Assembly: GCA_951406725.2 (NCBI GenBank)
Contig: OX597821.1
Span: 76,942,001-77,006,000, forward strand
DNA length: 64,000 nucleotides
Direction of reading: 5' to 3'
Source: Octopus vulgaris
Taxonomy: Eukaryota
Both the position numbers and the translations under genes were made by a program. The notes under the pieces were generated by a model. The model was not told where the DNA came from and did no database searches. It saw only the letters and a program-made list of their open reading frames with translations. Below are positions 1 to 64,000 of the stretch, piece after piece; positions within the stretch are counted from its first letter, which is position 1, and the number at the start of each line of letters is the position of its first letter.

Positions 1-276
1 CTCTCTCTCTCTCTCTCTCTCTCTTCTCCTCCTCCTTTTCTCTTTTCTTGCCTCTGATTCTTTGGTCTCCTCTTCCCCACTCTCTCACATTTCTCTATCT
101 TTCTCACTTTGCACCTCACTGATTCTGTCGCCAAGCCAATACTTGGCACGCTTTCTTTCTTCTCCCCTCTTTAATTTCTTCTTTCTCTCTCTTCTCCCCC
201 CTTTTGTGCCTTTGTCTCTCTTTTTCTCTCTCTCTTTGATTCCTTTGCCCCCTCTTTTTCTCTCTCTTCTCCTCTC
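1..276. repeat. CT-rich low-complexity tract
   Basis: (CT)n and pyrimidine runs; the overlapping ORF calls are low-complexity. Confidence 0.9.
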
Positions 277-399
277 ACGTGACCGCTGGTCAACTAGCCT
301 CTCGGCTTCTGACCACCGCCACGAGAACATCGTTTTCTTCGTCTGCCGAAAAAGCATTTTTTTCCAAATGCGCCAGCTAAGCTAAGTTGTACTGTCTAA

Positions 400-705
400 A
401 GTCGTAAGACACCCGCTGTTTTTGTCCTGTTATTACTATTATTGTTTTTTGTATTTATATTCGTGTGGCATCGTCCGTTTTTCTGTTTGTTTCGTATACA
501 TTCGATCCTTTTTCCAAGAAATCTATTGCTCGTAGCTTAGTTTTTCCTTGTGGCTGGCCGGATCGGAGCGATCTCAAGATTAATCAGCCGAAATTGCGAG
601 GATGATCCGGTTCTTGACTGAAGATTGAAGGCTTCGAATGTCCCGTCCGTGATTTTTATATCGTCTTCTAAATGTTTTACGTTCTTGTCCCAGTTTGTAC
701 TTTTC

Positions 706-712
<7 letters not shown>
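400..712 (+). mobile_element. Non-autonomous element family F1 (probable Penelope pLTR-type), copy 1
   Basis: Collinear similarity to 31915-32248 (AAGACAC..TGTCCTGTTAT..TATACATTCG..TTCCAAG..TAGCTTAG..GCCGAAATTGCGA..GTTCTTGTCCCA). Ends in (TA)n. The 5' boundary is uncertain and may extend to ~280. Confidence 0.75.
552..638 (+). ncRNA. Permuted, pseudoknotted hammerhead-like ribozyme with kink-turn (F1 copy 1)
   Basis: GGCTG/CAGCC precedes GAAA(590). GCGAU/AUUGC forms stem III, with AUC site at 571-573. TCAAGA/TCTTGA forms stem I. CTGAAGA lies at 618-624. K-turn GA(566)/GAG-GA(598-602) is closed by CCGGATC/GATCCGG. Confidence 0.7.
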
Positions 713-791
<79 letters not shown>

Positions 792-866
792 ATATATATA
801 TGTATATATATATATGTATATATATATGTATATATATATATATATTATATATATATATATATATAT
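712..866. repeat. (TA)n/(TG)n microsatellite
   Basis: Seen directly. Confidence 0.97.
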
Positions 867-1353
867 GCTTCTTTCCCTGGAGACTGTCAGAATGGTGTAG
901 AAGCCCCTGATAAGAACCGGAATAATTAAATTCCACAGAACTTTTCACAAGGCTTCTGTAACCGAAAGAAGAGACCTGAGACTTTTCAGATTTTTTGCAA
1001 TGGAACCAACTCTGCTGAGGACAGGGGAAGCAGATGGCAATGCTGAACTCTGCTACGGATTTTTTGACCGAATCATTGCCCATTAGTGAAAACATCCGAT
1101 GCGTGGCGGCAGTTATGATGGAGAAAGTAAGCTTTCAATAAAACGACATTAAGGAACAGCTCAGTTTCAAGAATGACTTATATATTCAATGCAATGTCTT
1201 TGATGTACGATTATTAAAGACTATGAGTTATGGTATTCTCTTAACATTCTTATACGACTGTATAAAGCTGTATAAAATGGTAAAACTGCTTGGTATTTCT
1301 GATAATCTATCAATATCTTGGTTGGAAGAAAGTCCTATTATTTGGAAGCATTA

Positions 1354-1555
1354 GGGCAGAAAGCTGGCCGAATCGTTAGGACGTCAGGCAAAAATGCCTA
1401 GCGCCATTTTGTCCACCTTTATGACCCGAATTTGAATGCGGCTGAAATCGATTTTGCCTTTCTTCCTTTCGGGATAGATAAATAAAAAAATAAAATCACT
1501 GGGGTCGATATAGTCGACCAAATCCCTTCTGAAATTGGTCACCTTGCGCCAAAAT
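1354..1555 (+). mobile_element. tRNA-derived SINE family A (Meta-like central domain), diverged
   Basis: Matches the consensus GGCGAGCTGGCAGAA.CGTTAGC..GTCGACTTTGCCTTTCATCCTTTCGGGGTCGATAAA..CACTGGGGTCGAT seen many times in this window. Confidence 0.8.
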
Positions 1556-1669
1556 TGTGCTTTATTTCATTTAAGTTTACAAAAGAAATCGCAGACTTTT
1601 GCATTCATTCTGTGACGCCAAACCTGAGAAACAGTTATTTACTTCAAGATTATTTATCGTTTTTTTTCG

Positions 1670-1880
1670 TCTTTTTACTTGCCTCAATTATTAGAATGCG
1701 GCCATGTTGGAGCATCGCCTGGAACAATTTTAGTCAAACAAATTGACGACACCAGTGTTTATTGTTTTTTAAAGCTTGGTACCTACTCTATCGCGTTCTT
1801 TTGCCAAACCACTAGGTTACAGGGACGTGAACACATCAACACCGGTTGTCAAGCAGTGGCAGGGGACAAGAACAGACACA
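1670..1880 (-). mobile_element. SINE family B, 3' part
   Basis: Similar to 33755-33950 and 54030-54180. Confidence 0.7.
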
Positions 1881-1956
1881 CACACACACACACACGTGTG
1901 TATGTATGTATGTATGTATGTATGTATGTATGTATGTATGTATGTATGTATGTATG

Positions 1957-1998
<42 letters not shown>

Positions 1999-2109
1999 TA
2001 AATAAATGGTACAACGAAGCACCGATATTTACTGGAAAATAGCGAACGTAATAAATACGACGCTATCCTTTACTGGAAAGCAATACTCTCGTATTGCATT
2101 ACTATTTTC

Positions 2110-2154
<45 letters not shown>

Positions 2155-2165
2155 TAAGCAATTAA

Positions 2166-2249
<84 letters not shown>

Positions 2250-2294
2250 GTGTGTATGTACGTATGCAGATCGATCGATAGATAGATAGATATA

Positions 2295-3567
2295 ATGGAT
2301 TAGCAACTAAGTTCCCGCTGTTTTTTTTTTAAATTGAATTTTTTTAAAAGGTTTAATAAAAAATACCAACTAATTAATCAATAATGTATTCACCCTTCTT
2401 GTTTACAATTTCTTCCCAACGTTCAACAAGATTTTCAATACCTCCTTGGTAGAAATCACCTGATTTCGACTAGAAAAAATGATCTAACCAAGCTCTCAAT
2501 TCTGCATCAGTATTGAACGAAACTCCGCGCATAACATTTGAAAGAGACCGAATGAGGTGGAAATCCGTTAGAGCCAAATCAGGAGAGTACGGCGGGTGTG
2601 GTAGCACTTCCAAGTCATGCGTTTGAATGGCTTCTTTGGTCATATTGGCGATATGAGGGCGGGATTTGTCGTGCAGCAGAAGGACTCCATGCTACCGATT
2701 AGGTCTTTTCTGTTGAATAGCCGTGTTGAGTAGTTCCATCTGTTGAACATAGAGTTCCGCGTTGACCATTTAGTTCCGTTCAAGCAAGTCGTAATGGATA
2801 ACCCCTTCCCACTCCCACCATACGCACAACATCGTTTTATGCAGAAGAAGATCTTGTTTACCGGGGCTAAGCCATTCCTTACGCTGCTTCATATTAATGT
2901 ACAGGCACCATTTTTTTGGTTACCAGTAACGATTCGGTAAAGAAATCGTTGCATGTGTCCATGAGTTGAGCAGTGACGAGCAAGCAAACCAGCGGAGATT
3001 GTGGCTTGTTGATTCTTGTTGTTGTCACTTAAAGCATGCGGAACCCATGCGGAACCCAGGCTCCATACTTTTGAACCTTTCCCATCGAGTGAAGATGCTT
3101 CTCTATAGCAGTGTGGGAGCATTCCATTTTCGCTGCCAGTTCCCTTGTCGTTCGACGAGAATTATCGTGCAAAGTTTGGTTTAATCGCTCTTCATCGAAC
3201 TCAACTGGACGGCTAGAACGAGGTGCGTCTTTGAGGTCAAAATTTCCATTTTTGAACTTGGCATACCAATCAAAAGCGGTTTTTTCAGCTATGACACCCT
3301 CTCCAAACACAGCACAAATGTCACGAGCAGCTTTTGCGGCCTTAGGACCTTGATTAAAAGCAAAAAGAAGGAGATGTCAAAAATGCTCGTTTTTCTTAAC
3401 TTGACATTCCATTTTAATGATCTGAAAATAAACAAAAATTAACTAAAATTAACTAGAAAAACAAACAAACTAACAAACAAAATAGATTCCAAAATGATTC
3501 AAAAATAGAATTCTCGAAAAAAATAGATTTCAAAATTTAAAAAAGCGGTTGGAACTTAGTTGCCAAA

Positions 3568-3572
<5 letters not shown>
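2295..3572 (-). mobile_element. Mariner (DD34D) DNA transposon, full length, decayed
   Basis: Imperfect TIRs GGATTAGCAACTAAGTTCC (2297) and GGAACTTAGTTGCCAAACC (3551-3569) in a TA context; transposase remnant inside. Confidence 0.93.
2374..3412 (-). pseudogene. Mariner transposase pseudogene
   Basis: Reads MECQVKKNEHF*HLLLFAF..WYAKFKNGNFDLKDAPRSSRP..WVPH..RIVTGNQK..HDKSRPH..HPPYSPDLALTDFHL. Has an in-frame stop, an 11-bp tandem duplication at ~3037-3058 and frameshifts. Confidence 0.92.
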
Positions 3573-3664
<92 letters not shown>

Positions 3665-3665
<1 letters not shown>

Positions 3666-3830
3666 GGATTCTCTCAGTTTCCGACAACCAATCCACTCAC
3701 AAAACAACAAAGCAGTAGCCGGCCCAAAATCATAGTAGAAGACATTTGCCGAAGGTCCCACTGCGTGGGACCGAACCCAGAACCGCGTGGTTGGAAAACA
3801 AGCATCTTACCACACAACCCACGCCTGCGT
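3665..3830 (-). mobile_element. SINE family B head (tRNA-like plus CORE-like)
   Basis: Reverse complement of GGCGTGGGTTGTGTGGTAAG..GGTTCGGTCCC..CCTTCGGCAAATG. Confidence 0.8.
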
Positions 3831-3835
3831 CAAGT

Positions 3836-3875
<40 letters not shown>

Positions 3876-4483
3876 TTTTAGAGACAGCTTTGAAAAAGAT
3901 GAAAAAGTAAATACTTTCATGAAATGTCAAAGACTTAGAAAAGTCAGCGATTTCAAAAACTGGAATGTCACACAACTTAATCACAAAGTTGGTAATTCCT
4001 TCTCACAATATGTCTTCGCTTTTGTTTTCGGTTTTCAAAAATCTTTTAAATGCAATTGAGAAAATTCTTTACGTTTAACTCTTTTAAGAAATTAAACTCA
4101 AGTAACATTAATTTTGGTTGATATTAGTTTCAAATTTTGGCACAAAGCTAGCAATTTCGGTTGGGGTTAAATCAATTACACCTACAACAGCGTTCAACTG
4201 CTACGTATAGTATCGACCCCGAAATGATGAATAGCAAAGTCGACTTCGGAGCAATTCCGCCATAAATACAAAGAAATGATTGTAATAAACTATGAATTGT
4301 CGACGCTTGGGTCTAGAAAGTGCTAAATTCAATCGATCACGCCTCTCGTAGCTCTTATACAAAAAAATATTAAAGTCTAATATTTTGGTCGAGTCAGTCT
4401 ATTGTTATTAAATTTTGCTTGCGGGGACACATTTTTTATACAAGTTATAGGAAGTCATGGTCAATATATATATATATATGCAT

Positions 4484-4790
4484 CGGGCCGACCAAAGCCT
4501 TGTGAGTGAATTTGGTTGACGGAAACTGAAAGAAGCCCGTCGTATATATGTATATATTTATATAAATATGTATGTGTGTGTATATGTTTGTGTGTCTCTG
4601 TATGTCCACCCCACCATCGCTTGACAACCGACGCTGGTGTGTTTACGTCTCCGTAACTTAGCGGTTCGGCAGAAGAGACCGATAGAATAAATACTAGGCT
4701 TACAAAGTCCTGGGGTCGATTTGCTCGACTAAAGGCGGTGCTCCGGCATGGCCGCAGTCAAATGACTGAAACAAGTAAAAGAGTAAAAGT
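4484..4790 (+). mobile_element. SINE family B, 5'-truncated (body, internal microsatellite and 3' part)
   Basis: GGGCCGACCAAAGCCTTGTGAGTG..GAAACTGAAAGAAGCCCGTCG-(TA/TG)n-CATCGCTTGACAACCG..ACTGAAACAAGTAAAAGAG. Confidence 0.88.
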
Positions 4791-4855
4791 GTATACATGC
4801 AACACACAAACGCACGCACACACATATTTATTTATGTATGTGTTTATATAAATAT

Positions 4856-5000
4856 AGGCTCAGACATGGCTGTGTGATAAGAAGTTTGCTTTCCAGTCAC
4901 ATAGATCCAGGTTCAGTGTCTTCCGATATAGTCTTGGGCCGACCAAAGCCTTGTGAGTGGATTTGGTAGAGGGAAAATGAAAGAAGCCCGTCGTATATAT
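4856..5000 (+). mobile_element. SINE family B head, internally deleted
   Basis: Similar to 47588-47750. Confidence 0.75.
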
Positions 5001-5615
5001 ATATGAAAAGTCTTAAGCATCGAAAAAGCAAAACATGGTACAAGACTTCTGTTTGAGGTAGAATATAAAAATTAAAAAGAATTAAAAACGAAAAAAAAAT
5101 CCGGTGGCCGATTCATTCGATTAAAAATTCCTGAAGGCCATGCCCCAACATGGTCGCGGTCTAATAGCTGAAACAAGTAAAAAATAAAAGATAAAAAAAC
5201 ATACACACAAACATGCGCGCACATACAAACACACATATGCAGTGTTCATAATTCTGTGTTCATTGTTTTGTTTTTGGTGATTAAACAATTTGAGACAAAA
5301 TCCTTTCGATGTTGTAGTATAAAACTTCCTGTTAGCGAGGTTTAGCCAGTCGGAAAGAACTTCCGGTGTTGACATGTGAAGAATGTAGCTGTGCCGTTAC
5401 GAAGCGATTTCTTCCAATACCCAGCGCCATTTTATCAGTATTTGCTGCTGACATATAAGACACATTGTGGGTCAAAGGTCAAGTAGTAGTTATTCAAGTA
5501 TCGCTTATATTGCATTAGAATTGGTTTAAAGATATCTAATGGTCCTTGATTCCTGCAAATATCTAATAATATAGAGAACACCTTGATTTTGTTTACTAGG
5601 CAGAGTGATGCATTT

Positions 5616-6005
5616 GGCAGCAAGCTGGCAGAGTCGTTAGCACATCGGAAAATAAAATGCTTCTGGCTTTACGTTCTGCGTTCAAATCCCGCCAGGGACG
5701 ACTCTGTTTTTCCTCCTTCTGGGGTCGATAAAATAAGTACCAGTTGAGCACTGGGGTCGACGTAATCGACAAGCACTTAATCATCAAATTTTAGGTTTTG
5801 TGCTTATCGTAGAAAGGATTTTGTTTATCAGGTATGGAAACGTAAAAAGTGGCAGCTGACAGAAAATTTAACCCGTCGGACGAAATGCTTAGCGCCATTT
5901 CTTCCGGCTTTATACGTTCTGAGCTTAAATCCCCCCGAGGTTGATAAAACAAAGTACCAGTCAAGTACTGAAGTCGATGTAATCGATTTGTCCCCTATCC
6001 TCGAG
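5616..6005 (+). mobile_element. Two tandem SINE family A copies
   Basis: Heads at ~5616 and ~5850, both matching family A. Confidence 0.8.
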
Positions 6006-6489
6006 CCGGTGCCCCTTTCAAAGGGAATGTTGTGATCTCTAGTTGTTTATACACCAGGGAAACCTTCCCAAGATACGACAAAATTTGTTTCAACACACGA
6101 ATTCACATCGAGGATCTTGCCGAACAGATACAAAAACGAAGAAAAATAGTATACTTAATTTTTAAATAGGTGCATGTTGGACCCTAGAGGTTCTGGCAGT
6201 ATAAAACATTTGACCTGTTTTCAATTCACAGGTGTCGCTATTTCATTGCACTTCTCCAAGTTGTCTCTTGGAGAATGAAATGACCATCACAACTTCTCCT
6301 GACTGTACCTCTTAAAAAATTTCTTGCAGCCAAAGTGATAAAAGTGTTTTAAAAAATGTTGTTTTATGAGGTTGTATACAACTTTAGAATGGTGAGCGGA
6401 TATCGGGACGGTATCATGACGGAAACAATGCAAACATTTACTTCAAAATCCGAAAGCTGTCAAAAAGATCAATCCATATTTTGCTTGAA

Positions 6490-6548
<59 letters not shown>

Positions 6549-6603
6549 CAATAACAATAACAATAACAACAATAATAATAATAATGATAATGATAATAAT
6601 AAC

Positions 6604-6641
<38 letters not shown>

Positions 6642-6716
6642 TAATAATAATAATAATAATGACAATGACAATAATAATGATGATGATGATGATGACAGTA
6701 ATAATAATAATAATAA

Positions 6717-6750
<34 letters not shown>

Positions 6751-7105
6751 GGTTGTTGTTGTGGTGGTGATGGTGATGACGACGATGATGATAATATTAT
6801 TAATATAATTATAAAAGAATCAGGAACAATAACAGAAAAATAAGCATAAAAGCAACAAAAAAACAACAACACTAGCAGCAAAATCAATATCAACAACAAC
6901 AACAATAATGTTGGTAGCAAAGAAAAACAAACAAACAACACACAACTAGGCAAACAAAACAAACAAAAAATAAAACAACAATTAATACAAGAATTGATAG
7001 AAAAGTGGAAAGAGAGAAACAATAAGAGCAGCTCCACTGACAACAACAGTAATAGCAATGACAACCATAACAATAACAACAACGTCAACAACAAGAAGAA
7101 GAACC
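6490..7105. repeat. Compound (AAT/GAT/GGT/AAC)n microsatellite
   Basis: Seen directly. Confidence 0.95.
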
Positions 7106-7199
7106 GGTAGAGCACCAGAGTTTGTCAATAATAAAACAAAGATATTTACAAGGTCAGTTTTGTTGATTATTTGGTATTTTTCAAAGAGAAAAAAAAAGA

Positions 7200-7812
<613 letters not shown>

Positions 7813-8404
7813 TTAATAAATAAATAAATAAAATGAAATATTGTTTTCAATAATGAGTTTGACATAGTTAATTGTTTTATTTGCTATTCATTTTATTTTG
7901 TTTTGTTATCTTTTAATTTGTTTCATTTTATTTTATAATTGAATGGTAGAATCGTTAAAGTGCTATTCATCCTGGCCGTTTCATTTTACGTTCAAATCTC
8001 ACCGATTTATGAACATTTGTGCGTTTAAACAGTGGAAAGTGTCCAGTCAGCACAAAGTGAAATTCACTTATTTTCTTAAAAGTTGCATCGTCTTAAATCG
8101 CATCACTAAATGTCGTTGTGTTCTAACTGCTCAAGCGATTGAAGTCGGTGAGCTGCATAACTGTATATAAGGAAAAATATTCGCAAACGAATTCAAAATG
8201 TAAATATGATTGGTTACAACTAATCCTTCAAAACATAACAATCTGACAGTACATTCATATATTCAGTGCTGTGTGCAGAATGTGTGATATATTTGTTTAC
8301 GTACGAAAACATGTGATGTTGCCATGTCTTTAGTACAGTGGCACTTGTTGAAAATTTAGTATCGATGAATATATTAATATATATATTCTTCTATTTGCTC
8401 AGGT

Positions 8405-8512
8405 TTCAAAGTGTGGCAAAACACCCATCGGAAGTAAAATACGTGAAGTGCTCGCACGAAGTTCCGATCATGGAGAAAACAGTATAAAAGATTGTAATAG
8501 AATGTTATACAT

Positions 8513-8547
<35 letters not shown>

Positions 8548-10806
8548 GGAAGAAAAGAGAGATGAGAAGAGGGAGAGAACGAGAAAGTGTTTTTCAGAAT
8601 AGTAGGCTTTTTTTCAGAATATCCAACTAGAGTATCTAAAATAATGTCTCATAAGAAAAGTGCTTGTGTCACTCAAAGAAACAAAAACAAATCTGGACGA
8701 AGAATCTCGTGCAATTTCAAGACTCACATAGGAAAAGAAGACCTGTTCCTCTAGAAGAGCATTCTTTGGGAAACAACTGCAGGATACCAATGAAACTTCA
8801 AATTGTCGGTCGCTACCATCAGAGGAAGGAAAGAAAGAAGAAAGGAAATTTTTATGGCAAAAGAAATTAAATTTCCCATATTTATCAATTCAAAATGTAC
8901 ATGCAAAATTAGAAAAAAGTGCTGAATATCTATGATGAATGAATGCTAAAACGAGGAAAATACTATTCATTGAAAGGAATTCTTGACATTACAAAGGAAA
9001 ACAGGGAAAGTCTGTGTAGTGAGGATTGAAGGTTATATTATCGTTAAATTGAAAGTAAGGGACAGGTTGGGTATGTAGCTGGAAAGGCAGCCAATTCCAA
9101 AACTATCCATCCATCCAAAAGAAGAAAAGTGTCCTTAATGCCAACTGTAACCAGAGCAACCCCAGTGTCATCGTCAGCGTCTGAAGAAGAGACTGAAAGT
9201 GAATATCAAGAGTCCGAAAAATCAGATGAAGAATCCACAAAAATAAAGAGGAAGTATAGCAAAACTGGAACTGCAACCAAGTTAGTAATATCTTCCAAGC
9301 TATCAACTCCAAAAAGCAGCAACAGTTTGTCGACAATTATCTCAAGATGGAATCAATATCGAGACTCCTTCCCAATCTGGTATTTACAGATTGACTCTCA
9401 AAGAAGCTGTTAAGCTATAAAATAAGATCAAGAAAATACTACATTTAGAAAACTGGTCATTGCATTTTGATGTAAACATATTATTGCCCAAGAATACCAA
9501 GTGATAGTTTTAAAGAATGAACAGGGAGAAGTTGAGTTAAAAGCACTCCAATTACCAAAAGGAAAAGCAGGTACTGTTGTGAAAGGAATAACAGCCGTTT
9601 TAGATGAATACTATGTAAAGATGATTGCTGCTGATACAACGAGTGTGAATACTGGGGAAAGAAATGGTATTCTCCTTTAGTTGCAAAGACTGTTTGCTCA
9701 AAAGGGTTTGAAAGAGCTGCAATTTATTAGTTGTCACTATCATATCCTTGATAGAGTTCTTCGTGTTGTAATGGATAATGAACTTGGAGAAAAAGTCATT
9801 TCCTAATATTAAATACACATTCATCCCAGAGCTTCTAAGTAATTACGAGAAACTCCTGGCTAATTTCAACAACGGTACAGAAAATATTAGTGAATCAGCA
9901 GGATGGCGAGATGACATGAAATTTCTATTTCATTTGACCAGAGTTTTTCTTTGAAGAAACCGACAAATTCCCTACTATAAGGTTTCAAAAAATATCCAAC
10001 TTAAGTAATGCAAGATGACATTCTCGAGCAATACTAGCGCTTTAGGCATTTATTCTTCTGCCAGAGAAAATAGTTTTGCTTCTCAATTTTTGTCGATTCA
10101 TCTCTATGAAGATTTTTGGTTTAGTGACCAAATGTTCAATGCACATGGTTATCAGAATTCATGTGGTAGCCTGCAAGTTCATAAAAAAAGCATTGGACTC
10201 TGTAAAAAAACTTTTGGAGTCGAGAACTATCAAAACTGGAAATTCCCAGAACAAATCAGAGTGCAGAATGGGCAATCAAGTGTCTTCATGATATTTATGA
10301 TGTTTGTAAAAAGGAGAAACTTTAGCTTCGATTTATTTTATCTAACAAAGCATATTAATTCTTTGTTATATTTAAAGATTTGCTAACGTTCAGCACCCTT
10401 TTTCTTATACAGTTATTTAAAATTGGGATTAAACCTATAAAGTTAAAGATATGTGCTGTTTTTAATTTTATGTGTTATCGAATGTTTGTAGGGGCCTCTA
10501 TCTTAAAATAGCCTAGTTTTGAATCTTTGAATAGACAAATTTTAATTCAGTAATCTTAAAAATGTATGTTTTATTCCACATTCTCTCTTGTGTTTACAAG
10601 GATTTAGGGCAGCGGAAATACTGGTGTGAATCTAGTGCCACCTCGTGATTATAGTTTTAAACGCCTATAACTCCGAAACTATTTCAACTAGAAAGCTGAA
10701 ATTTCAGATATACTATTTCTGAATTGCATTGAATTAGCACACTAAGTTTGGTAAAAACTTGAGCAGTAGGCGTTATGAACCCCACTAGAATTTTGCATGA
10801 TTTGGG
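8405..10806 (+). mobile_element. Decayed hAT-superfamily (hATm-like) DNA transposon
   Basis: Frameshifted transposase ~8644-10350 with WSLHFD, ADTTSVNTGERNG, CHYHILDRVL, WRDDMKFL, SNAR(W>*) and PRTNQSAEWAIK motifs. Possible degenerate TIRs CAAAGTGTGGCAAAA / TTTTGCATGATTTG. Family assignment is from motif recall. Confidence 0.7.
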
Positions 10807-10964
10807 TCAAAGGTGATGATCGATTTCTTAAGTTAAGGGTGATGTTTTTTTCAAATAAAGCAAATAAAATGTTAATTTCCTGACTTTTATAAAATTATTC
10901 ATGGAATTACTGTAGAGGGTTATTAGGGTGTGAAAAAGACATAGCCCTAATACACACACGCACG

Positions 10965-10996
<32 letters not shown>

Positions 10997-11104
10997 CATA
11001 TGCATATTATGATATTATGCATACAATATACACCTCTCTCTCTTCCTTCACCTCTCTCTCTCTTTCTCTCTTTCACTCTCTCTCTCTCTCTCTCTCTCCT
11101 CTCT

Positions 11105-11820
11105 CTGTATGTATAGCTTTCGCTGCTTCCACAGTGTGCAAGGTCATTGGTGTATACAGAGACAAGCTACCAAGCTGTCATATTTGAAAAGTGTTTTTGT
11201 CATCACAAAAAAGCTTTTATTCGTTACACCGTTTGCCTTGCTTTGACATCTATCAACTCTTTGCACACCGTCCAAAAATACTGTTTAGCAGGAACAAGTC
11301 TACCCGTTAATAGTCACAACCATCACAGCACTGAACATCATAAAGTTGTGTAACCGTAATTGAGCGCAGTAGTCTAAGCGACTGAGGACAAATGTCCCCC
11401 AGAGGACAATCCTGGTTCCCTGTTCTCTCGTTCTAAAAGTTCTAAGGATTCATCCGGCTAACCGTCTACATTGCACACAGACACACACACACACACTCAC
11501 CTAATTCTATCAAGTGAATTTTATACCATTTCCTTTCCTCTTTCCACCCCTTTGTAACCTGTCTTCTTCTGTTTTCTTTTCTACTTGTATATTTCCATTA
11601 TCTTCTCCCCACTTGTCTATACAATAGCCATTCCTTCAGTGTTCTGCTTGTTATAACAAGAAATGGCTCTGACGAAAGTAGCATTAATTTTCTTAGGTCG
11701 TTTAATTTTCCTCATTTGATAAATACAATTGTGTAAACCTATCAGTAATGTACCTATAACGACTACTGGAAACAGCTGTAAGCCAAATTTGCTCTAATAA
11801 AAAAAGAATATGTAATGACC
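11105..11820 (+). mobile_element. Decayed Penelope-like 3' end (GIY-YIG remnant plus pLTR)
   Basis: VYTETSYQ..FCHHKKA resembles the YxGET..H motif; it is followed by a hammerhead motif at 11664-11785. Confidence 0.5.
11664..11785 (+). ncRNA. Type I hammerhead ribozyme with ~80-nt loop 2
   Basis: TGGCT-CTGACGA-a-AGTAG..CTACT-g-GAAA-CAGCTG-TA-AGCCA. Confidence 0.75.
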
Positions 11821-12073
11821 ATTATTTTTAACTTGTTTCTTATATCAATCATTCCGTGTAAAAACCAGCTTTTCTGGAGCTCATCCACGGATTTACAATA
11901 CAGAATTGTGATGAACCAAAATCTTGCACCCTGCCGCAAGATTACCTGGAATTCTTCAACAATCTAAGTAATGTTAGCCTGGTGTACCAACAGAGAGCTT
12001 ATGAAGGGTTTTTCCCGGATTGATAATACTTCTCTCTGTGTTCTATGTATATATTGATCTCTCTCTCTCTTTA

Positions 12074-12560
<487 letters not shown>

Positions 12561-12659
12561 ATAAAATTTGTTAAAACTAACTTCTACTCATGTAAATTGT
12601 TTACTATTGTTTGGATAGTTCCTATTAAATAAGTCCAAAGGCCAGGTTAAATATATATG

Positions 12660-12747
12660 CATGCATAGGCACCGTGAATTCCCATTCTACAAACTGGCAG
12701 ACAATTCCGTGAATACTTTACCGGGCAACGCTGGGTAGTAAATCTAG
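12660..12747 (+). mobile_element. Helitron 3' end
   Basis: GC-rich hairpin CCGGGCAACGCTGGG, then CTAG|T about 8 nt later. Confidence 0.65.
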
Positions 12748-13139
12748 TGTAATATCAAAGTTTGGCAGAGGGCCACCGAGGTGTAGGGTGAGTGGTGGAT
12801 GAAGAGGAATAGATCGCAAAAGGGGGGAATGACCTAGTGTGTATATATATATATGACGGGTTTCCATATTGTCTCACAACTCATTGGCTCTTGGTGAGAA
12901 CACTTGCTCAACGTGGAGTGCAGTGGAATTGAACCTACATGCATATACATGCTCGTATACATACATATTGCATTCATGCATATAACCCCACATGTATACA
13001 TCTAATAGTAGTTACACATGCCTCCACGTACGCGTACAGACTCACACATACAGTAACATGTATATAAGCATACATACTTCGCTTCTTCTTTCCACGTCGG
13101 TCTGTTCGTCTGTGTGTGAGAGAGTTTGTTGTGTGTATA

Positions 13140-13185
<46 letters not shown>

Positions 13186-13883
13186 TACATATATGTATGT
13201 GTTTATATATATACATAAATTGGAGAAAGAGAGAGAGAGGGAGAGAAAGGGAGAGAGAAAGAGAAAAAGAGAGTGAGAAAAAATAATAGGCCTCTTTTAC
13301 TTGTTCTGTATCATAAAAAATATTCCCAACAATAACTTTTGCATCGTCCTGACCTAAACAAATACTATTGTCAAAAGAATCTTGTCTATAAATATCACTG
13401 GCTGGGAAAATTGGAGAAGCGAACTAAAAAAAAAGTGCCTTTTGCACTACCATATATTATATTGGTGTTGACTGAAGTCTGCAACACTTAATTAGCAAAC
13501 TCTCCGTTATTGAACTAATAGCTTCTTCGAGATGCAGCGTTGTTCATTTTTAACTAGAGGGCAAGAGTTAGATATCAGGATACGTCTCTAGTTTTCGTCA
13601 CAATGGGAGTTGTGACGAAAATTCTCATGAGCAAAAAAGTATTAAAGTACGTCTGACATGAAATATCTGGTGGCACTTAAAAGATAATTGGTATCTAGGT
13701 GGTTTATTTATTTATTTCGTTTCTTTTATTTTTTCTGTTATTTTTTTTTTTGCACAATTGCGCAAGGTATTAAGTCTGAGAGCTTGCATCAACATCGTGT
13801 CATAACGATGAAAGCAAAGTTGACCTTGGTGAAATTTGAACTTAGAATATAAAGGAGTGAAACTAAACGCTACAAAATCTTTA

Positions 13884-14198
13884 TTGTGGAATCTCGGTTT
13901 ACGAATTTCATTCTTTCTTGAAGCCCGTTCATCATCCGAAATGTTCGTAAACCGAAACTATTTTATCCATAGGAAATTCAAGAGAAGGCACGGCGAATTC
14001 GAGCAGCGATATGCAATGAGCAAAAACTAAACAACATCTGACGTTCTCCCGCTGATACTTTCAGTTTTTTGTCAACCGTTGTTGTTTGCTTGCATGTTCG
14101 TTACTCAAGACACCGTTAACGTTTTATGTTGGGAAAATTGCTTGTTCGTAAACCAATTTGTTCGTGATGAGAAGCATTCGTAAACCGAGGTTCCGTTG
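13884..14198. mobile_element. Tigger/pogo-like MITE
   Basis: TIRs GGAATCTCGGTTTACGAA / TTCGTAAACCGAGGTTCC; internal TTCGTAAACC repeats; TA on the left side. Confidence 0.8.
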
Positions 14199-15131
14199 CA
14201 TTTCTGTTCCGCGCTAGAATTTACATCGATCTGTCTTTTGACGGTTCCCGTATCGTGACGAATATTTCATACGCAGAGTTTGCTAGCCCATCACCTATTT
14301 ATGGCGTAAGAGACACTGTTAGGGGTCCACGCGATCCTTTCCTCTCACGGTGAATCGTGGTCGACTGAAAATGAGAGAGGAGAGGAGAAAACAGGGGGAG
14401 GTGAGGAAGAGAGAGACGAAGAGAGGGAGAGGTGGAAAAGAGAGAGAGGGGAGAGAGAATTGTCGATTCTTATTGGAATAAACAGTCAAATATGGCGTTC
14501 AAGTGGGCTGATGAGCTGTGTGACTGCCATGTGAAGAAACTCTTCGTCGTTAGTGCATGCATACATATGTAGACACACTTGCATAAAATACATAGTTAAA
14601 TGCGTACAAACGTGTATGTGCGTTTGTATGTTATGTACGTTGAGTGAATTTCTGTATGTGTGTGTGTTTGTGTGTGTGTATGTGTGTTATCCTACCAAGT
14701 TTGAAATATAGTCGAAAATATAAATATCTACAAAAATTTGCTTATAAATTAGTGCATCGAACAAAAATGCTTAGAAATTAATATTCAAAGTGAGAATGTT
14801 TTCTGACTTAGCAAAAAACAGTGCAGTTGTCTAAAGGTTTGACCTATGGTAATCTGCAATCAAATTCTCACAGTATCAACATCGCATATTATTTTCGCGC
14901 AGTCGATATGTCAAATGGACCTGTCATTTGAGTAAAATGGTAAAATTCAAAAGGGTCTTGTGCTCTGAAAATATTTCAAGGGCCAGTGCTTGCGTTCGAG
15001 TTACATATTGCATTTTGAAAACAGTAGGCCAGCGTGGATACATTTGTTGGTTAATTGCACTTCTGAGGGCGAAAGTGATAAAGTTGATTCTGTGTAAAAT
15101 GGGAGAAATTAAAATACGAGTCATTTTTGTT

Positions 15132-15183
<52 letters not shown>

Positions 15184-15334
15184 GAGGTAATGGTGTCAAT
15201 AAGACCCAAAGGTGTCAGGTGATACTGAGTAAGTGCTATGGACAGACTATAGTTAAGCTCCAGATTCAGTGATTATGCGAATGAGGAGTACAACGTACGT
15301 CATATATCAGCATGCGTCATGTTGGATCGTTAGC

Positions 15335-15525
15335 CCCTACACGCAATTTTTTTCTCTCCTTGTTTCTCTCCTTGTTTCTTTTCTGTGTATCTTTCTGACG
15401 AAGAGCGTAGGCTCGAAACGTAAAAGACTTGTTTTATTTCTATTCCTGAGTGCCATACTAATACATTGTTTGTTCGTACTCCACCTGCCTTCGTCTTTTG
15501 TTTATTTTCGTAAACCTTCCCGTTA
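15335..15525 (+). mobile_element. ~190-bp HHR-bearing short element (family H1)
   Basis: Homologues at 39455-39642 (-), 43380-43568 (-) and 47150-47303 (+); ends in (TA)n. Confidence 0.85.
15390..15427 (+). ncRNA. Minimal type I hammerhead
   Basis: TCTTT-CTGACGA-a-GAGC gtag GCTC-GAAA-CG-TA-AAAGA, with palindromic stem III (ACGU). Confidence 0.8.
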
Positions 15526-15949
15526 TATATATATATATGTTTGTATGTATGTATATGTGTATGTATGTATGTATGTATGTATGTATGTATGTATGTATGT
15601 ATGTATGTATATGTGTATGTATATATGCACATACACATACCTACATGTAAATATGTATGCATGCGTGTGCATATACGAATTCGAGTATGTGTGCGTGTGT
15701 ACTTGAAACTGAAACATGTTAATACGTGAATACATTCATACCTACATACAAACACACACACATACATACATACATGCTTACATACATACATACATGAACA
15801 TTCATACATGCATACATATTCATACATACTTACATACGTTTAATCATACATACACATATATAAACATATATTGTATATTTACATACTGAATGATTGATAG
15901 ATAGACAGATAGATACGCACGCACACATGTTTATATATGTGTGTGTGTA

Positions 15950-16170
<221 letters not shown>

Positions 16171-16573
16171 ATGATAAATGTGTCCGAGACTGTGTGTGGC
16201 ACTCTCTTATTTTTTCATCGTTTACTTTTCTTTTCTTCAAAATGAAACGCATTAGTGAATCAGAACTGTCCAGCGATGTGGAACACAAGCACGGAACTAG
16301 GTAAGCAGACCATCTCTAGAAGAAGCAGCCATATATCTAACGAATATATATTTTGGGTGGCATCAGAGTGTGTTGTGGCCCGTAACTATCTGTAATCTGT
16401 TGATGCTTAACTTGAGAATAATGGCGGTTGGGCGAAATATTATCTTTTCTTTTGTTTCATTTCTTTGTATCCTAATTAAACCTGAATAGGCTTCAGAGGG
16501 AAATCTATACACAAACATTCTTCGGCATTAAACATCGTTCATTTATACACACGCGCACGCGCAGACAACATAC

Positions 16574-16617
<44 letters not shown>

Positions 16618-16672
16618 GCTACACATACACATATATATACATATGTATGCATGTATATATATATATATATGT

Positions 16673-16717
<45 letters not shown>

Positions 16718-16841
16718 AATATGTATACTTATATACATATATGTATATATATACATATATATATATATGTGTGTATATATATACATATGTAAACATATGT
16801 ATATATATGTATGTATATATGTATGTGTGTGTGTCTATATA

Positions 16842-16929
<88 letters not shown>

Positions 16930-17572
16930 CATCCTGTAATGGCCTTTCAGGCGTAACATTGTATTTTTAGGAACCATTTTAAGGAAGAATATTTGTTCTT
17001 CTATGTGTGCCTCTGCATTGGTGGGGGTCGGATGAGGTGTAGGGTTAGTTGTCATTTTATTTAATTTTCTTGACTGAGCTTCTTGTCCATAGATAAAAAC
17101 GCAAACTAAAATAGTCTGTAGCGTATCAGAATAAAATTTATTTCTGTTACAGACATATTCTACGAACCTCAAGATGCAAGACACGTAAATTAAATAGTCA
17201 TTTAATATAGAAGTCAGTTTTTAATTGGTGAGAATTCACCAATAAAGATTTCTACCATATTTTCTTTTGACAAATGAGAAACAAACAAGCCAAAGAAAAA
17301 ACGAAATATATTACACACAAAACAACAACAACAACGAAAAGAATACAAAGAAATACGAATGAAATTCCTGAAAATAAAATGTGATTCTTTCTTATGGCTT
17401 TAGGAAAGCTGAGATGCACAATGACTGGTTTTAATGCAGTTAATCTAAGATAAGTTATTTAGAGGCGTCATCTTCATGTCAAGCACGTCTCCAGTTATTG
17501 GTTACCCTTTGTCATCATACATTAGAAATGCTCTTGCTATTTCATGTACATCAGGAACTCCACATATCTGTG

Positions 17573-17881
17573 AATGTGGAGGCACATGACGTAGTGGTTA
17601 GAGCAGCGGATTTGCAGTCAAGAGATTGCAGATTCGAATCTCAGACCGGGCGATGTGTGTGTTTATGAGCGAAACACCTAAGCTCCACGCGGTTCCGGCG
17701 GAAGGTAATGGCGAACTTCTGCTGACTCTTTCGCCACAACTTTCTCTCACTTTTTCCTCCTGCATCTAGCAGCTCACCTGCGACGGACCGGCGTCCCGTT
17801 CAGGTGGGGAACCTGTACGCCAAGGAAACCGAGAAACCGGCCCTTATGAGTCAGGTGTGGCTCGAGAAGGAACAAACAACA
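17573..17881 (+). mobile_element. tRNA-derived SINE family C with target-site duplication
   Basis: A-box and B-box head (TGACGTAGTGG..GATTCGAATC), (AAC)n tail, TSD ACATATCTGTG at 17562-17572 and 17882-17892. Confidence 0.9.
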
Positions 17882-18257
17882 ACATATCTGTGTATCTTTT
17901 AGTTGATAATGTCTTAATACAAGTAAAACATGCTAACTTGTGTAGTCGCCGAAATAATTAAGATAATAATATTTGTCGATGACTAATATTTTTGTTCTAA
18001 TTATTATTCTGAATTATTTCTTTTTTATGCTCCTTGCATGAAACATATTAGCGCTAACATATCTAAGATGAGTTAGTTTGCGGGACCCATTCTTTGCTAA
18101 GTGACATTCACAATGAGAATTAGACTCACAACCTGCGATCTACTTGTCAATTATACTGAGCCCCTACAATAGGGATCCTGCTGTTTAGAGTCAGAGAATT
18201 AGGAATGCACGTAGTACGTATCACTAATCTCGAGAACGAAGCTTATTCAGTGTTAAA

Positions 18258-18647
18258 TCTCTCTATATAAAGCTGAAGTTGTCTGTGTATGGCAGGTTTG
18301 GTAGCCTTCAACTAACACTATCTCCTCCGAGACCCCGCAGCGCAAGTTGACCAAAATTGAGAGTATGTTAGAAGAAAGCTTGCTTTTCCTTCAGTAGAAG
18401 AAAAAATTCAAATTGGACCATGTTAAGACCAAAAATTATTTACACCAAAAAGGTGATTTTTTTCTATGGAAATCCCTATTTTTTATGATTTTTTGACTGC
18501 TGTGTCGCCATTTTTCGGTGTATATCCACCAGAAAAATGTTCACTTAAAGAGAATAACAAGCTACATAATGCAAAAGTTTCACTTTTCAAAAATTCTAAT
18601 TCTAAACGATCGAAACAAAACCGAGCAACGCCGGGCGATACCGCGAG
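18258..18647 (+). mobile_element. Non-autonomous Helitron
   Basis: A|TC 5' end (ATCTCTCTATATAAA); 3' hairpin CCGAGCAACGCCGGG followed by C(G)AG|T; 3' end resembles 12720-12747. Confidence 0.7.
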
Positions 18648-18733
18648 TACAGATATAAATACAAGCTGAGTCACAATAACATCAAACCTTAGCTCCTTTT
18701 TATTTTAAATAAATTAAAGCTCTGTACCCTCAC

Positions 18734-18850
18734 CAAGTTCTCTGCAATCATCGCTTTCTGTTCCATACATCTTGTTAGCGAAACCGTTCAGTTTGATCCA
18801 TTCTCCACTAATCACTTTGCTATCATCGTTACAACACACATCGTGCATCA
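18734..18850 (-). CDS. Candidate internal coding exon (phase 1-1, 117 nt), unknown Cys-containing protein
   Basis: Acceptor TTTTTATTTCGTCCAG and donor G|GTGAGG; open frame VMHDVCCNDDSKVISGEWIKLNGFANKMYGTESDDCRELG in unique sequence. Confidence 0.45.
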
Positions 18851-19028
18851 CTGGACGAAATAAAAACATATTCACAGATTTCATAAACACCCGCTGAAAG
18901 CACTTCCAGGAGAAAGACAGGAGTACGATTTGCAGGGGTTTATTATATCGCAATAACAGATGTGGATAAACCAATGAATGGAGCCAAAGATGTAAATGTA
19001 GAAAGCTAAAAAAAAATCTGTATATGTG

Positions 19029-19077
<49 letters not shown>

Positions 19078-19119
19078 AGATTTTATATATATATACACAT
19101 ATATATGTATATGTATATA

Positions 19120-19262
19120 GCTTCCGTCTACTAAATCCACTCACAAGGCTTTGGTCAGCCCGAGACTGAAGCCGAACGCACTTGCCTAAAGTGCATCGCT
19201 GCGGGACTGAACCCTGAACCATGTGGTTGCGAAGCAGCTTTTTACTACACAGCCACGCCTAT
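19120..19262 (-). mobile_element. SINE family B head
   Basis: Matches the family B consensus. Confidence 0.85.
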
Positions 19263-19467
19263 GCCAAATGTGTATTCTTAAAACAACTATGTTTGAAAAA
19301 AAGATCCTGTAAACGATCTTCTTCAAATTTAAATCTAAAAATCTTATTTCTTTTGTGTCCAACACGTCACGGAACAAATATATTTATTTACATTTCATAT
19401 GTATTTTGAAGACAGATAAAGATACATTATTGAATTTCAACATTTTTTCTTCTGTTCTCCACTATTG

Positions 19468-19835
19468 TGGAGGCGCAATGGCCCAGTGGTTAGGTCGGCG
19501 GACTCGCGGACATAGGATCGCAGTTTCGATTCCCAGACCGGGCGTTGTGAATGTTTATTGAGTGAAAACATCTAAAGTTCCACGAGGCTCCGGCAGGGGC
19601 TGGTGGCGAACCCTGCTATACTCTTTCTCTCACGCTTTCTTCCTGTTTCTGATGTACCTGTATTTCAAAGGGCCGGCCTTGTCACACTCTGTGTCACGCT
19701 GAATCTCTCTCGAGAACTACGTTAAGTGTATACGTGTCTGTGGATTGCTCAGCCACTTGCACGTTAATTTCACGAGCAGGTTGTTCTGTTGATCGGATCA
19801 GCTGGAACCCTCGTCGTCGTAACCGACGGAGTTCC
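19468..19835 (+). mobile_element. SINE family C, full length
   Basis: GGAGGCGCAATGGCCCAGTGGTTAGG (A box)..GTTTCGATTCCC (B box)..CTGGAACCCTCGTCGTCGTAACCGACGGAG; flanked by TCCACTAT repeats. Confidence 0.9.
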
Positions 19836-20151
19836 ACTATCTATCATTGCTGAAATATCTTTTGGCAAATAAAACTTAGTTTGAAGTGATCGACTCGAAG
19901 CTGAGCCTCGTTTTAATTTTCATTATTCTTATTAATTTATTTGTTATTTTCATTCGTTCAAGAATAACGAAAGTAAATAACAATGCTTTCGTAGCTTTTT
20001 AATGATTTTCCTGACATCTCCCGGCTCCAATGTTGTTCGTTTGTCATCAGCCTGAAACCTTCTTCCCACCCCCACTCTGTCACAACTGATTAGTTCTACT
20101 CTCTGACACTCACCACCACCACCATCACCACCACTACTACTGCTGCTGCTG

Positions 20152-20213
<62 letters not shown>

Positions 20214-20615
20214 GCCATCAGCATCATCACCATCGTCGTCTGCAACATTGCTACTACAACGATCTTTGAGACCCTACCATTTTGGAAACAGGAACATCTG
20301 TACATGTCAAACATCTCAATGTCTTTTATTCTTTCTCACACACATGCTTATACATACACACACACATACTCTTGTTTGGCAGTTCTTTCTTTCCCTCCCG
20401 CTCTCCCGCCCTCTCTACCAACCCACCTATTTCTTTCTCTCTCTCTCTCTCCCTCTCTCTTCTCTCTTACAATTGCTTGGTTGTTCTTTCTTTCCCATTG
20501 CTCTAAACCCCTTTCTCTTGTTCGTTCTCTTTCCTGCATCGAACAGTCAATCGTTTTTAAGTATAAATCTGCAGAGTACACAAACCGTAATTCGATGTGT
20601 AGAAGAAGAGAGAAC

Positions 20616-20665
<50 letters not shown>

Positions 20666-21508
20666 CACACAAAGGATAAGGGATTGATTGTGCGCGTGTA
20701 TTAGAATGAAAATAGAGTACACTCAGTCTCTCTCTCTTTCTTTTACTCTTACACAATCTGCTCATTCGCTTCTTTATAGCTTTCATCTTTTCTTTCTCTT
20801 TCACTCTCCCTTTCTCTTCTTCGCACTTTCATTCAATCGTTCCATCCTAACTCATTCTCCTCCCCCTCTCCTTTCATCATTTTCCTCTTCTTCTCCACTA
20901 TTCTTTTCTTCCTTCATACTTAATCCCAATCTGCCTACCACTACTGACTCGCCCCCTCCCCCACCACACACACACCTAATTTCTGTCAGTTCTTTCTCTG
21001 TTTACTTTACATTCATTCAATTCAATTTCACCAATTCTTCTTTCAGTAAAAGACTTTTCCTAGGAGTCATTTTTCCTTGCTTCCAGCGACCTTGATTTCA
21101 CTAACCTTCCACCCCTCATCTAACACAAACATCGCTTCTCCCCCTCCTCCTCCTCTACACACACATACACACACATGAACAAACAGAAAGGTGCTGGTCT
21201 TCATAAAAAAATCGACAAGAAGAGAGTACACTGAAGACCGTTTCGGACAGAGTTCTTCCTCAAAGAGAAGATAACACGGAAGAAGTTATAGGAGTAAGAT
21301 AAAGGATTTAAAGCAACGCTGTCGCACTTCTATTTTGCTCATGTCTCCTTTTCCCCGAAGAAGAACTTTCTCCGAAACGTTAGATATTCTGCTTCACACG
21401 GGTAGTCCCCTTTACACTTTTGTCGATTTTGTTATATAAAACTACTTTTGCCGGCCCAAAACCCAGTCTCTTTGGAGAATATCTGGAGAGTGTCTGATTG
21501 CACACATA

Positions 21509-21577
<69 letters not shown>

Positions 21578-21988
21578 GTACTAATATACTCAGATACTTT
21601 ACGGCCAGAATTGTCTCAGGCTATATGTAACTTAATAGCAACATATATATGCGTGTGGCTGATTGGCTTGATAAGTGTTAGGATATCAAGATATTTTCTT
21701 AACATGAAACCAATGGTAGCCTCAATACACAAATGAAAATAAATATTCACCAATGCGATGTTGAGCACTTATTCTCACTGTTTGACATTTACGTATTTAT
21801 ATACACATGCATATATATAAACAATGTATGTATGCATGTATGTATACACACACACACACACACACATACATAGATATATAAATATGTAAATGTATATACA
21901 TACATATAAGCTCACCAACATCGGTTGTCAAGCGATGGTGGTAGGACAAATACACACAGAAATTTATGCACATATATATATATTATAT

Positions 21989-22030
<42 letters not shown>

Positions 22031-22034
<4 letters not shown>

Positions 22035-22637
22035 CCTCCTAACAGTGAACACGCTTTCTTCCTGCGCTCTTAAAAATCTTTCCTCGTCTAGGCCCAAAAA
22101 AGCCCTCATTGTTTGTTTTCTTGTTTGTTTTTATTTCTTGTACTGTATTTTTTTGTAATTGTATTTTTATTTTGTATTTTATTTTGTAATTTTATTTGTA
22201 TCGTTTTTACGTCCTGTTTTTGTCACATTTTTTCTTTCCTTGTTTTTACCCCTCTGCAAAGGAATTTTATTTAATTCTTTCGCAGGAAGGGCTAGTTCGA
22301 CGAGTCGTGTTCTGTCCTCACCTTCGAAACACGCATGGAGTCGTACTAGGGACAGCTGATGAAGGGGATTTTTCCTTGTGTTGTTTGTCTTGTACTCTGT
22401 TTTTTCTTTTTAAAAAAAGGGTCCTTTTCCATGTTTGTTTTTACGTTTTCGTTTCTCGTTGAGTTCTACGTCTATTTGTGGTGTCCTGTACTCACGTATA
22501 TATATTTATATATGCATGTATATATACATGTAGATGTAGGTACGTACATATATGTATGTATGTATACATATATTTTATTTATTACACTATTGTATGACTG
22601 AGCGCCCTCGCGTCGTTTCGTTTCCTCCAAGTAAGTT
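22031..22637 (+). mobile_element. Non-autonomous element family F2 between two (TA)n tracts
   Basis: T-rich non-coding unit bounded by (TA)n on both sides, carrying the permuted hammerhead. Single copy in this window. Confidence 0.6.
22286..22377 (+). ncRNA. Permuted, pseudoknotted hammerhead-like ribozyme with kink-turn (F2)
   Basis: GAAGG/CCTTC precedes GAAA(22326). CGTGU/ACACG forms stem III, with GUU site at 22309-22311. CTGTCC/GGACAG forms stem I. CTGATGA lies at 22356-22362. K-turn GA(22302)/ATG-GA(22335-22339) is closed by CTAGTTCGAC/GTCGTACTAG. Confidence 0.75.
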
Positions 22638-22794
22638 TATATATATATATATATATATATATTAATAAAAAGAATTCCAACCTTGTCTGATTTTCACGTT
22701 TTATTTACAATCTTATAATGATATATTATAAGATAATATATTATAATTGAATAAAATAAAATGAAATAGTAGAATGTTAAATATTCATTCTGAT

Positions 22795-22839
22795 TGAACT
22801 AGTACTTTCATGCATTGAATTCTGCAATCTTCGGGTTCA
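22795..22839 (-). ncRNA. Type I hammerhead in the Penelope pLTR
   Basis: Minus strand: TGAAC-CCGAAGA-t-TGCA gaattcaa TGCA-t-GAAA-GTAC-TA-GTTCA. Confidence 0.78.
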
Positions 22840-23333
22840 TGTAGTAGTGTTGACAGTCATGCTTCACAATTTTTGACTGTAGCAAGATGAGTGATTCTGT
22901 GCTATAAATACAGCTGGGTAGGCTCCAGAGTGCTAGGTTTTGCAAACTGTATTCTGACCAATCAGTGTGTAGTATCACTCAATTACTTAAGCTGATTGGT
23001 TGGTTGAGCTGATTGGTTTAGGCATCACGCTTTGTTGGACAGGTCAAGAGTCCTGTATCTTGACCCTGGCCGAAGCAGCAATTGTTGGGTTATTTTTAGA
23101 AATGTTGTAAATATCCTTTGTCAGAGATTTTTATATTTTTATATTTCAATTGTCATCATCATCATTGTCAGCACCTTAATTATTGTTGCTAGTGGTGATG
23201 GTGGTGGCAATAGAACTTTTAACCCTAAATAAGATAATTTTCCTGCTATCTTCGTCTTGATCACCTTTAGTATTGTTGTTGTTGTTAGTGGTCATGGTCG
23301 TAGCAGTGGAAGTAATACCTCTAAGTATTATTA

Positions 23334-24776
23334 TTATTGTTTATTTAGCTTGGGTTCGAATTTATCAATAAAATTCTTTTCTCTGATTTTCCTCTCGATT
23401 TCACTTGGGCTGTGTAATTTGTAGAATGGAAATATTATATATATTTTCCGACCACATGTTGCTAGGTGGTTACTCAAAGGTATCTGACGGACCTCTGGGT
23501 CTCTAATCTGTTGCCGGTGTACACGTGAGCGTTCTAATAGTGCGTTTCCCGTCTGACCTACATATATTTCTTCACAATTTGGGCATTTGATGCAGTAAAT
23601 TAAATTTCTGCTTTTGCAGTTCATATTCGCGTTTGTGAATATTTTCCCGGTTTTTGTGTTTATATATTGACCGGTATGTATGAATTGGCATGTGCCACAT
23701 CGGCTATCATTGCATTTAGATACCGTGAATGTTTGGTCTTTGTTGCTGAGGTCAAATTTTGCCTTTGTTAGTAATGTTTTCAAGTTTTTAGGCTGTCTTT
23801 TACTAAGCACCATAGCTCGATCCTTGATTATGTCTTTTAATTCATTACTTTGGGCAATGATTGGTAGGTTTGCTTTGGCAATGTTGAAGATATTCTGGTG
23901 ACATGGGTTGTGTGTCACTATGAATGGTATGACTTGTTCTTGTTTTCCTCTTCCTTGGGTTGTCCTAAGTTGTTGTATAGGTATTTTTATAGCCCGCTGT
24001 ATGCCATTTTCTATAAGTAGAGATGGGTATTTTTGTTTGAGCAAAAATTCTCTTAGTTCTATTAGGCGTTTGTTCCTGATATTTGCATCTTCTACAATAG
24101 TACAAATTCTTCTGGCTAGGCAGTATGGGATGTTACGTTTTGTATGTGGTGGATGGCACGACTTAAAATTTAGGTATTGATGTGTGTCTGTGTGTTTATA
24201 GTATATATCTGTGGTGATGGTGGTGTCTTTTTTAATTACCATTATATCCAGGAATGGTAATTTGGTACTACTCATCTCCTTTGTAAATTTGAGAGATGGG
24301 TGTAGGTTGTTCAGGAGGATATTGAACTCTTCCAGAGTATTTAGAGATTCTGTCCAGATTATGAAACAGTCGTCTAGGTATCTCTTCCATGCCTTTTCAA
24401 TATACTTTCTAAATCCAGTGCCATAGTTTACCTCCACCTCTTGGTAGAGTTGTTCTTCTAAGTATCCCATTACAGAGTTGGCGTAAACGGGAGCAAACCT
24501 CGTTCCCATCGCCGTGCCTCTAATTTGGATGTAATTCTTTCCATTGAAGAAGAATGTGTTATTTTCTAGAATAAGTTTGACTGTGTCTAATATAAATGGC
24601 ACTGTGAATCTGCTGGGAATCACTTCTCTATGTTTTTCTAACCAGTATTTAATCGCCTTTATTCCTAAATCGTGTGGAATATTGGTGTAGAGGCTTACCA
24701 CATCAAAACTTAGCAAAACTGAATTTGTTTCTGTTGTTTTGGGAAGATGGGACAGGAAGTCGATGTCATCCCTGAT

Positions 24777-24779
<3 letters not shown>
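23334..24779 (-). CDS. Penelope reverse transcriptase plus GIY-YIG endonuclease (5'-truncated, frame open)
   Basis: SFDVVSLYTNIP, QIRGTAMGTRFAP, RYLDDCF, LPFLDI, YYKHTDTHQYL, Cys linker KCNDSRCGTC, NLIYCIKCPNCEEIYVGQT, ends FEPKLN. About 480 codons without a stop. The N-terminal 42 aa of the ORF call are SINE/(TA)n read-through. Confidence 0.95.
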
Positions 24780-24837
<58 letters not shown>

Positions 24838-24841
<4 letters not shown>

Positions 24842-24965
24842 GACAGTCTTCTTTCAGTTTCCGTTTACCAAATCCACTCACAAGGACACTTGCCCAAAGT
24901 GCCACGCAGTGGGACTGGCCCCGGAACCATGTGGTTGGGAAGCAAGCTTCTTACTACATAGCTAC
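24838..24965 (-). mobile_element. SINE family B head, internally deleted
   Basis: Matches the family B consensus. Confidence 0.82.
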
Positions 24966-25143
24966 ATGCATATATGTACGTTGTATACACACACACACAC
25001 ATAATTATATATATATATATACACACATATACATGTAGATATATATATTTACATGCAAGCATGTATGTACGCATGTAAATATGTATGTATGTGCGTGTAT
25101 GTATGTATGTATGTATGTATGTGTGAATGAATGTATGAATGCA

Positions 25144-25231
<88 letters not shown>

Positions 25232-25590
25232 CGTATTTATATTCTACCTTACTCTCACGATCCCATTCCTTTCTTAATTTTCCAACCCAAAATTTCATCC
25301 TTCACTCGTCTGTCGTTCTTTCCGTGGAATTTTCTAAATTTCTCAAAGAATTAAAGAATAACAACAACAATAACAACAAAAACAACAACAATAATAAAAA
25401 ATAACGACAATAATAATAATAATAGTAATTCTACCCTGTTTTACCACCTTGTAGTTTTATTCAACAACGTTAATATATTATACATTCGTAGAATATACAT
25501 ACACATACACATACATACGTACACACACACACACAAAAGTACATACATACATAAGTACATGCATACATATATATTATATATATGTATGTA

Positions 25591-25623
<33 letters not shown>

Positions 25624-26198
25624 ATGTATGTATGTATGTATGTATGTATGTATGTATGTATGTATGTATGTTTAGTTATTTAGAAACCCGACCAGGTATT
25701 GGCCACAATCCGTCTACGTTTCCGCAAACCTTTCATCATATTTCCAAATTGCTGCTGTTGTTATCATTACTTTCGTCACTCGAGTTATTATTATTGCTAT
25801 TGTTGTTATTTTTCCTGTTTTTATTTGTGTCAACATTCAGATTTTTGTTTTCCTTCTATTGTCATCAACGTAGCTTTCCTTTCCTAATTTCATCACTCCG
25901 CTTTTGTTTTCAGAGTTTTTGCCAAGAATATTCTTCTGAACCTCATTTAACTTTGATTATTTTTTTTTTCCACTCTTGTCCATCCGCCTATATAGACCTG
26001 TCACTCATATTATTAGACTCTAGCTTCCATTCTAAATCACAATGTCAGACCAATTTGACTTATTTTGGGGTTTTCCAGCAATTGCTCTCCGCCTCTCATC
26101 GACTCTGGATATGTTCCTTACTGTTTACAGTTAATTGCATGTTGAAATTAAAGATTACTTTTAGTCCTGGACTACAAACAAATTTGGGGTTATAAGCA

Positions 26199-26236
<38 letters not shown>

Positions 26237-26365
26237 TGTGTTCAAGGTTCAACCAAATGGAAGTTATCTATGGCTGTGGTTACCCCACCCGTTAAAAACA
26301 TAGCCTTGAAATAAAGACATAATGGTCACTGTTTGAATAAGGAAAACAAACATTATATACGCAAG

Positions 26366-26423
<58 letters not shown>

Positions 26424-26496
26424 GAGTCCCGGGTCAGCCAGCCTTGATTGAGCAGATTTATAACATTAGTTATTTTAGCATAAATCATCAATCTTG

Positions 26497-26835
26497 GTGA
26501 AGACACACGGCTCAGTGGTTAGAGCAATGGGCTCACAATCAATTAGGTAGTGAGTTCCATTCCTGGACTGGGCTGTTTGTTGTGCTCTTGAGCAAGACAC
26601 TTTATTTCCTGTTGCTCCAGTTCACTCAGCTGTAGAAATGAGTTATGACGTCACAGGTGTCAAGCTCCAATCAGCCTCTTTGCCTTTCCCTTGGATAACA
26701 TCTGTGGCATGAAGAGAGAAGGCTGGTATGGATGGGCAACTGCTAGTCATCCGTAAACAACATTGCCTGGACTTGTGCATCGGAAGGTAACTTTCTAGGT
26801 GCATCCCCATGGTCATTCATGATCGAAAGGGCTCT
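26497..26835 (+). mobile_element. SINE family C variant
   Basis: tRNA-like head and TTGAGCAAGACACTTTATTTC core; homologous to 54990-55305. Confidence 0.85.
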
Positions 26836-27375
26836 CTACTCTTTGCCCAATCAACATTTAAATTTTTTTCTGGCATAATGTATTTACGAGTAAACTGTTC
26901 AATGTGTCCTTCATATTTTTACGATTTTGTAAGAGACTGTGATTTAGGGGGATGTTTTACTATTTCTATCAGTTTCGGTGACTACGTACATGTTCTCCCA
27001 TTCGCCTGACAAGCCCTAGTTTAGTACTTGTGGAGATATGTATGAGAAAGGCCAAACTACGGTCACCCATCTTTCTACGTGTTATTAGTAAAGCGTGCGG
27101 CCATAGAGAGACTTGTTCAGTGTACGAAAAAGTATAGAAAGAAATAAGCGATGTTTCTTGGAATTCTTAACAAAACCATGGAGGAAAGTAACAGATGTTT
27201 TCTTTGTTACCTTCAAGATGTTTAAATCTTCAAAAGTATGCTGGGTTTCTTTTTTATTTAATTAACTCTTTCCTTGTTAACTAATTATATTCGGTAAAAC
27301 AACAGCAACCAACATACTTTTAATGTTTGTATAAACGTTCTTTTAACTTTCACATAAACACAACACATAAACAGG

Positions 27376-27487
<112 letters not shown>

Positions 27488-27523
27488 ATAGATAGACACT
27501 TTTCTACTCTAGCTACAAGGCCC

Positions 27524-27577
<54 letters not shown>

Positions 27578-27636
27578 ATATATATATATATGTATGTGTA
27601 TGTATATGTATGTATGTGCATATATATGTATGTATG

Positions 27637-27698
<62 letters not shown>

Positions 27699-27702
<4 letters not shown>

Positions 27703-28088
27703 ACATAGATATTATATATGCAGCTGTGTGTGTACATATATAGAAATAGAAATATATATATATATATTCATATGTGTTGGCGTGTGTGTGTATATGTGTG
27801 TGTGTGCGTATGTGTGTATGTGCGTATGTGTGAGTGCGTCCGTGTGCGTGTATGCCTATATATAAGTGTATGTATGTGCGTGTGTGTGTGTGTCCGTGTG
27901 CGTGTATGCCTATATATAAATATATATACATACATACATACATACATACGCACACGGACACACACATTCGCACATACACACATACGCACACACACACATA
28001 TATACACACACACACCAACACATATGAATATATATATTTCCATTTCTATATATGTACACACACAGCTGCATATATAATATCTGTTATA
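27699..28088. repeat. Inverted duplication (fold-back) with ~145-bp arms
   Basis: 27699-27850 is the reverse complement of 27946-28088, including non-repetitive words (GATATTATATATGCAGCTG, TTCATATGTGTTGG, GTCCGTGTGCGT). Confidence 0.85.
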
Positions 28089-28096
28089 TACATACA

Positions 28097-28132
<36 letters not shown>

Positions 28133-28691
28133 TGTATGTATGTATGTATGTATGTATGTATGTATGTACGTATGTATGTATGTATGTATGTATGTATTAT
28201 CTGCATTTATACATATATTTACGACACACGCACACATCAAACAACCTATCAATTGCACAAACACAACACACACATATATGCATGCATGCACACACGCGCT
28301 GACAAACAGAGAAACGCAAAGAAATACGTCCTTCGTTAAATAAGAAAAAGGTGACACATCAATAATAACACACAGAAAATTGACCAAACAAATTGTTGAA
28401 CGCTTCTCAGTGTTGTCTGCTCCCCAAACAACATTGCTTCAAGCGAATGTTGCCTTGGATTTAAATACACAAGCGATTGTCTCACTCTGAGATCGCATCT
28501 TAAAAAACATTTCAACACACTATTGTTCGCTTTAAATATTCTTTTCTGATCGGCTTTCATGTGTCTTTTTCTGATAATCGAGCCTCAACATAAACAACTT
28601 CCCACCGTTTCTCGCTGCTGTTGAGCTCAACTTCAAAAACGGCAACACTCTTCTCCTACTCTTCTTCGGACATCTCTCTCTCTCTGAATAA

Positions 28692-28787
<96 letters not shown>

Positions 28788-29073
28788 CAAATACATATAT
28801 ATCCTGATCTGCTCCTATCTCTACCACAGCGACGAAGACAATCACCACCGCCGCCACGGGTACAACCTCCACCACCGCCAAAGAAAATGGTATCATAATG
28901 TTTGTTTTATTTCACTCTCCCGCCGCCACCCTCTCTTTGCTACCATGATGTCGCCACGTGTTTGATACCCCACTGTTTGATATAATGATGAGGAGGAGAC
29001 AACAGTATTAGGAAAACAAACATTGTATACATCTCTCTCTCTCTATCTATCTATCTAGCTAGCTAGCTACCTC

Positions 29074-29137
<64 letters not shown>

Positions 29138-29203
29138 CCCTTCTCTCTCTCTCTGTATATACATACATACATACATACATACATACATACATACATACAT
29201 ACA

Positions 29204-29239
<36 letters not shown>

Positions 29240-29297
29240 TATCTACACATGGAAAAAAGTCAAGGTAGAAAATGCTAATTTTATAAAAAAATCATTT

Positions 29298-29333
29298 CAG
29301 TACCACTTTTTATCATTGAGACTTTTTCAACTG
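29298..29333 (-). ncRNA. Degenerate hammerhead, UUGAAAA (U3-A8) variant
   Basis: CAG-TTGAAAA-a-GTC tcaat GAT-AAAAA-GTGG-TA-CTG; G12 is lost. Confidence 0.4.
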
Positions 29334-29564
29334 TAAGTAAAGAAAGCAATTAATTTTTTCCAAAATCTACTCTCAAGGTTTGGATTAGTCCGACGAAGTA
29401 GAAGATACTTGCCCAAGGTGGTACCCAATGGGACTGAACCCGGAACCATTTGGTTGGGAAGCAAATTTCATTGGTCGGCCTTGTACAAGGAACGTATGTT
29501 CAAAGGCGAAATATGCTCTTTCTAAGAGCTAAGTTTGTCGTTGCTGAAGAAAGGTTCTATCTTT

Positions 29565-29679
29565 GCTACTGCTGCTGCTACTGCTGCTGCTACTGATGCT
29601 GCTGCTGATGATGATTATGATGATGATGGTGGTGGTGAGGATAGTGATGATGATGATGATGACGATGAGGAGAAGGATA

Positions 29680-29739
<60 letters not shown>

Positions 29740-29840
29740 GTGGTGATGATTGCGGCGGTGGCGGCGGCGGCAGCGGCGGTGATGGTGGCGATGGTGTGGT
29801 GGTGGTGGTGGCGGTGGCGGTGGCGGTGATGAAGAAGATG
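29565..29840. repeat. Compound (GCT/GAT/GGC/GGT)n microsatellite
   Basis: Seen directly. Confidence 0.95.
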
Positions 29841-30398
29841 ACATTGTCGGATGTTTTCTTTTGTTTCATTTTGTTTGTCTGTTTGCTTATTTCCAAGTTT
29901 GTCTTGAAAGAAAGAAAGACAATCCAGAGTGGATTAGAAAATAAACATAAGAAAAATAAGAATAAAAAGAAATACGAAAAAAAGAAAAAAGAAAAAGCAG
30001 CTGAACTCATAACATGAACAAAAGCAAGTAATTTACAATAGTAAATATATTTTGCTTTCAGTTAAATAGTAGCTGCTCATTTTACTGCACCGCATAATAA
30101 AACATTAATATTTCGACTTTTGTTAGTCTTCATTGGTCCATGGCGAAAAATAAAAGAAAGAAAGAAAAAGACTGGGTTATGAGAGCAAGCAGAGAGAATG
30201 CATGAAGTGACGTCAGAGACGTCGACTAGTCAGAAGAAAACAAAAAAAAAAAAAAGATATGAAATATAACAAATAAACAAAAAACAATGATTATTTGTGT
30301 GCAAATGTGTGAAATTAGTTTACTAAAACAAAGATGGAGAGCTGTGGTTGTCGTCATCGCCGACGTTGCTGATGTTATAGTTCTTGACGACGACGACG

Positions 30399-30430
<32 letters not shown>

Positions 30431-30539
30431 AGTAATAAGAGGGTTTCTAATACGGACAGACGCCATCGAAATAAAACAACGACAGGGGACTGTAATTAGT
30501 GTAGACGTTAAAAACAAAAACAATAAGATAACAAATAAC

Positions 30540-30588
<49 letters not shown>

Positions 30589-30678
30589 AATAACAATAGC
30601 AACAATAATAATAATCTCAGCATCAACAGCAACAACAATAACAACAACAAGAATAATAATAACAATAATAATAATAAC

Positions 30679-30710
<32 letters not shown>

Positions 30711-30841
30711 TGATGATGATGATAATAATAATAACAATAGCAACAACAATAATAATCTCAGCATCAACAGCAACAACAATAACAACAACAAGAATAATAA
30801 TAACAATAATGATAATAATAACAACAATAATAATAATAATA

Positions 30842-30873
<32 letters not shown>

Positions 30874-31125
30874 AATAATAAAAAATAATAATGATAATAA
30901 TAATAATAATGATAATAATAATAATAATAACAATAATAATAATAATAACAACAACAACAACAACAATAATAATAATAATAATAACAACAACAACAACAAT
31001 AATAATAATAATAATAACACCAACAATAATAATAATAATAATAACAGCAACAACAACAACAGTAATAATAATAATAATAATAATAACAACAACAACGACG
31101 ACGACGACAATAATAATAACAATAA
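30540..31125. repeat. Compound (GAT/AAT/AAC)n microsatellite with an internal ~140-bp duplication
   Basis: The unit AATAGCAACAA..AATCTCAGCATCAACAGCAACAACAATAACAACAACAAG occurs at ~30595 and ~30736. Confidence 0.93.
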
Positions 31126-31307
31126 TGTAGAGTATTGACGCAACCAACGTTAGATAACATGATAGGGTCAGTTGATTGAATTGCTCTGAATTTCTTCGAG
31201 TTTAAGGTGCAGACAGACAGTCGTACAATGTTTACAGTAGAATCAACGAAGGAACGAGAGACTGACTTGTACGCACGCATCATACTTACCAGACCGCTTG
31301 TACTCAT

Positions 31308-31338
<31 letters not shown>

Positions 31339-31406
31339 TACGTATGGTTAGTTATGTTTTATACATATAAACAAATACTTAAACACATGCGTATATCTAC
31401 CTATAC

Positions 31407-31484
<78 letters not shown>

Positions 31485-31495
31485 TTATCTATCCA

Positions 31496-31579
<84 letters not shown>

Positions 31580-31641
31580 ATTGTGTATGTGTGTATGTGT
31601 GTATGTATACACACACACACATCTATCTATCTATCTATATA

Positions 31642-31698
<57 letters not shown>

Positions 31699-31861
31699 AA
31701 TATGTACATGTTTGTATATTTGCTTCTCAGCCACATGGTTCTGGGTTCAGTCCCACTGCGTGGTGCCTGGGGCAAGTGTCTTCTACTATACTCTCAGGCC
31801 AGCCAAAGACTTTTGAATGGATTTGGTAGACAGAAATTGAAAGAAGCACGCTGTATATATA

Positions 31862-32248
31862 AAGCCGTAAGGCTTGATTTCCACACACACGCTTAATTTA
31901 ATTCGTTCTTACTCGAAAGACACCTCTTGTTATGTCCTGTTATCATTTTTATTGTATTTGTGTAACATTGTCCATTTTTTCCCGTCCTTGTTTTTGTATA
32001 CATTCGCTGCTTTCTTCCAAGGGTCTAATGCTCTTAGCTTAGTATTTCCTTGGGGCTGGCCACATCGGAGCAATCACGAGTATAATAGAGCCGAAATTGC
32101 GAAGATAATCTGGTACTCGACCGAGGAAAGAAAACTTCGAACGATCCGTCCTTGGTTTCTTTGTATCGTCTATATGTATGCTTTCTTGTCTCATTTTTGT
32201 ATCAACCAGCTGTCCGGATGTTTTGCGTTCTTGTCCCATTTTGTATTT
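31862..32248 (+). mobile_element. Family F1 element, copy 2
   Basis: Homologous to 400-712; (TA)n on both sides. Confidence 0.75.
32054..32137 (+). ncRNA. Permuted hammerhead-like ribozyme with kink-turn (F1 copy 2)
   Basis: GGCT/AGCC-GAAA; GCAAU/AUUGC; AUC site; CGAGTA/TACTCG; CCGAGGA; K-turn GA/GAA-GA. Confidence 0.65.
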
Positions 32249-32631
32249 ATATATATGTGTATATGTGTGTGTGTGTGTATGTGTGTGTGTTTGTGTGTTG
32301 TGTGTGTATGTGTGTGTGTGTGTCTATATTTGTGACCACCGCTTGACAATCGGTGTTGGTATGTTTATGTCCCTGTAACTTAACGATTCGGCTAAAAAGA
32401 GATCGATGGAATCTCTTAGGAAAAAAACCTACTGGGGTCGATACATTCGACAATAAATCTTTCAGCGCGGTGCCTCAGCATGACCGCAGTCTAATGACTG
32501 AAACGAGTAAGAAATAAAAAATTACACACATATATATATATATAGATATATGTATGTATGTATGTATGTATAACTATATATATATATATATATATATAGT
32601 AGAAATATGTTTTGAAAAAAATATAAAATAC

Positions 32632-32668
<37 letters not shown>

Positions 32669-32789
32669 TATACATATGTATGGGTATAGATTTTTTGCTA
32701 CAATGTACCAAAGCAGAGAATTAAGGTTTCTACATACATACATACATACATACATACATACATACATACATACATACATCACAAGCAAA

Positions 32790-33154
32790 GGAAGCTCTTT
32801 TAGCACCAAGCTGCAACCGAAAATGTTGATTATGTCACATTTCTGCGGAACATATCACACACGTGATAAACAGCTGCGCACAAATGTCAAGGTATTACCT
32901 CCCAATGCGACATGATGCTGTCGCTAAATCAATATACAATGCCATCCGAGAAAAAAAAAGATAATCGCTTTCCTGGGAAAAGATAAAGAAATCTTCCCGT
33001 TGTCGAATACTTGAGTATATAACAGCAAATGGAATATGGTTGGAACATTCCCATTAAAACTTCTGCCAAAAGCAAACATAACGGGACGGATCTCGTTGCT
33101 TTGGAAAAAGTGCGTAACGTCACAGAAGTCAGCTGACCTGATGATGCACATGTA
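32790..33154 (+). mobile_element. R4-like (restriction-like endonuclease) non-LTR retrotransposon fragment, decayed
   Basis: KC*LCHISAEHITHVINSC (CCHC knuckle)..YYLPMRHDAVAK..WNIPIKTSAKSKHNGTDLV..EVS*P. Confidence 0.8.
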
Positions 33155-33390
33155 ACTATTTCTTTATTACCCACAAGGGGCTAAACATAGAGGGGACAAA
33201 CATGGACAGACATAGGTATTAAGTCGATTATATCGACCCCAGTGCTTAACTGGTACTTAATTTCTCGACCCCGAAAGGATGAAAGGCAAAGTCGACCTCG
33301 GTGGAATTTGAACTCACAACGTAACGGCAGCCGAAATACCGCTAAGCATTTCGCCCGACGTGCTAACGATTCTGCCAGCTCGCCGCCTTA
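33155..33390 (-). mobile_element. SINE family A, full length, with 14-bp TSD
   Basis: TSD ATGATGCACATGTA at 33141-33154 and 33391-33404. Confidence 0.93.
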
Positions 33391-33551
33391 ATGATGCACA
33401 TGTACAGTCCAATGTAAATGCTGAAATGTCATCTTTAAGCGGGATAATAAAAATATAGAAGACATTTTTCAAATTTAAAATGTGACACGGTTTTTATTTA
33501 TTTATATTCCAACGATTCAGCTTTTTTTTATATTTGCTAGAAACCAATTCA

Positions 33552-33615
<64 letters not shown>

Positions 33616-33754
33616 ACACACACACATACACACACTCACACACACACATACTCAGTGCTGATTTCGTTCAGGTTCACGGTTGACTGAAGAATTGGTAAAA
33701 TATGCGTATATATATGTAAACACGCGCGCGTGCTAAGATATGTAAATATATACA

Positions 33755-34165
33755 TTCTTTTATTCTTTTACTTGTTTCAGTCATCTAACTGTGGCCATGC
33801 TGGAGCACCGCCTTTAGTCGAACAAATCGACACTAGGACTTATTCTTTGTAAGCCTAGTACTTATTCTATCGGGCCTCTTTCGCCGAACCGCTAATGGTA
33901 GACACGCCACCATCGGTTATCAACCGATGGAAGGGGACAAACACCGACACACACGTACATACATAATACATATATACATAATACATACATACATATATAT
34001 ACGACGGGTTTCTTTCAGTTTCCGTCTACCAAATCCACTCACAAGGCTTTGAGCGGCCCGAAGCTATAATAGAAGACACTTGTCCAACGTGCCACCCAGT
34101 GGGACTGAACCCGGATCCATGTGTTTGGAAAGCAAGCTACTTACCACATAGCCACCTCTGCGCCT
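33755..34165 (-). mobile_element. SINE family B, full length
   Basis: Head, internal microsatellite and 3' part with (AAAGAAT)n tail. Confidence 0.9.
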
Positions 34166-34944
34166 ATATATAAGAGAGAATTATTGATGAGAATGTATAA
34201 CACTATACATTCTGAAATATGTTAATTTATATATATATGTTTTGTTGAACCTCGTCAATCCACTCTAATAAGCCTCGTTATATCCAAACATTTGGAACGC
34301 CTGTCATCTGACTTTGATTGATGCAATATCTTAACGTCTGTATGACCTCAACGAAGTGATACATTTTGAGGATAAAAAGTAAATTCCATTTACTTCCATT
34401 TGGTGGATTCTGAGCGGTCTAGCAAACTTTTTTTCTTCTATTTGTCAAGTAAATAAATTCTGATCAAATAGAAAATAACTGGTAAATATATACAACAAAG
34501 GCTATATTCTATAATTGAACGTCTTAATTTGTAGAGTTCTAAACGAATCTTAACGAAGAAATGTGTATTAAGGAAAATAACTGTTGTACACAATACAGTT
34601 CAATGAAAAAGACTAGGTTCCACGAAAGATATTGAAAAAGTAAAAAAAAAAACAAACCCGAACGAGGAAAAAAGGAAAAATTAGGTAAAAAGAATCTCAT
34701 ATTCGAATAGATTACATCTCTGCACTTACCATCTGCTTGACATTGTACCTCATTTAGTATGGATGCGCTTGGTTACATAATATGAATGTATCAACGTGTT
34801 TAAATGGTTGCAGTGACATTTTCAGAATCAGTCTTTTCTCTGCCGTATAAAGACCACAGCTTTCGTTTCCGCTTGTCAGCGAACCTTTCGTTCTCAACTT
34901 ATTTTCTTTCAAAAAACTAAATGTAATTTGGGAGTGTTGTCGCA

Positions 34945-35130
34945 TTTTATTCTTTTATTCTTTTATTTGCTTCAGTCATTTGACTGCGGCCATGCTGGAG
35001 CACCGCTTTTAGTCGAACAAATCGACACCAGGACTTATTCTTTGTAAGCCTAGTACTTATTCTATCGGGTCTCTTTTGCCGAACCGCTAAGTTACGGGGA
35101 CGTAGATTGAACGCGGAACCATGTGGTTGG
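34945..35130 (-). mobile_element. SINE family B, internally deleted
   Basis: 3' part fused to a head fragment. Confidence 0.85.
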
Positions 35131-35704
35131 TGACGGTAAATCTTATATTTAACGTTCTTTTTGTTACAACACGGAAGAGCTTCAGGGCGTTGTCAACGCT
35201 TCAATCGCTCCAGTTAGCATCTGCCTCATATTCAAAGGCTTCTTTACTGCAGGTTCCATAGAGCTGCATGTGCTGTTATTGCTACTACGTAAGCAATGTA
35301 TAGGCGTAAATATGTACACACACATGAGCAAATAAATATCGACAATTCTTGAAAATATGCAAATGTGTGAAGGAGGGCGCAGACGTGCGAATATGATACT
35401 ATGTATATGTATGGATCTATGTGAGTGGCTCTACGGGGCTATGTGTATGTGTACGTTTATCTACATGCATGAAGTAGTTATGAACATATACGAATAATAC
35501 TAATTTGTGTGTGAATATTTGATGTGTACATACACACACACACACACAAACACAAACACACACAAACACACACACACACACTCACAAACACACACACATA
35601 CATGTGTGCATACGCATTCGCAAAAACATACTAATAAAGGCACGGACACATTTCTCACGTTATCCACACACAGTGGATTGCTAATAATCTCCCGCGCACT
35701 CTTG

Positions 35705-36276
35705 TGAAGACGCGTCGCTTGGCGGTTATAATATTCGGCTCACGACTGTATGGTCTCGCGTTCGGTTCATGGCAGCACGTCGTGTCCTTGAGCAAGACAC
35801 TTTATTTCACATTGCTCCAGTCCATTCAGCCGGCAAAAATGAGTTGTACCAGTAATTCTTATTTCTTTATCGCCCACAAGGGGCTAAACATAGAGGGGAC
35901 AAACAAGGACAGACATAGGTATTAAGTCGATTACATCAACCCCAGTGCGTAACTGGTATTTAATTTATCGATCCCGAAAGGATGAAAGGCAAAGTCGACC
36001 TCGGCGGAATTTGAACTTAGAACGTAACGGCAGACGAAATACGGCTACACATTTCGCCCGGCGTGCTAACGTGTCTGCCAACTCACCGCCTTTTATACCT
36101 GTAATTCAAAGGTTCAGACTTATCGCATTCTGTGTCACACTGAATCTCCCCGGGAACTACGTTAAGGGTACACGTGTCTGTGGAGTGCTCAGCCACTTGC
36201 GCGTTATTTTCAGGCGCAGACTGTTCCATTAATCGGGGCAACTGGAACCCTCGTCGTCGATAGCGACGGAGTGCCA
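35705..36276 (+). mobile_element. SINE family C with a nested antisense family A copy (35860-36091)
   Basis: The family C sequence resumes after 36092; near-duplicated TACC.GTAATTC at both junctions. Confidence 0.85.
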
Positions 36277-36519
36277 GTTTGTTTTCTTTTTTTTTAGCGC
36301 CCTTTAGTTACGATGTAATGTCCTCCACCCAATTCTTAGCCTACATACACGCAATATCAGGCCAGAGTAAATTAGTTTACGGGTACTAATTTGACTCTGG
36401 TGACTACTTACCATATCACCGCCCTGTTTTAAAAAAATATACTATAATCAGACAGCGTATTGAATTTTGTTTATTTACATATTCACATTTCAAAGTATAT
36501 TATTATTATTATTATTATT

Positions 36520-36608
<89 letters not shown>

Positions 36609-36731
36609 CATTGTTTACGTCGGCCTTGTTATTGTTGTTGTTGTTGTTGCTGTCATTATGGCTAACAGGCAGATTTTCATAACATTACATTTAAAAATTT
36701 GTTTTGAAGTTTATAATTGTAATAGGATTCA

Positions 36732-37120
36732 AGGCAGCGAATTAGCAGAGTCGTTAGCACGCCGGGCGCAAATGCATCGCGGTATTTCGTCTGCCGCTAC
36801 GTTCTGAGTTCAAATTCCGCCAAGGTCAACTTTGCCTTTCATCCCTTCGGGGTCGATTAAATAAGTACCAGTTACTGGGGTCGATATAATCGACTTAATC
36901 CGTTTGTCTGTCCTTGTTTGTCCTCTCTGTGTTTAGCCCGTTGTGGGTAGTAAAGAAATAGATATTTCATCTGTCTTTATGTTCTGAGTTCAAATTCCGC
37001 CGAAGTCGACTTTGCTTTTCATCCTTTCAGGGCCGATAAAACAAATACTAGTTGAACACTGGGGTCGATGTAATCGACTTTACCCCATCCCTCAAACTTA
37101 ACGGCCTTGTGCCAATATTG
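36732..37120 (+). mobile_element. SINE family A, dimeric
   Basis: Consensus match with a second central domain. Confidence 0.9.
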
Positions 37121-39552
37121 TAATAAGATTTAGAGACTGAAATACCTTCACAGATGCATCTGTCTCTCTCAAGCCTACGGGCCTCTTTATCCCAACAACC
37201 TTACAATACTACCTCACCCCCCAGCAGGTGTCAGTGTCGGCCACTTTGAGAAGTAATTACATAGAGTCTGTCAGGAGAATTGGTAGCGGTTCATCTGCGA
37301 CTGTTTGATTCTTGCCATGAATAAGAGGTTAGTTCTGGTTCTTAAAATCTTGTATTACGAAACATATTCTGCATACGGTTTCGGCAGGCCTATGAATGCC
37401 TTGGGCACAAGTCCTTCCGTCAGGCCAAACCAATAAAGAAAGACATCGGTCTACACACACATACACACACACAAGCAGCACTGGGTTACATTTGGTAAGG
37501 CATTAAGCTATATATTAGCTTAGAGGTTCTTAGATAAAAAGAAATATGCCAAAAGTCTCGCAAAAATTAGAAACAAATGTCTATGTCTTGAAGAACCCGT
37601 GAAACCTTAAGTTTGAGCTTGCTCAACTTATGTTTAAATCCAGTATGGAGTATAAGAACACGCATCCGAATACCTACACACCAAAGTGGTTAATTTCAAA
37701 ACGTCCATATGTATGTACACACACACACACGCACGCATATCCGTAAACACCCACACAATGGTAAGTCAAACAACACACGCATGGCTAGACATATATAACA
37801 ATGGAATCATATTATGGCACAAGGACAGCGATGAATGGAGTTAAGCCGGTTACTAGTTCTTCTTTTATCGATCCCTGAAGGAGGAAAAGCAAGGACGAAC
37901 TCGGTGGTGTTTGAACTCAGCGCATAGAGAGCCAGGAGAAATACCGCTAAGCTTCTAGTCCGACTTGCTAATGATTCAGACAGTCCACCGCCATGGGGGA
38001 AGGGGGTGAGTCGATTACATCGACTCCCAGTGCCTAACTGGTACTTATCTTATTGACCCCGAACGGATGAAAGACATAGTTGGCCTCGGTGGAATTTGAA
38101 CTCAGAGCGTATGGACAGACGAAATGCCGCTAAGCCTTTTGTCCAGCGTGCTAACGTTTCTGCCAGCTCGCCGCTTTACAGGCATTCATAACAATGAAAA
38201 CTCAAATTGGTTACACTCTCTGCAAGAAATAGCTCACAGAAAATGCTTGAAAGAACAGACAACAAATAAAGGACACATTGCAAAGTTGTGTTGGTTACAA
38301 CTGGAATGACTTTGATAATAAGACTGATTCATTCGTGTTTGTCTGAGTTAACCGACAATGGTTTAAACCCTATACCATCGCTTGACCTGCTACAATTAGC
38401 AAATGATACCCGACCGTCAAATCATATACCGACTACTTAAAACAGCAGTTTCCTAGACTAATGTAGGGTGGATTGGCGGTGGTGGCACGTGGCTTAGTGG
38501 TCAGGTTATTCGGCTCATGATGGTTAGGTCGTGAGTTCGATTCTTGGCGGCGTGTTGTGCTTTTTGAGTAAGATACTTTATTTCACGTTGCTCGGCTCTA
38601 CTCGGCTGATAAACATGAGTTGTAGCTGTTATTCAAAGGGCCAGCCTTGTCGCACTCTATGTCGCGCTGGATTTCCCTGATAACTACATTAAGGGTCTGC
38701 GTGTCTGTGGAGAGGTCAGCCTCTTGCACGTTAATTTCACGAGCAGGCCGTTTGGTTGATCCGATCAACTGGAACCCTCGTAGTCGCAACCGACGGAGTA
38801 CCCGTTAGTGGTGGAGGATGAAAAATTTGAAAAAACGAAGGATAATCGTTATGCTTAATGAAGACCAACTTTAAGTTTTTAAACTTGTCCAACCCATAAC
38901 GATGGCGAAGAACTATGTTCATGCAAATTCTGTTTTGATTTTCTCCTCATCAATAGAAAGATGACATTGCAAGCGAAGTGGACGATGGAATTTCTCAGTT
39001 GAAGAACCACTGATGTAGTCTTCGTAATGGGTGTTTTTAAATTTCGTCTTTTAAAACAAGAATTAATGGCATAGCCATTTATGGATTGCATTTGGTGACT
39101 AGTCTCTTCGATCAAGACTGACACCACAGCAATAAAAACATCAATAACCTATATGCCCATACACCAAATTATAATTATTTTATTTAAATATAATATTTAA
39201 ACCAATTGTTTGGAAAACAACCACACTCTTTATACTAACAAAACTAAATCATTTTTGATAATTTTAATCCCATATATTATTCCTAAAAATTGAAAATTTT
39301 TCGTGCAGTCTAGACCACAAAAAGATACACTATATGTATACGTATATATATATCTATATCCATATTATATGTATACTTATATATATGTACACTATATGTA
39401 TACGTATATATATATCTATATCTATACTATATGTATACTTATATATATTTATGTAACGGGAAGGTTTACGAAAATAAACAAAAGACGAAGGCAGGTGGAG
39501 TACAAACAAACAAATGTATTAGTATGGCGCTCAGGAATAGAAATAGAACAAG

Positions 39553-39590
39553 TCTTTTACGTTTCGAGCCTACGCTGTTCGACAGAAAGA
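39553..39590 (-). ncRNA. Degenerate H1 hammerhead (CUGUCGA); duplicate at 43478-43515
   Basis: TCTTT-CTGTCGA-acAGC gtag GCTc-GAAA-CG-TA-AAAGA. Confidence 0.6.
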
Positions 39591-39752
39591 TACACAGAAA
39601 AGAAACACGGAGAGAAACAAGGAGAGAAAAAATGCGTGTAGGAGCTCTATATCTATATCTATGCTATATGTATACGTACATATATATATATCTACACTAT
39701 ATGTATACTACATATATCTACACTATATCTATATGTATATATATATATATAC

Positions 39753-39806
<54 letters not shown>

Positions 39807-39973
39807 GTATAGATAACTGAAGAGATGGTGGTGTGGATTTCCACCTCGGCATTCGAAACTCAGAATTTTAACATGGCTACCGAATAATTGTCACATATTA
39901 CATTTACAGATAAATTCCTCTATTTACATAATATTGAGGTCTCTTTCTTTCTTTTGTTATCTTACCGTTTTTA

Positions 39974-40026
<53 letters not shown>

Positions 40027-40086
40027 TTTTTTTCAGAATGAGATAAAAAACCAAGGCTGTGAAGATTTTAGAACATTTATAAATAG

Positions 40087-40133
40087 GTCTTACAGTTGTT
40101 TCCAGGATATTCATTATATCCCTTTATCGGACG
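40087..40133 (-). ncRNA. Degenerate H2 hammerhead (CCGAUAA); duplicate at 44015-44061
   Basis: CCGATAA-ag-GGATAT aatga ATATCC-tg-GAAA-CAACTG-TA-AGAC, inside element 40022-40380. Confidence 0.55.
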
Positions 40134-40704
40134 GTGTGAGAAGATGGCTAAGCAATAGTTAATTTAGATAAGATACGAAATAGAGAGTGAAGTGGAGGAA
40201 TGAAAATAGATGTGAGATATGCAGGGATATTGCATTTGTAGATCCATTATTTAGACAGAATGGTATACATATAAGATTCCAATACCTTGTGAGTAAAATC
40301 CAATAGTATTTATAATTGGTCATTCCAAGTATAGGGTTTGTAAACTGTGTTATTGAATCAAGGGTTTTATTTAAAGATATATATACACACCACCACCGAC
40401 AGCAACAATAACAACATCAATAATGACGACAACAAGAGCAACAACGATAATAATGGACATGCGTATTGTCACGTTCACACAAAACATAGCAAAAACACTG
40501 CATCTTGTAGTTTTACACAAACACGCACAACCATATATGAACATACAATGAAATACGCAAAAGCGCGCGCACTCACATACGCATGCATATGCGCATTCAC
40601 ACAAAACACACGCAGTAAGAGACACAAACACACTGTGCTATGTATAATGATCATACATTCACATGATGCCAATATACTTTTACACACACACACGCAAGCA
40701 CGCA

Positions 40705-40783
<79 letters not shown>

Positions 40784-41231
40784 ATATAAGCAAAATTTTC
40801 GCGCTTCATACACGAAGAACAAATTCACCATAAACGTATTCAAGTAGCCATTATTTATACACATACACACACACACACACACATAAATATAAGCAAACGC
40901 ACACACATACATACGCACGTTGATGGACACATATACACTTGTATACAAACACACACGTACGTAAATACACACACACACACACACACATCCGTAGGCACAC
41001 ATACACACACACGTGCCTGGAGAGAGTGTTTATATACATTTCAATCAAGCAGGCAGCCATCCAAGAGGAATCGTTTGTTGCAATTGAATAATGACAACAA
41101 TGTGACAATGTTTTCCATTTCCTTGTCAAGAGAATTCGCACACCACACACACACACACACACACATGCACACACACATACACACTGAGGTACAGATAAAC
41201 ACACAAGCACACACACGCCTTTATATAATGT

Positions 41232-41280
<49 letters not shown>

Positions 41281-41426
41281 ATGTATGCCAGTATATACAT
41301 AAACACATTACTAATACGCACAAATAAATATACATTTATGCACACACTTCACACAAACATACATATATACGTATGCGTGTATATATTAGTCTATATATAT
41401 ATGCATGTGCGTGAGTATCATGCATT

Positions 41427-41460
<34 letters not shown>

Positions 41461-41633
41461 GACAGACTTAACAAACGCATGCGTATGTGTATGCATATCT
41501 GCTTGTACATAATATATATGTGCGTGTGCAAGCGTGTGTATACATATATATATATATATTATATATATTTATACGAATATCTATCTATATACATGCGTAT
41601 TTATACATTTATACATACATACCCGTATGTATA

Positions 41634-41733
41634 NNNNNNNNNNNNNNNNNNNNNNNNNNNNNNNNNNNNNNNNNNNNNNNNNNNNNNNNNNNNNNNNNNN
41701 NNNNNNNNNNNNNNNNNNNNNNNNNNNNNNNNN
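41634..41733. other. Assembly gap (100 N)
   Basis: Seen directly. Confidence 1.
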
Positions 41734-43679
41734 CACAAGGACAGCGATGAATGGAGTTAAGCCGGTTACTAGTTCTTCTTTTATCGATCCCTGAAGGAGG
41801 AAAAGCAAGGACGAACTCGGTGGTGTTTGAACTCAGCGCATAGAGAGCCAGGAGAAATACCGCTAAGCTTCTAGTCCGACTTGCTAATGATTCAGACAGT
41901 CCACCGCCATGGGGGAAGGGGGTGAGTCGATTACATCGACTCCCAGTGCCTAACTGGTACTTATCTTATTGACCCCGAACGGATGAAAGACATAGTTGGC
42001 CTCGGTGGAATTTGAACTCAGAGCGTATGGACAGACGAAATGCCGCTAAGCCTTTTGTCCAGCGTGCTAACGTTTCTGCCAGCTCGCCGCTTTACAGGCA
42101 TTCATAACAATGAAAACTCAAATTGGTTACACTCTCTGCAAGAAATAGCTCACAGAAAATGCTTGAAAGAACAGACAACAAATAAAGGACACATTGCAAA
42201 GTTGTGTTGGTTACAACTGGAATGACTTTGATAATAAGACTGATTCATTCGTGTTTGTCTGAGTTAACCGACAATGGTTTAAACCCTATACCATCGCTTG
42301 ACCTGCTACAATTAGCAAATGATACCCGACCGTCAAATCATATACCGACTACTTAAAACAGCAGTTTCCTAGACTAATGTAGGGTGGATTGGCGGTGGTG
42401 GCACGTGGCTTAGTGATCAGGTTATTCGGCTCATGATGGTTAGGTCGTGAGTTCGATTCTTGGCGGCGTGTTGTGCTTTTTGAGTAAGATACTTTATTTC
42501 ACGTTGCTCGGCTCTACTCGGCTGATAAACATGAGTTGTAGCTGTTATTCAAAGGGCCAGCCTTGTCGCACTCTATGTCGCGCTGGATTTCCCTGATAAC
42601 TACATTAAGGGTCTGCGTGTCTGTGGAGAGGTCAGCCTCTTGCACGTTAATTTCACGAGCAGGCCGTTTGGTTGATCCGATCAACTGGAACCCTCGTAGT
42701 CGCAACCGACGGAGTACCCGTTAGTGGTGGAGGATGAAAAATTTGAAAAAACGAAGGATAATCGTTATGCTTAATGAAGACCAACTTTAAGTTTTTAAAC
42801 TTGTCCAACCCATAACGATGGCGAAGAACTATGTTCATGCAAATTCTGTTTTGATTTTCTCCTCATCAATAGAAAGATGACATTGCAAGCGAAGTGGACG
42901 ATGGAATTTCTCAGTTGAAGAACCACTGATGTAGTCTTCGTAATGGGTGTTTTTTAAATTTCGTCTTTTAAAACAAGAATTAATGGCATAGCCATTTATG
43001 GATTGCATTTGGTGACTAGTCTCTTCGATCAAGACTGACACCACAGCAATAAAAACATCAATAACCTATATGCCCATACACCAAATTATAATTATTTTAT
43101 TTAAATATAATATTTAAACCAATTGTTTGGAAAACAACCACACTCTTTATACTAACAAAACTAAATCATTTTTGATAATTTTAATCCCATATATTATTCC
43201 TAAAAATTGAAAATTTTTCGTGCAATCTAGACCACAAAAAGATACACTATATGTATACGTATATATATATATCTATATCCATATTATATGTATACTTATA
43301 TATATATATATGTACACTATATGTATACGTATATATATATCTATATCTATACTATATGTATACTTATATATATTTATGTAACGGGAAGGTTTACGAAAAT
43401 AAACAAAAGACGAAGGCAGGTGGAGTACAAACAAACAAATGTATTAGTATGGCGCTCAGGAATAGAAATAGAACAAGTCTTTTACGTTTCGAGCCTACGC
43501 TGTTCGACAGAAAGATACACAGAAAAGAAACACGGAGAGAAACAAGGAGAGAAAAAAATGCGTGTAGGAGCTCTATATCTATATCTATGCTATATGTATA
43601 CGTACATATATATATATCTACACTATATGTATACTTACATATATCTACACTATATCTATATGTATATATATATATATAC

Positions 43680-43735
<56 letters not shown>

Positions 43736-43902
43736 GTATAGATAACTGAAGAGATGGTGGTGTGGATTTCCACCTCGGCATTCGAAACTCAGAATTTTAA
43801 CATGGCTACCGAATAATTGTCACATATTACATTTACAGATAAATTCCTCTATTTACATAATATTGAGGTCTCTTTCTTTCTTTTGTTATCTTACCGTTTT
43901 TA

Positions 43903-43955
<53 letters not shown>

Positions 43956-44634
43956 TTTTTTCAGAATGAGATAAAAAACCAAGGCTGTGAAGATTTTAGA
44001 ACATTTATAAATAGGTCTTACAGTTGTTTCCAGGATATTCATTATATCCCTTTATCGGACAGTGTGAGAAGATGGCTAAGCAATAGTTAATTTAGATAAG
44101 ATACGAAATAGAGAGTGAAGTGGAGGAATGAAAATAGATGTGAGATATGCAGGGATATTGCATTTGTAGATCCATTATTTAGACAGAATGGTATACATAT
44201 AAGATTCCAATACCTTGTGAGTAAAATCCAATAGTATTTATAATTGGTCATTCCAAGTATAGGGTTTGTAAACTGTGTTATTGAATCAAGGGTTTTATTT
44301 AAAGATATATATACACACCACCACCGACAGCAACAATAACAACATCAATAATGACGACAACAAGAGCAACAACGATAATAATGGACATGCGTATTGTCAC
44401 GTTCACACAAAACATAGCAAAAACACTGCATCTTGTAGTTTTACACAAACACGCACAACCATATATGAACATACAATGAAATACGCAAAAGCGCGCGCAC
44501 TCACATACGCATGCATATGCGCATTCACACAAAACACACGCAGTAAGAGACACAAACACACTGTGCTATGTATAATGATCATACATTCACATGATGCCAA
44601 TATACTTTTACACACACACACACGCAAGCACGCA

Positions 44635-44713
<79 letters not shown>

Positions 44714-45173
44714 ATATAAGCAAAATTTTCGCGCTTCATACACGAAGAACAAATTCACCATAAACGTATTCAAGTAGCCATTATTTATACACATACACAC
44801 ACACACACACACATAAATATAAGCAAACGCACACACATACATACGCACGTTGATGGACACATATACACTTGTATACAAACACACACGTACGTAAATACAC
44901 ACACACACACACACACATCCGTAGGCACACATACACACACACGTGCCTGGAGAGAGTGTTTATATACATTTCAATCAAGCAGGCAGCCATCCAAGAGGAA
45001 TCGTTTGTTGCAATTGAATAATGACAACAATGTGACAATGTTTTCCATTTCCTTGTCAAGAGAATTCGCACACCACACACACACACACATGCACACACAC
45101 ACACACACACACACATGCACACACACACACACTGAGGTACAGATAAACACACACACACGCCTTTATATAATGT

Positions 45174-45212
<39 letters not shown>

Positions 45213-45320
45213 ATGTATGCCAGTATGTACATAAACACATTACTAATACGCACAAATAAATATACATTTATGCACACACTTCACACAAACATACATATAT
45301 ACGTATGCGTGTATATATTA

Positions 45321-45369
<49 letters not shown>

Positions 45370-45443
45370 GACTAACAAACGCATGCGTATGTGTATGCAT
45401 ATCTGCTTGTACATAATATATATGTGCGTGTGCAAGCGTGTGT

Positions 45444-45480
<37 letters not shown>

Positions 45481-45540
45481 CGAATATCTATCTATATATA
45501 TGCGTATTTATACATTTATACATACATACCCGTATGTATA
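41734..45540 (+). repeat. ~3.8-kb direct duplication, copy 2
   Basis: Starts immediately after the gap at CACAAGGACAGCG; differs from copy 1 by a few SNPs and microsatellite lengths. Confidence 0.97.
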
Positions 45541-45624
45541 TATGTATGTATCTATATAGGTTTGTATGTATACATAAGTATTTACACATACACATACACA
45601 CACGCAGGCACGCACACACGCAAT

Positions 45625-45677
<53 letters not shown>

Positions 45678-46260
45678 GCACACACACACACACGCATGCA
45701 TGTGTTTTGATTTCAAAACTTTAAATCAGAATCTGCCATATTCTGTTATATTTCAAGAACTGTCAACAAAATAGATACCAAAGTTTGCTTTTGAAAAGTT
45801 TAATAATATATCGTTGAGCTAATTAATTATGAACTGCCCCATATTCAGGGAAAAACAGCTTATTTCGTATTTGATATTGGAGACTTAGTAATCTGACCTA
45901 TATGTTCTAAATTGGACCGACATTGTTTTTTTAAGACTATCAATAGACCTATAAGTCTTTGTAAGTTTTGGCAGAGGAGCAGCGATTTTGAGTGGTTGGT
46001 GGGTGAGTCAATTATATGGACCCCAGTACTGGACTGCTATTATTCTATCGATCCTGAGGATATGAAATGCATAGTTGGCCGAAATCTGATAGGCGGAAAC
46101 TGTGTGGAAGCCCGTCGTGTATGTATATAAGCATATATATATAGTTGATCCCTCCCCCACCCCCCCAAAAAACAAAGAAGAAACAAGAAAAAACAACAAC
46201 AACGCGGGGACGTGGTACATGAAAAGTATTAGCAGGCGCTCAGGGAAGGAAAGAAAGGTA

Positions 46261-46296
46261 GATTTACGTTTCGAGCAAAGTTCTTCGTCAGAAACA
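46261..46296 (-). ncRNA. Minimal hammerhead in a short TA-flanked element (~46145-46348)
   Basis: TTT-CTGACGA-a-GAAC tttg CTC-GAAA-CG-TA-AATC; stems partly decayed. Confidence 0.6.
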
Positions 46297-46346
46297 GGAA
46301 TCAGAGTAAAGTCCAAGACGACGGAAAAAAATCGCCAACGATTCAC

Positions 46347-46503
<157 letters not shown>

Positions 46504-46836
46504 TTATGTATATGTATATATACACACACACATATATATATATTTATGTAATATAGAGTGAAATTTTTAATTTTAATTTTAATGTATTAATTGACTCATA
46601 TTTCGTATATGATTATTTACCATACGTATCTGGAATCTGTCCTTCGATTTAAGGTTTTCTTCGGTTTTACAATAGGATTAATTTATACTAAATTTATTTT
46701 ATTCATTGCATGCTTAAGTTGAAAGGACCAATGAAACAAAACCATTTTCAAAGGTGTATCCTTTAAACTAGTTTTCAAAGGTGTTTGATTATATCAAACA
46801 AAATCTTATATATATATAGTTCTGTTCCATTCTAAC

Positions 46837-46882
46837 AAAACTGTCCAATGAACGGGAACGTGAAACTCTGAGTAACAGTTTT
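46837..46882 (+). ncRNA. Type I hammerhead with G5A decay in a pLTR-like element (~46550-46960)
   Basis: AAAACTGT-CCAATGA-ACG ggaa CGT-GAAA-CTC t GAG-TA-ACAGTTTT; 8-bp stem I. Confidence 0.7.
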
Positions 46883-47163
46883 TGTGATATTTTTGCTGCT
46901 TTTGAATACATCTGGTATTTGAGTACTCTTTTTCCAATTTGTTTCACATTAATATTGATTTCAATGAAACACTCGTCAATTACAACAGTGATTCTAATGC
47001 TCAGTTATTTCATTCTTAAGATTGTGTCAGACATCGCAATCAAGGCCATACTGCAGCACTGCGTTTGAGTTGCCTAAACATGTTATTATTACTATGGAAA
47101 CACCTTGTCATTCCAGACATCGTTAATGTATAAGTATATGCATATGCGTCCATTTCTGTGTTC

Positions 47164-47199
47164 CTTTCTGCTGAAGAGCGTAGGCTCGAAACGTAAAAG
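47164..47199 (+). ncRNA. H1-family hammerhead (core CUGCUGA)
   Basis: CTTT-CTGCTGA-a-GAGC gtag GCTC-GAAA-CG-TA-AAAG. Confidence 0.62.
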
Positions 47200-47587
47200 A
47201 CTTTCTCTCTTCCAGAGCGTTACACTAATACATCTTTTGTTGTTTACACACCCGTCTTCGTCTTCGTCTTTTGTTTGTTTTTTTATTTTGTAAATTCCAA
47301 CTATATATATAAAACAATATTCAGTTGAATAAATACTATAAAGGTGACGCACGTAGTTAGGTCGGAATAAAATGCACACATAACAATTATAGATGAATAC
47401 CAACCTTGGTACAGAAATATTGGCAAAATAACATTCGGGTAATGTATGCAGTTCATTTGACCCAGCTGAGTATATAACCCGCTCTTGAGCTATTCAGACA
47501 TGAACATTGTATCAAATATACGGTCTATAATAGACTCCGGAATACATGAGGGGCATTTTCCAAGAGGAGTGAATTAAAAATAAATAA

Positions 47588-47750
47588 GACGCAGGAGTGG
47601 CTGTGTGGTAAGTAGCTCGCTTAGCAACCACATGGGTCCGGGTTCAGTCCCACTGCATGGCACCTTGGGCAAGTGTCTTTTACTATAGCCACGGGCCGAC
47701 TAAAACCTTGTGAGTGGATTTGGTAGACGGAAACTGAAAGAAGTCTGTCA
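47588..47750 (+). mobile_element. SINE family B head
   Basis: GCAGGAGTGGCTGTGTGGTAAG..GGTTCAGTCCC..ACCTTGGGCAAGTG. Confidence 0.9.
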
Positions 47751-47813
47751 TATATATGTATATTTTACTAAAGAAACCAAAAAGCAATGTATTGGAGTTA
47801 TAACGATCGATGG

Positions 47814-47902
<89 letters not shown>

Positions 47903-47903
<1 letters not shown>

Positions 47904-48440
47904 TTATGTTTGACTTTTCCTTTGCATTTGTACAAGTTGGCTCTAAGTCTCACCCAGAGACCGCAAAAGACAACAAGCTAGAAGTTCAAGTTGGTGTTAT
48001 GCCTAGGGTGTCATATATTTGGTGTTGTTGTATATAGTATTGTTCTAGAGAATGTTTAAGAAAACATAAGAAAATTATGAGTTTGTTTTAAAAATTGAGA
48101 TTACATAGAAAGTATTTTGCGTAGGATACGGGAATTTCCCATGAGCACTATCTTTTGAATTTCTACCATTTTGGGGTTTCCTGGTATCTGAGCTAGGTAG
48201 CAATCAGCCCCTTTTGCTATCATTCCCAGGGCACCTATGACAACAGGTATTGTTTTAGTCTTCAGGTTCCACATTTTGCTGATTTCTATTTCCAGATCTT
48301 TATACTTGCTCAGTTTTTGGTAGGTCTTGACAGATACGTTTATATCGATTGGGACAGTCATATCAATGAGGAGGCATGATTTTTGTCTGAAGTCTTTCAA
48401 TATAATGTCTGGCCTATTCACATCTATCTTTCTGTCAGTT
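47903..48440 (-). mobile_element. R4/Dong-like non-LTR retrotransposon 3' end, inserted at (TAA)n
   Basis: Endonuclease ORF end plus ~200-bp 3' UTR running into (TAA)n at 47814-47902; more (TAA/CAA)n at the truncated 5' side. Confidence 0.88.
48101..48421 (-). CDS. Restriction-like endonuclease domain of an R4-clade ORF (fragment)
   Basis: NRPDII..LIDMTVP..KLSKYKDL..IPVVIGALG (PD..D and K..KY motifs). Confidence 0.9.
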   Translation of the reverse strand: MNRPDIILKDFRQKSCLLIDMTVPIDINVSVKTYQKLSKYKDLEIEISKMWNLKTKTIPVVIGALGMIAKGADCYLAQIPGNPKMVEIQKIVLMGNSRILRKILSM

Positions 48441-48494
48441 CGTTAGTTATTATTATTGTTGTTGTTGTTGTTGTTATCATTGTGAAGACACCAA

Positions 48495-48925
48495 ATGGCA
48501 GAATCGTTCTGTCGCCAGGAAAATGCTTGGCGACATTCAGTCCGTCTGTACGTTCTGATTTCAAATTTCACCGAGGTCTGCTCTGTCTTTTATCCTTTCG
48601 GGGTCAATAAAATAAGTACCGTTCGAGCACTGGAGTCGACCTAATCGATTTCCTCCCTTTCCCGAACTTGTGGGCCTTGTGCCAAATTTTAAAACCAATA
48701 TCTTAAGATGGCGAACTGGAAGACTAGTTAGTGCGCAGGGAAAATGTTTAATGGCGTTTCGTCCGTCTTTACGTTCTGATTTCAAAATGCCGCCCAAGTC
48801 GACTTTGTCTTTCATCCTTTCGAGGTCGATAAAAGTAAGTACCAGTTAAGCACTGGAGACGATATAATCGACTTAACCCCTCCCTCACCCGAACTTTCGG
48901 GCTTTGTGCTAACATTTGAAACCAA
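48495..48925 (+). mobile_element. Two tandem SINE family A copies
   Basis: Heads at ~48495 and ~48709. Confidence 0.85.
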
Positions 48926-49387
48926 TATTATGCAATGATGACAATTTAGATGTCTGTGGAACCGAACCAGAAATCACGTGGTTGGAGACCGACCTTCTTA
49001 ACCACACAGCCACGACTGCGCGAAAGAAGTGAAAGAAAAATTAAAATAAATAATTAAAACGTCAAAACTAACATAAACATATCGCAGTAAATTTGAGAAG
49101 TGATTGGAAGAAACAGAGAAACGAAAATGAATTGGGTAACTCTTAAGCGGAAATATTGGGTTTAGATAATTTGATGAATTACATTTCGTGTATCTATGTC
49201 CCCCACCACATAGAAACATGCTTTCTGAAATACGCTCTTGATATCAATAACAGCGCAACAACATTTCTTCCCTTTGATATCAACCAACTAAGACTTGTTG
49301 AGGGATCGTATTGCTTTCAGAAAAGCTTTCTACAAACAAGAATTTTTAATAGAACACACGCATGTCACCCTATGACTCTCTACTTAG

Positions 49388-49482
<95 letters not shown>

Positions 49483-49584
49483 CATTTATATACACACATA
49501 CATATAATATTCACATAAATGTATACATATATATGCATATATCTCTATCTGTCTCACTCTCTCTGTATATACACACATGCATAC

Positions 49585-49631
<47 letters not shown>

Positions 49632-50466
49632 CATATATCTATATCTAACTATCTCACTCTCTCTGTATATACATTAGATATATACATACATACGTATATA
49701 TATATATATCTAAAAGCATGGACCGGCTGTCGCGCTCAAACTGGTAACAAAAATAGGTATATACAAATGTAAGGATGTACATGTGCGTACATGTGCAGGC
49801 ATGTATTTATACGCTTGTATGCGTGTATGTATGGATAGATGGATGGATGAACGTATTTATGTGCGTACTAATTGAATAGATGTTGCCTCTGGAGGTAATA
49901 TAAAGCGTTTGAAGAGCAACATTTTAAAGATTATTGTTGATGACAGAGAAATGCACACCACCCACACATTCCAGTATTTTTCTGAGAATCTTTTATGAAG
50001 AATATCTATGTAAACCAACAGTTATGATGTCGAACCGCAAAGTAAGGAGATGAAAAAGAATGTTAACATCAAGGCTTTTAAATATTTAATTTAATACCCC
50101 CACACATGCATGCTATCTTTTGTTTCACGTACAAGAGAAAGAATACTCAATACATGACCAAGAGTATATTTAGAAGTCAGTGATTCGCTCCGTCGCTACG
50201 CACAGTTTTCTATTTGATGCATTTTGCAGGCGAGGTCAAGTGAATGATGGAAAAATTCGTTGGTTTAATCATTATTTTCTTTATTATTTCAGAACATTTG
50301 GTGTTAGAGAAGATTATATATGGTACATAAATTTACCAGAGTGAGAAGAAAGTTTTGCGGTGTATAATCTTCCATTGTAGATTTGTCCAATATATTTAAT
50401 GGATAAAATTCAAATTGATCTAGGAGAAAAAAATCTTGCATGCACCGGTATATATATATATATATA

Positions 50467-50588
50467 TAATTGCCAACCAAGTGTGGCGTCCTATACGGGA
50501 CATCGCTACAGGCGTTTATAGCCCCAGGAAGACCTATAAACGCCGGTAGCACTGTCTCGTATAGGACGACACATTTGGTTGGCAATTA
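50467..50588. mobile_element. Palindromic (hairpin) MITE in (TA)n
   Basis: ~55-bp arms TAATTGCCAACCAA..CGTTTATAG / CTATAAACG..TTGGTTGGCAATTA with a short spacer. Confidence 0.85.
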
Positions 50589-50667
50589 TATGTTACGATT
50601 CAATATTGCTACAGTTTACATCTCGCTCAGAGATTTATTATACCTATATATATATACACGTACATAT

Positions 50668-51530
50668 AAGAGGGAATTTACCACTGTGGAAACCCTTATG
50701 CTAGAAGAAGTTCCGCTATGGTCTTACCACTAAGAATTGTTCTCTAGAAAATTTAGCAAACACCAGAAACGTAAGCGAGCAAGACAAATGAAAAGTAACA
50801 AAAATATAAATTAATCATAAACAAATGTTTCACTATCAATAAATTATGAAATGTTACTTACATAATTTATTTGTAGATCTTCAGTATGATCCTCCATACA
50901 AATATAATTTGCAGAACTACACGCCAGACATTAACACGAGGTCGAAAATGCATGCAGTTCTACCTATTACACTTGCGGGTTTTTTTCAAATGTCTTCGTT
51001 TTGGCGCGCTAAATTACCAGAAATAATACTGCATGAAATAATTCACTGCAGTAGCCTTTGCCGGTTTGAGAACGCATCAATCTAAAATTAAAATTAAAAT
51101 GAGGGTGAAAAATTGGATATTAATTTGATAACATCAATTTTAACACCAGTGGTCTAGCATATAAAAAAAAACTGAGGTTCAGTAAATAGTATTACATACA
51201 TTTAAAAGGGAATTACCACTATGTAGAAACCCTTATGCTAGAAGAAGACCCGCTATGGTTTATGATTAATCTATATTTTTGTTACTTTTCAATTGTCTTG
51301 CTCGCTTACGTTTCTGATGTTTGCCAAATTTTCTAGAGAACACTTCTTAGTGGTAAGACCATAGCGGATCTTCTTCAAGCATAAGGGTTTCCACATAGTG
51401 GTAAATCCCTTTTAAATGTATGTAATACTATTTACTGAACCTCAGTTTTTTTTTATATGCTAGACCACTGTTGTTAAAACTGATGTTATCAAATTAATAT
51501 CCAATTTTTCACCCTCATTTTAATTTTAAT
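50668..51530. mobile_element. Cluster of pLTR-like family H3 copies in direct and inverted orientation
   Basis: 50668-50815 (+), 51085-51259 (+) and 51269-51530 (-); another copy at 56708-56858 (-). Confidence 0.85.
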
Positions 51531-51569
51531 TCATATATATATATTTATACACACACACACACACACGCG

Positions 51570-51611
<42 letters not shown>

Positions 51612-51614
<3 letters not shown>

Positions 51615-51830
51615 GAGGGTGCTGAAAAGTACCTAGCTTTAAGGGTATCGCAAAAGGATTGGTTGGTGGCCCAACCTTCTGACTTTTTTTACAGGGCTTA
51701 GAAATACTGAAGGATCTCTGCAATAAGTGTATGAATTTGAGAGGGGAATATGTTGAATAAAATCATAATTAACTGATCATCCTGTTTTTTCTTTTACCCA
51801 AAGTCAGGAACCTTTTAGCACTCTCTCTTG
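51612..51830 (+). mobile_element. Mariner-derived MITE
   Basis: TIRs CAAGAGGGTGCTGAAAAGT.CCT / AGGAACCTTTTAGCACTCTCTCTTG; retains the transposase C-terminus GLEILKDLCNKCMNLRGEYVE*. Confidence 0.82.
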
Positions 51831-52625
51831 TGTGTGGGTGTGTGTCTGTGCGCGTGCACAGACACACACACACACGCACACGCACACGCACACACACACA
51901 CACACACCGGGTTTCTAAGCAATTTTTGTGAACCAAATTCACCTGTGCAACTTTGGAAGACACTTGCCCAAGGTGCCGGGAAGTGGAATAGAACTCAAAG
52001 CCAAGCGGTTGCAAAGCAAATTACAAAACCGCATGAGTATATTTATAAAGAAAAAAAACATGTAGTATATTGACATTCTTAGAGAAAGGGGAGGGAGGAC
52101 AAGACAGCTTTAAATGCAGCATTTTAGCCAACCAACACGTTAGGGGAAATGCATGGACACCTCTCCATCCCAGTTTTTCTCTTAAACATATGCATGACCT
52201 TCACCCTCAGAGTGAAAGAAAACAAAACAATACAAACTGATATATATATTGTTTTTCTTTGACTCGAAGTCGACTAAGATGGCGCAAAGGCTTTCCAGCC
52301 ATACCATCTCGTCTTTTTGTCTTGTCCGATGAGTCCTTCCGTATTTTAAAGAAAGTAGCACGTAGCCAGCTAGAAATAGTAGGCAGGTTGTGTAACTACC
52401 TGGAAGCTTTGTTATTCACTCAGGAACTTAAAATATATTATACACCTGCAAACAGTGAAGAGTAACAAGCACAGACCGATTGTGCAACATTCATTGGACT
52501 TGCGTTGCTATACTTGGGAAAAAAAGTGTATCTGTTACGCAAGGGAATACATAGTCTTGTAATACACAGGACCAAAGATTTTAGTTCGCATAATGCCTTA
52601 CATATTGTAAACCCTTAAATTTCTA

Positions 52626-53170
52626 CGGCGAGCTGGCAGAATCGTTAGCACGCCGGGCGAAACGCGTAGCCGCATTTCGTCTGCCACTACGTTCTGAGTT
52701 CAAATTCCTCCGAGGTCGACTTTGCCTTTCATCCTTTCGGGGTCGATAAATTAAGTACCAGTTACGCACTGGTGTCGATGTAATCGACTTAATCCGTTTG
52801 TCTGTCCTTGTTTGTCCACTATGTGTTTTAGCCCCTTGTGGTTAGTAAAGAAATAGGTATTTCGTCTGTCTTTACTTTCTGAATTCAAATTCCGCTGAAG
52901 TCGACTTTGCCTTTCATCCTTTCGAGGTCGATAAATTAAGTACCTGTTGCATACTGGCGTCGTTCTAATCGACTGCCCCCCCCCCAAAAAAAATTTCGGG
53001 CCTTGTGTTTAGAGTAGAAAAGAATTGTTAGCACGCCGGATAAAATGCTTAGCGGCATTTCTTGCGGCTATTTATGTTCTGACTTCAAAATCCGCTGATA
53101 TCAACTTTGCCTTTCATCGATAAAATAAAGTACCAGTCAAGTACTAGAGGCCTCCACCCTTCAGAAATGC
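52626..53170 (+). mobile_element. SINE family A multimer
   Basis: A dimeric copy plus a third partial copy. Confidence 0.9.
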
Positions 53171-54029
53171 TGGCTTTGAAAGCTGCAGCTGACCGACATC
53201 ATGTTCCGGTGAAGATTGTGATCTCGGCATGGAAACCGGGTAACCACCCACATCAATCCTAGGGCTCTTGGAAAACAGAAAAGGAAAAACCAACAAGGGA
53301 GTAAGCCCATACGTGGTTTCTCGAATCGGTAGAAATAGCAGCTAAATCTCCCACAAATCACTCACTACAGTCTTACAAAGAGTCAGGGTTTGATAATGTA
53401 CTTTGAGAGTAAACTGTTTCTGAAAATACTGGATTGTCACGGCTAGAATAATTTAGATCATAGATTTGATCTATCAAAGGCGATTTCGGTGAAACAACAA
53501 CGTTACCAGCAACAATGATATTTCTGCATCAGAGACATCAGACGAAAATGAACGTTGTAAGTAAACCTTTGCAATACAAAACTTCCATTTGTTGTATTGC
53601 CCATATTAACCTTCAATCAGAGAAACTAAACTAGAACCGAATTCACCTGTGTACAAATCCACGCGTGTATAAGCGCTTACCAGGTTTTTTCCAGTTAAAA
53701 TCAAGCATAAAATAGGACGATTTATACGGAGGAAATATAATTCAGTTAATTTTGCGAGCTTCGAAGCTCACAAATGTTGAAACGCTCTTATTTTTAAGTC
53801 ACCAAATCGGTAACTGTTGAAAATGCACATTCAAACCAGAATGGTGTTAGAAGAGACAAACGCACTCGCTAAGTCTCTGTAGATAATTGTTTGTGTTCGT
53901 GAGTTTTTGTGGGTTAATGTGTGTGTGTGTACGCACAGTTACATTTATATATACACACAAACATAATACATACATATATATATATGTATACATAGATATA
54001 TACGTTTATATATATATTACTTTTGCTTT

Positions 54030-54173
54030 TACTTTTTTACTTTTACTTGTTTCAGTCATTTGACTGTGGCCATGCGGGAGCACCGCCTTTAGTCGAGCAA
54101 AACGACCCCAGGACTTATACTTTGTAAGCCTGGTAAACACACCAGCATCGTATGTCAAGCGATGTTGGGGGGA

Positions 54174-54233
<60 letters not shown>

Positions 54234-54406
54234 CATATATACGATGGGTTTCTTTCAGTTTCCGTCTACCAAATCCACTCACAAGGCTATGGTCGGCTCG
54301 AGGCTATAGTAGAAAACACTTGCCCAAGGTGCCACGCAGTGGGACTGAACCGGGAACCATGTGGTTGGTAAGCAAGCTACTTACCACACAGCCACTTCCA
54401 CGCCTA
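54030..54406 (-). mobile_element. SINE family B, near full length
   Basis: Head, internal (TG)n and 3' part. Confidence 0.9.
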
Positions 54407-54436
54407 TATATATATATATATATGCACACACATAAA

Positions 54437-54472
<36 letters not shown>

Positions 54473-54989
54473 TGTATGTATGTATGTATGTATGTATGTA
54501 TGTATGTACACATGCACTGTGCAAAGTGCATTCCTTTGTTGTTTGGACTTTTCTACTGAATGAAATTCCTCCACTCTTCTGCATACACAGCATTAGCCTA
54601 ACCGTTAAACTCAAGGCATGCACTCACTAATGAACTTTCGCAATGCAATTGTAATGGAAACAGCAATTAAAAAAAAGTTCTCAGTACAACCGCACCGGGA
54701 CAGAATTCAATGCAATGGCTACACTCTAACGTTTTATTTCTGTGTCTAAAGTAAAGCATATTTCCTGTTGTTAATTGTGATAAATGGCGGCGACTAGACA
54801 ATGTTAATGCGTTCTGGAGTCATTAAGAAAATGGAGCGCTTTATGAGCGTAATCTATTGTGATTAGGTACAACAAGGTTTCTATCTAAACACAATAGATC
54901 AGCTCATAAATCTTTTGTGAAAGGTCTTTGAATAAAAACGTATACAACTACGGGCATGTGAGTGTGTGATTGTATGTGTGCATATCCAT

Positions 54990-55305
54990 GAAGGTGCATA
55001 TCTCAGTGGTTAAAGCGTCGGGCTTACAATCGTGACGTTGTGAGTTCGATCACCGGACAGGGCTGTGTGTTGTGTTCTTGAGCGAGACACTTTATTTCAC
55101 GTTGCTCTAGGTCATTCAGCTGTAGGAATGAGTCGTGGCATCACTGGTGCCAAGCTGTATCGGTCTTTAGCTTTTCCCTTGGATAACATCAGTGGCGTGG
55201 AGAGGAGAGTCCGGTATGTATGGGCGACTACTGGTCTTTCACAAATAACCTTGTCAGGACTTGTACCCCGGAGGTGTAATCTCATGGTCATTCGTCACCG
55301 AAGGT
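54990..55305 (+). mobile_element. SINE family C variant
   Basis: Homologous to 26497-26835. Confidence 0.85.
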
Positions 55306-55363
55306 CTTTATATACACATATGTTTTTTCTGGTATTTTTCTTTTAATTGTATTTTACTGCGGG

Positions 55364-55812
55364 GTGGCGAGCTGGCAGAAACGTTAGCACGTCGGGCGAA
55401 ATGCTTAGCAGTATTTCGTCTGCCGCTACGTTCTGAGTTCAAATTCCGCCGGGGTCGACTTTGCCTTTCATCCTTTCGGGGTCGATTAAATAAATAGCAG
55501 TTACGCACTGGGGTCGATATAATCGACTTAATCCGTTTGTTTGACCTTGTTTGTCCTCTCGCTGTTTAGCCACTTGTGGGTAGTAAAGAAATAGGTATTT
55601 CGTCTGCCGTTACGTTCTGAGTTCAAATTCCGCCGAGGTCGACTTTGCCTTTCATCCTTTCGGGGTCGATTAAATAAGTACCAGTTACGCACTGGGGTAG
55701 ATATAATCGACTTAATCCGTTTGTCTGACCTTGTTTGTCCTCTCTCTGTTTAGCCCCTTGTGGGTAGTAAAGAAATAGGTATTTCGTCTGCCGTTACGTT
55801 CTGAGTTCAAAT
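55364..55812 (+). mobile_element. SINE family A with a tandem 184-bp unit
   Basis: GTATTTCGTCTGCCG recurs at 55411, 55595 and 55779. Confidence 0.9.
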
Positions 55813-56256
55813 CGATGAAAAACCGTGTAAAAAGCAAAATGCAAAAAATATAATGTAAAATTTAAATAATAATATAAACTTTGAATATCCAATGTGACTT
55901 TCACAATGAAACTATGAAAGTTCAAATGTGTGTGTGTATGTGTGTGTGCGTGTGTATGTATGTGCGCGCGCCTATGTTATAATTAAAATTAAAGTTTAGA
56001 TATAAAATTTTAAAGTGTAGCATCCAAAGCTTATTTTGGCTATGTCGCTAGTAGTGTCCCGGCAGAGCACGTTCACCATTGACGGCTACCAGATGTCGTT
56101 GGATCTACGCTAGTAATTCCTCGGAGCGCATTGAGTATATTCTAAAGAATTGATACAGAAGACAGATGTACTGGAAACTTTATTTATTACAACGATCGTT
56201 TCGATATATTTCTGCACAGCTAGGGAGTAGTGCAGTATATATACATACATACACAC

Positions 56257-56304
<48 letters not shown>

Positions 56305-56329
56305 CACACAGCACATATATATATATATA

Positions 56330-56481
56330 CGACGAGCTTCTTTCAGTTTCCATCCACTAAATCCACTCACAAGGTTTTGGTCGGCCCGAGGCCATAGTAG
56401 AAGACACATGCCCAAGGTGCCACGCAGTGGGACTGAACCCGGAACCTTGTGGCTGGTAAGCAAGCTACTTACCACATAGCC

Positions 56482-56482
<1 letters not shown>
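56330..56482 (-). mobile_element. SINE family B head
   Basis: Consensus match. Confidence 0.88.
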
Positions 56483-56527
<45 letters not shown>

Positions 56528-56540
56528 ATTATATGTATGC

Positions 56541-56573
<33 letters not shown>

Positions 56574-56873
56574 TGTATGTATGTATGTATGTATGTATGT
56601 ATGTATGCTTATTACATCTTCCAAAGAGGATCACACTGACGATCAACAGATAAGTTGTGTAAGTAAAATTATGTAATTTATTATTTGTGAAACAATTATT
56701 TGTGATAAATCTATATTTTTGTTATTTTTCATTTGTCTTGCTCGCTTACGTTTCTGGTGTGCTAAAGTTTCTAGAGAACAATTTTTAATGGTTGAGACCA
56801 TAGCGGATTTTCTTCTAGCATAAGGGCTTCCACATAGTGGTTAAAAAATTCCCTCTTATATTTATATATAATA

Positions 56874-57347
56874 CAGGGAGGGAAATAAATATTTGCACAT
56901 GTCAAAATTCTTTATTTAATTTCAAATGAACATAAATGGGATATACCAATACTATATTTGCATACACATGCATAAACTAAGAATATGCAAAAGAAACTAA
57001 TAAATTATAGTTACTAAGGAATTTATATACAATTATAAATATTTAGGGTTGAAAAAAGTATTCGTACAGAATAAATTTATGATTTTCTATGCCACAAAAT
57101 ACTGTTAATATAATTTCTTTTTACAAGAACTTTCTCGTTTGTTCCAATAATCTTATCAGTTGTCATTTTTAAGTGTCAAAACGCTAGCTTCTTCATTCGG
57201 CACTGAGACAACATAAAGTAGTATCGTAATAATTGTGAAAGGTAACGAACTCCCAAATGTATGCAAATATAGTAACCCATTTCTGTTCATTTGAAATTAG
57301 ATAAATAAAGAATTTTGACTTGTACGAATATTTATTTCCCCCCACTG
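56874..57347. mobile_element. Tc1-like MITE
   Basis: TA|CAGGGAGGGAAATAAATATTTGCACATGTCAAAATTC ... GAATTTTGACTTGTACGAATATTTATTTCCCCCCACTG|TA. Confidence 0.87.
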
Positions 57348-57711
57348 TATATATGTTGTCCAATGAAAAATTTCTGTGCATTTTCATTCTTTTAATACAC
57401 TTTACTACAATTCACAACAGGCAAGAAGATTTTTTATAGAATCTTTTCACTATGTGTGTGAGTGTGTGTGTGTAAACGTGCGCACGCGCATGTGTTCTAT
57501 GTAAAACATTGTGTATGTTTTCAAAAGTTGAAATTTTCAAGAATATTTTCTCCTATTTCTAAGCTATTAAAAAAGAAAGATTAAACTTTAGAATAAATAG
57601 AATTCCTTTTTCTCCGATTTTTCATTGATGTGTGTGTATGTGATTGCGTGTGTGTGTGTTGTGTGTATGTTTGTCTGTATGCTTGTATATAAATATGTAT
57701 ATATATATATA

Positions 57712-57743
<32 letters not shown>

Positions 57744-57809
57744 ATTCTCTTATTCTTTTATATGCTTCAGCCCTGAGGCTGTACCCATGCTCCGGCACCG
57801 CCAGTGTAA

Positions 57810-58940
57810 TCACCTTTTAATTCGCCATTTCTATGGGATTGGCTTTTGGTGAAGGAGGGAGTTCGATACCGCAACCCTCTTCTGAGATACCTGCCTTGAT
57901 ATTGGTTCATCTGGGATCTTGTGAAGCAAGAGGTCAAGCTGTTTCTTGTAAATATCTATACCCACTCCATGGAGATCCCTCAGAAGATTTGGCAAGGAGT
58001 TAAATGGCTGTGGCCCTTGAATGCTAAGCTATTGCAGTACATGGTTCTCACCTTAGATGGGACAGCTGGGACTTTTGGAACAGTGCAGTGATGTCCAGTT
58101 CGTGGTCTGGTATAACTTTCAATTCCAAAGTTTGGTGTCAGCTCCTGCTGCATCTTCCATACATACATCACTGCATACCTCTCCTGTCTTCGCTCCAGAT
58201 GGTAGAGTCGAACCTCTTTCAGTCTCTTCCGCTAGCTCAGCTATTTCATTGATGCAGTCTTCCTCGTTAAGTATCGCTGAACTGCCTGCTATTAATGCGA
58301 GCTGGCAGAAACGTTAGCACGCCAGGCGAAATGCGTAGCCGTATTTCGTCTGCCGCTACGTTCTGAGTTCAAATTCCGCCGAGTTCGACTTTGCCTTTCA
58401 TCCTTTCGGAGTAGATAAATTAAGTACCAGTTACGCACTGGGGTCGGTGTAATCGACTTAATCTCTTTGTCTGTCCTTGTGTGTCCCCTCTATGTTTAGC
58501 CCCTTGTGGGCAATAAAGAAATAAGAAACGTTAGCACGCTGGGCGAAATGCTTAGCGGCATTTCATCTGTCCTTACGTTCTGAGTTAAAATTCCGCCGAG
58601 GTCGATTTTGTCTTTCATTCTTTCGGGGCCGATAAATTAAGTACCAGTGGTGTACTGGGGTCGATCTAATCGACTGGCTCCTTCCTAAAAAATTTCGGGT
58701 CTTGTGCCTAGAGTAAAAAAGAGGAACCACAGTTGAGAGCAGTAAGGGGACCACAGTTGAGAGCAGTAGTCAAGATGGCTGGGGGCAAATATCTTCCATA
58801 GGACCAGCATAGTTTCCTGGTCTCTTGTTCTGAAGGTTCTCAGGATCCATCTGGCCATTTACCTGCACACTGATAACATCTTGGTGACATGCGTGTGAAA
58901 CGAGGCATCGTTGCTCATATCAATCCCAAGATCACGCACC
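57810..58940 (-). mobile_element. CR1-group LINE 3' fragment, interrupted by SINE A
   Basis: VRDLGIDMSNDASFHTHV..WILRTFRTRD..LDYCSQLWSP; KRLKEVRLYHLERRQERYA..FNSLPNLLRDL..KKQLDLLLHKIPDEP. Confidence 0.88.
58297..58722 (+). mobile_element. SINE family A, dimeric
   Basis: Consensus match; nested in the CR1 fragment. Confidence 0.9.
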
Positions 58941-60499
58941 GTATATATATATACACATACTAATTCACATACATATATATATATATATACACACATATAT
59001 ACATATGCATACATATATATATATATATACACACATATACATATATCTATATACGTATGCATACACATCATATATATTTATTTATATATTTACATTAAGA
59101 CAGTGCCAATATTTCTAGCAAGGAGGCTTTAGTATACAATGAAACAAGATGGAGTATTATATTACCAAACGCATCAACGGATTGTTTTATTTTGTTTTGT
59201 TTTTTTCTTATCTCTTTATTCATTTATTTATTTTGACATCTTCAACTTTATCAGGTCGGACACTGATGGATGATTGACATTTACACTTTGTCATTTTCAC
59301 CTAATCTCTCTTTTGTTCCTTGTATTCTATTTCCATCACCTTGTAAACCAAAATAAAAAAAATATATATATAAATATATCCTTTCGTCTCATTTGTTTCA
59401 TATTGTTGTTGCTTTTTCCTTCCATCGTTGTTGCTGTTGCTGCTGTTATTGCGGATGCTGTTGTCGTTATTGATGATGACTACGATGATTATGATGTTGT
59501 TGTTGTTGTTGTTGTGTCTAATAATCTCTCCAAGTTATTTCAGTCCCCCCCTCCCCCCGTCCTCCGCCCTCATGAAGTCAGTTCTGATCATACAAATCTC
59601 CTTTCAAATACGTTCCCGCAGTAAATAACGAAAATATTTCTGAATTTTCTCTTCTCCGTTGTTGCTTTTTTTTTTTTTTTTCGGGCTTTGTATATATAAA
59701 AGACGGCGTTATAAAACGTGAACACTTTCGAAAATGGAAAGAAAATAATTCTTACAGCGTTGGTAATTAATTTGAGGGAAGAGCTGATTCCTATTTCTAG
59801 CTCCTAAACCGACTATGAAGAGTCTGACTTGTTTCATTTGCATCGCTGTTTTTCGCTAATTGAATAAATTTGTCCGCTTACAAAAGAGAATTGAACGCCA
59901 AATGGCGAGGATGAATACGGGTAGCATTATTTTTGATCCTAGGTGTGTTCGATCAGGGCATTGCCTAGGGCTAAACACCATCACAAACAAGAACGGCAAT
60001 AGCATACGCGCACACACATGCAAACACACACACACGCACATTCATACGCACTCACACATGGAAAACATATACACTCCGTAACAACTCAATCCATAGAATA
60101 TCTGATTACTTATATAAACGAAGAGAGGGTGGGTGAGTGGGGAGGAACGGAGGGAGAGAGAGAGAGAGACAGAGATAGAGGAGAGACTGCCAGACAGACA
60201 TAGAATGTGTGTGTGTGTGTGCTGTGGTTGTGCGTGCGTGCGTGTAGTGCATACAGATGCACGCACAGAGAAACGCACACACACACACACAGATGCATTC
60301 ACTTTCATATCCACACGTGTCACACTCAGCGTGATCGTCACAAGAGATGGTAAGACGATTGAAAAGCCAAGCTTTTCAGCGAATGTTTGAGCATTTACTC
60401 CCCACCCCCTCACATACACACATACAATCTCTCAGCAAACTCTCTCCTTGTATGGAGGTGAGAAAGTGTTTATTCAGTAGAGTGAAAAACAGTGATTGG

Positions 60500-60646
60500 T
60501 TGTACATTATTTATATTATTTACATTATTTATATTTGACGGATATTTGTCATCTTGTTTGTTGTTAACACAACGTTTCGGCTGATATACCCTCCAGCCTT
60601 CATCAGGTGTCTTGAGGAAATTTCGAACCTAGGTTCACATTCCTAA
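60500..60646 (-). mobile_element. Short HHR-bearing element (family H4) with a (TGTAAATAA)-type tail
   Basis: Homologous to 61056-61162 (+). Confidence 0.85.
60566..60611 (-). ncRNA. Intact minimal type I hammerhead
   Basis: GACAC-CTGATGA-a-GGCTG gagggtatat CAGCC-GAAA-CG-TT-GTGTT. Confidence 0.85.
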
Positions 60647-60675
60647 TAATAATAATATTAATAATAATAATAATA

Positions 60676-60706
<31 letters not shown>

Positions 60707-60744
60707 CAATAATAATAATAACAACAACAACATCGAAAAATACC

Positions 60745-60942
60745 ACAACGACCAGAAAATTAAAAATGTAAAAGGACTAAATGGAACCGGGAAGAATATA
60801 AAGAAATAATAAATGCTTATTACTTTGCATTAAATAGGCCAACCCAACAGAAACACACCGCAAACTCCAACAGAATTTGGAGGAGCCGGAATTCAGCTAG
60901 CAGACCAAACCTGGATGAAAACAGATTAGCAAATGTTAGAAT
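60745..60942 (+). mobile_element. R4-clade ORF N-terminal fragment
   Basis: KRTKWNREEYKEIINAYYFALNRP..RIWRSRNSASRPNLDENRLANVR, recalled as the R4/Dong N-terminal region. Confidence 0.65.
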
Positions 60943-61004
60943 AATCTGCCCTAAGTATACGGAAAACACTCGGCGAGAAACGGAAGAAAATTTAAAGAAA
61001 GAAG

Positions 61005-61055
<51 letters not shown>

Positions 61056-61057
<2 letters not shown>

Positions 61058-61162
61058 TCGAAAAAATACCTTAGGAATGAGAACCCAGGTTCGAAATTTC
61101 CCCAAGACACCCGATGAAGACTGGAGGGTATATAACAAGATGAGGACAAATATCCGTCAAAA
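61056..61162 (+). mobile_element. Family H4 copy with the 3' half of the hammerhead deleted
   Basis: (AAT)n-CATCGAAAAAATACCTTAGGAATG..GACAC-CCGATGA-AGACTGGAGGGTATAT, then skips CAGCCGAAACGTTGTGTT. Confidence 0.8.
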
Positions 61163-62084
61163 TTTAAGACTGGATGACATAGACCAGAGGAAAACAAGAC
61201 GATGATAGTGAGTTCCAGAGAGCAACAGTTTGAAGAAAGAAGCTATTAGAATACAATGACTTTCGGCTAACAGGAAGCTCAACAAACCAACAATGTGTCT
61301 GGGAAGAGAAGAGGGTTACACGTTTAAAGGTCTTGACAAGTCTATTAGAGCAGAAAGTTCATCAGAGCAACGACCATGGAAATACAGAAATGACAACGAA
61401 GATCCATTTCGGAGATGAGCCAATGACTCCAGCCTTATAGAAAAAAATAGAAGACTCACCATGTTAACAGTTTATTTCTGACTCGTCGGATGAAATAATG
61501 AGGGAGATTTGATAGAATTGAAATAAATTTTGTGAAGATTCTTTCTTTTTCTTCTATACGATTTTAATGAAATAACTTGCTTCTGGAAGAAATACTGTGA
61601 ACATTGTAGAATTTATCGTTCCTTACGGAGTCATAGCATTATTAGGTTTTTTTCTTTTCTTTTTGATTTTTAAAGGAAGAAGTTAAACTCTATTCATATA
61701 TCGTAATCTATTTCTTTTACCTGATGCAATCATTCGAATGAGATCATGCAGGGGCACAGCCCTGTAGGGTTTAAACGAAGAAGCTGACCCCGGTACTATT
61801 TTTAAGTACTGACACTTATTCTATCAGTATCTATTGCTGAACCGCTGTGTTACAGGATTGTATACAAACCAACATCAGCTGTCTAGCGGTGGCGAGGGGT
61901 AACAAACACACACACGCTCACACACAACGAGAATTCACTCACTTATTTTATCGGTTCTCTTTTGTCGAACTGCCAAGTTACGGGGACGTAACTTGGCAGT
62001 TCGACAAACAGACACACACAAGATTCATCATTCTTTCCTCCGTCAGTTTCGGAGGTCAAGCATGAAGGTCATGAGTGCTGCACA

Positions 62085-62519
62085 AAGCCAGCAATTTCGT
62101 ACGAGTTGATAAGTCGATTACATCGATCTGTGTTCAGCTGGGACTTATTTTATCGATGCCGATAGATGAAAGGCAAATTCGGCGGAAGTTGAACTCAGAA
62201 CGTAACGGCAGACGAAATACGTCTACGCATTTCGCCCGGCGTGCAAACGATTCTGCCAGCTAGCCGCTTTTGTTCCTTCTCGAGCCATGCCAGGTTCATA
62301 AGGGCCAGTTTCCTGATTTCAGTAGCGTAGAAATTCCCCACCTAGACGGGACGCCGGTCTGTTGCAGGATTACTCATTTTTGCCAGCTGAGTGGACTGGA
62401 GCAACATGAAAATGAAGTGTTTTGCTCAAGAACACAACGCATCGCCCTTTCCAGGAATCGAAACCACAACCTTGCGATCATGAGTTCAACACCCTAACCA
62501 CTATGCCACGCGCCTCCAC
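62085..62519 (-). mobile_element. Adjacent SINE A (62085-62267) and SINE C-type (62268-62519) copies
   Basis: Reverse-complement matches to the family heads. Confidence 0.8.
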
Positions 62520-62699
62520 AAGGCGGACGAAATGCCGCTAAGCATTTTTTTCCGGTGTGTGCTAACGATTCTGCTAGTTTGCCGGCTTGAAGAATTAAAA
62601 ATTATTGAAAACATTTCTTTTCTTGACAAGATATAAAATAATTTTGATCGCAATTAATAAATTAAGTTTCCATCGAAGAGAAAAAATGTTGTCGATATT

Positions 62700-63300
62700 G
62701 CTAGCGATAATATGGCAGTGACCAGACAACATCGTGGGGCATCGGAAAAACATTTCCTTGCAGTGTTTCTCCCGAGATTTCACATTCTGAGTTCAAATAC
62801 CCCTCGAGGCAAACTTTACCGTTCGTCGTTTCGATATAATCGACTAACCTTCTACCAAATAATGTCGGTCTTGGGCCAAAATTTAAAGGCAATATTGTTG
62901 ATAATATTTGCTGAGTTATATTTCGTCTGTCTTTACGTTCTGTGTTTAAATTCCACCAAGGTTACCTTTGGCTTTCATCCTTTCGAGGTCGATAAATTGA
63001 GTACCAGTTGTGTACTGGGGTCGATCTAATTGACTGGCCCTCTCTAAAAACATTTCAGGCCTTGTACCTAGATTATAAAAAAATATTTACTGAGTTCAAG
63101 GCGGCGAGCTGACATAATCGTTTTACCGCGCCGGGCAAAATTTTTATACGCATTTCGTCCGTCTTTACGTTCAGAGTTCAAATTCTGCCGAAGTCGACTT
63201 ACCTTATCCTTTCGAGGTCGACAAAAAAAGTACCAGTTTGAGCGCTGGGTTTAGTCTCTTCACTGAAACTGTTGGCCTCGAACCAATATTGGAAGCCAAT
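62700..63300 (+). mobile_element. Three diverged tandem SINE A copies
   Basis: TTCTGAGTTCAAAT and CCTTTCGAGGTCGA motifs recur. Confidence 0.75.
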
Positions 63301-63819
63301 ATTTGCTGAGTTAACGAAAATATTTGTGTGTGTGTGTGTGTTTTGTTCCACATATTTATATTCAGAGTATCATTATTGTTAATATTTATTATTGTTCTTG
63401 TTTCCATTCATATATCAAATATTTTACTGCGTGACGTAAAAACCATACGAACATTTAAATGAAATTCTTCGTATGAATACTTGTTTCCACCCAGCGCCAT
63501 TTTAATTACGAATTATTACCGAATATTATTTATATGCAATGAATTACGGTTGAAGATCGTTCTTACCTTCTAATTACAGACAATAGAAGGAATTTAGATG
63601 AATTTAGATGAACGTGTCAAAATGCCATGGAATGAGAGACAACTTGGAATTCATTCTACAGTCTCGGTCTTCATGCATAGAAAACCAAGCATGACATCAC
63701 AAATAAACCATTTTCTACGTTCAGTAACAATAGAAGCTATTCAAAAGTTTGAAACAAAAACTTGAATCGTTCACGTATAAAATGTACTGTAATGCGACAG
63801 AATTATGTCAATACAGACA

Positions 63820-64000
63820 ATGGCACTCTGTCGGTTACGACGACGAGGGTGCCAGATGGTCCGATCAATGGAACAACCTGTTCGTGAAAGTAACGTGCAA
63901 GGGATTGAGCACTCCACAGACACTCGTACCCTTATGATATTTCTTTGGGAAATTCAGCGTGACATAATGTGACAAGGCTGGCCCTTTGAAATACAGGAAC
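63820..64000 (-). mobile_element. SINE family C, 3' part (runs off the window)
   Basis: Reverse complement of 19655-19832. Confidence 0.85.

What the first reader, a model, noticed from the sequence alone, without database searches (positions are those of the whole stretch)
552..638. Same permuted architecture in an unrelated sequence family (F1)
Seen: GGCTG g CCGGATCG GA GCGA-UC^-TCAAGA ttaat CAGCC-GAAA-TTGC gag GA TGATCCGG t TCTTGA-CUGAAGA, then a hairpin. The stems share no primary sequence with the 22286 locus. Element order, spacing, the single G after the stem II strand, the GA/NNN-GA internal loop and all core nucleotides are the same. Recurrence of four helices plus the core makes chance unlikely (inference).
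Basis: partly seen in the sequence, partly recalled or inferred. Interest (0 to 1): 0.88.

Follow-up and report, generated by a model that had tools for sequence, protein, structure and literature searches.

The report
Split-core hammerhead of Naiad jumping genes
This stretch is one of many thousands of genomic copies of a rearranged hammerhead RNA motif, also found at the ends of Naiad jumping genes reported to lack a normal hammerhead, and it likely cuts its own RNA using a strand order not found in the papers searched.

Summary
Real. All hammerhead core bases and four helices lie at 552-624. A descriptor finds only this site and the 22286 site in the window, and nothing in 2198 shuffled windows. 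The blocks run in the non-circular order of Eckert 2023, but the chain is opened inside the block they assumed indivisible: the stem II strand lies 5' of the motif instead of following CUGANGA (upstream partner in 118 of 138 copies, downstream in 4). A 3'-half pattern has 26,004 genomic hits against 683 reversed controls. A third family matches the 3' end of published Octopus Naiad retroelements. By eye, 11 Naiad consensus sequences from five phyla show the split form and 6 show intact type CSG. F1 itself is an ORF-less ~830-nt element inserted in (TA)n. Copy 5' ends pile up just 3' of the predicted cut after C573. Cleavage is untested, and read data gave no evidence. The 3' hairpin is not conserved.

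The parts
552..556 (+). Stem II 5' strand (G10.1 = 552), displaced to the 5' end of the motif; pairs with 585-589
558..565 (+). Helix x, 5' strand (stem I-II clamping helix); pairs with 603-610
   Evidence: analogue of the I-II interaction helix in PMC10085705
566..567 (+). GA of the non-bulged strand of a kink-turn-like loop
   Evidence: sequence; GA directly before the stem III strand in 16 of 26 representatives (read), not imposed by any pattern; the k-turn label is recalled
568..579 (+). Block S: stem III 3' strand, U16.1 = 572, C17 = 573, predicted cut between 573 and 574, stem I 3' strand 574-579
   Evidence: genomic 5'-end pile-up
585..597 (+). Block G: stem II 3' strand, G12 A13 A14 A15.1 (590-593), stem III 5' strand
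598..602 (+). Three-base bulge plus GA, bulged strand of the kink-turn-like loop
   Evidence: sequence; this GA was imposed in the genome patterns but not in the descriptor
603..610 (+). Helix x', 3' strand
612..624 (+). First half of block C: stem I 5' strand and C3-A9 core; no stem II strand follows
625..638 (+).
1..709 (+). F1 element, a near full-length ORF-less monomer of a ~830-nt unit; it begins about 84 bases before the window
710..870 (+). (TA)n-rich tract at the fixed 3' end of the element
22286..22362 (+). F2 copy of the same architecture in an unrelated ~800-nt element

Best explanation
The motif is a hammerhead ribozyme in the non-circular (SGC/CSG-class) strand order with its chain opened between A9 and G10.1, and it likely self-cleaves after C573 to process the RNA of Naiad-type Penelope-like retroelements and their ORF-less derivatives such as F1. 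Shown from sequence: stem III and helix x form one long hairpin, and its 20-base loop pairs with the 5' flank (stem II) and with the 3' flank (stem I). Inferred: a kink-turn-like loop bends this hairpin so that helix x clamps the far ends of stems I and II, giving the usual core. Inferred: in tandem transcripts, cuts at successive ribozymes free unit-length RNA with a 5'-OH at base 574. Inferred: a Naiad reverse transcriptase/endonuclease acting in trans primes at (TA)n. It either runs off that 5' end, giving short copies that start just after the cut, or continues across a ligated or concatemeric junction, giving partial tandems.
For: Descriptor 2 hits vs 0 in 2198 shuffles. Stem II partner upstream in 118 of 138 instances selected on stems I and III only, downstream in 4, control window in 10 (instances include overlapping and near-identical copies). 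Among 26 family representatives, own partners beat partners swapped between groups: stem II 21 of 26 vs 68 of 410, x 19 of 26 vs 47 of 410, stem I 16 of 26 vs 13 of 410, stem III 17 of 26 vs 2 of 410. Fixed-offset alignment of 18 F1-like copies: 85.9% of cells paired, 11 pairs with two-sided change, 0 of 500 shuffles as high, slid partners 18-46%. No fold with an intact block C exists for the cores at 618 or 22356 in any block order. 0 of 240 pattern-matched metagenome and viral loci pass stems I and III, against 26 of the first 60 genome hits. Family F3 matches the 3' end of Naiad_Obim and Naiad_Ovul and lies downstream of RT-like remnants on the same strand in this genome. Craig 2021 found no canonical hammerhead in Naiads but flagged core halves 35-50 nt apart on either side. 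5' ends of copies within 0 to +15 of the cut: 29 of 151 (gapped) or 52 of 144 (ungapped), against 2-4 per 16 nt further upstream.
Against: No cleavage assay. A break between A9 and G10.1 has no precedent in what I read: Eckert 2023 state that known alignments have no more than one or two bases inserted there. The 5'-end pile-up is confounded by an AT-rich linker that offers microhomology to (TA)n; the strict method also gives 11 of 122 in the 16 bases upstream of the cut (Fisher p = 0.024 against the downstream window), about 7 of which look like alignment over-extension by eye; ends beyond +15 cannot be seen in this sample. The measure 'further pair types' is not above shuffles (353 of 500). 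The window copy has a competing nested fold at -31.3 kcal/mol and differs from most copies at base 551. No Naiad RT remnant was found beside any F1 or F2 locus held, so mobilisation by Naiad is inferred. The Pfam support for the RT remnants is weak (RVT_1 E = 0.003 in 1 of 6 fragments).
Confidence: 0.78

Rival explanations
1. It is an ordinary type-SGC hammerhead: stem II forms with a strand 3' of CUGANGA after a short insertion, and the 5' match is incidental.
For: In F1 a 4-bp alternative exists 5 bases after the core (-5.0 vs -6.8 kcal/mol); F2 has a weak G-rich alternative.
Against: Downstream partner scores 4 or more in 4 of 138 instances and 1 of 26 representatives; no intact-block fold; the upstream partner changes with its mate across families.
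Confidence: 0.04
2. The fold is real and hammerhead-derived, but it cleaves poorly or not at all alone; it serves as a protein-binding or RT-recruiting structure, or needs the element's protein to fold.
For: The split core may be hard to fold. Penelope-element hammerheads of animals show low activity in vitro (PMC4209133 passages). 62 of 144 copies extend more than 60 bases upstream through the site, so uncut or re-ligated templates are common.
Against: G10.1-C11.1 in 25 of 26 representatives, U16.1-A15.1 in 18 of 18 (U imposed), and a varying base at position 7 are the conservation pattern of active cores; the related SGC and CSG types cleave in vitro; 5' ends pile up after the site.
Confidence: 0.14
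3. The pairings are a relic copied passively in a repeat, without present selection; the many copies are not independent evidence.
For: Most hits are near-identical copies of a few families, and many single copies are decayed.
Against: Unrelated stem sequences keep all four helices in at least three sequence groups here and, by eye, in Naiads of five phyla. F1 copies are 97-98% identical, so the family spread recently.
Confidence: 0.04

Closest known systems
Type-SGC and type-CSG hammerhead ribozymes (Eckert et al. 2023, PMC10085705; parts 1-6 of 8 of the main text read, supplement searched for five terms)
   Same: Same cyclic order of blocks S, G, C; same core; short linker from stem I to stem II; an extra helix joining the far ends of stems I and II.
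   Different: Block C is cut in two, which that paper assumed impossible. Helix x is joined directly to stem III on both strands through a bend. Here the motif sits in animal chromosomal retroelements; there it was found in metatranscriptomes and metagenomes, apart from one bacterial GCS candidate.
Naiad Penelope-like elements (Craig et al. 2021, PMC8557442; passages, one preprint part, supplement parts 1, 12, 24 and term searches)
   Same: (TA)n targets, fixed 3' end, 5' truncation, partial tandems, inverted partner copies, 3' tail; family F3 matches the 3' end of two Octopus Naiad consensus sequences.
   Different: The paper reports no canonical hammerhead and only notes unfolded core motifs. 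F1 and F2 carry no ORF.
Animal non-LTR retrozymes (Cervera and de la Pena 2020, PMC7229834, passages; Li et al. 2026, 10.64898/2026.07.22.740005, parts 1-2 of 5 and passages)
   Same: Non-coding tandem or dispersed repeats with one hammerhead per unit, proposed to be mobilised by Penelope-like elements through cleaved and circularised RNA.
   Different: Those carry type I hammerheads with a short stem III. F1 carries the split non-circular form with a full stem III that should not need a dimer. Circular RNA was not tested here.
Type I hammerheads in pLTRs of canonical Penelope-like elements (Cervera and de la Pena 2014, PMC4209133, passages)
   Same: Same position near the element's 3' end; same core bases.
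   Different: Canonical C-G-S order, minimal stem III, proposed to work as dimers.

Membership tests
Hammerhead ribozyme (structural class) | CUGANGA, GAAA and UH core bases | tested here: met
   618-624, 590-593, 572-573
Hammerhead ribozyme (structural class) | Stems I, II and III around the core, with covariation | tested here: met
Hammerhead ribozyme (structural class) | Site-specific self-cleavage after H17 | not testable with these tools
   only indirect: 5'-end pile-up of genomic copies
Canonical types I, II, III | Blocks in a circular permutation of C-G-S | tested here: not met
   order is S-G-C; no canonical fold for the core at 618; no Rfam hit
Type SGC / CSG (Eckert 2023) | Non-circular block order with crossing stems | tested here: met
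   definition
Type SGC / CSG (Eckert 2023) | Helix joining the far ends of stems I and II | tested here: met
   helix x: 19 of 26 own vs 47 of 410 swapped; 78.5% of cells paired
Type SGC / CSG (Eckert 2023) | Intact block C (stem II strand directly after CUGANGA) | tested here: not met
Naiad element (for F1) | ORF with N-terminal GIY-YIG endonuclease and C-terminal RT | tested here: not met
   F1 unit has no stop-free stretch over 132 codons; no RT remnant near any F1 or F2 locus held; 24 of 24 dispersed unit starts follow the element's own 3' end
Naiad element (for F1) | (TA)n target, fixed 3' end, 5' truncation, partial tandems and inverted copies | tested here: met
   TA-rich after the 3' end in 19 of 23; inverted partner flagged in 5 of 23
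Naiad element (for F3) | 3' end continuous with a Naiad RT | tested here: met
   matches Naiad_Obim and Naiad_Ovul 3' ends by eye; decayed RT-like frames upstream on the same strand; Pfam weak
Non-LTR retrozyme | Non-coding tandem repeat with one hammerhead per unit | tested here: met
   array of about 830-nt units on C6; F2 tandems of about 800 nt
Non-LTR retrozyme | Type I hammerhead | tested here: not met
   split non-circular form
Non-LTR retrozyme | Accumulates as circular RNA | not testable with these tools
   only contigs of runs guessed to be RNA were available
Kink-turn (recalled definition) | Three-base bulge followed by tandem G-A / A-G pairs between two helices | tested here: met
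   566-567 with 598-602; the 5' GA recurs without being imposed; F2-type and L067-type families deviate
Kink-turn (recalled definition) | Sharp bend with A-minor contacts; L7Ae-family binding | not testable with these tools
   needs a structure or a binding assay

The most novel reading that the evidence does not exclude
A seventh natural hammerhead topology: the non-circular form opened inside the catalytic strand, where a fourth stem and a stacked hairpin replace the A9-G10.1 backbone link. It is the missing ribozyme of Naiad retroelements across at least five animal phyla. It cleaves efficiently as a monomer, uses a kink-turn in octopus, and drives a family of ~800-nt retrozyme-like RNAs with more than 25,000 genomic copies.
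Probability: 0.6. Interest if true: 0.9.

Novelty: new variant of a known kind. Interest (0 to 1): 0.83.

Why it matters
It would overturn the working rule that CUGANGA and stem II must be contiguous in a hammerhead, which sets the six permutations now searched for. It would place non-circularly permuted ribozymes in animal chromosomes at very high copy number. It would also answer an open point of the Naiad paper: these elements would not have lost the ribozyme, they carry it in an order the descriptors could not match. The 73-base motif is directly testable. A new opening next to the active site would offer a place to attach sensors or to leave ends of choice in engineered ribozymes.

Tried and rejected
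RNA evidence: no RNA holder listed on record. Contigs of runs guessed to be RNA cover the motif, and their depth rises after the predicted cut. The same rise appears in a large run of unknown kind, probably DNA (X15), so this was rejected as evidence. No place with many ends was reported. Helix IV (5' flank with the bases after the core) in this genome: mean score 4.45 against 3.82 for swapped partners and 4.66 for a window moved 30 bases upstream, though above 500 of 500 base shuffles; inconclusive. MAFFT alignments across families misplace the stems (the second also held one wrong-strand row) and were not used for counts. Two rows with a one-base shorter spacer (L185, L186) were dropped before the alignment. 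The first F3 query was partly misplaced onto a neighbouring repeat; only its 3' third was informative. A dimer fold between tandem copies does not restore block C, because the same flank follows the core in each copy. Literature: ten searches found no paper describing a split-block hammerhead or a Naiad ribozyme. Weinberg 2015, cited for hammerheads with additional helices, is not held and was not seen. bioRxiv supplements were not consulted.

Full report
Observation. A descriptor for four helices plus the core finds two sites in the window, this one and the 22286 locus. It finds none in 2198 dinucleotide-shuffled windows, even with only stems I and III required. Rfam has no match. A nested fold is no better than shuffles, as expected when the stems cross.

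Topology. Eckert et al. 2023 (PMC10085705) divide the hammerhead into blocks C, G and S, assume none can be interrupted, and validate types SGC and CSG in vitro. Here the order is: stem II 5' strand, helix x, S, G, x', stem I strand with CUGANGA. This is the SGC/CSG circle opened between A9 (624) and G10.1 (552). No fold with an intact block C exists for either window core. Among 138 genomic instances chosen on stems I and III alone, the stem II partner lies upstream in 118, downstream in 4, and in a control window in 10. These instances include near-identical and overlapping copies. At family level, 26 representatives pair with their own partners far more often than with partners swapped between groups, in all four helices. 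An ungapped alignment of 18 F1-like copies gives 85.9% of cells paired and 11 pairs with two-sided change; 0 of 500 shuffles match the percentage, slid partners give 18-46%, and the count of further pair types is not above shuffles. The loop between stem III and helix x fits the kink-turn consensus (recalled definition). Its 5' GA recurs without being imposed.

Abundance. A pattern for the 3' half gives 21,745 plus 4,259 hits against 403 plus 280 reversed controls. Of the first 60 hits fetched, 26 pass stems I and III. None of 240 pattern-matched metagenome and viral loci does.

The element. F1 has at least 40 copies at 97-98% identity (1582 candidates) and a tandem array with about 830-nt spacing. 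Copies share a fixed 3' end about 120 bases after the GAAA, followed by TA-rich DNA in 19 of 23. 5' ends vary, and 5 of 23 have an inverted partner. All 24 dispersed loci holding the unit start show the element's own 3' end directly before it, and the unit has no ORF. F2 behaves alike and has a 3' end with or without a tail of about 45 bases.

Link to Naiads. A third family, F3, turned up by chance in a flank. It matches by eye the last ~130 bases of the Naiad_Obim and Naiad_Ovul consensus sequences in the supplement of Craig et al. 2021. In this genome it lies downstream of decayed RT-like frames on the same strand (Pfam weak). That match is also my basis for calling the genome an octopus. 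The paper reports no canonical hammerhead in Naiads, but flags core motifs that fit no descriptor, some with the halves 35-50 nt apart on either side.

Other Naiads, read by eye from supplement passages. The split form is present in 11 of the 54 consensus sequences: Bfor (stem I only 2 bp), one Clytia family and one crustacean family (both named by file position), Amil, Aacu, Anas, 2_Movir, Plae, Obim, Ovul, and Esco (one mismatch in stem II). Intact type CSG is present in 6: three Nippostrongylus families and three others placed by file position among nematodes and chelicerates. The rest were not assigned: I saw only 7 of 43 CUGAAGA hits, hits across line breaks are missed, and several 3' ends shown have no core. 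Outside octopus the bend is a bulge or a three-way junction rather than a kink-turn. In the seven distinct non-octopus split motifs, the bases after the core pair with the 5' flank (4-10 bp), and a hairpin (7-9 bp, degenerate in Esco) abuts G10.1, so a fourth stem closes the opening. In this genome that stem is inconclusive. These readings were not computed.

Indirect sign of cleavage. If the template RNA starts at base 574, copies should often begin at or just after it. In a sample selected on the 3' half only, 29 of 151 copies (gapped alignment) or 52 of 144 (ungapped) begin within 0 to +15. The 16-base windows from -17 to -96 hold 2-4 each. The window -16 to -1 holds 11 of 122, about 7 of them apparent over-extensions. 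In a separate listing of TA-flanked F1 copies, 6 of 27 loci begin exactly at the predicted 5' base, 17 after it and 4 before it; for F2 the figures are 1, 21 and 7 of 29 (read by eye). The AT-rich linker offers microhomology to (TA)n, so the signal is suggestive only. Sequencing runs gave nothing usable.

Mechanism. Shown: the pairings, the host elements, the copy structure. Inferred: the fold gives a standard core; it cuts after C573; successive cuts in tandem transcripts free unit-length RNA; a Naiad enzyme copies it into (TA)n tracts. Both products stay paired through stems II, III and x (-6.8 and -16.3 kcal/mol as duplexes), which would favour re-ligation to a circle. That fits copies that run across the unit junction, but it is untested. 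Confidence 0.78.

Novelty. Ten paper searches found no description of a split-block hammerhead or of a Naiad ribozyme. Passages of Perreault 2011 list only short core insertions. A tolerated single extra base between A9 and G10.1 is recalled; I saw only the title of that paper in reference lists. Weinberg 2015, cited for variants with additional helices, was not available and could bear on the fourth stem. Verdict: a new variant of a known ribozyme class, interest 0.83.

Noticed in passing
window 15389-15425 (+) and 60612-60568 (-): Two canonical-order (type I) hammerhead-like motifs with very short stem III, of the kind found in ordinary Penelope-like elements.
   Followed up: partly
window 23337-23918 (-) = L031:2578-3159: Open frame ending in a GIY-YIG domain (Pfam E = 3e-6), a likely C-terminal-endonuclease Penelope-like remnant, on the strand opposite to F2.
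   Followed up: partly
PMC8557442 supplement, parts 13-16: Nematode Naiads, and one further Naiad, carry intact type-CSG hammerheads, a type for which Eckert 2023 had only two similar sequences; one has an extra U between A9 and G10.1.
   Followed up: partly
PMC8557442 supplement, near part 17: A Naiad placed among the ostracod families by file position may hold an S-G-C motif with long linkers and a three-base insertion after the core; not resolved.
   Followed up: no
PMC8557442 supplement, 3' ends before the Naiad_Mmer and Naiad_Ebur headers: Bivalve and hemichordate Naiad ends show GC-rich structured stretches without a hammerhead core; they may be another ribozyme or signal.
   Followed up: no
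L473, L481, L525: A pattern-matching family with a 12-base palindrome just before the GAAA block; the split-motif descriptor did not assign it.
   Followed up: no
L022:2454-2924 (+); L009:2705-3148 (+): Fragments resembling Penelope-like RT and endonuclease frames in flanks of F1 copies, not continuous with F1.
   Followed up: no
G000:C6:85539755-85545546: Array of at least eight F1 units, one shortened to about 655 bases.
   Followed up: partly

Follow-up and report, generated by a model that had tools for sequence, protein, structure and literature searches.

A kink-turn as the probable hinge of a predicted split hammerhead ribozyme in octopus Penelope-like elements

Three repeat copies in an octopus window

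The Octopus vulgaris genome, with 2.8 Gb in about 30 large contigs, abounds in microsatellites. We analysed a stretch of 64,000 nucleotides from contig OX597821.1 (hereafter the window), in which three sites share one layout. These sites are members of three high-copy repeat families (A, B and C), for which a first look at the genome gave 2,432, 2,049 and 1,790 candidates, respectively. Copies of the three families are embedded in (TA)n and are without a long open reading frame; some occur as tandem units (about 800 bp in family A, about 830 bp in family B) or inverted pairs, and most are solitary. The window copies, all on the + strand, comprise the following features.

Copy A
22030..22662 (+): copy of the family A element, flanked by (TA)n tracts; a Penelope-like tail, 5'-truncated or non-autonomous
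22286..22290 (+): upstream 5' strand of stem II, GAAGG, positions 10.1-10.5; five Watson-Crick pairs with 22321-22325
22292..22301 (+): NC helix, 5' strand; 9/10 pairs with 22340-22349
22302..22303 (+): kink-turn G2n-A1n
22304..22311 (+): C helix/stem III, 3' strand, with unpaired U22305, U16.1 (22310) and H17 (22311)
22311/22312 (+): predicted cut, from the sequence, hammerhead analogy and the pile-up of 5' junctions
22312..22317 (+): stem I strand 3' of the cut; pairs with 22350-22355
22321..22329 (+): stem II, 3' strand (CCTTC), and GAAA core
22330..22339 (+): stem III, 5' strand, with -1b C, bulge ATG (22335-37) and G1b-A2b (22338-39)
22340..22349 (+): NC helix, 3' strand, with no linker before stem I
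22350..22362 (+): stem I strand (22350-55) and CUGAUGA core (22356-62)

Copy B
1..722 (+): family B element, beginning before the window, no long open reading frame
552..624 (+): intact copy; upstream stem II strand 552-556, NC helix 558-565/603-610, GA 566-67/601-02, bulge 598-600, stem I 574-579/612-617, stem II 3' strand 585-589, GAAA 590-593, CUGAAGA 618-624
573/574 (+): predicted cut

Copy C
31864..32264 (+): family C element copy
32054..32127 (+): decayed copy; upstream stem II strand 32054-58, NC helix 32060-67/32106-13 (6/8 pairs), GA 32068-69/32104-05, bulge 32101-03, GAAA 32093-96, core CCGAGGA 32121-27

All three copies run from GAAA through a stem III of 4-5 bp, a 3-nt bulge, GA and a helix of 8-10 bp into stem I and CUGANGA; on the strand facing the bulge, GA adjoins stem III. 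Read directly from the sequence, ATG-GA at 22335-39 faces GA at 22302-03 in copy A, GAG-GA at 598-602 faces GA at 566-67 in copy B, and GAA-GA at 32101-05 faces GA at 32068-69 in copy C. The initial annotation had described a consensus kink-turn in all three, each with an 8-10 bp NC stem leading straight into stem I. Its letters and coordinates are exact at every site, but the word consensus does not fit all three. Copy B is a clean standard kink-turn, with C-G at -1, U.G at 3b.3n and an NC helix paired at 8/8 positions. The C helix of copy A is interrupted, because U22305 is unpaired after the first pair (C22334-G22304); its 3b.3n pair is G-C, and its NC stem, paired at 9/10 positions, does run into stem I with no linker. 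The copy at 32101 is decayed: only 6/8 NC positions are paired, the core reads CCGAGGA and the first stem I pair is A.A. Its relatives in family C, unlike the window copy, are intact.

The window holds other repeats as well. Beside copy A lies a 5'-truncated Neptune-like Penelope element (24770-23337, - strand, with a 3' UTR to about 22660) whose single open frame of 478 aa encodes a reverse transcriptase (PF00078) and, at its C terminus, a GIY-YIG domain (PF01541). It is recent, as judged by a copy of about 99% identity at another locus (L048). We considered this frame as the coding partner of copy A and rejected it, because it is a separate insertion on the opposite strand. A tandem-repeat profile recurs about 3.9 kb apart (about 39300-41600 and 43200-45600, with an N run near 41.6 kb), which suggests a local duplication, and a 184-bp unit present in 2.2 copies (55411-55812) is SINE-like. 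Two minimal PLE-type cores in canonical order (CUGANGA - stem II - GAAA) lie at 15395 (+) and 60606 (-). Families B, C and F share a conserved CGAAU..GUC segment after CUGANGA (625-645 and 32128-32150 in the window), which resembles the defunct remnant of a type I core in canonical form and is possibly a clue to origin.

The kink-turn and the split core

A kink-turn bends a helix sharply, and that of SAM-I lets a loop make a distant contact (PMC5061560, PMC4382518; these two sources, PMC10085705, PMC8557442, PMC4209133 and bioRxiv 2026.07.22.740005 are cited for the portions available to us). Once folded, such a motif has a kink of 50 degrees stabilised by A-minor contacts and binds L7Ae. Beyond families A to C, a descriptor that demanded only the order cut site - GAAA - CUGANGA together with stems I and III yielded families D-K and others from the flanks and from random DNA. 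The families with a kink-turn represent about four independent lineages (A, B/C/F, D and G), copies of one family not being independent of each other. A 3-nt bulge followed by tandem G.A/A.G pairs is present in 99 of 157 distinct parses. GA faces GA in register in 27/27 parsed copies of family A, 28/29 of B, 21/22 of C, 11/11 of D, 4/6 of F and 11/12 of G; the rate in shuffles is 1-4% per family. Where the pattern asked for the bulge-strand GA only, 36 of 37 complete copies have its partner in register; the one that departs carries U at 2n, as in a known non-standard kink-turn type (PMC5061560). The same U at 2n marks a young subfamily (B3, locus L246), in a Kt-23-like non-standard form.

Genome-wide, CGAAA-N7-8-GA-N13-16-CTGANGA matches 18,371 times and the reversed pattern 375 times. 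The core-spacing pattern without the demand for a bulge GA has 34,245 exact matches against 3,597 in the control; the bulge GA, and with it the kink-turn, is present in about 59% of the excess matches, and about 40% of genome matches are without it. Run on 600 kb of random DNA, the descriptor gave 3 strict matches against 0-2 in shuffles, a number too small for enrichment, and the case for enrichment therefore rests on the genome-wide patterns.

The motif stays constant while its flanking helices covary. The NC helix extends 8-10 bp beyond the G.A pairs, with 90.2% of alignment cells paired and 3/8 pairs changed on both sides. The C helix 5' of the bulge comprises 4 bp plus A15.1-U16.1 in families B, C, D and F, and is non-standard in A (interrupted by U22305) and in G (G.A at -1). 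C-G occupies -1 in 69/99 kink-turn copies. Judged by its sequence, the kink-turn is genuine, and families B and C carry the consensus form.

The hairpin with this kink-turn, together with its flanks, also contains the parts of a predicted hammerhead. CUGANGA, GAAA, an NUH triplet and stems I-III are all present, stem II by way of an upstream strand. The five bases that precede GAAA find their partners upstream of the NC helix and not after CUGANGA. This upstream stem II reaches at least 4 Watson-Crick pairs in 27/27 parsed copies of A, 28/29 of B, 18/22 of C, 11/11 of D, 13/13 of E, 4/6 of F, 4/10 of H, 12/12 of I and 2/2 of J, and in 0/12 of G. Among 16 lineage representatives (one of 17 did not parse), 14 form all five pairs; G10.1-C11.1 is invariant and the other four positions each show 3-4 pair types. 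CUGANGA, GAAA, NUH and the invariant A15.1-U16.1 are kept in 16/16, although the parser demanded them, and the pair counts of stems I and III are partly circular for the same reason. An alignment of 13 sequences over four helices has 92.9% of its cells paired and 15/24 pairs changed on both sides, against at most 46.5% paired in slid-alignment controls; F, D and K are partly misaligned and the sequences are related, so these figures are not probabilities. Single-family shuffles give weak p values for the upstream strand (0.002-0.11 where the strand is present).

Could stem II instead form in the usual place? No copy of B (0/29), C (0/22) or F (0/6) can build as many as 4 bp of a canonical stem II after A9. 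In A, E, I and J an alternative canonical stem II can be drawn, and it is weak (4 bp, of which 2 are G.U and 2 Watson-Crick). Two further elements were considered and dropped. A closing helix between the sequence before G10.1 and that after A9 gave own-family duplexes no stronger than cross-family ones (about half of most families were parsed), and only A and I have a strong hairpin directly after A9, which in the other families is weak or missing. Nested minimum-energy folding of the window copies A, B and C does not show the pseudoknots, which the program cannot model. The predicted hammerhead core is split between A9 and G10.1, an arrangement outside the six published permutations. Rfam gave no hammerhead match on copies A and B, as expected from their permuted strand order; over the whole window, the 150 of 292 Rfam matches listed were microsatellite or miRNA noise only. 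Among viral contigs, 88 pattern matches included none with S-G-C pairing.

The probable hinge position and Naiad tails

The spacing from GAAA to CUGA is 27-30 nt in 16/16 lineage representatives, where the parser allowed 24-36. Linkers measure 0-3 nt at the hairpin base and 0-2 nt to stem I. By crude geometry, the helix ends would lie about 30 Å apart with a 50 degree kink (even so, a gap of 25-38 Å) and about 70 Å apart if the helix were straight, which makes closure of a monomer with a kink plausible. The initial annotation had proposed that the kink returns the far end of stem III to stem I. A bending role is supported indirectly, by motif conservation, by the 27-30 nt spacing and by bulges in other phyla, but the proposed geometry was incomplete: the base of the NC helix must also reach stem II, whose 5' strand lies upstream.

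The kink-turn is not the only element found at this position. In 40/157 parses, belonging to families E, H, I and J, AGUA or ACUA (mostly ACUA in E) faces GAA and there is no kink-turn. Sarcin-ricin-type AGUA/GAA is not known to kink a helix, and it is a frequent protein site. A monomer of this class would therefore need another hinge. AGUA/GAA is the sarcin-ricin sequence (PMC1865062), although in families E, H, I and J it may instead be an inverted kink-turn. GAGUAG facing CGAAG at the kink-turn position is a second large class, accounting for about 28 of the first 100 genome matches listed; loci of the AGUA/GAA class include L134, L212, L220 and L283.

Published elements place the split form in context. 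From its sequence, family D is a Naiad tail: it equals the 3' end of Naiad_Obim letter for letter and that of Naiad_Ovul nearly so, on the sense strand (PMC8557442 supplement). Naiads insert into (TA)n and occur as tandem or inverted partial copies, like the octopus families (Craig et al. 2021, PMC8557442). A Naiad 3' UTR adjoins an open reading frame with an N-terminal EN and a C-terminal RT; for A, B and C, we found no linked open reading frame as a coding partner within about 1.5 kb. PMC8557442 describes no hammerhead of canonical form for Naiads, and some of them carry the flag 'HHR_half_core' there. We examined 26 Naiad 3' ends (of 54 consensuses; some records were named by table order) and found by eye the split wiring in six, namely two Octopus elements with the kink-turn and four others. 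These others, from Acropora, Morbakka, Pomphorhynchus and probably Euprymna, have a one-sided bulge of about 3-7 nt in the same place, without GA/GA (also by eye). A crab element reads as type SGC with an intact block C (by eye), four ends from nematodes or spiders follow the canonical order, and 15 of the 26 have no parsable split core within the roughly 600 nt examined. Bivalve and hemichordate Naiad 3' ends (PMC8557442 File S5) share GGGTGT..CAG.A.GATGCT.ACT..TCC..GCACC and have no hammerhead core; this motif is possibly another structured RNA.

Taken together, a bend-prone element at a fixed position, the 27-30 nt spacing and the 0-3 nt linkers point to a geometric need. The hinge is supported and the kink-turn is not universal, so that the bend itself, rather than a host protein that binds kink-turns, is likely to be what matters. 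Most likely, octopus uses the kink-turn to meet a conserved need for a hinge in the split, non-circularly permuted hammerhead of PLE tails.

Cleavage, protein and competing explanations

We think it probable that the kink-turn is the hinge of a predicted self-cleaving hammerhead of non-circular order, split at A9/G10.1, in the 3' tails of PLEs that are at least in part Naiads. By pairing and covariation, stem III, the kink-turn and the NC helix form one long hairpin, its loop holding the predicted cut site, one strand each of stems I and II, and GAAA. The second strand of stem I, with CUGANGA, comes from the 3' flank, and that of stem II from the 5' flank. Both flanks would leave the hairpin base through 0-3 nt linkers and pair with the loop, for which a single molecule would need a sharp bend. 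That bend would come from the kink-turn or, in other lineages, from another internal loop or a plain bulge. For most kink-turn copies, Mg2+ and the two pseudoknot helices would suffice for folding, with no protein, and part of the reverse-transcribed RNA would owe its 5' end to cleavage after the NUH triplet.

Copy ends bear on the last of these steps. 5'-truncated copies cluster 0-12 nt after the predicted cut. Selecting copies by the downstream core alone and curating them by hand (114 copies, 29 without a reference, 6 rows dropped as indels or diverged subfamilies, 1 hand-scored to position 0), we obtained 34 junctions in -40..+15, counted from the predicted bond; 23 of them lie at +3..+15, 7 at -3..+2 and the other 4 upstream. 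An overlapping set of 27 distinct TA-repeat junctions in B and C, tallied by eye, has 6 at the bond, 17 after and 4 before. Untargeted DNA, 1.55 Mb in all, has 10 junctions in -3..+12, none in -20..-4 and 20 in 161 flanking positions, microsatellite matches from +109 onwards having been dropped; the excess has p 4e-5 to 2e-4, with a window chosen after the data were seen. That the peak lies mostly at +3..+12 and not at 0 counts against cleavage as its source, although run-off on a cleaved template with the loss of a few bases at joining would fit this distribution. Many copies span the predicted site, implying that uncut RNA is also copied. The pile-up is an indirect sign of cleavage at the predicted bond. 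Inverted partial copies with junctions at or near the predicted cut or within the core occur at L275, L281, L055 and L209.

The chief rivals differ in what they make of the internal loop and of these ends. It is highly improbable that the structure is conserved but non-catalytic, or a type-SGC ribozyme with an inhibitory upstream strand, the truncation peak then reflecting stalling of reverse transcriptase or microhomology. Such a reading takes support from the fact that cleavage is only predicted, from the portion of PMC10085705 available to us, in which an A9/G10.1 break is unknown in natural hammerheads, and from the AT-rich segment after the cut in B and C, which favours joins to (TA)n. 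However, junctions also cluster in the GC-rich loops of A and I, none falls in -20..-4 of the untargeted DNA, and stalling at the hairpin would be expected to place them at its 3' arm instead; a canonical stem II is out of reach for B, C and F, and the catalytic positions are retained in 16/16 representatives, within the limits set by the parser. Quite unlikely, too, is a ribozyme acting in trans, in which the flanks of one copy dock on the loop of a second in a tandem transcript, which would do away with the need for a hinge and leave the internal loop to some other role. Tandem arrays with units of about 800-830 bp do exist, PLE hammerheads are reported as dimers (PMC4209133), and the AGUA/GAA class has linkers as short as those of the kink-turn class with no evident kink. 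Against this, an open dimer would leave hairpin length free, yet the spacing is held at 27-30 nt; a bend-type element recurs at the same spot across phyla, and most copies are solitary.

It is also unlikely that the motif is mainly a protein site, for Snu13/L30 or the element's own RT-endonuclease, that gates a ribozyme inactive until bound. The RUGAUGA bulge strand of some families is box C-like, and the AGUA/GAA substitute is likewise of a kind that proteins commonly bind. A Poseidon PLE hammerhead cleaves only with its own protein (PMC11167929). The 3b.3n pair predicts whether a kink-turn folds in ions alone or needs protein or tertiary contacts (PMC4382518), and 24 of 99 kink-turn copies, including those of families A and G, carry Watson-Crick pairs there, of the class that needs such contacts; help from a protein is possible, mainly in A and G, although the two pseudoknot helices would themselves be able to supply tertiary contacts. 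Of the remainder, 15 are of other types and 60 belong to the ion-folding class, an assignment that for the U.G copies leans on the class rule, the U.G value being absent from the rule passages of PMC4382518. Together with the 40/157 AGUA/GAA parses, those 60 copies leave unsupported, as a general rule, the earlier suggestion that cleavage might depend on a host protein. The genome matches without a bulge GA, the plain bulges of non-octopus Naiads and an L3 that is mostly G or A, not U, argue in the same direction. Binding by the L7Ae family is possible but would be optional; obligatory dependence on L7Ae/Snu13 is not supported.

A bolder form of the preferred hinge reading is doubtful, but worth stating. 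It would make this the seventh natural hammerhead wiring, a caged monomer with a core open at A9/G10.1 and an interchangeable hinge (the kink-turn in octopus; bulges or other loops in a coral, a jellyfish, an acanthocephalan and a squid), and the missing ribozyme of Naiads, cleaving in vivo and defining 5' ends; in families with Watson-Crick 3b.3n pairs it would be switched by L7Ae-family proteins, the first natural small ribozyme gated by a kink-turn. The open-access literature, to which our search extended, yielded no natural kink-turn hammerhead and no such wiring. If true, the split form would take hammerhead topology beyond the six orders held possible by Eckert et al. (PMC10085705) and would explain why standard descriptors miss a hammerhead in Naiad elements. 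The kink-turn, AGUA/GAA and the plain bulge at one fold position would offer a natural series on the part a kink-turn plays in a catalytic RNA. The truncation peak would be a genomic read-out of PLE ribozyme cleavage, the role of which is still open (PMC8557442, PMC11167929).

How does this RNA compare with known ones? Its kink-turn has the same 3-nt bulge, G1b.A1n and A2b.G2n as HmKt-7 and the SAM-I kink-turn (PMC5061560, PMC4382518), and copy B and family C (GCGAAGA / GGAGC) come close to the Kt-7 strands printed in PMC4382518. It differs from the standard form in lying inside a hammerhead and in a 3b.3n pair that is mostly U.G instead of A.G. Family A has an extra unpaired C-helix base, G has G.A at -1 and B3 has U at 2n, and sister families carry other motifs in its place. 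The minimal type I hammerheads of PLEs and non-LTR retrozymes (PMC4209133, bioRxiv 2026.07.22.740005) likewise occur in PLE terminal repeats and tandem non-coding units, but they have canonical order, a weak stem III and act as dimers, whereas the octopus form has a stable stem III and a non-circular order. The closest relative is HRIMA-1 type-SGC (Eckert et al. 2023, PMC10085705), which shares the order cut site - GAAA - CUGANGA, a 3-5 nt linker from stem I to stem II and two core pseudoknots. That work takes block C as uninterruptible. The octopus RNA follows the block order S-G-C without the intact block C (a stem II strand 0-2 nt from CUGANGA): its block C is interrupted, the 5' strand of stem II lying upstream, and its stem III is extended by the kink-turn and the NC helix. 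The terms 'kink' and 'k-turn' have no matches in the available portion of the text and supplement of PMC10085705. The type-SGC examples of that paper come from metatranscriptomes, whereas the octopus form is present in tens of thousands of copies in an animal genome. Its fold is a new combination of known parts.

Follow-up and report, generated by a model that had tools for sequence, protein, structure and literature searches.

The 3' tail of a short mobile repeat of Octopus vulgaris, and equally the tail of the Naiad elements, very probably constitutes a predicted self-cleaving hammerhead of non-circular arrangement, which is opened between A9 and stem II and of which a decayed copy is found in the stretch of DNA analysed here (the window; 64,000 nucleotides, positions 76,942,001 to 77,006,000 of contig OX597821.1 in assembly GCA_951406725.2). 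The letters of the hammerhead core, their order and stems I to III with paired changes are present, and no strand of stem II follows A9. Self-cutting of this RNA is likely, judged from the sequence.

Two copies of the repeat, in the following called F1, are located at 402-696 (copy 1) and 31864-about 32245 (copy 2) of the window; with a mutual identity of 73%, both represent 3' ends of a dispersed mobile repeat with thousands of genomic copies. In a genome-wide similarity search of the 2.8-Gb assembly with its 227 contigs, over which all genome-wide counts were taken, copy 1 from subfamily A found 2,445 candidates, the best 40 of which scored 96-97% identity, and one query with copy 2 gave 3,693 candidate matches, the best 40 of which scored 88-91% identity. 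From the majority of its subfamily B, copy 2 differs at 24 of 317 positions (7.6%), compared with a divergence of 2.2-6.4% in its 29 nearest copies. The elements of copy 2 are as follows, together with those of copy 1.

31864..32245, forward strand: copy 2, a 5'-truncated subfamily B copy with (TA)n at its end
32003-32006 with 32138-32141, forward strand: further short helix, predicted
32011..32016, forward strand: 5' strand of the closing helix P0, predicted to pair with 32128-32133 (a fold equalled by 7 of 200 shuffles)
32017..32053, forward strand: predicted hairpin directly before G10.1, with the base CCAAGG/CCTTGG
32054..32058, forward strand: stem II, 5' strand, with G10.1 at 32054 and the partner at 32088-32092; the fifth pair is broken in copy 2
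32060..32069, forward strand: 5' strand of the k-turn helix with GGA; in copy 2 the pairs at 32063 and 32066 are broken
32070..32075, forward strand: strand of stem III together with AUC, the predicted cleavage triplet; the cut is predicted after C32075 by analogy with the hammerhead consensus
32076..32082, forward strand: stem I, 5' strand; the first pair is broken (A32076)
32088..32100, forward strand: stem II 3' strand, GAAA (32093-32096) and partner strand of stem III
32101..32113, forward strand: k-turn bulge, GA and 3' strand of the k-turn helix
32114..32127, forward strand: 3' strand of stem I with the core CCGAGGA; its U4C is private, the subfamily majority being CTGAGGA
32128..32141, forward strand: closing helix P0, 3' strand, which begins right after A9 and is unable to form stem II
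498..641, forward strand: copy 1 (subfamily A), with the core 552-624 intact and the predicted cut after 573
498-511 with 627-641, forward strand: closing helix of copy 1, predicted

The F1 unit has a length of approximately 0.8 kb (769-859 bp between tandem copies) and starts with a head of 25-40 bp, which recurs as a tail after (TA)n. Copies are mostly 5'-truncated and partial tandems are formed. F1 repeats carry the marks of a non-autonomous Penelope-like element, that is partial tandems, 5' truncation, a short tail and a microsatellite target, as these marks are given in the accessible part of PMC8557442. The topology of the F1 hammerhead is not type I, which sets the repeat apart from the non-LTR retrozymes with their tandem monomers, type I hammerhead and circular RNA. 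Besides F1, other short interspersed repeats with several copies are present in the window (33153-33387, 35854-36090, 52626-52828, 55363-55812, 58297-58675 and 32330-32510), one of them a tandem with a period of 184 bp. Equally, a local duplication with a period of about 3.9 kb, visible as repeated microsatellite patterns, involves 39300-41600 and 43200-45600.

A preliminary description of copy 2 had recognized a pseudoknotted, hammerhead-like fold, which holds, but was incomplete, as the closing helix at A9 and the hairpin at G10.1 lie beyond the part it covered. The change of stem I on both strands relative to copy 1 is real, with two double changes (A576-T615 in copy 1 to G32078-C32118 in copy 2, and A579-T612 to T32081-A32114), but the hexamers originally given were one base out of register, the true register being TCAAGAT/TTCTTGA for copy 1 and, for copy 2, ACGAGTA/TACTCGA. 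In the same stem, one pair has been gained in copy 2 (mismatch T580.T611 to A32082-T32114) and one has been lost (A32076.A32120), adjoining the cleavage site. The change in stem III from G.U to A-U, initially considered to be compensatory, is one-sided only, and a double change in the k-turn helix (G560-C608 to A32062-T32111) had been overlooked. Pair-by-pair comparison confirms that the AUC site, the GAAA and the GA/GA of the k-turn have been retained in copy 2, and that A32076 and C32063 are mismatches; two more mismatches, G32058.G32088 in stem II and C32066.A32107, had not been noticed. With a total of four broken core pairs (32058, 32063, 32066 and 32076), a 1-nt insertion in the linker and U4C, copy 2 is decayed and probably impaired in self-cleavage.

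The core letters CCGAGGA are indeed present in copy 2, but their proposed reading as a U4C variant shared with the Penelope hammerhead of the same window is not supported. Genome-wide, the pattern composed of GAAA, k-turn GA and core has 8,642 matches with CTGA (control 15) and 143 with the U4C spelling CCGA (control 15), and the damaging C3U change (TTGA) is, with 241 matches (control 61), more frequent than CCGA. Since CCGA is rarer than a damaging change and is, among 100 matches listed, scattered over all subfamilies, U4C in copy 2 is decay and not a functional variant. In contrast to its sporadic occurrence in the F1 motif, U4C is fixed in the Penelope type I hammerhead at 22795 (approximately 22795-22840, minus strand), where CCGAAGA is found in all 40 scored copies, all of them 100% identical. 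A natural U4C has a lower activity in vitro, yet is sufficient for a viroid in vivo, according to the available text of PMC3088659. The Penelope-like element at 22790-23750 of the minus strand (loci L241-L265 and L274) is very young and shows no difference between its 40 scored copies over 161 bp. It has a tandem unit of 4,271 bp with matches to a reverse transcriptase (RT) as well as to GIY-YIG at the C-terminal end, a second frame of 454 aa that overlaps the start of the RT frame and a type I hammerhead with a minimal stem III, and is a possible driver of the young repeats.

That the fold is kept by paired changes is supported, though by many copies and families and not, as first argued, by two copies. 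The covariation set consisted of copy 1 and 75 copies in genome order (69 distinct) out of 158 full-length cores, with the similarity-ranked ones left out. In the 69 distinct copies, 92.2% of the cells are paired versus 87.7% after shuffling, with 85 double-change cells versus 31.3; register-slid controls have 16-44% paired cells. Double changes occur at 9 of 23 pairs versus 5.5 in shuffles (9 of 500 shuffles reach 9) and all four helices are represented among them; as the copies are related, these double changes represent few events, with one event counted repeatedly. Independent variation of stem positions across copies, the observation that had been suggested to speak against the fold, was looked for, and the fold withstood it, double changes being in excess. 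Further pair types, on the other hand, show no excess over shuffles in the 69 distinct copies (178 of 500 reach it).

In the third pair of stem I, both changes are CpG transitions, so that independent decay would yield mixed pairs. Among 22 subfamily B copies, the full-length ones of 30 picked by the motif between the two stem I positions, there are 14 A-U, 7 G-C, 1 U.U and 0 mixed pairs; in all 60 copies of B/C type, the pair is matched 53 times, mixed 3 times and changed in another way 4 times. Within the k-turn helix, 26 of the 69 copies have one particular pair broken, mostly as an A.C fixed in a large subfamily. This fixed A.C mismatch, at pair 560-608 in copy 1 numbering and in a large subfamily of A, has the appearance of an intermediate between G-C and A-U.

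The core letters C3 U4 G5 A6 N7 G8 A9, G12 A13 A14 A15.1 and U16.1 H17 are found in 151-158 of 158 cores per position, counts which are partly fixed by the search patterns, with U16.1 and H17 not fixed. Stems I, II and III abut this core at C3/H17, G12 and A15.1/U16.1, respectively, and do so with covariation. In a kink-turn, a 3-nt bulge and tandem pairs, G.A and A.G, lie between two helices. Its sequence is present in F1, with the GA on the strand free of search patterns kept in 152 of 158 and 156 of 158 cores; a k-turn is present, too, in the third carrier described below and in the Naiad-type tail, and is absent from the Naiad tails of coral, acanthocephalan and ostracod. A program for nested folding, which is unable to fold crossed helices, did not recover the fold in copy 1 (z -0.08, with both longer constructs at z near 0) and gave z -1.98 for the core of copy 2. 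An Rfam scan of the window gave 292 weak matches; the 150 of them that were listed include no hammerhead and nothing at gathering score. A second, conventional hammerhead leading from CUGAGGA into a downstream GAA was considered and rejected, with no stem I or III to be found. Considering letters and pairing together, the hammerhead-like fold as such is well supported.

A descriptor that fixes the core letters and their order and no stem sequence found copy 1 and a third carrier without mismatch, and had 0 matches in 100 shuffled windows. Copy 2 was matched only once CYGA and two mismatches were permitted, at which level shuffles gave 4 matches in 100 windows. The third carrier is composed as follows.

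22249..22367, forward strand: third carrier with the core at 22286-22362; same fold with different stems in an unrelated young repeat family
22249-22253 with 22363-22367, forward strand: closing helix P0, predicted
22254-22285, forward strand: hairpin, predicted
22286-22290 with 22321-22325, forward strand: stem II
22311, forward strand: predicted cut after this position (GUU site), with CTGATGA at 22356-22362

The repeat of the third carrier spans 22032-22500 of the window on the forward strand and has a tandem period of 784-800 bp; its family comprises 2,766 candidates, the best 40 of which scored 95-100% identity, and the fold is kept in 28 listed cores. Further stem sets were found in the flanks of fetched loci (L260, L053, L090 and L112). 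The same order with other stems was equally seen at L215, L238 and L222, and no obvious k-turn of the F1 kind at L260 and L053.

In none of 10 families examined is A9 followed by a strand of stem II: in each of the 10, the pairing energy after A9 is -3.1 kcal/mol or weaker, compared with -6.2 to -10.1 reached by the 5' strand. The stretch after A9 pairs with a strand situated about 40-55 nt before the core, and the hairpin in between ends at G10.1. Closing helix and hairpin, which are not part of the descriptor, are equalled by at most 7 of 200 shuffles in 9 of 16 representatives, excluding an artefact at L053, where the closing helix is due to an inverted duplication and was discarded; the closing helix fails to reach significance in 6 of 16 representatives, both Naiad-type ones included. 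This final test used an upstream flank of 65 nt. An upstream window of 40 nt does not reach as far as the partner strand, and for this reason the flank test lacked significance with it in 8 of 10 families. The sequence of the closing helix varies from CCTTT/GAAGG in subfamily A and TTTCTT/AAGAAA in subfamily B to CCCCT/AGGGG in the third carrier. Over the 10 families, 148 of 150 cells are paired, a number that is partly circular, as the descriptor with which most representatives had been chosen itself requires pairing.

How is this arrangement related to known hammerheads? Eckert et al. (PMC10085705) have divided the hammerhead into the blocks S, G and C and, in the accessible part of the work, assume that block C is uninterruptible, with CUGAnGA and stem II directly joined. 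In the octopus sequence, the blocks follow in the order S, G, C, that is site, GAAA and CUGAnGA, and block C as it exists in SGC (stem I strand, CUGAnGA, stem II strand) is not intact and ends at A9. The direct join of A9 to 10.1, or a join via 1-2 nt, by which a hammerhead is recognized, is replaced by two predicted helices in between. As joining A9 to 10.1 yields the ring of SGC, CSG and GCS, the octopus form can be interpreted as this shared ring with its opening, where the two helices lie, placed inside the core.

According to the available sections of Eckert et al. 2023 (PMC10085705), the SGC forms (HRIMA-1 and variants) have the order, a short linker between stems I and II and a core of crossed helices in common with the octopus form. 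In SGC, the 5' strand of stem II directly follows CUGAnGA, whereas in the octopus it is found at the 5' end and two helices replace the link. The SGC forms described there stem from metatranscriptomes and none from the genome of a known organism, whereas the octopus form occurs in animal genomes with thousands of copies; equally, a k-turn is not mentioned for SGC in these sections, whereas the octopus families possess one. The k-turn helix starts 1 nt past the 5' strand of stem II and ends 0-1 nt before the 3' strand of stem I, and may take over the role of the SGC helix that joins the outer sides of stems I and II. The CSG type, represented by two metagenome sequences in the same sections, has the cyclic block order of the octopus form, but is opened between blocks, whereas the octopus form is opened inside block C.

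Penelope type I hammerheads (PMC4209133) and the hammerheads of animal non-LTR retrozymes (bioRxiv 10.64898/2026.07.22.740005) share with the octopus form, as far as the accessible text of both sources goes, the location of the hammerhead in the terminal repeat of a Penelope-like element and the short non-autonomous derivatives. They differ in being circular permutations (type I), often minimal and dimeric; the octopus, a pseudoknot and a Naiad ribozyme are all unmentioned in the accessible text of the bioRxiv contribution. A pseudoknot-containing hammerhead (PMC11300833) shares the pseudoknot and has, per its abstract, pistol-like connectivity. A literature search, with subscription papers outside its reach, found no description of the octopus fold or its rewiring.

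In the accessible part of Craig et al. 2021 (PMC8557442), no canonical hammerhead is reported for Naiads and no fold is given, with Naiad_Ovul flagged as HHR_half_core. The published Naiad_Ovul tail shows the same order and fold, including the k-turn; its motif has 187 exact matches genome-wide (control 0), and pieces of the genome are near-identical to the published Naiad_Ovul tail and protein. At one locus (L268), a Naiad RT remnant is located upstream of the motif on the same strand; an RT match is absent in 7 of 8 long Naiad-type loci. Read by eye, the same order with closing helix and hairpin included is present in the Naiad tails of Acropora (3), Pomphorhynchus, Darwinula and Octopus (2), and weakly, with a short stem I, in the Naiad tail of Beroe; published Naiad tails of four phyla and, weakly, of a fifth show this order. 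The nematode tails Naiad-3_Nbra and Naiad_Hcon, also read by eye and with names taken from the file order, are of the CSG type with block C intact; two further Naiad tails gave an ambiguous reading by eye. The supplement of PMC8557442 was read at 60 of 62 CTGATGA and 30 of 43 CTGAAGA places, which does not amount to a count over 54 families.

Naiads resemble F1 in the (TA)n target, 5' truncation, partial tandems and a short tail, as described in the available part of PMC8557442. The Naiad clade comprises elements with an open reading frame for an N-terminal GIY-YIG plus RT and the descendants of such elements; the F1 unit itself is without such a frame, and at about 0.8 kb F1 repeats are too short for an RT. 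There is no blastn similarity between F1 repeats and the Naiad tail, so that a dependence of F1 on Naiad proteins can only be inferred. Cephalopod Naiads are described as long inactive in the accessible text of PMC8557442; subfamily A, in contrast, is young.

The 5' ends of the copies pile up at the predicted cut. For subfamily A, 100 copies were chosen by the 3' end; of the 75 at risk, 26 begin within 16 nt after the cut versus 4 of 49 in the 16 nt before (p 6e-4); four of the 26 start at the first base after the cut, at least three are deletion or inversion joints, and the other 16 bins contain 0-12% of the ends each. A second sample was taken in genome order and comprised 94 core-bearing copies, 4 of which, being Naiad-like, were removed (two copies are common to both samples); here, 33 of 90 begin 0-15 nt after the cut versus 4 of 57 in the next 16 nt (p 3e-5). 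Subfamily B has 7 of 30 ends after the predicted cut versus 1 of 23 before, and Naiad-type copies show no pile-up (2 of 30 after versus 3 of 28 before). For subfamilies A and B, this pile-up indirectly points to cutting in vivo. The AT-rich linker with TAAT just past the cut may add to it by microhomology to (TA)n; other AT-rich stretches of the element have 3-12% of the ends per bin versus 35% after the cut. If the RT stalled at the structure, ends would be expected at the 3' foot of the latter, a place at which no more than 3 of 86 copies have theirs.

As a mechanism, the closing helix at A9 and the hairpin at G10.1 are predicted to stack, to replace the missing A9-10.1 link and to hold stem II against the core, with stem III continuing through the kink-turn in the octopus families. 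Transcripts of source elements would then cut themselves after the NUH triplet, and tandem transcripts would in this way also be reduced to pieces one unit long. At (TA)n sites, a Penelope-type RT/GIY-YIG protein would still use the 3' piece as its template, and this would explain why many copies begin at or just past the cut. We consider it rather probable that Naiads and their short parasites carry an active hammerhead with a wiring that is not in print, an SGC/CSG ring opened in the core with a two-helix module in place of the A9-10.1 bond and, in the octopus, a protein-binding k-turn switch; the cut would take place in the germ line and be recorded as the 5' end in about one third of those copies which extend to it, and nematode Naiads would have kept the CSG opening.

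The motif might alternatively be a selected RNA structure of hammerhead ancestry that no longer cuts and serves as a recognition signal for the RT or for a k-turn-binding protein. The missing A9-10.1 link and the location at the 3' end, where the RT loads, would be compatible with such a signal, as would be the Poseidon ribozyme, for which the accessible part of PMC11167929 reports mutants that still insert in vitro and no RNA-seq reads ending at the site. We regard a loss of cutting as improbable, however, as families with entirely different stems retain the catalytic letters as well as the U16.1-A15.1 pair, and copy ends accumulate up to the predicted cut and drop past it. Cutting might also take place only in a dimer or tandem transcript, where the second copy lends its strands to a conventional three-way junction. 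The repeats do occur in partial tandems and Penelope hammerheads are often dimeric, as the available text of PMC4209133 states; this would be very surprising nevertheless, since a strand of stem II after A9 is found in no copy, so that a dimer does not restore the A9-10.1 link, and since stem III is long and stable, unlike in the dimeric Penelope forms. Least credible of all is correction at the DNA level between inverted arms together with shared descent, with ends arising from microhomology and no functional RNA: the arms are 25-45 nt apart, independent events within F1 are few, some changes are CpG transitions and TAAT lies just past the cut, but six helices cross around an unchanged catalytic core in unrelated families and in several phyla, and other AT-rich stretches do not collect ends as the cut does.

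The hammerhead opened at A9 would, if true, add to this ribozyme class an arrangement outside the six block orders considered possible, show that animal genomes contain non-circular permutations and supply the ribozyme that Naiads had seemed to lack. New with respect to this interpretation are the correction of U4C, the two link-replacing helices, the third carrier, the nematode CSG Naiads and the end pile-up, the last of which lets genomes alone address cutting by Penelope-type ribozymes in vivo and the use of cut RNA for insertion.

With respect to expression, contigs of four runs guessed to be RNA have a higher depth 3' of the site, in a setting in which contigs cannot show ends and a DNA control is missing, so that nothing is concluded from this depth. 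Contigs in four runs equally have loose ends before window position 571, where the 3' part of the motif is joined to other 5' sequence. This other sequence still holds a GGCTGGCC-like strand, which suggests that these contigs represent expressed relatives with a longer arm.
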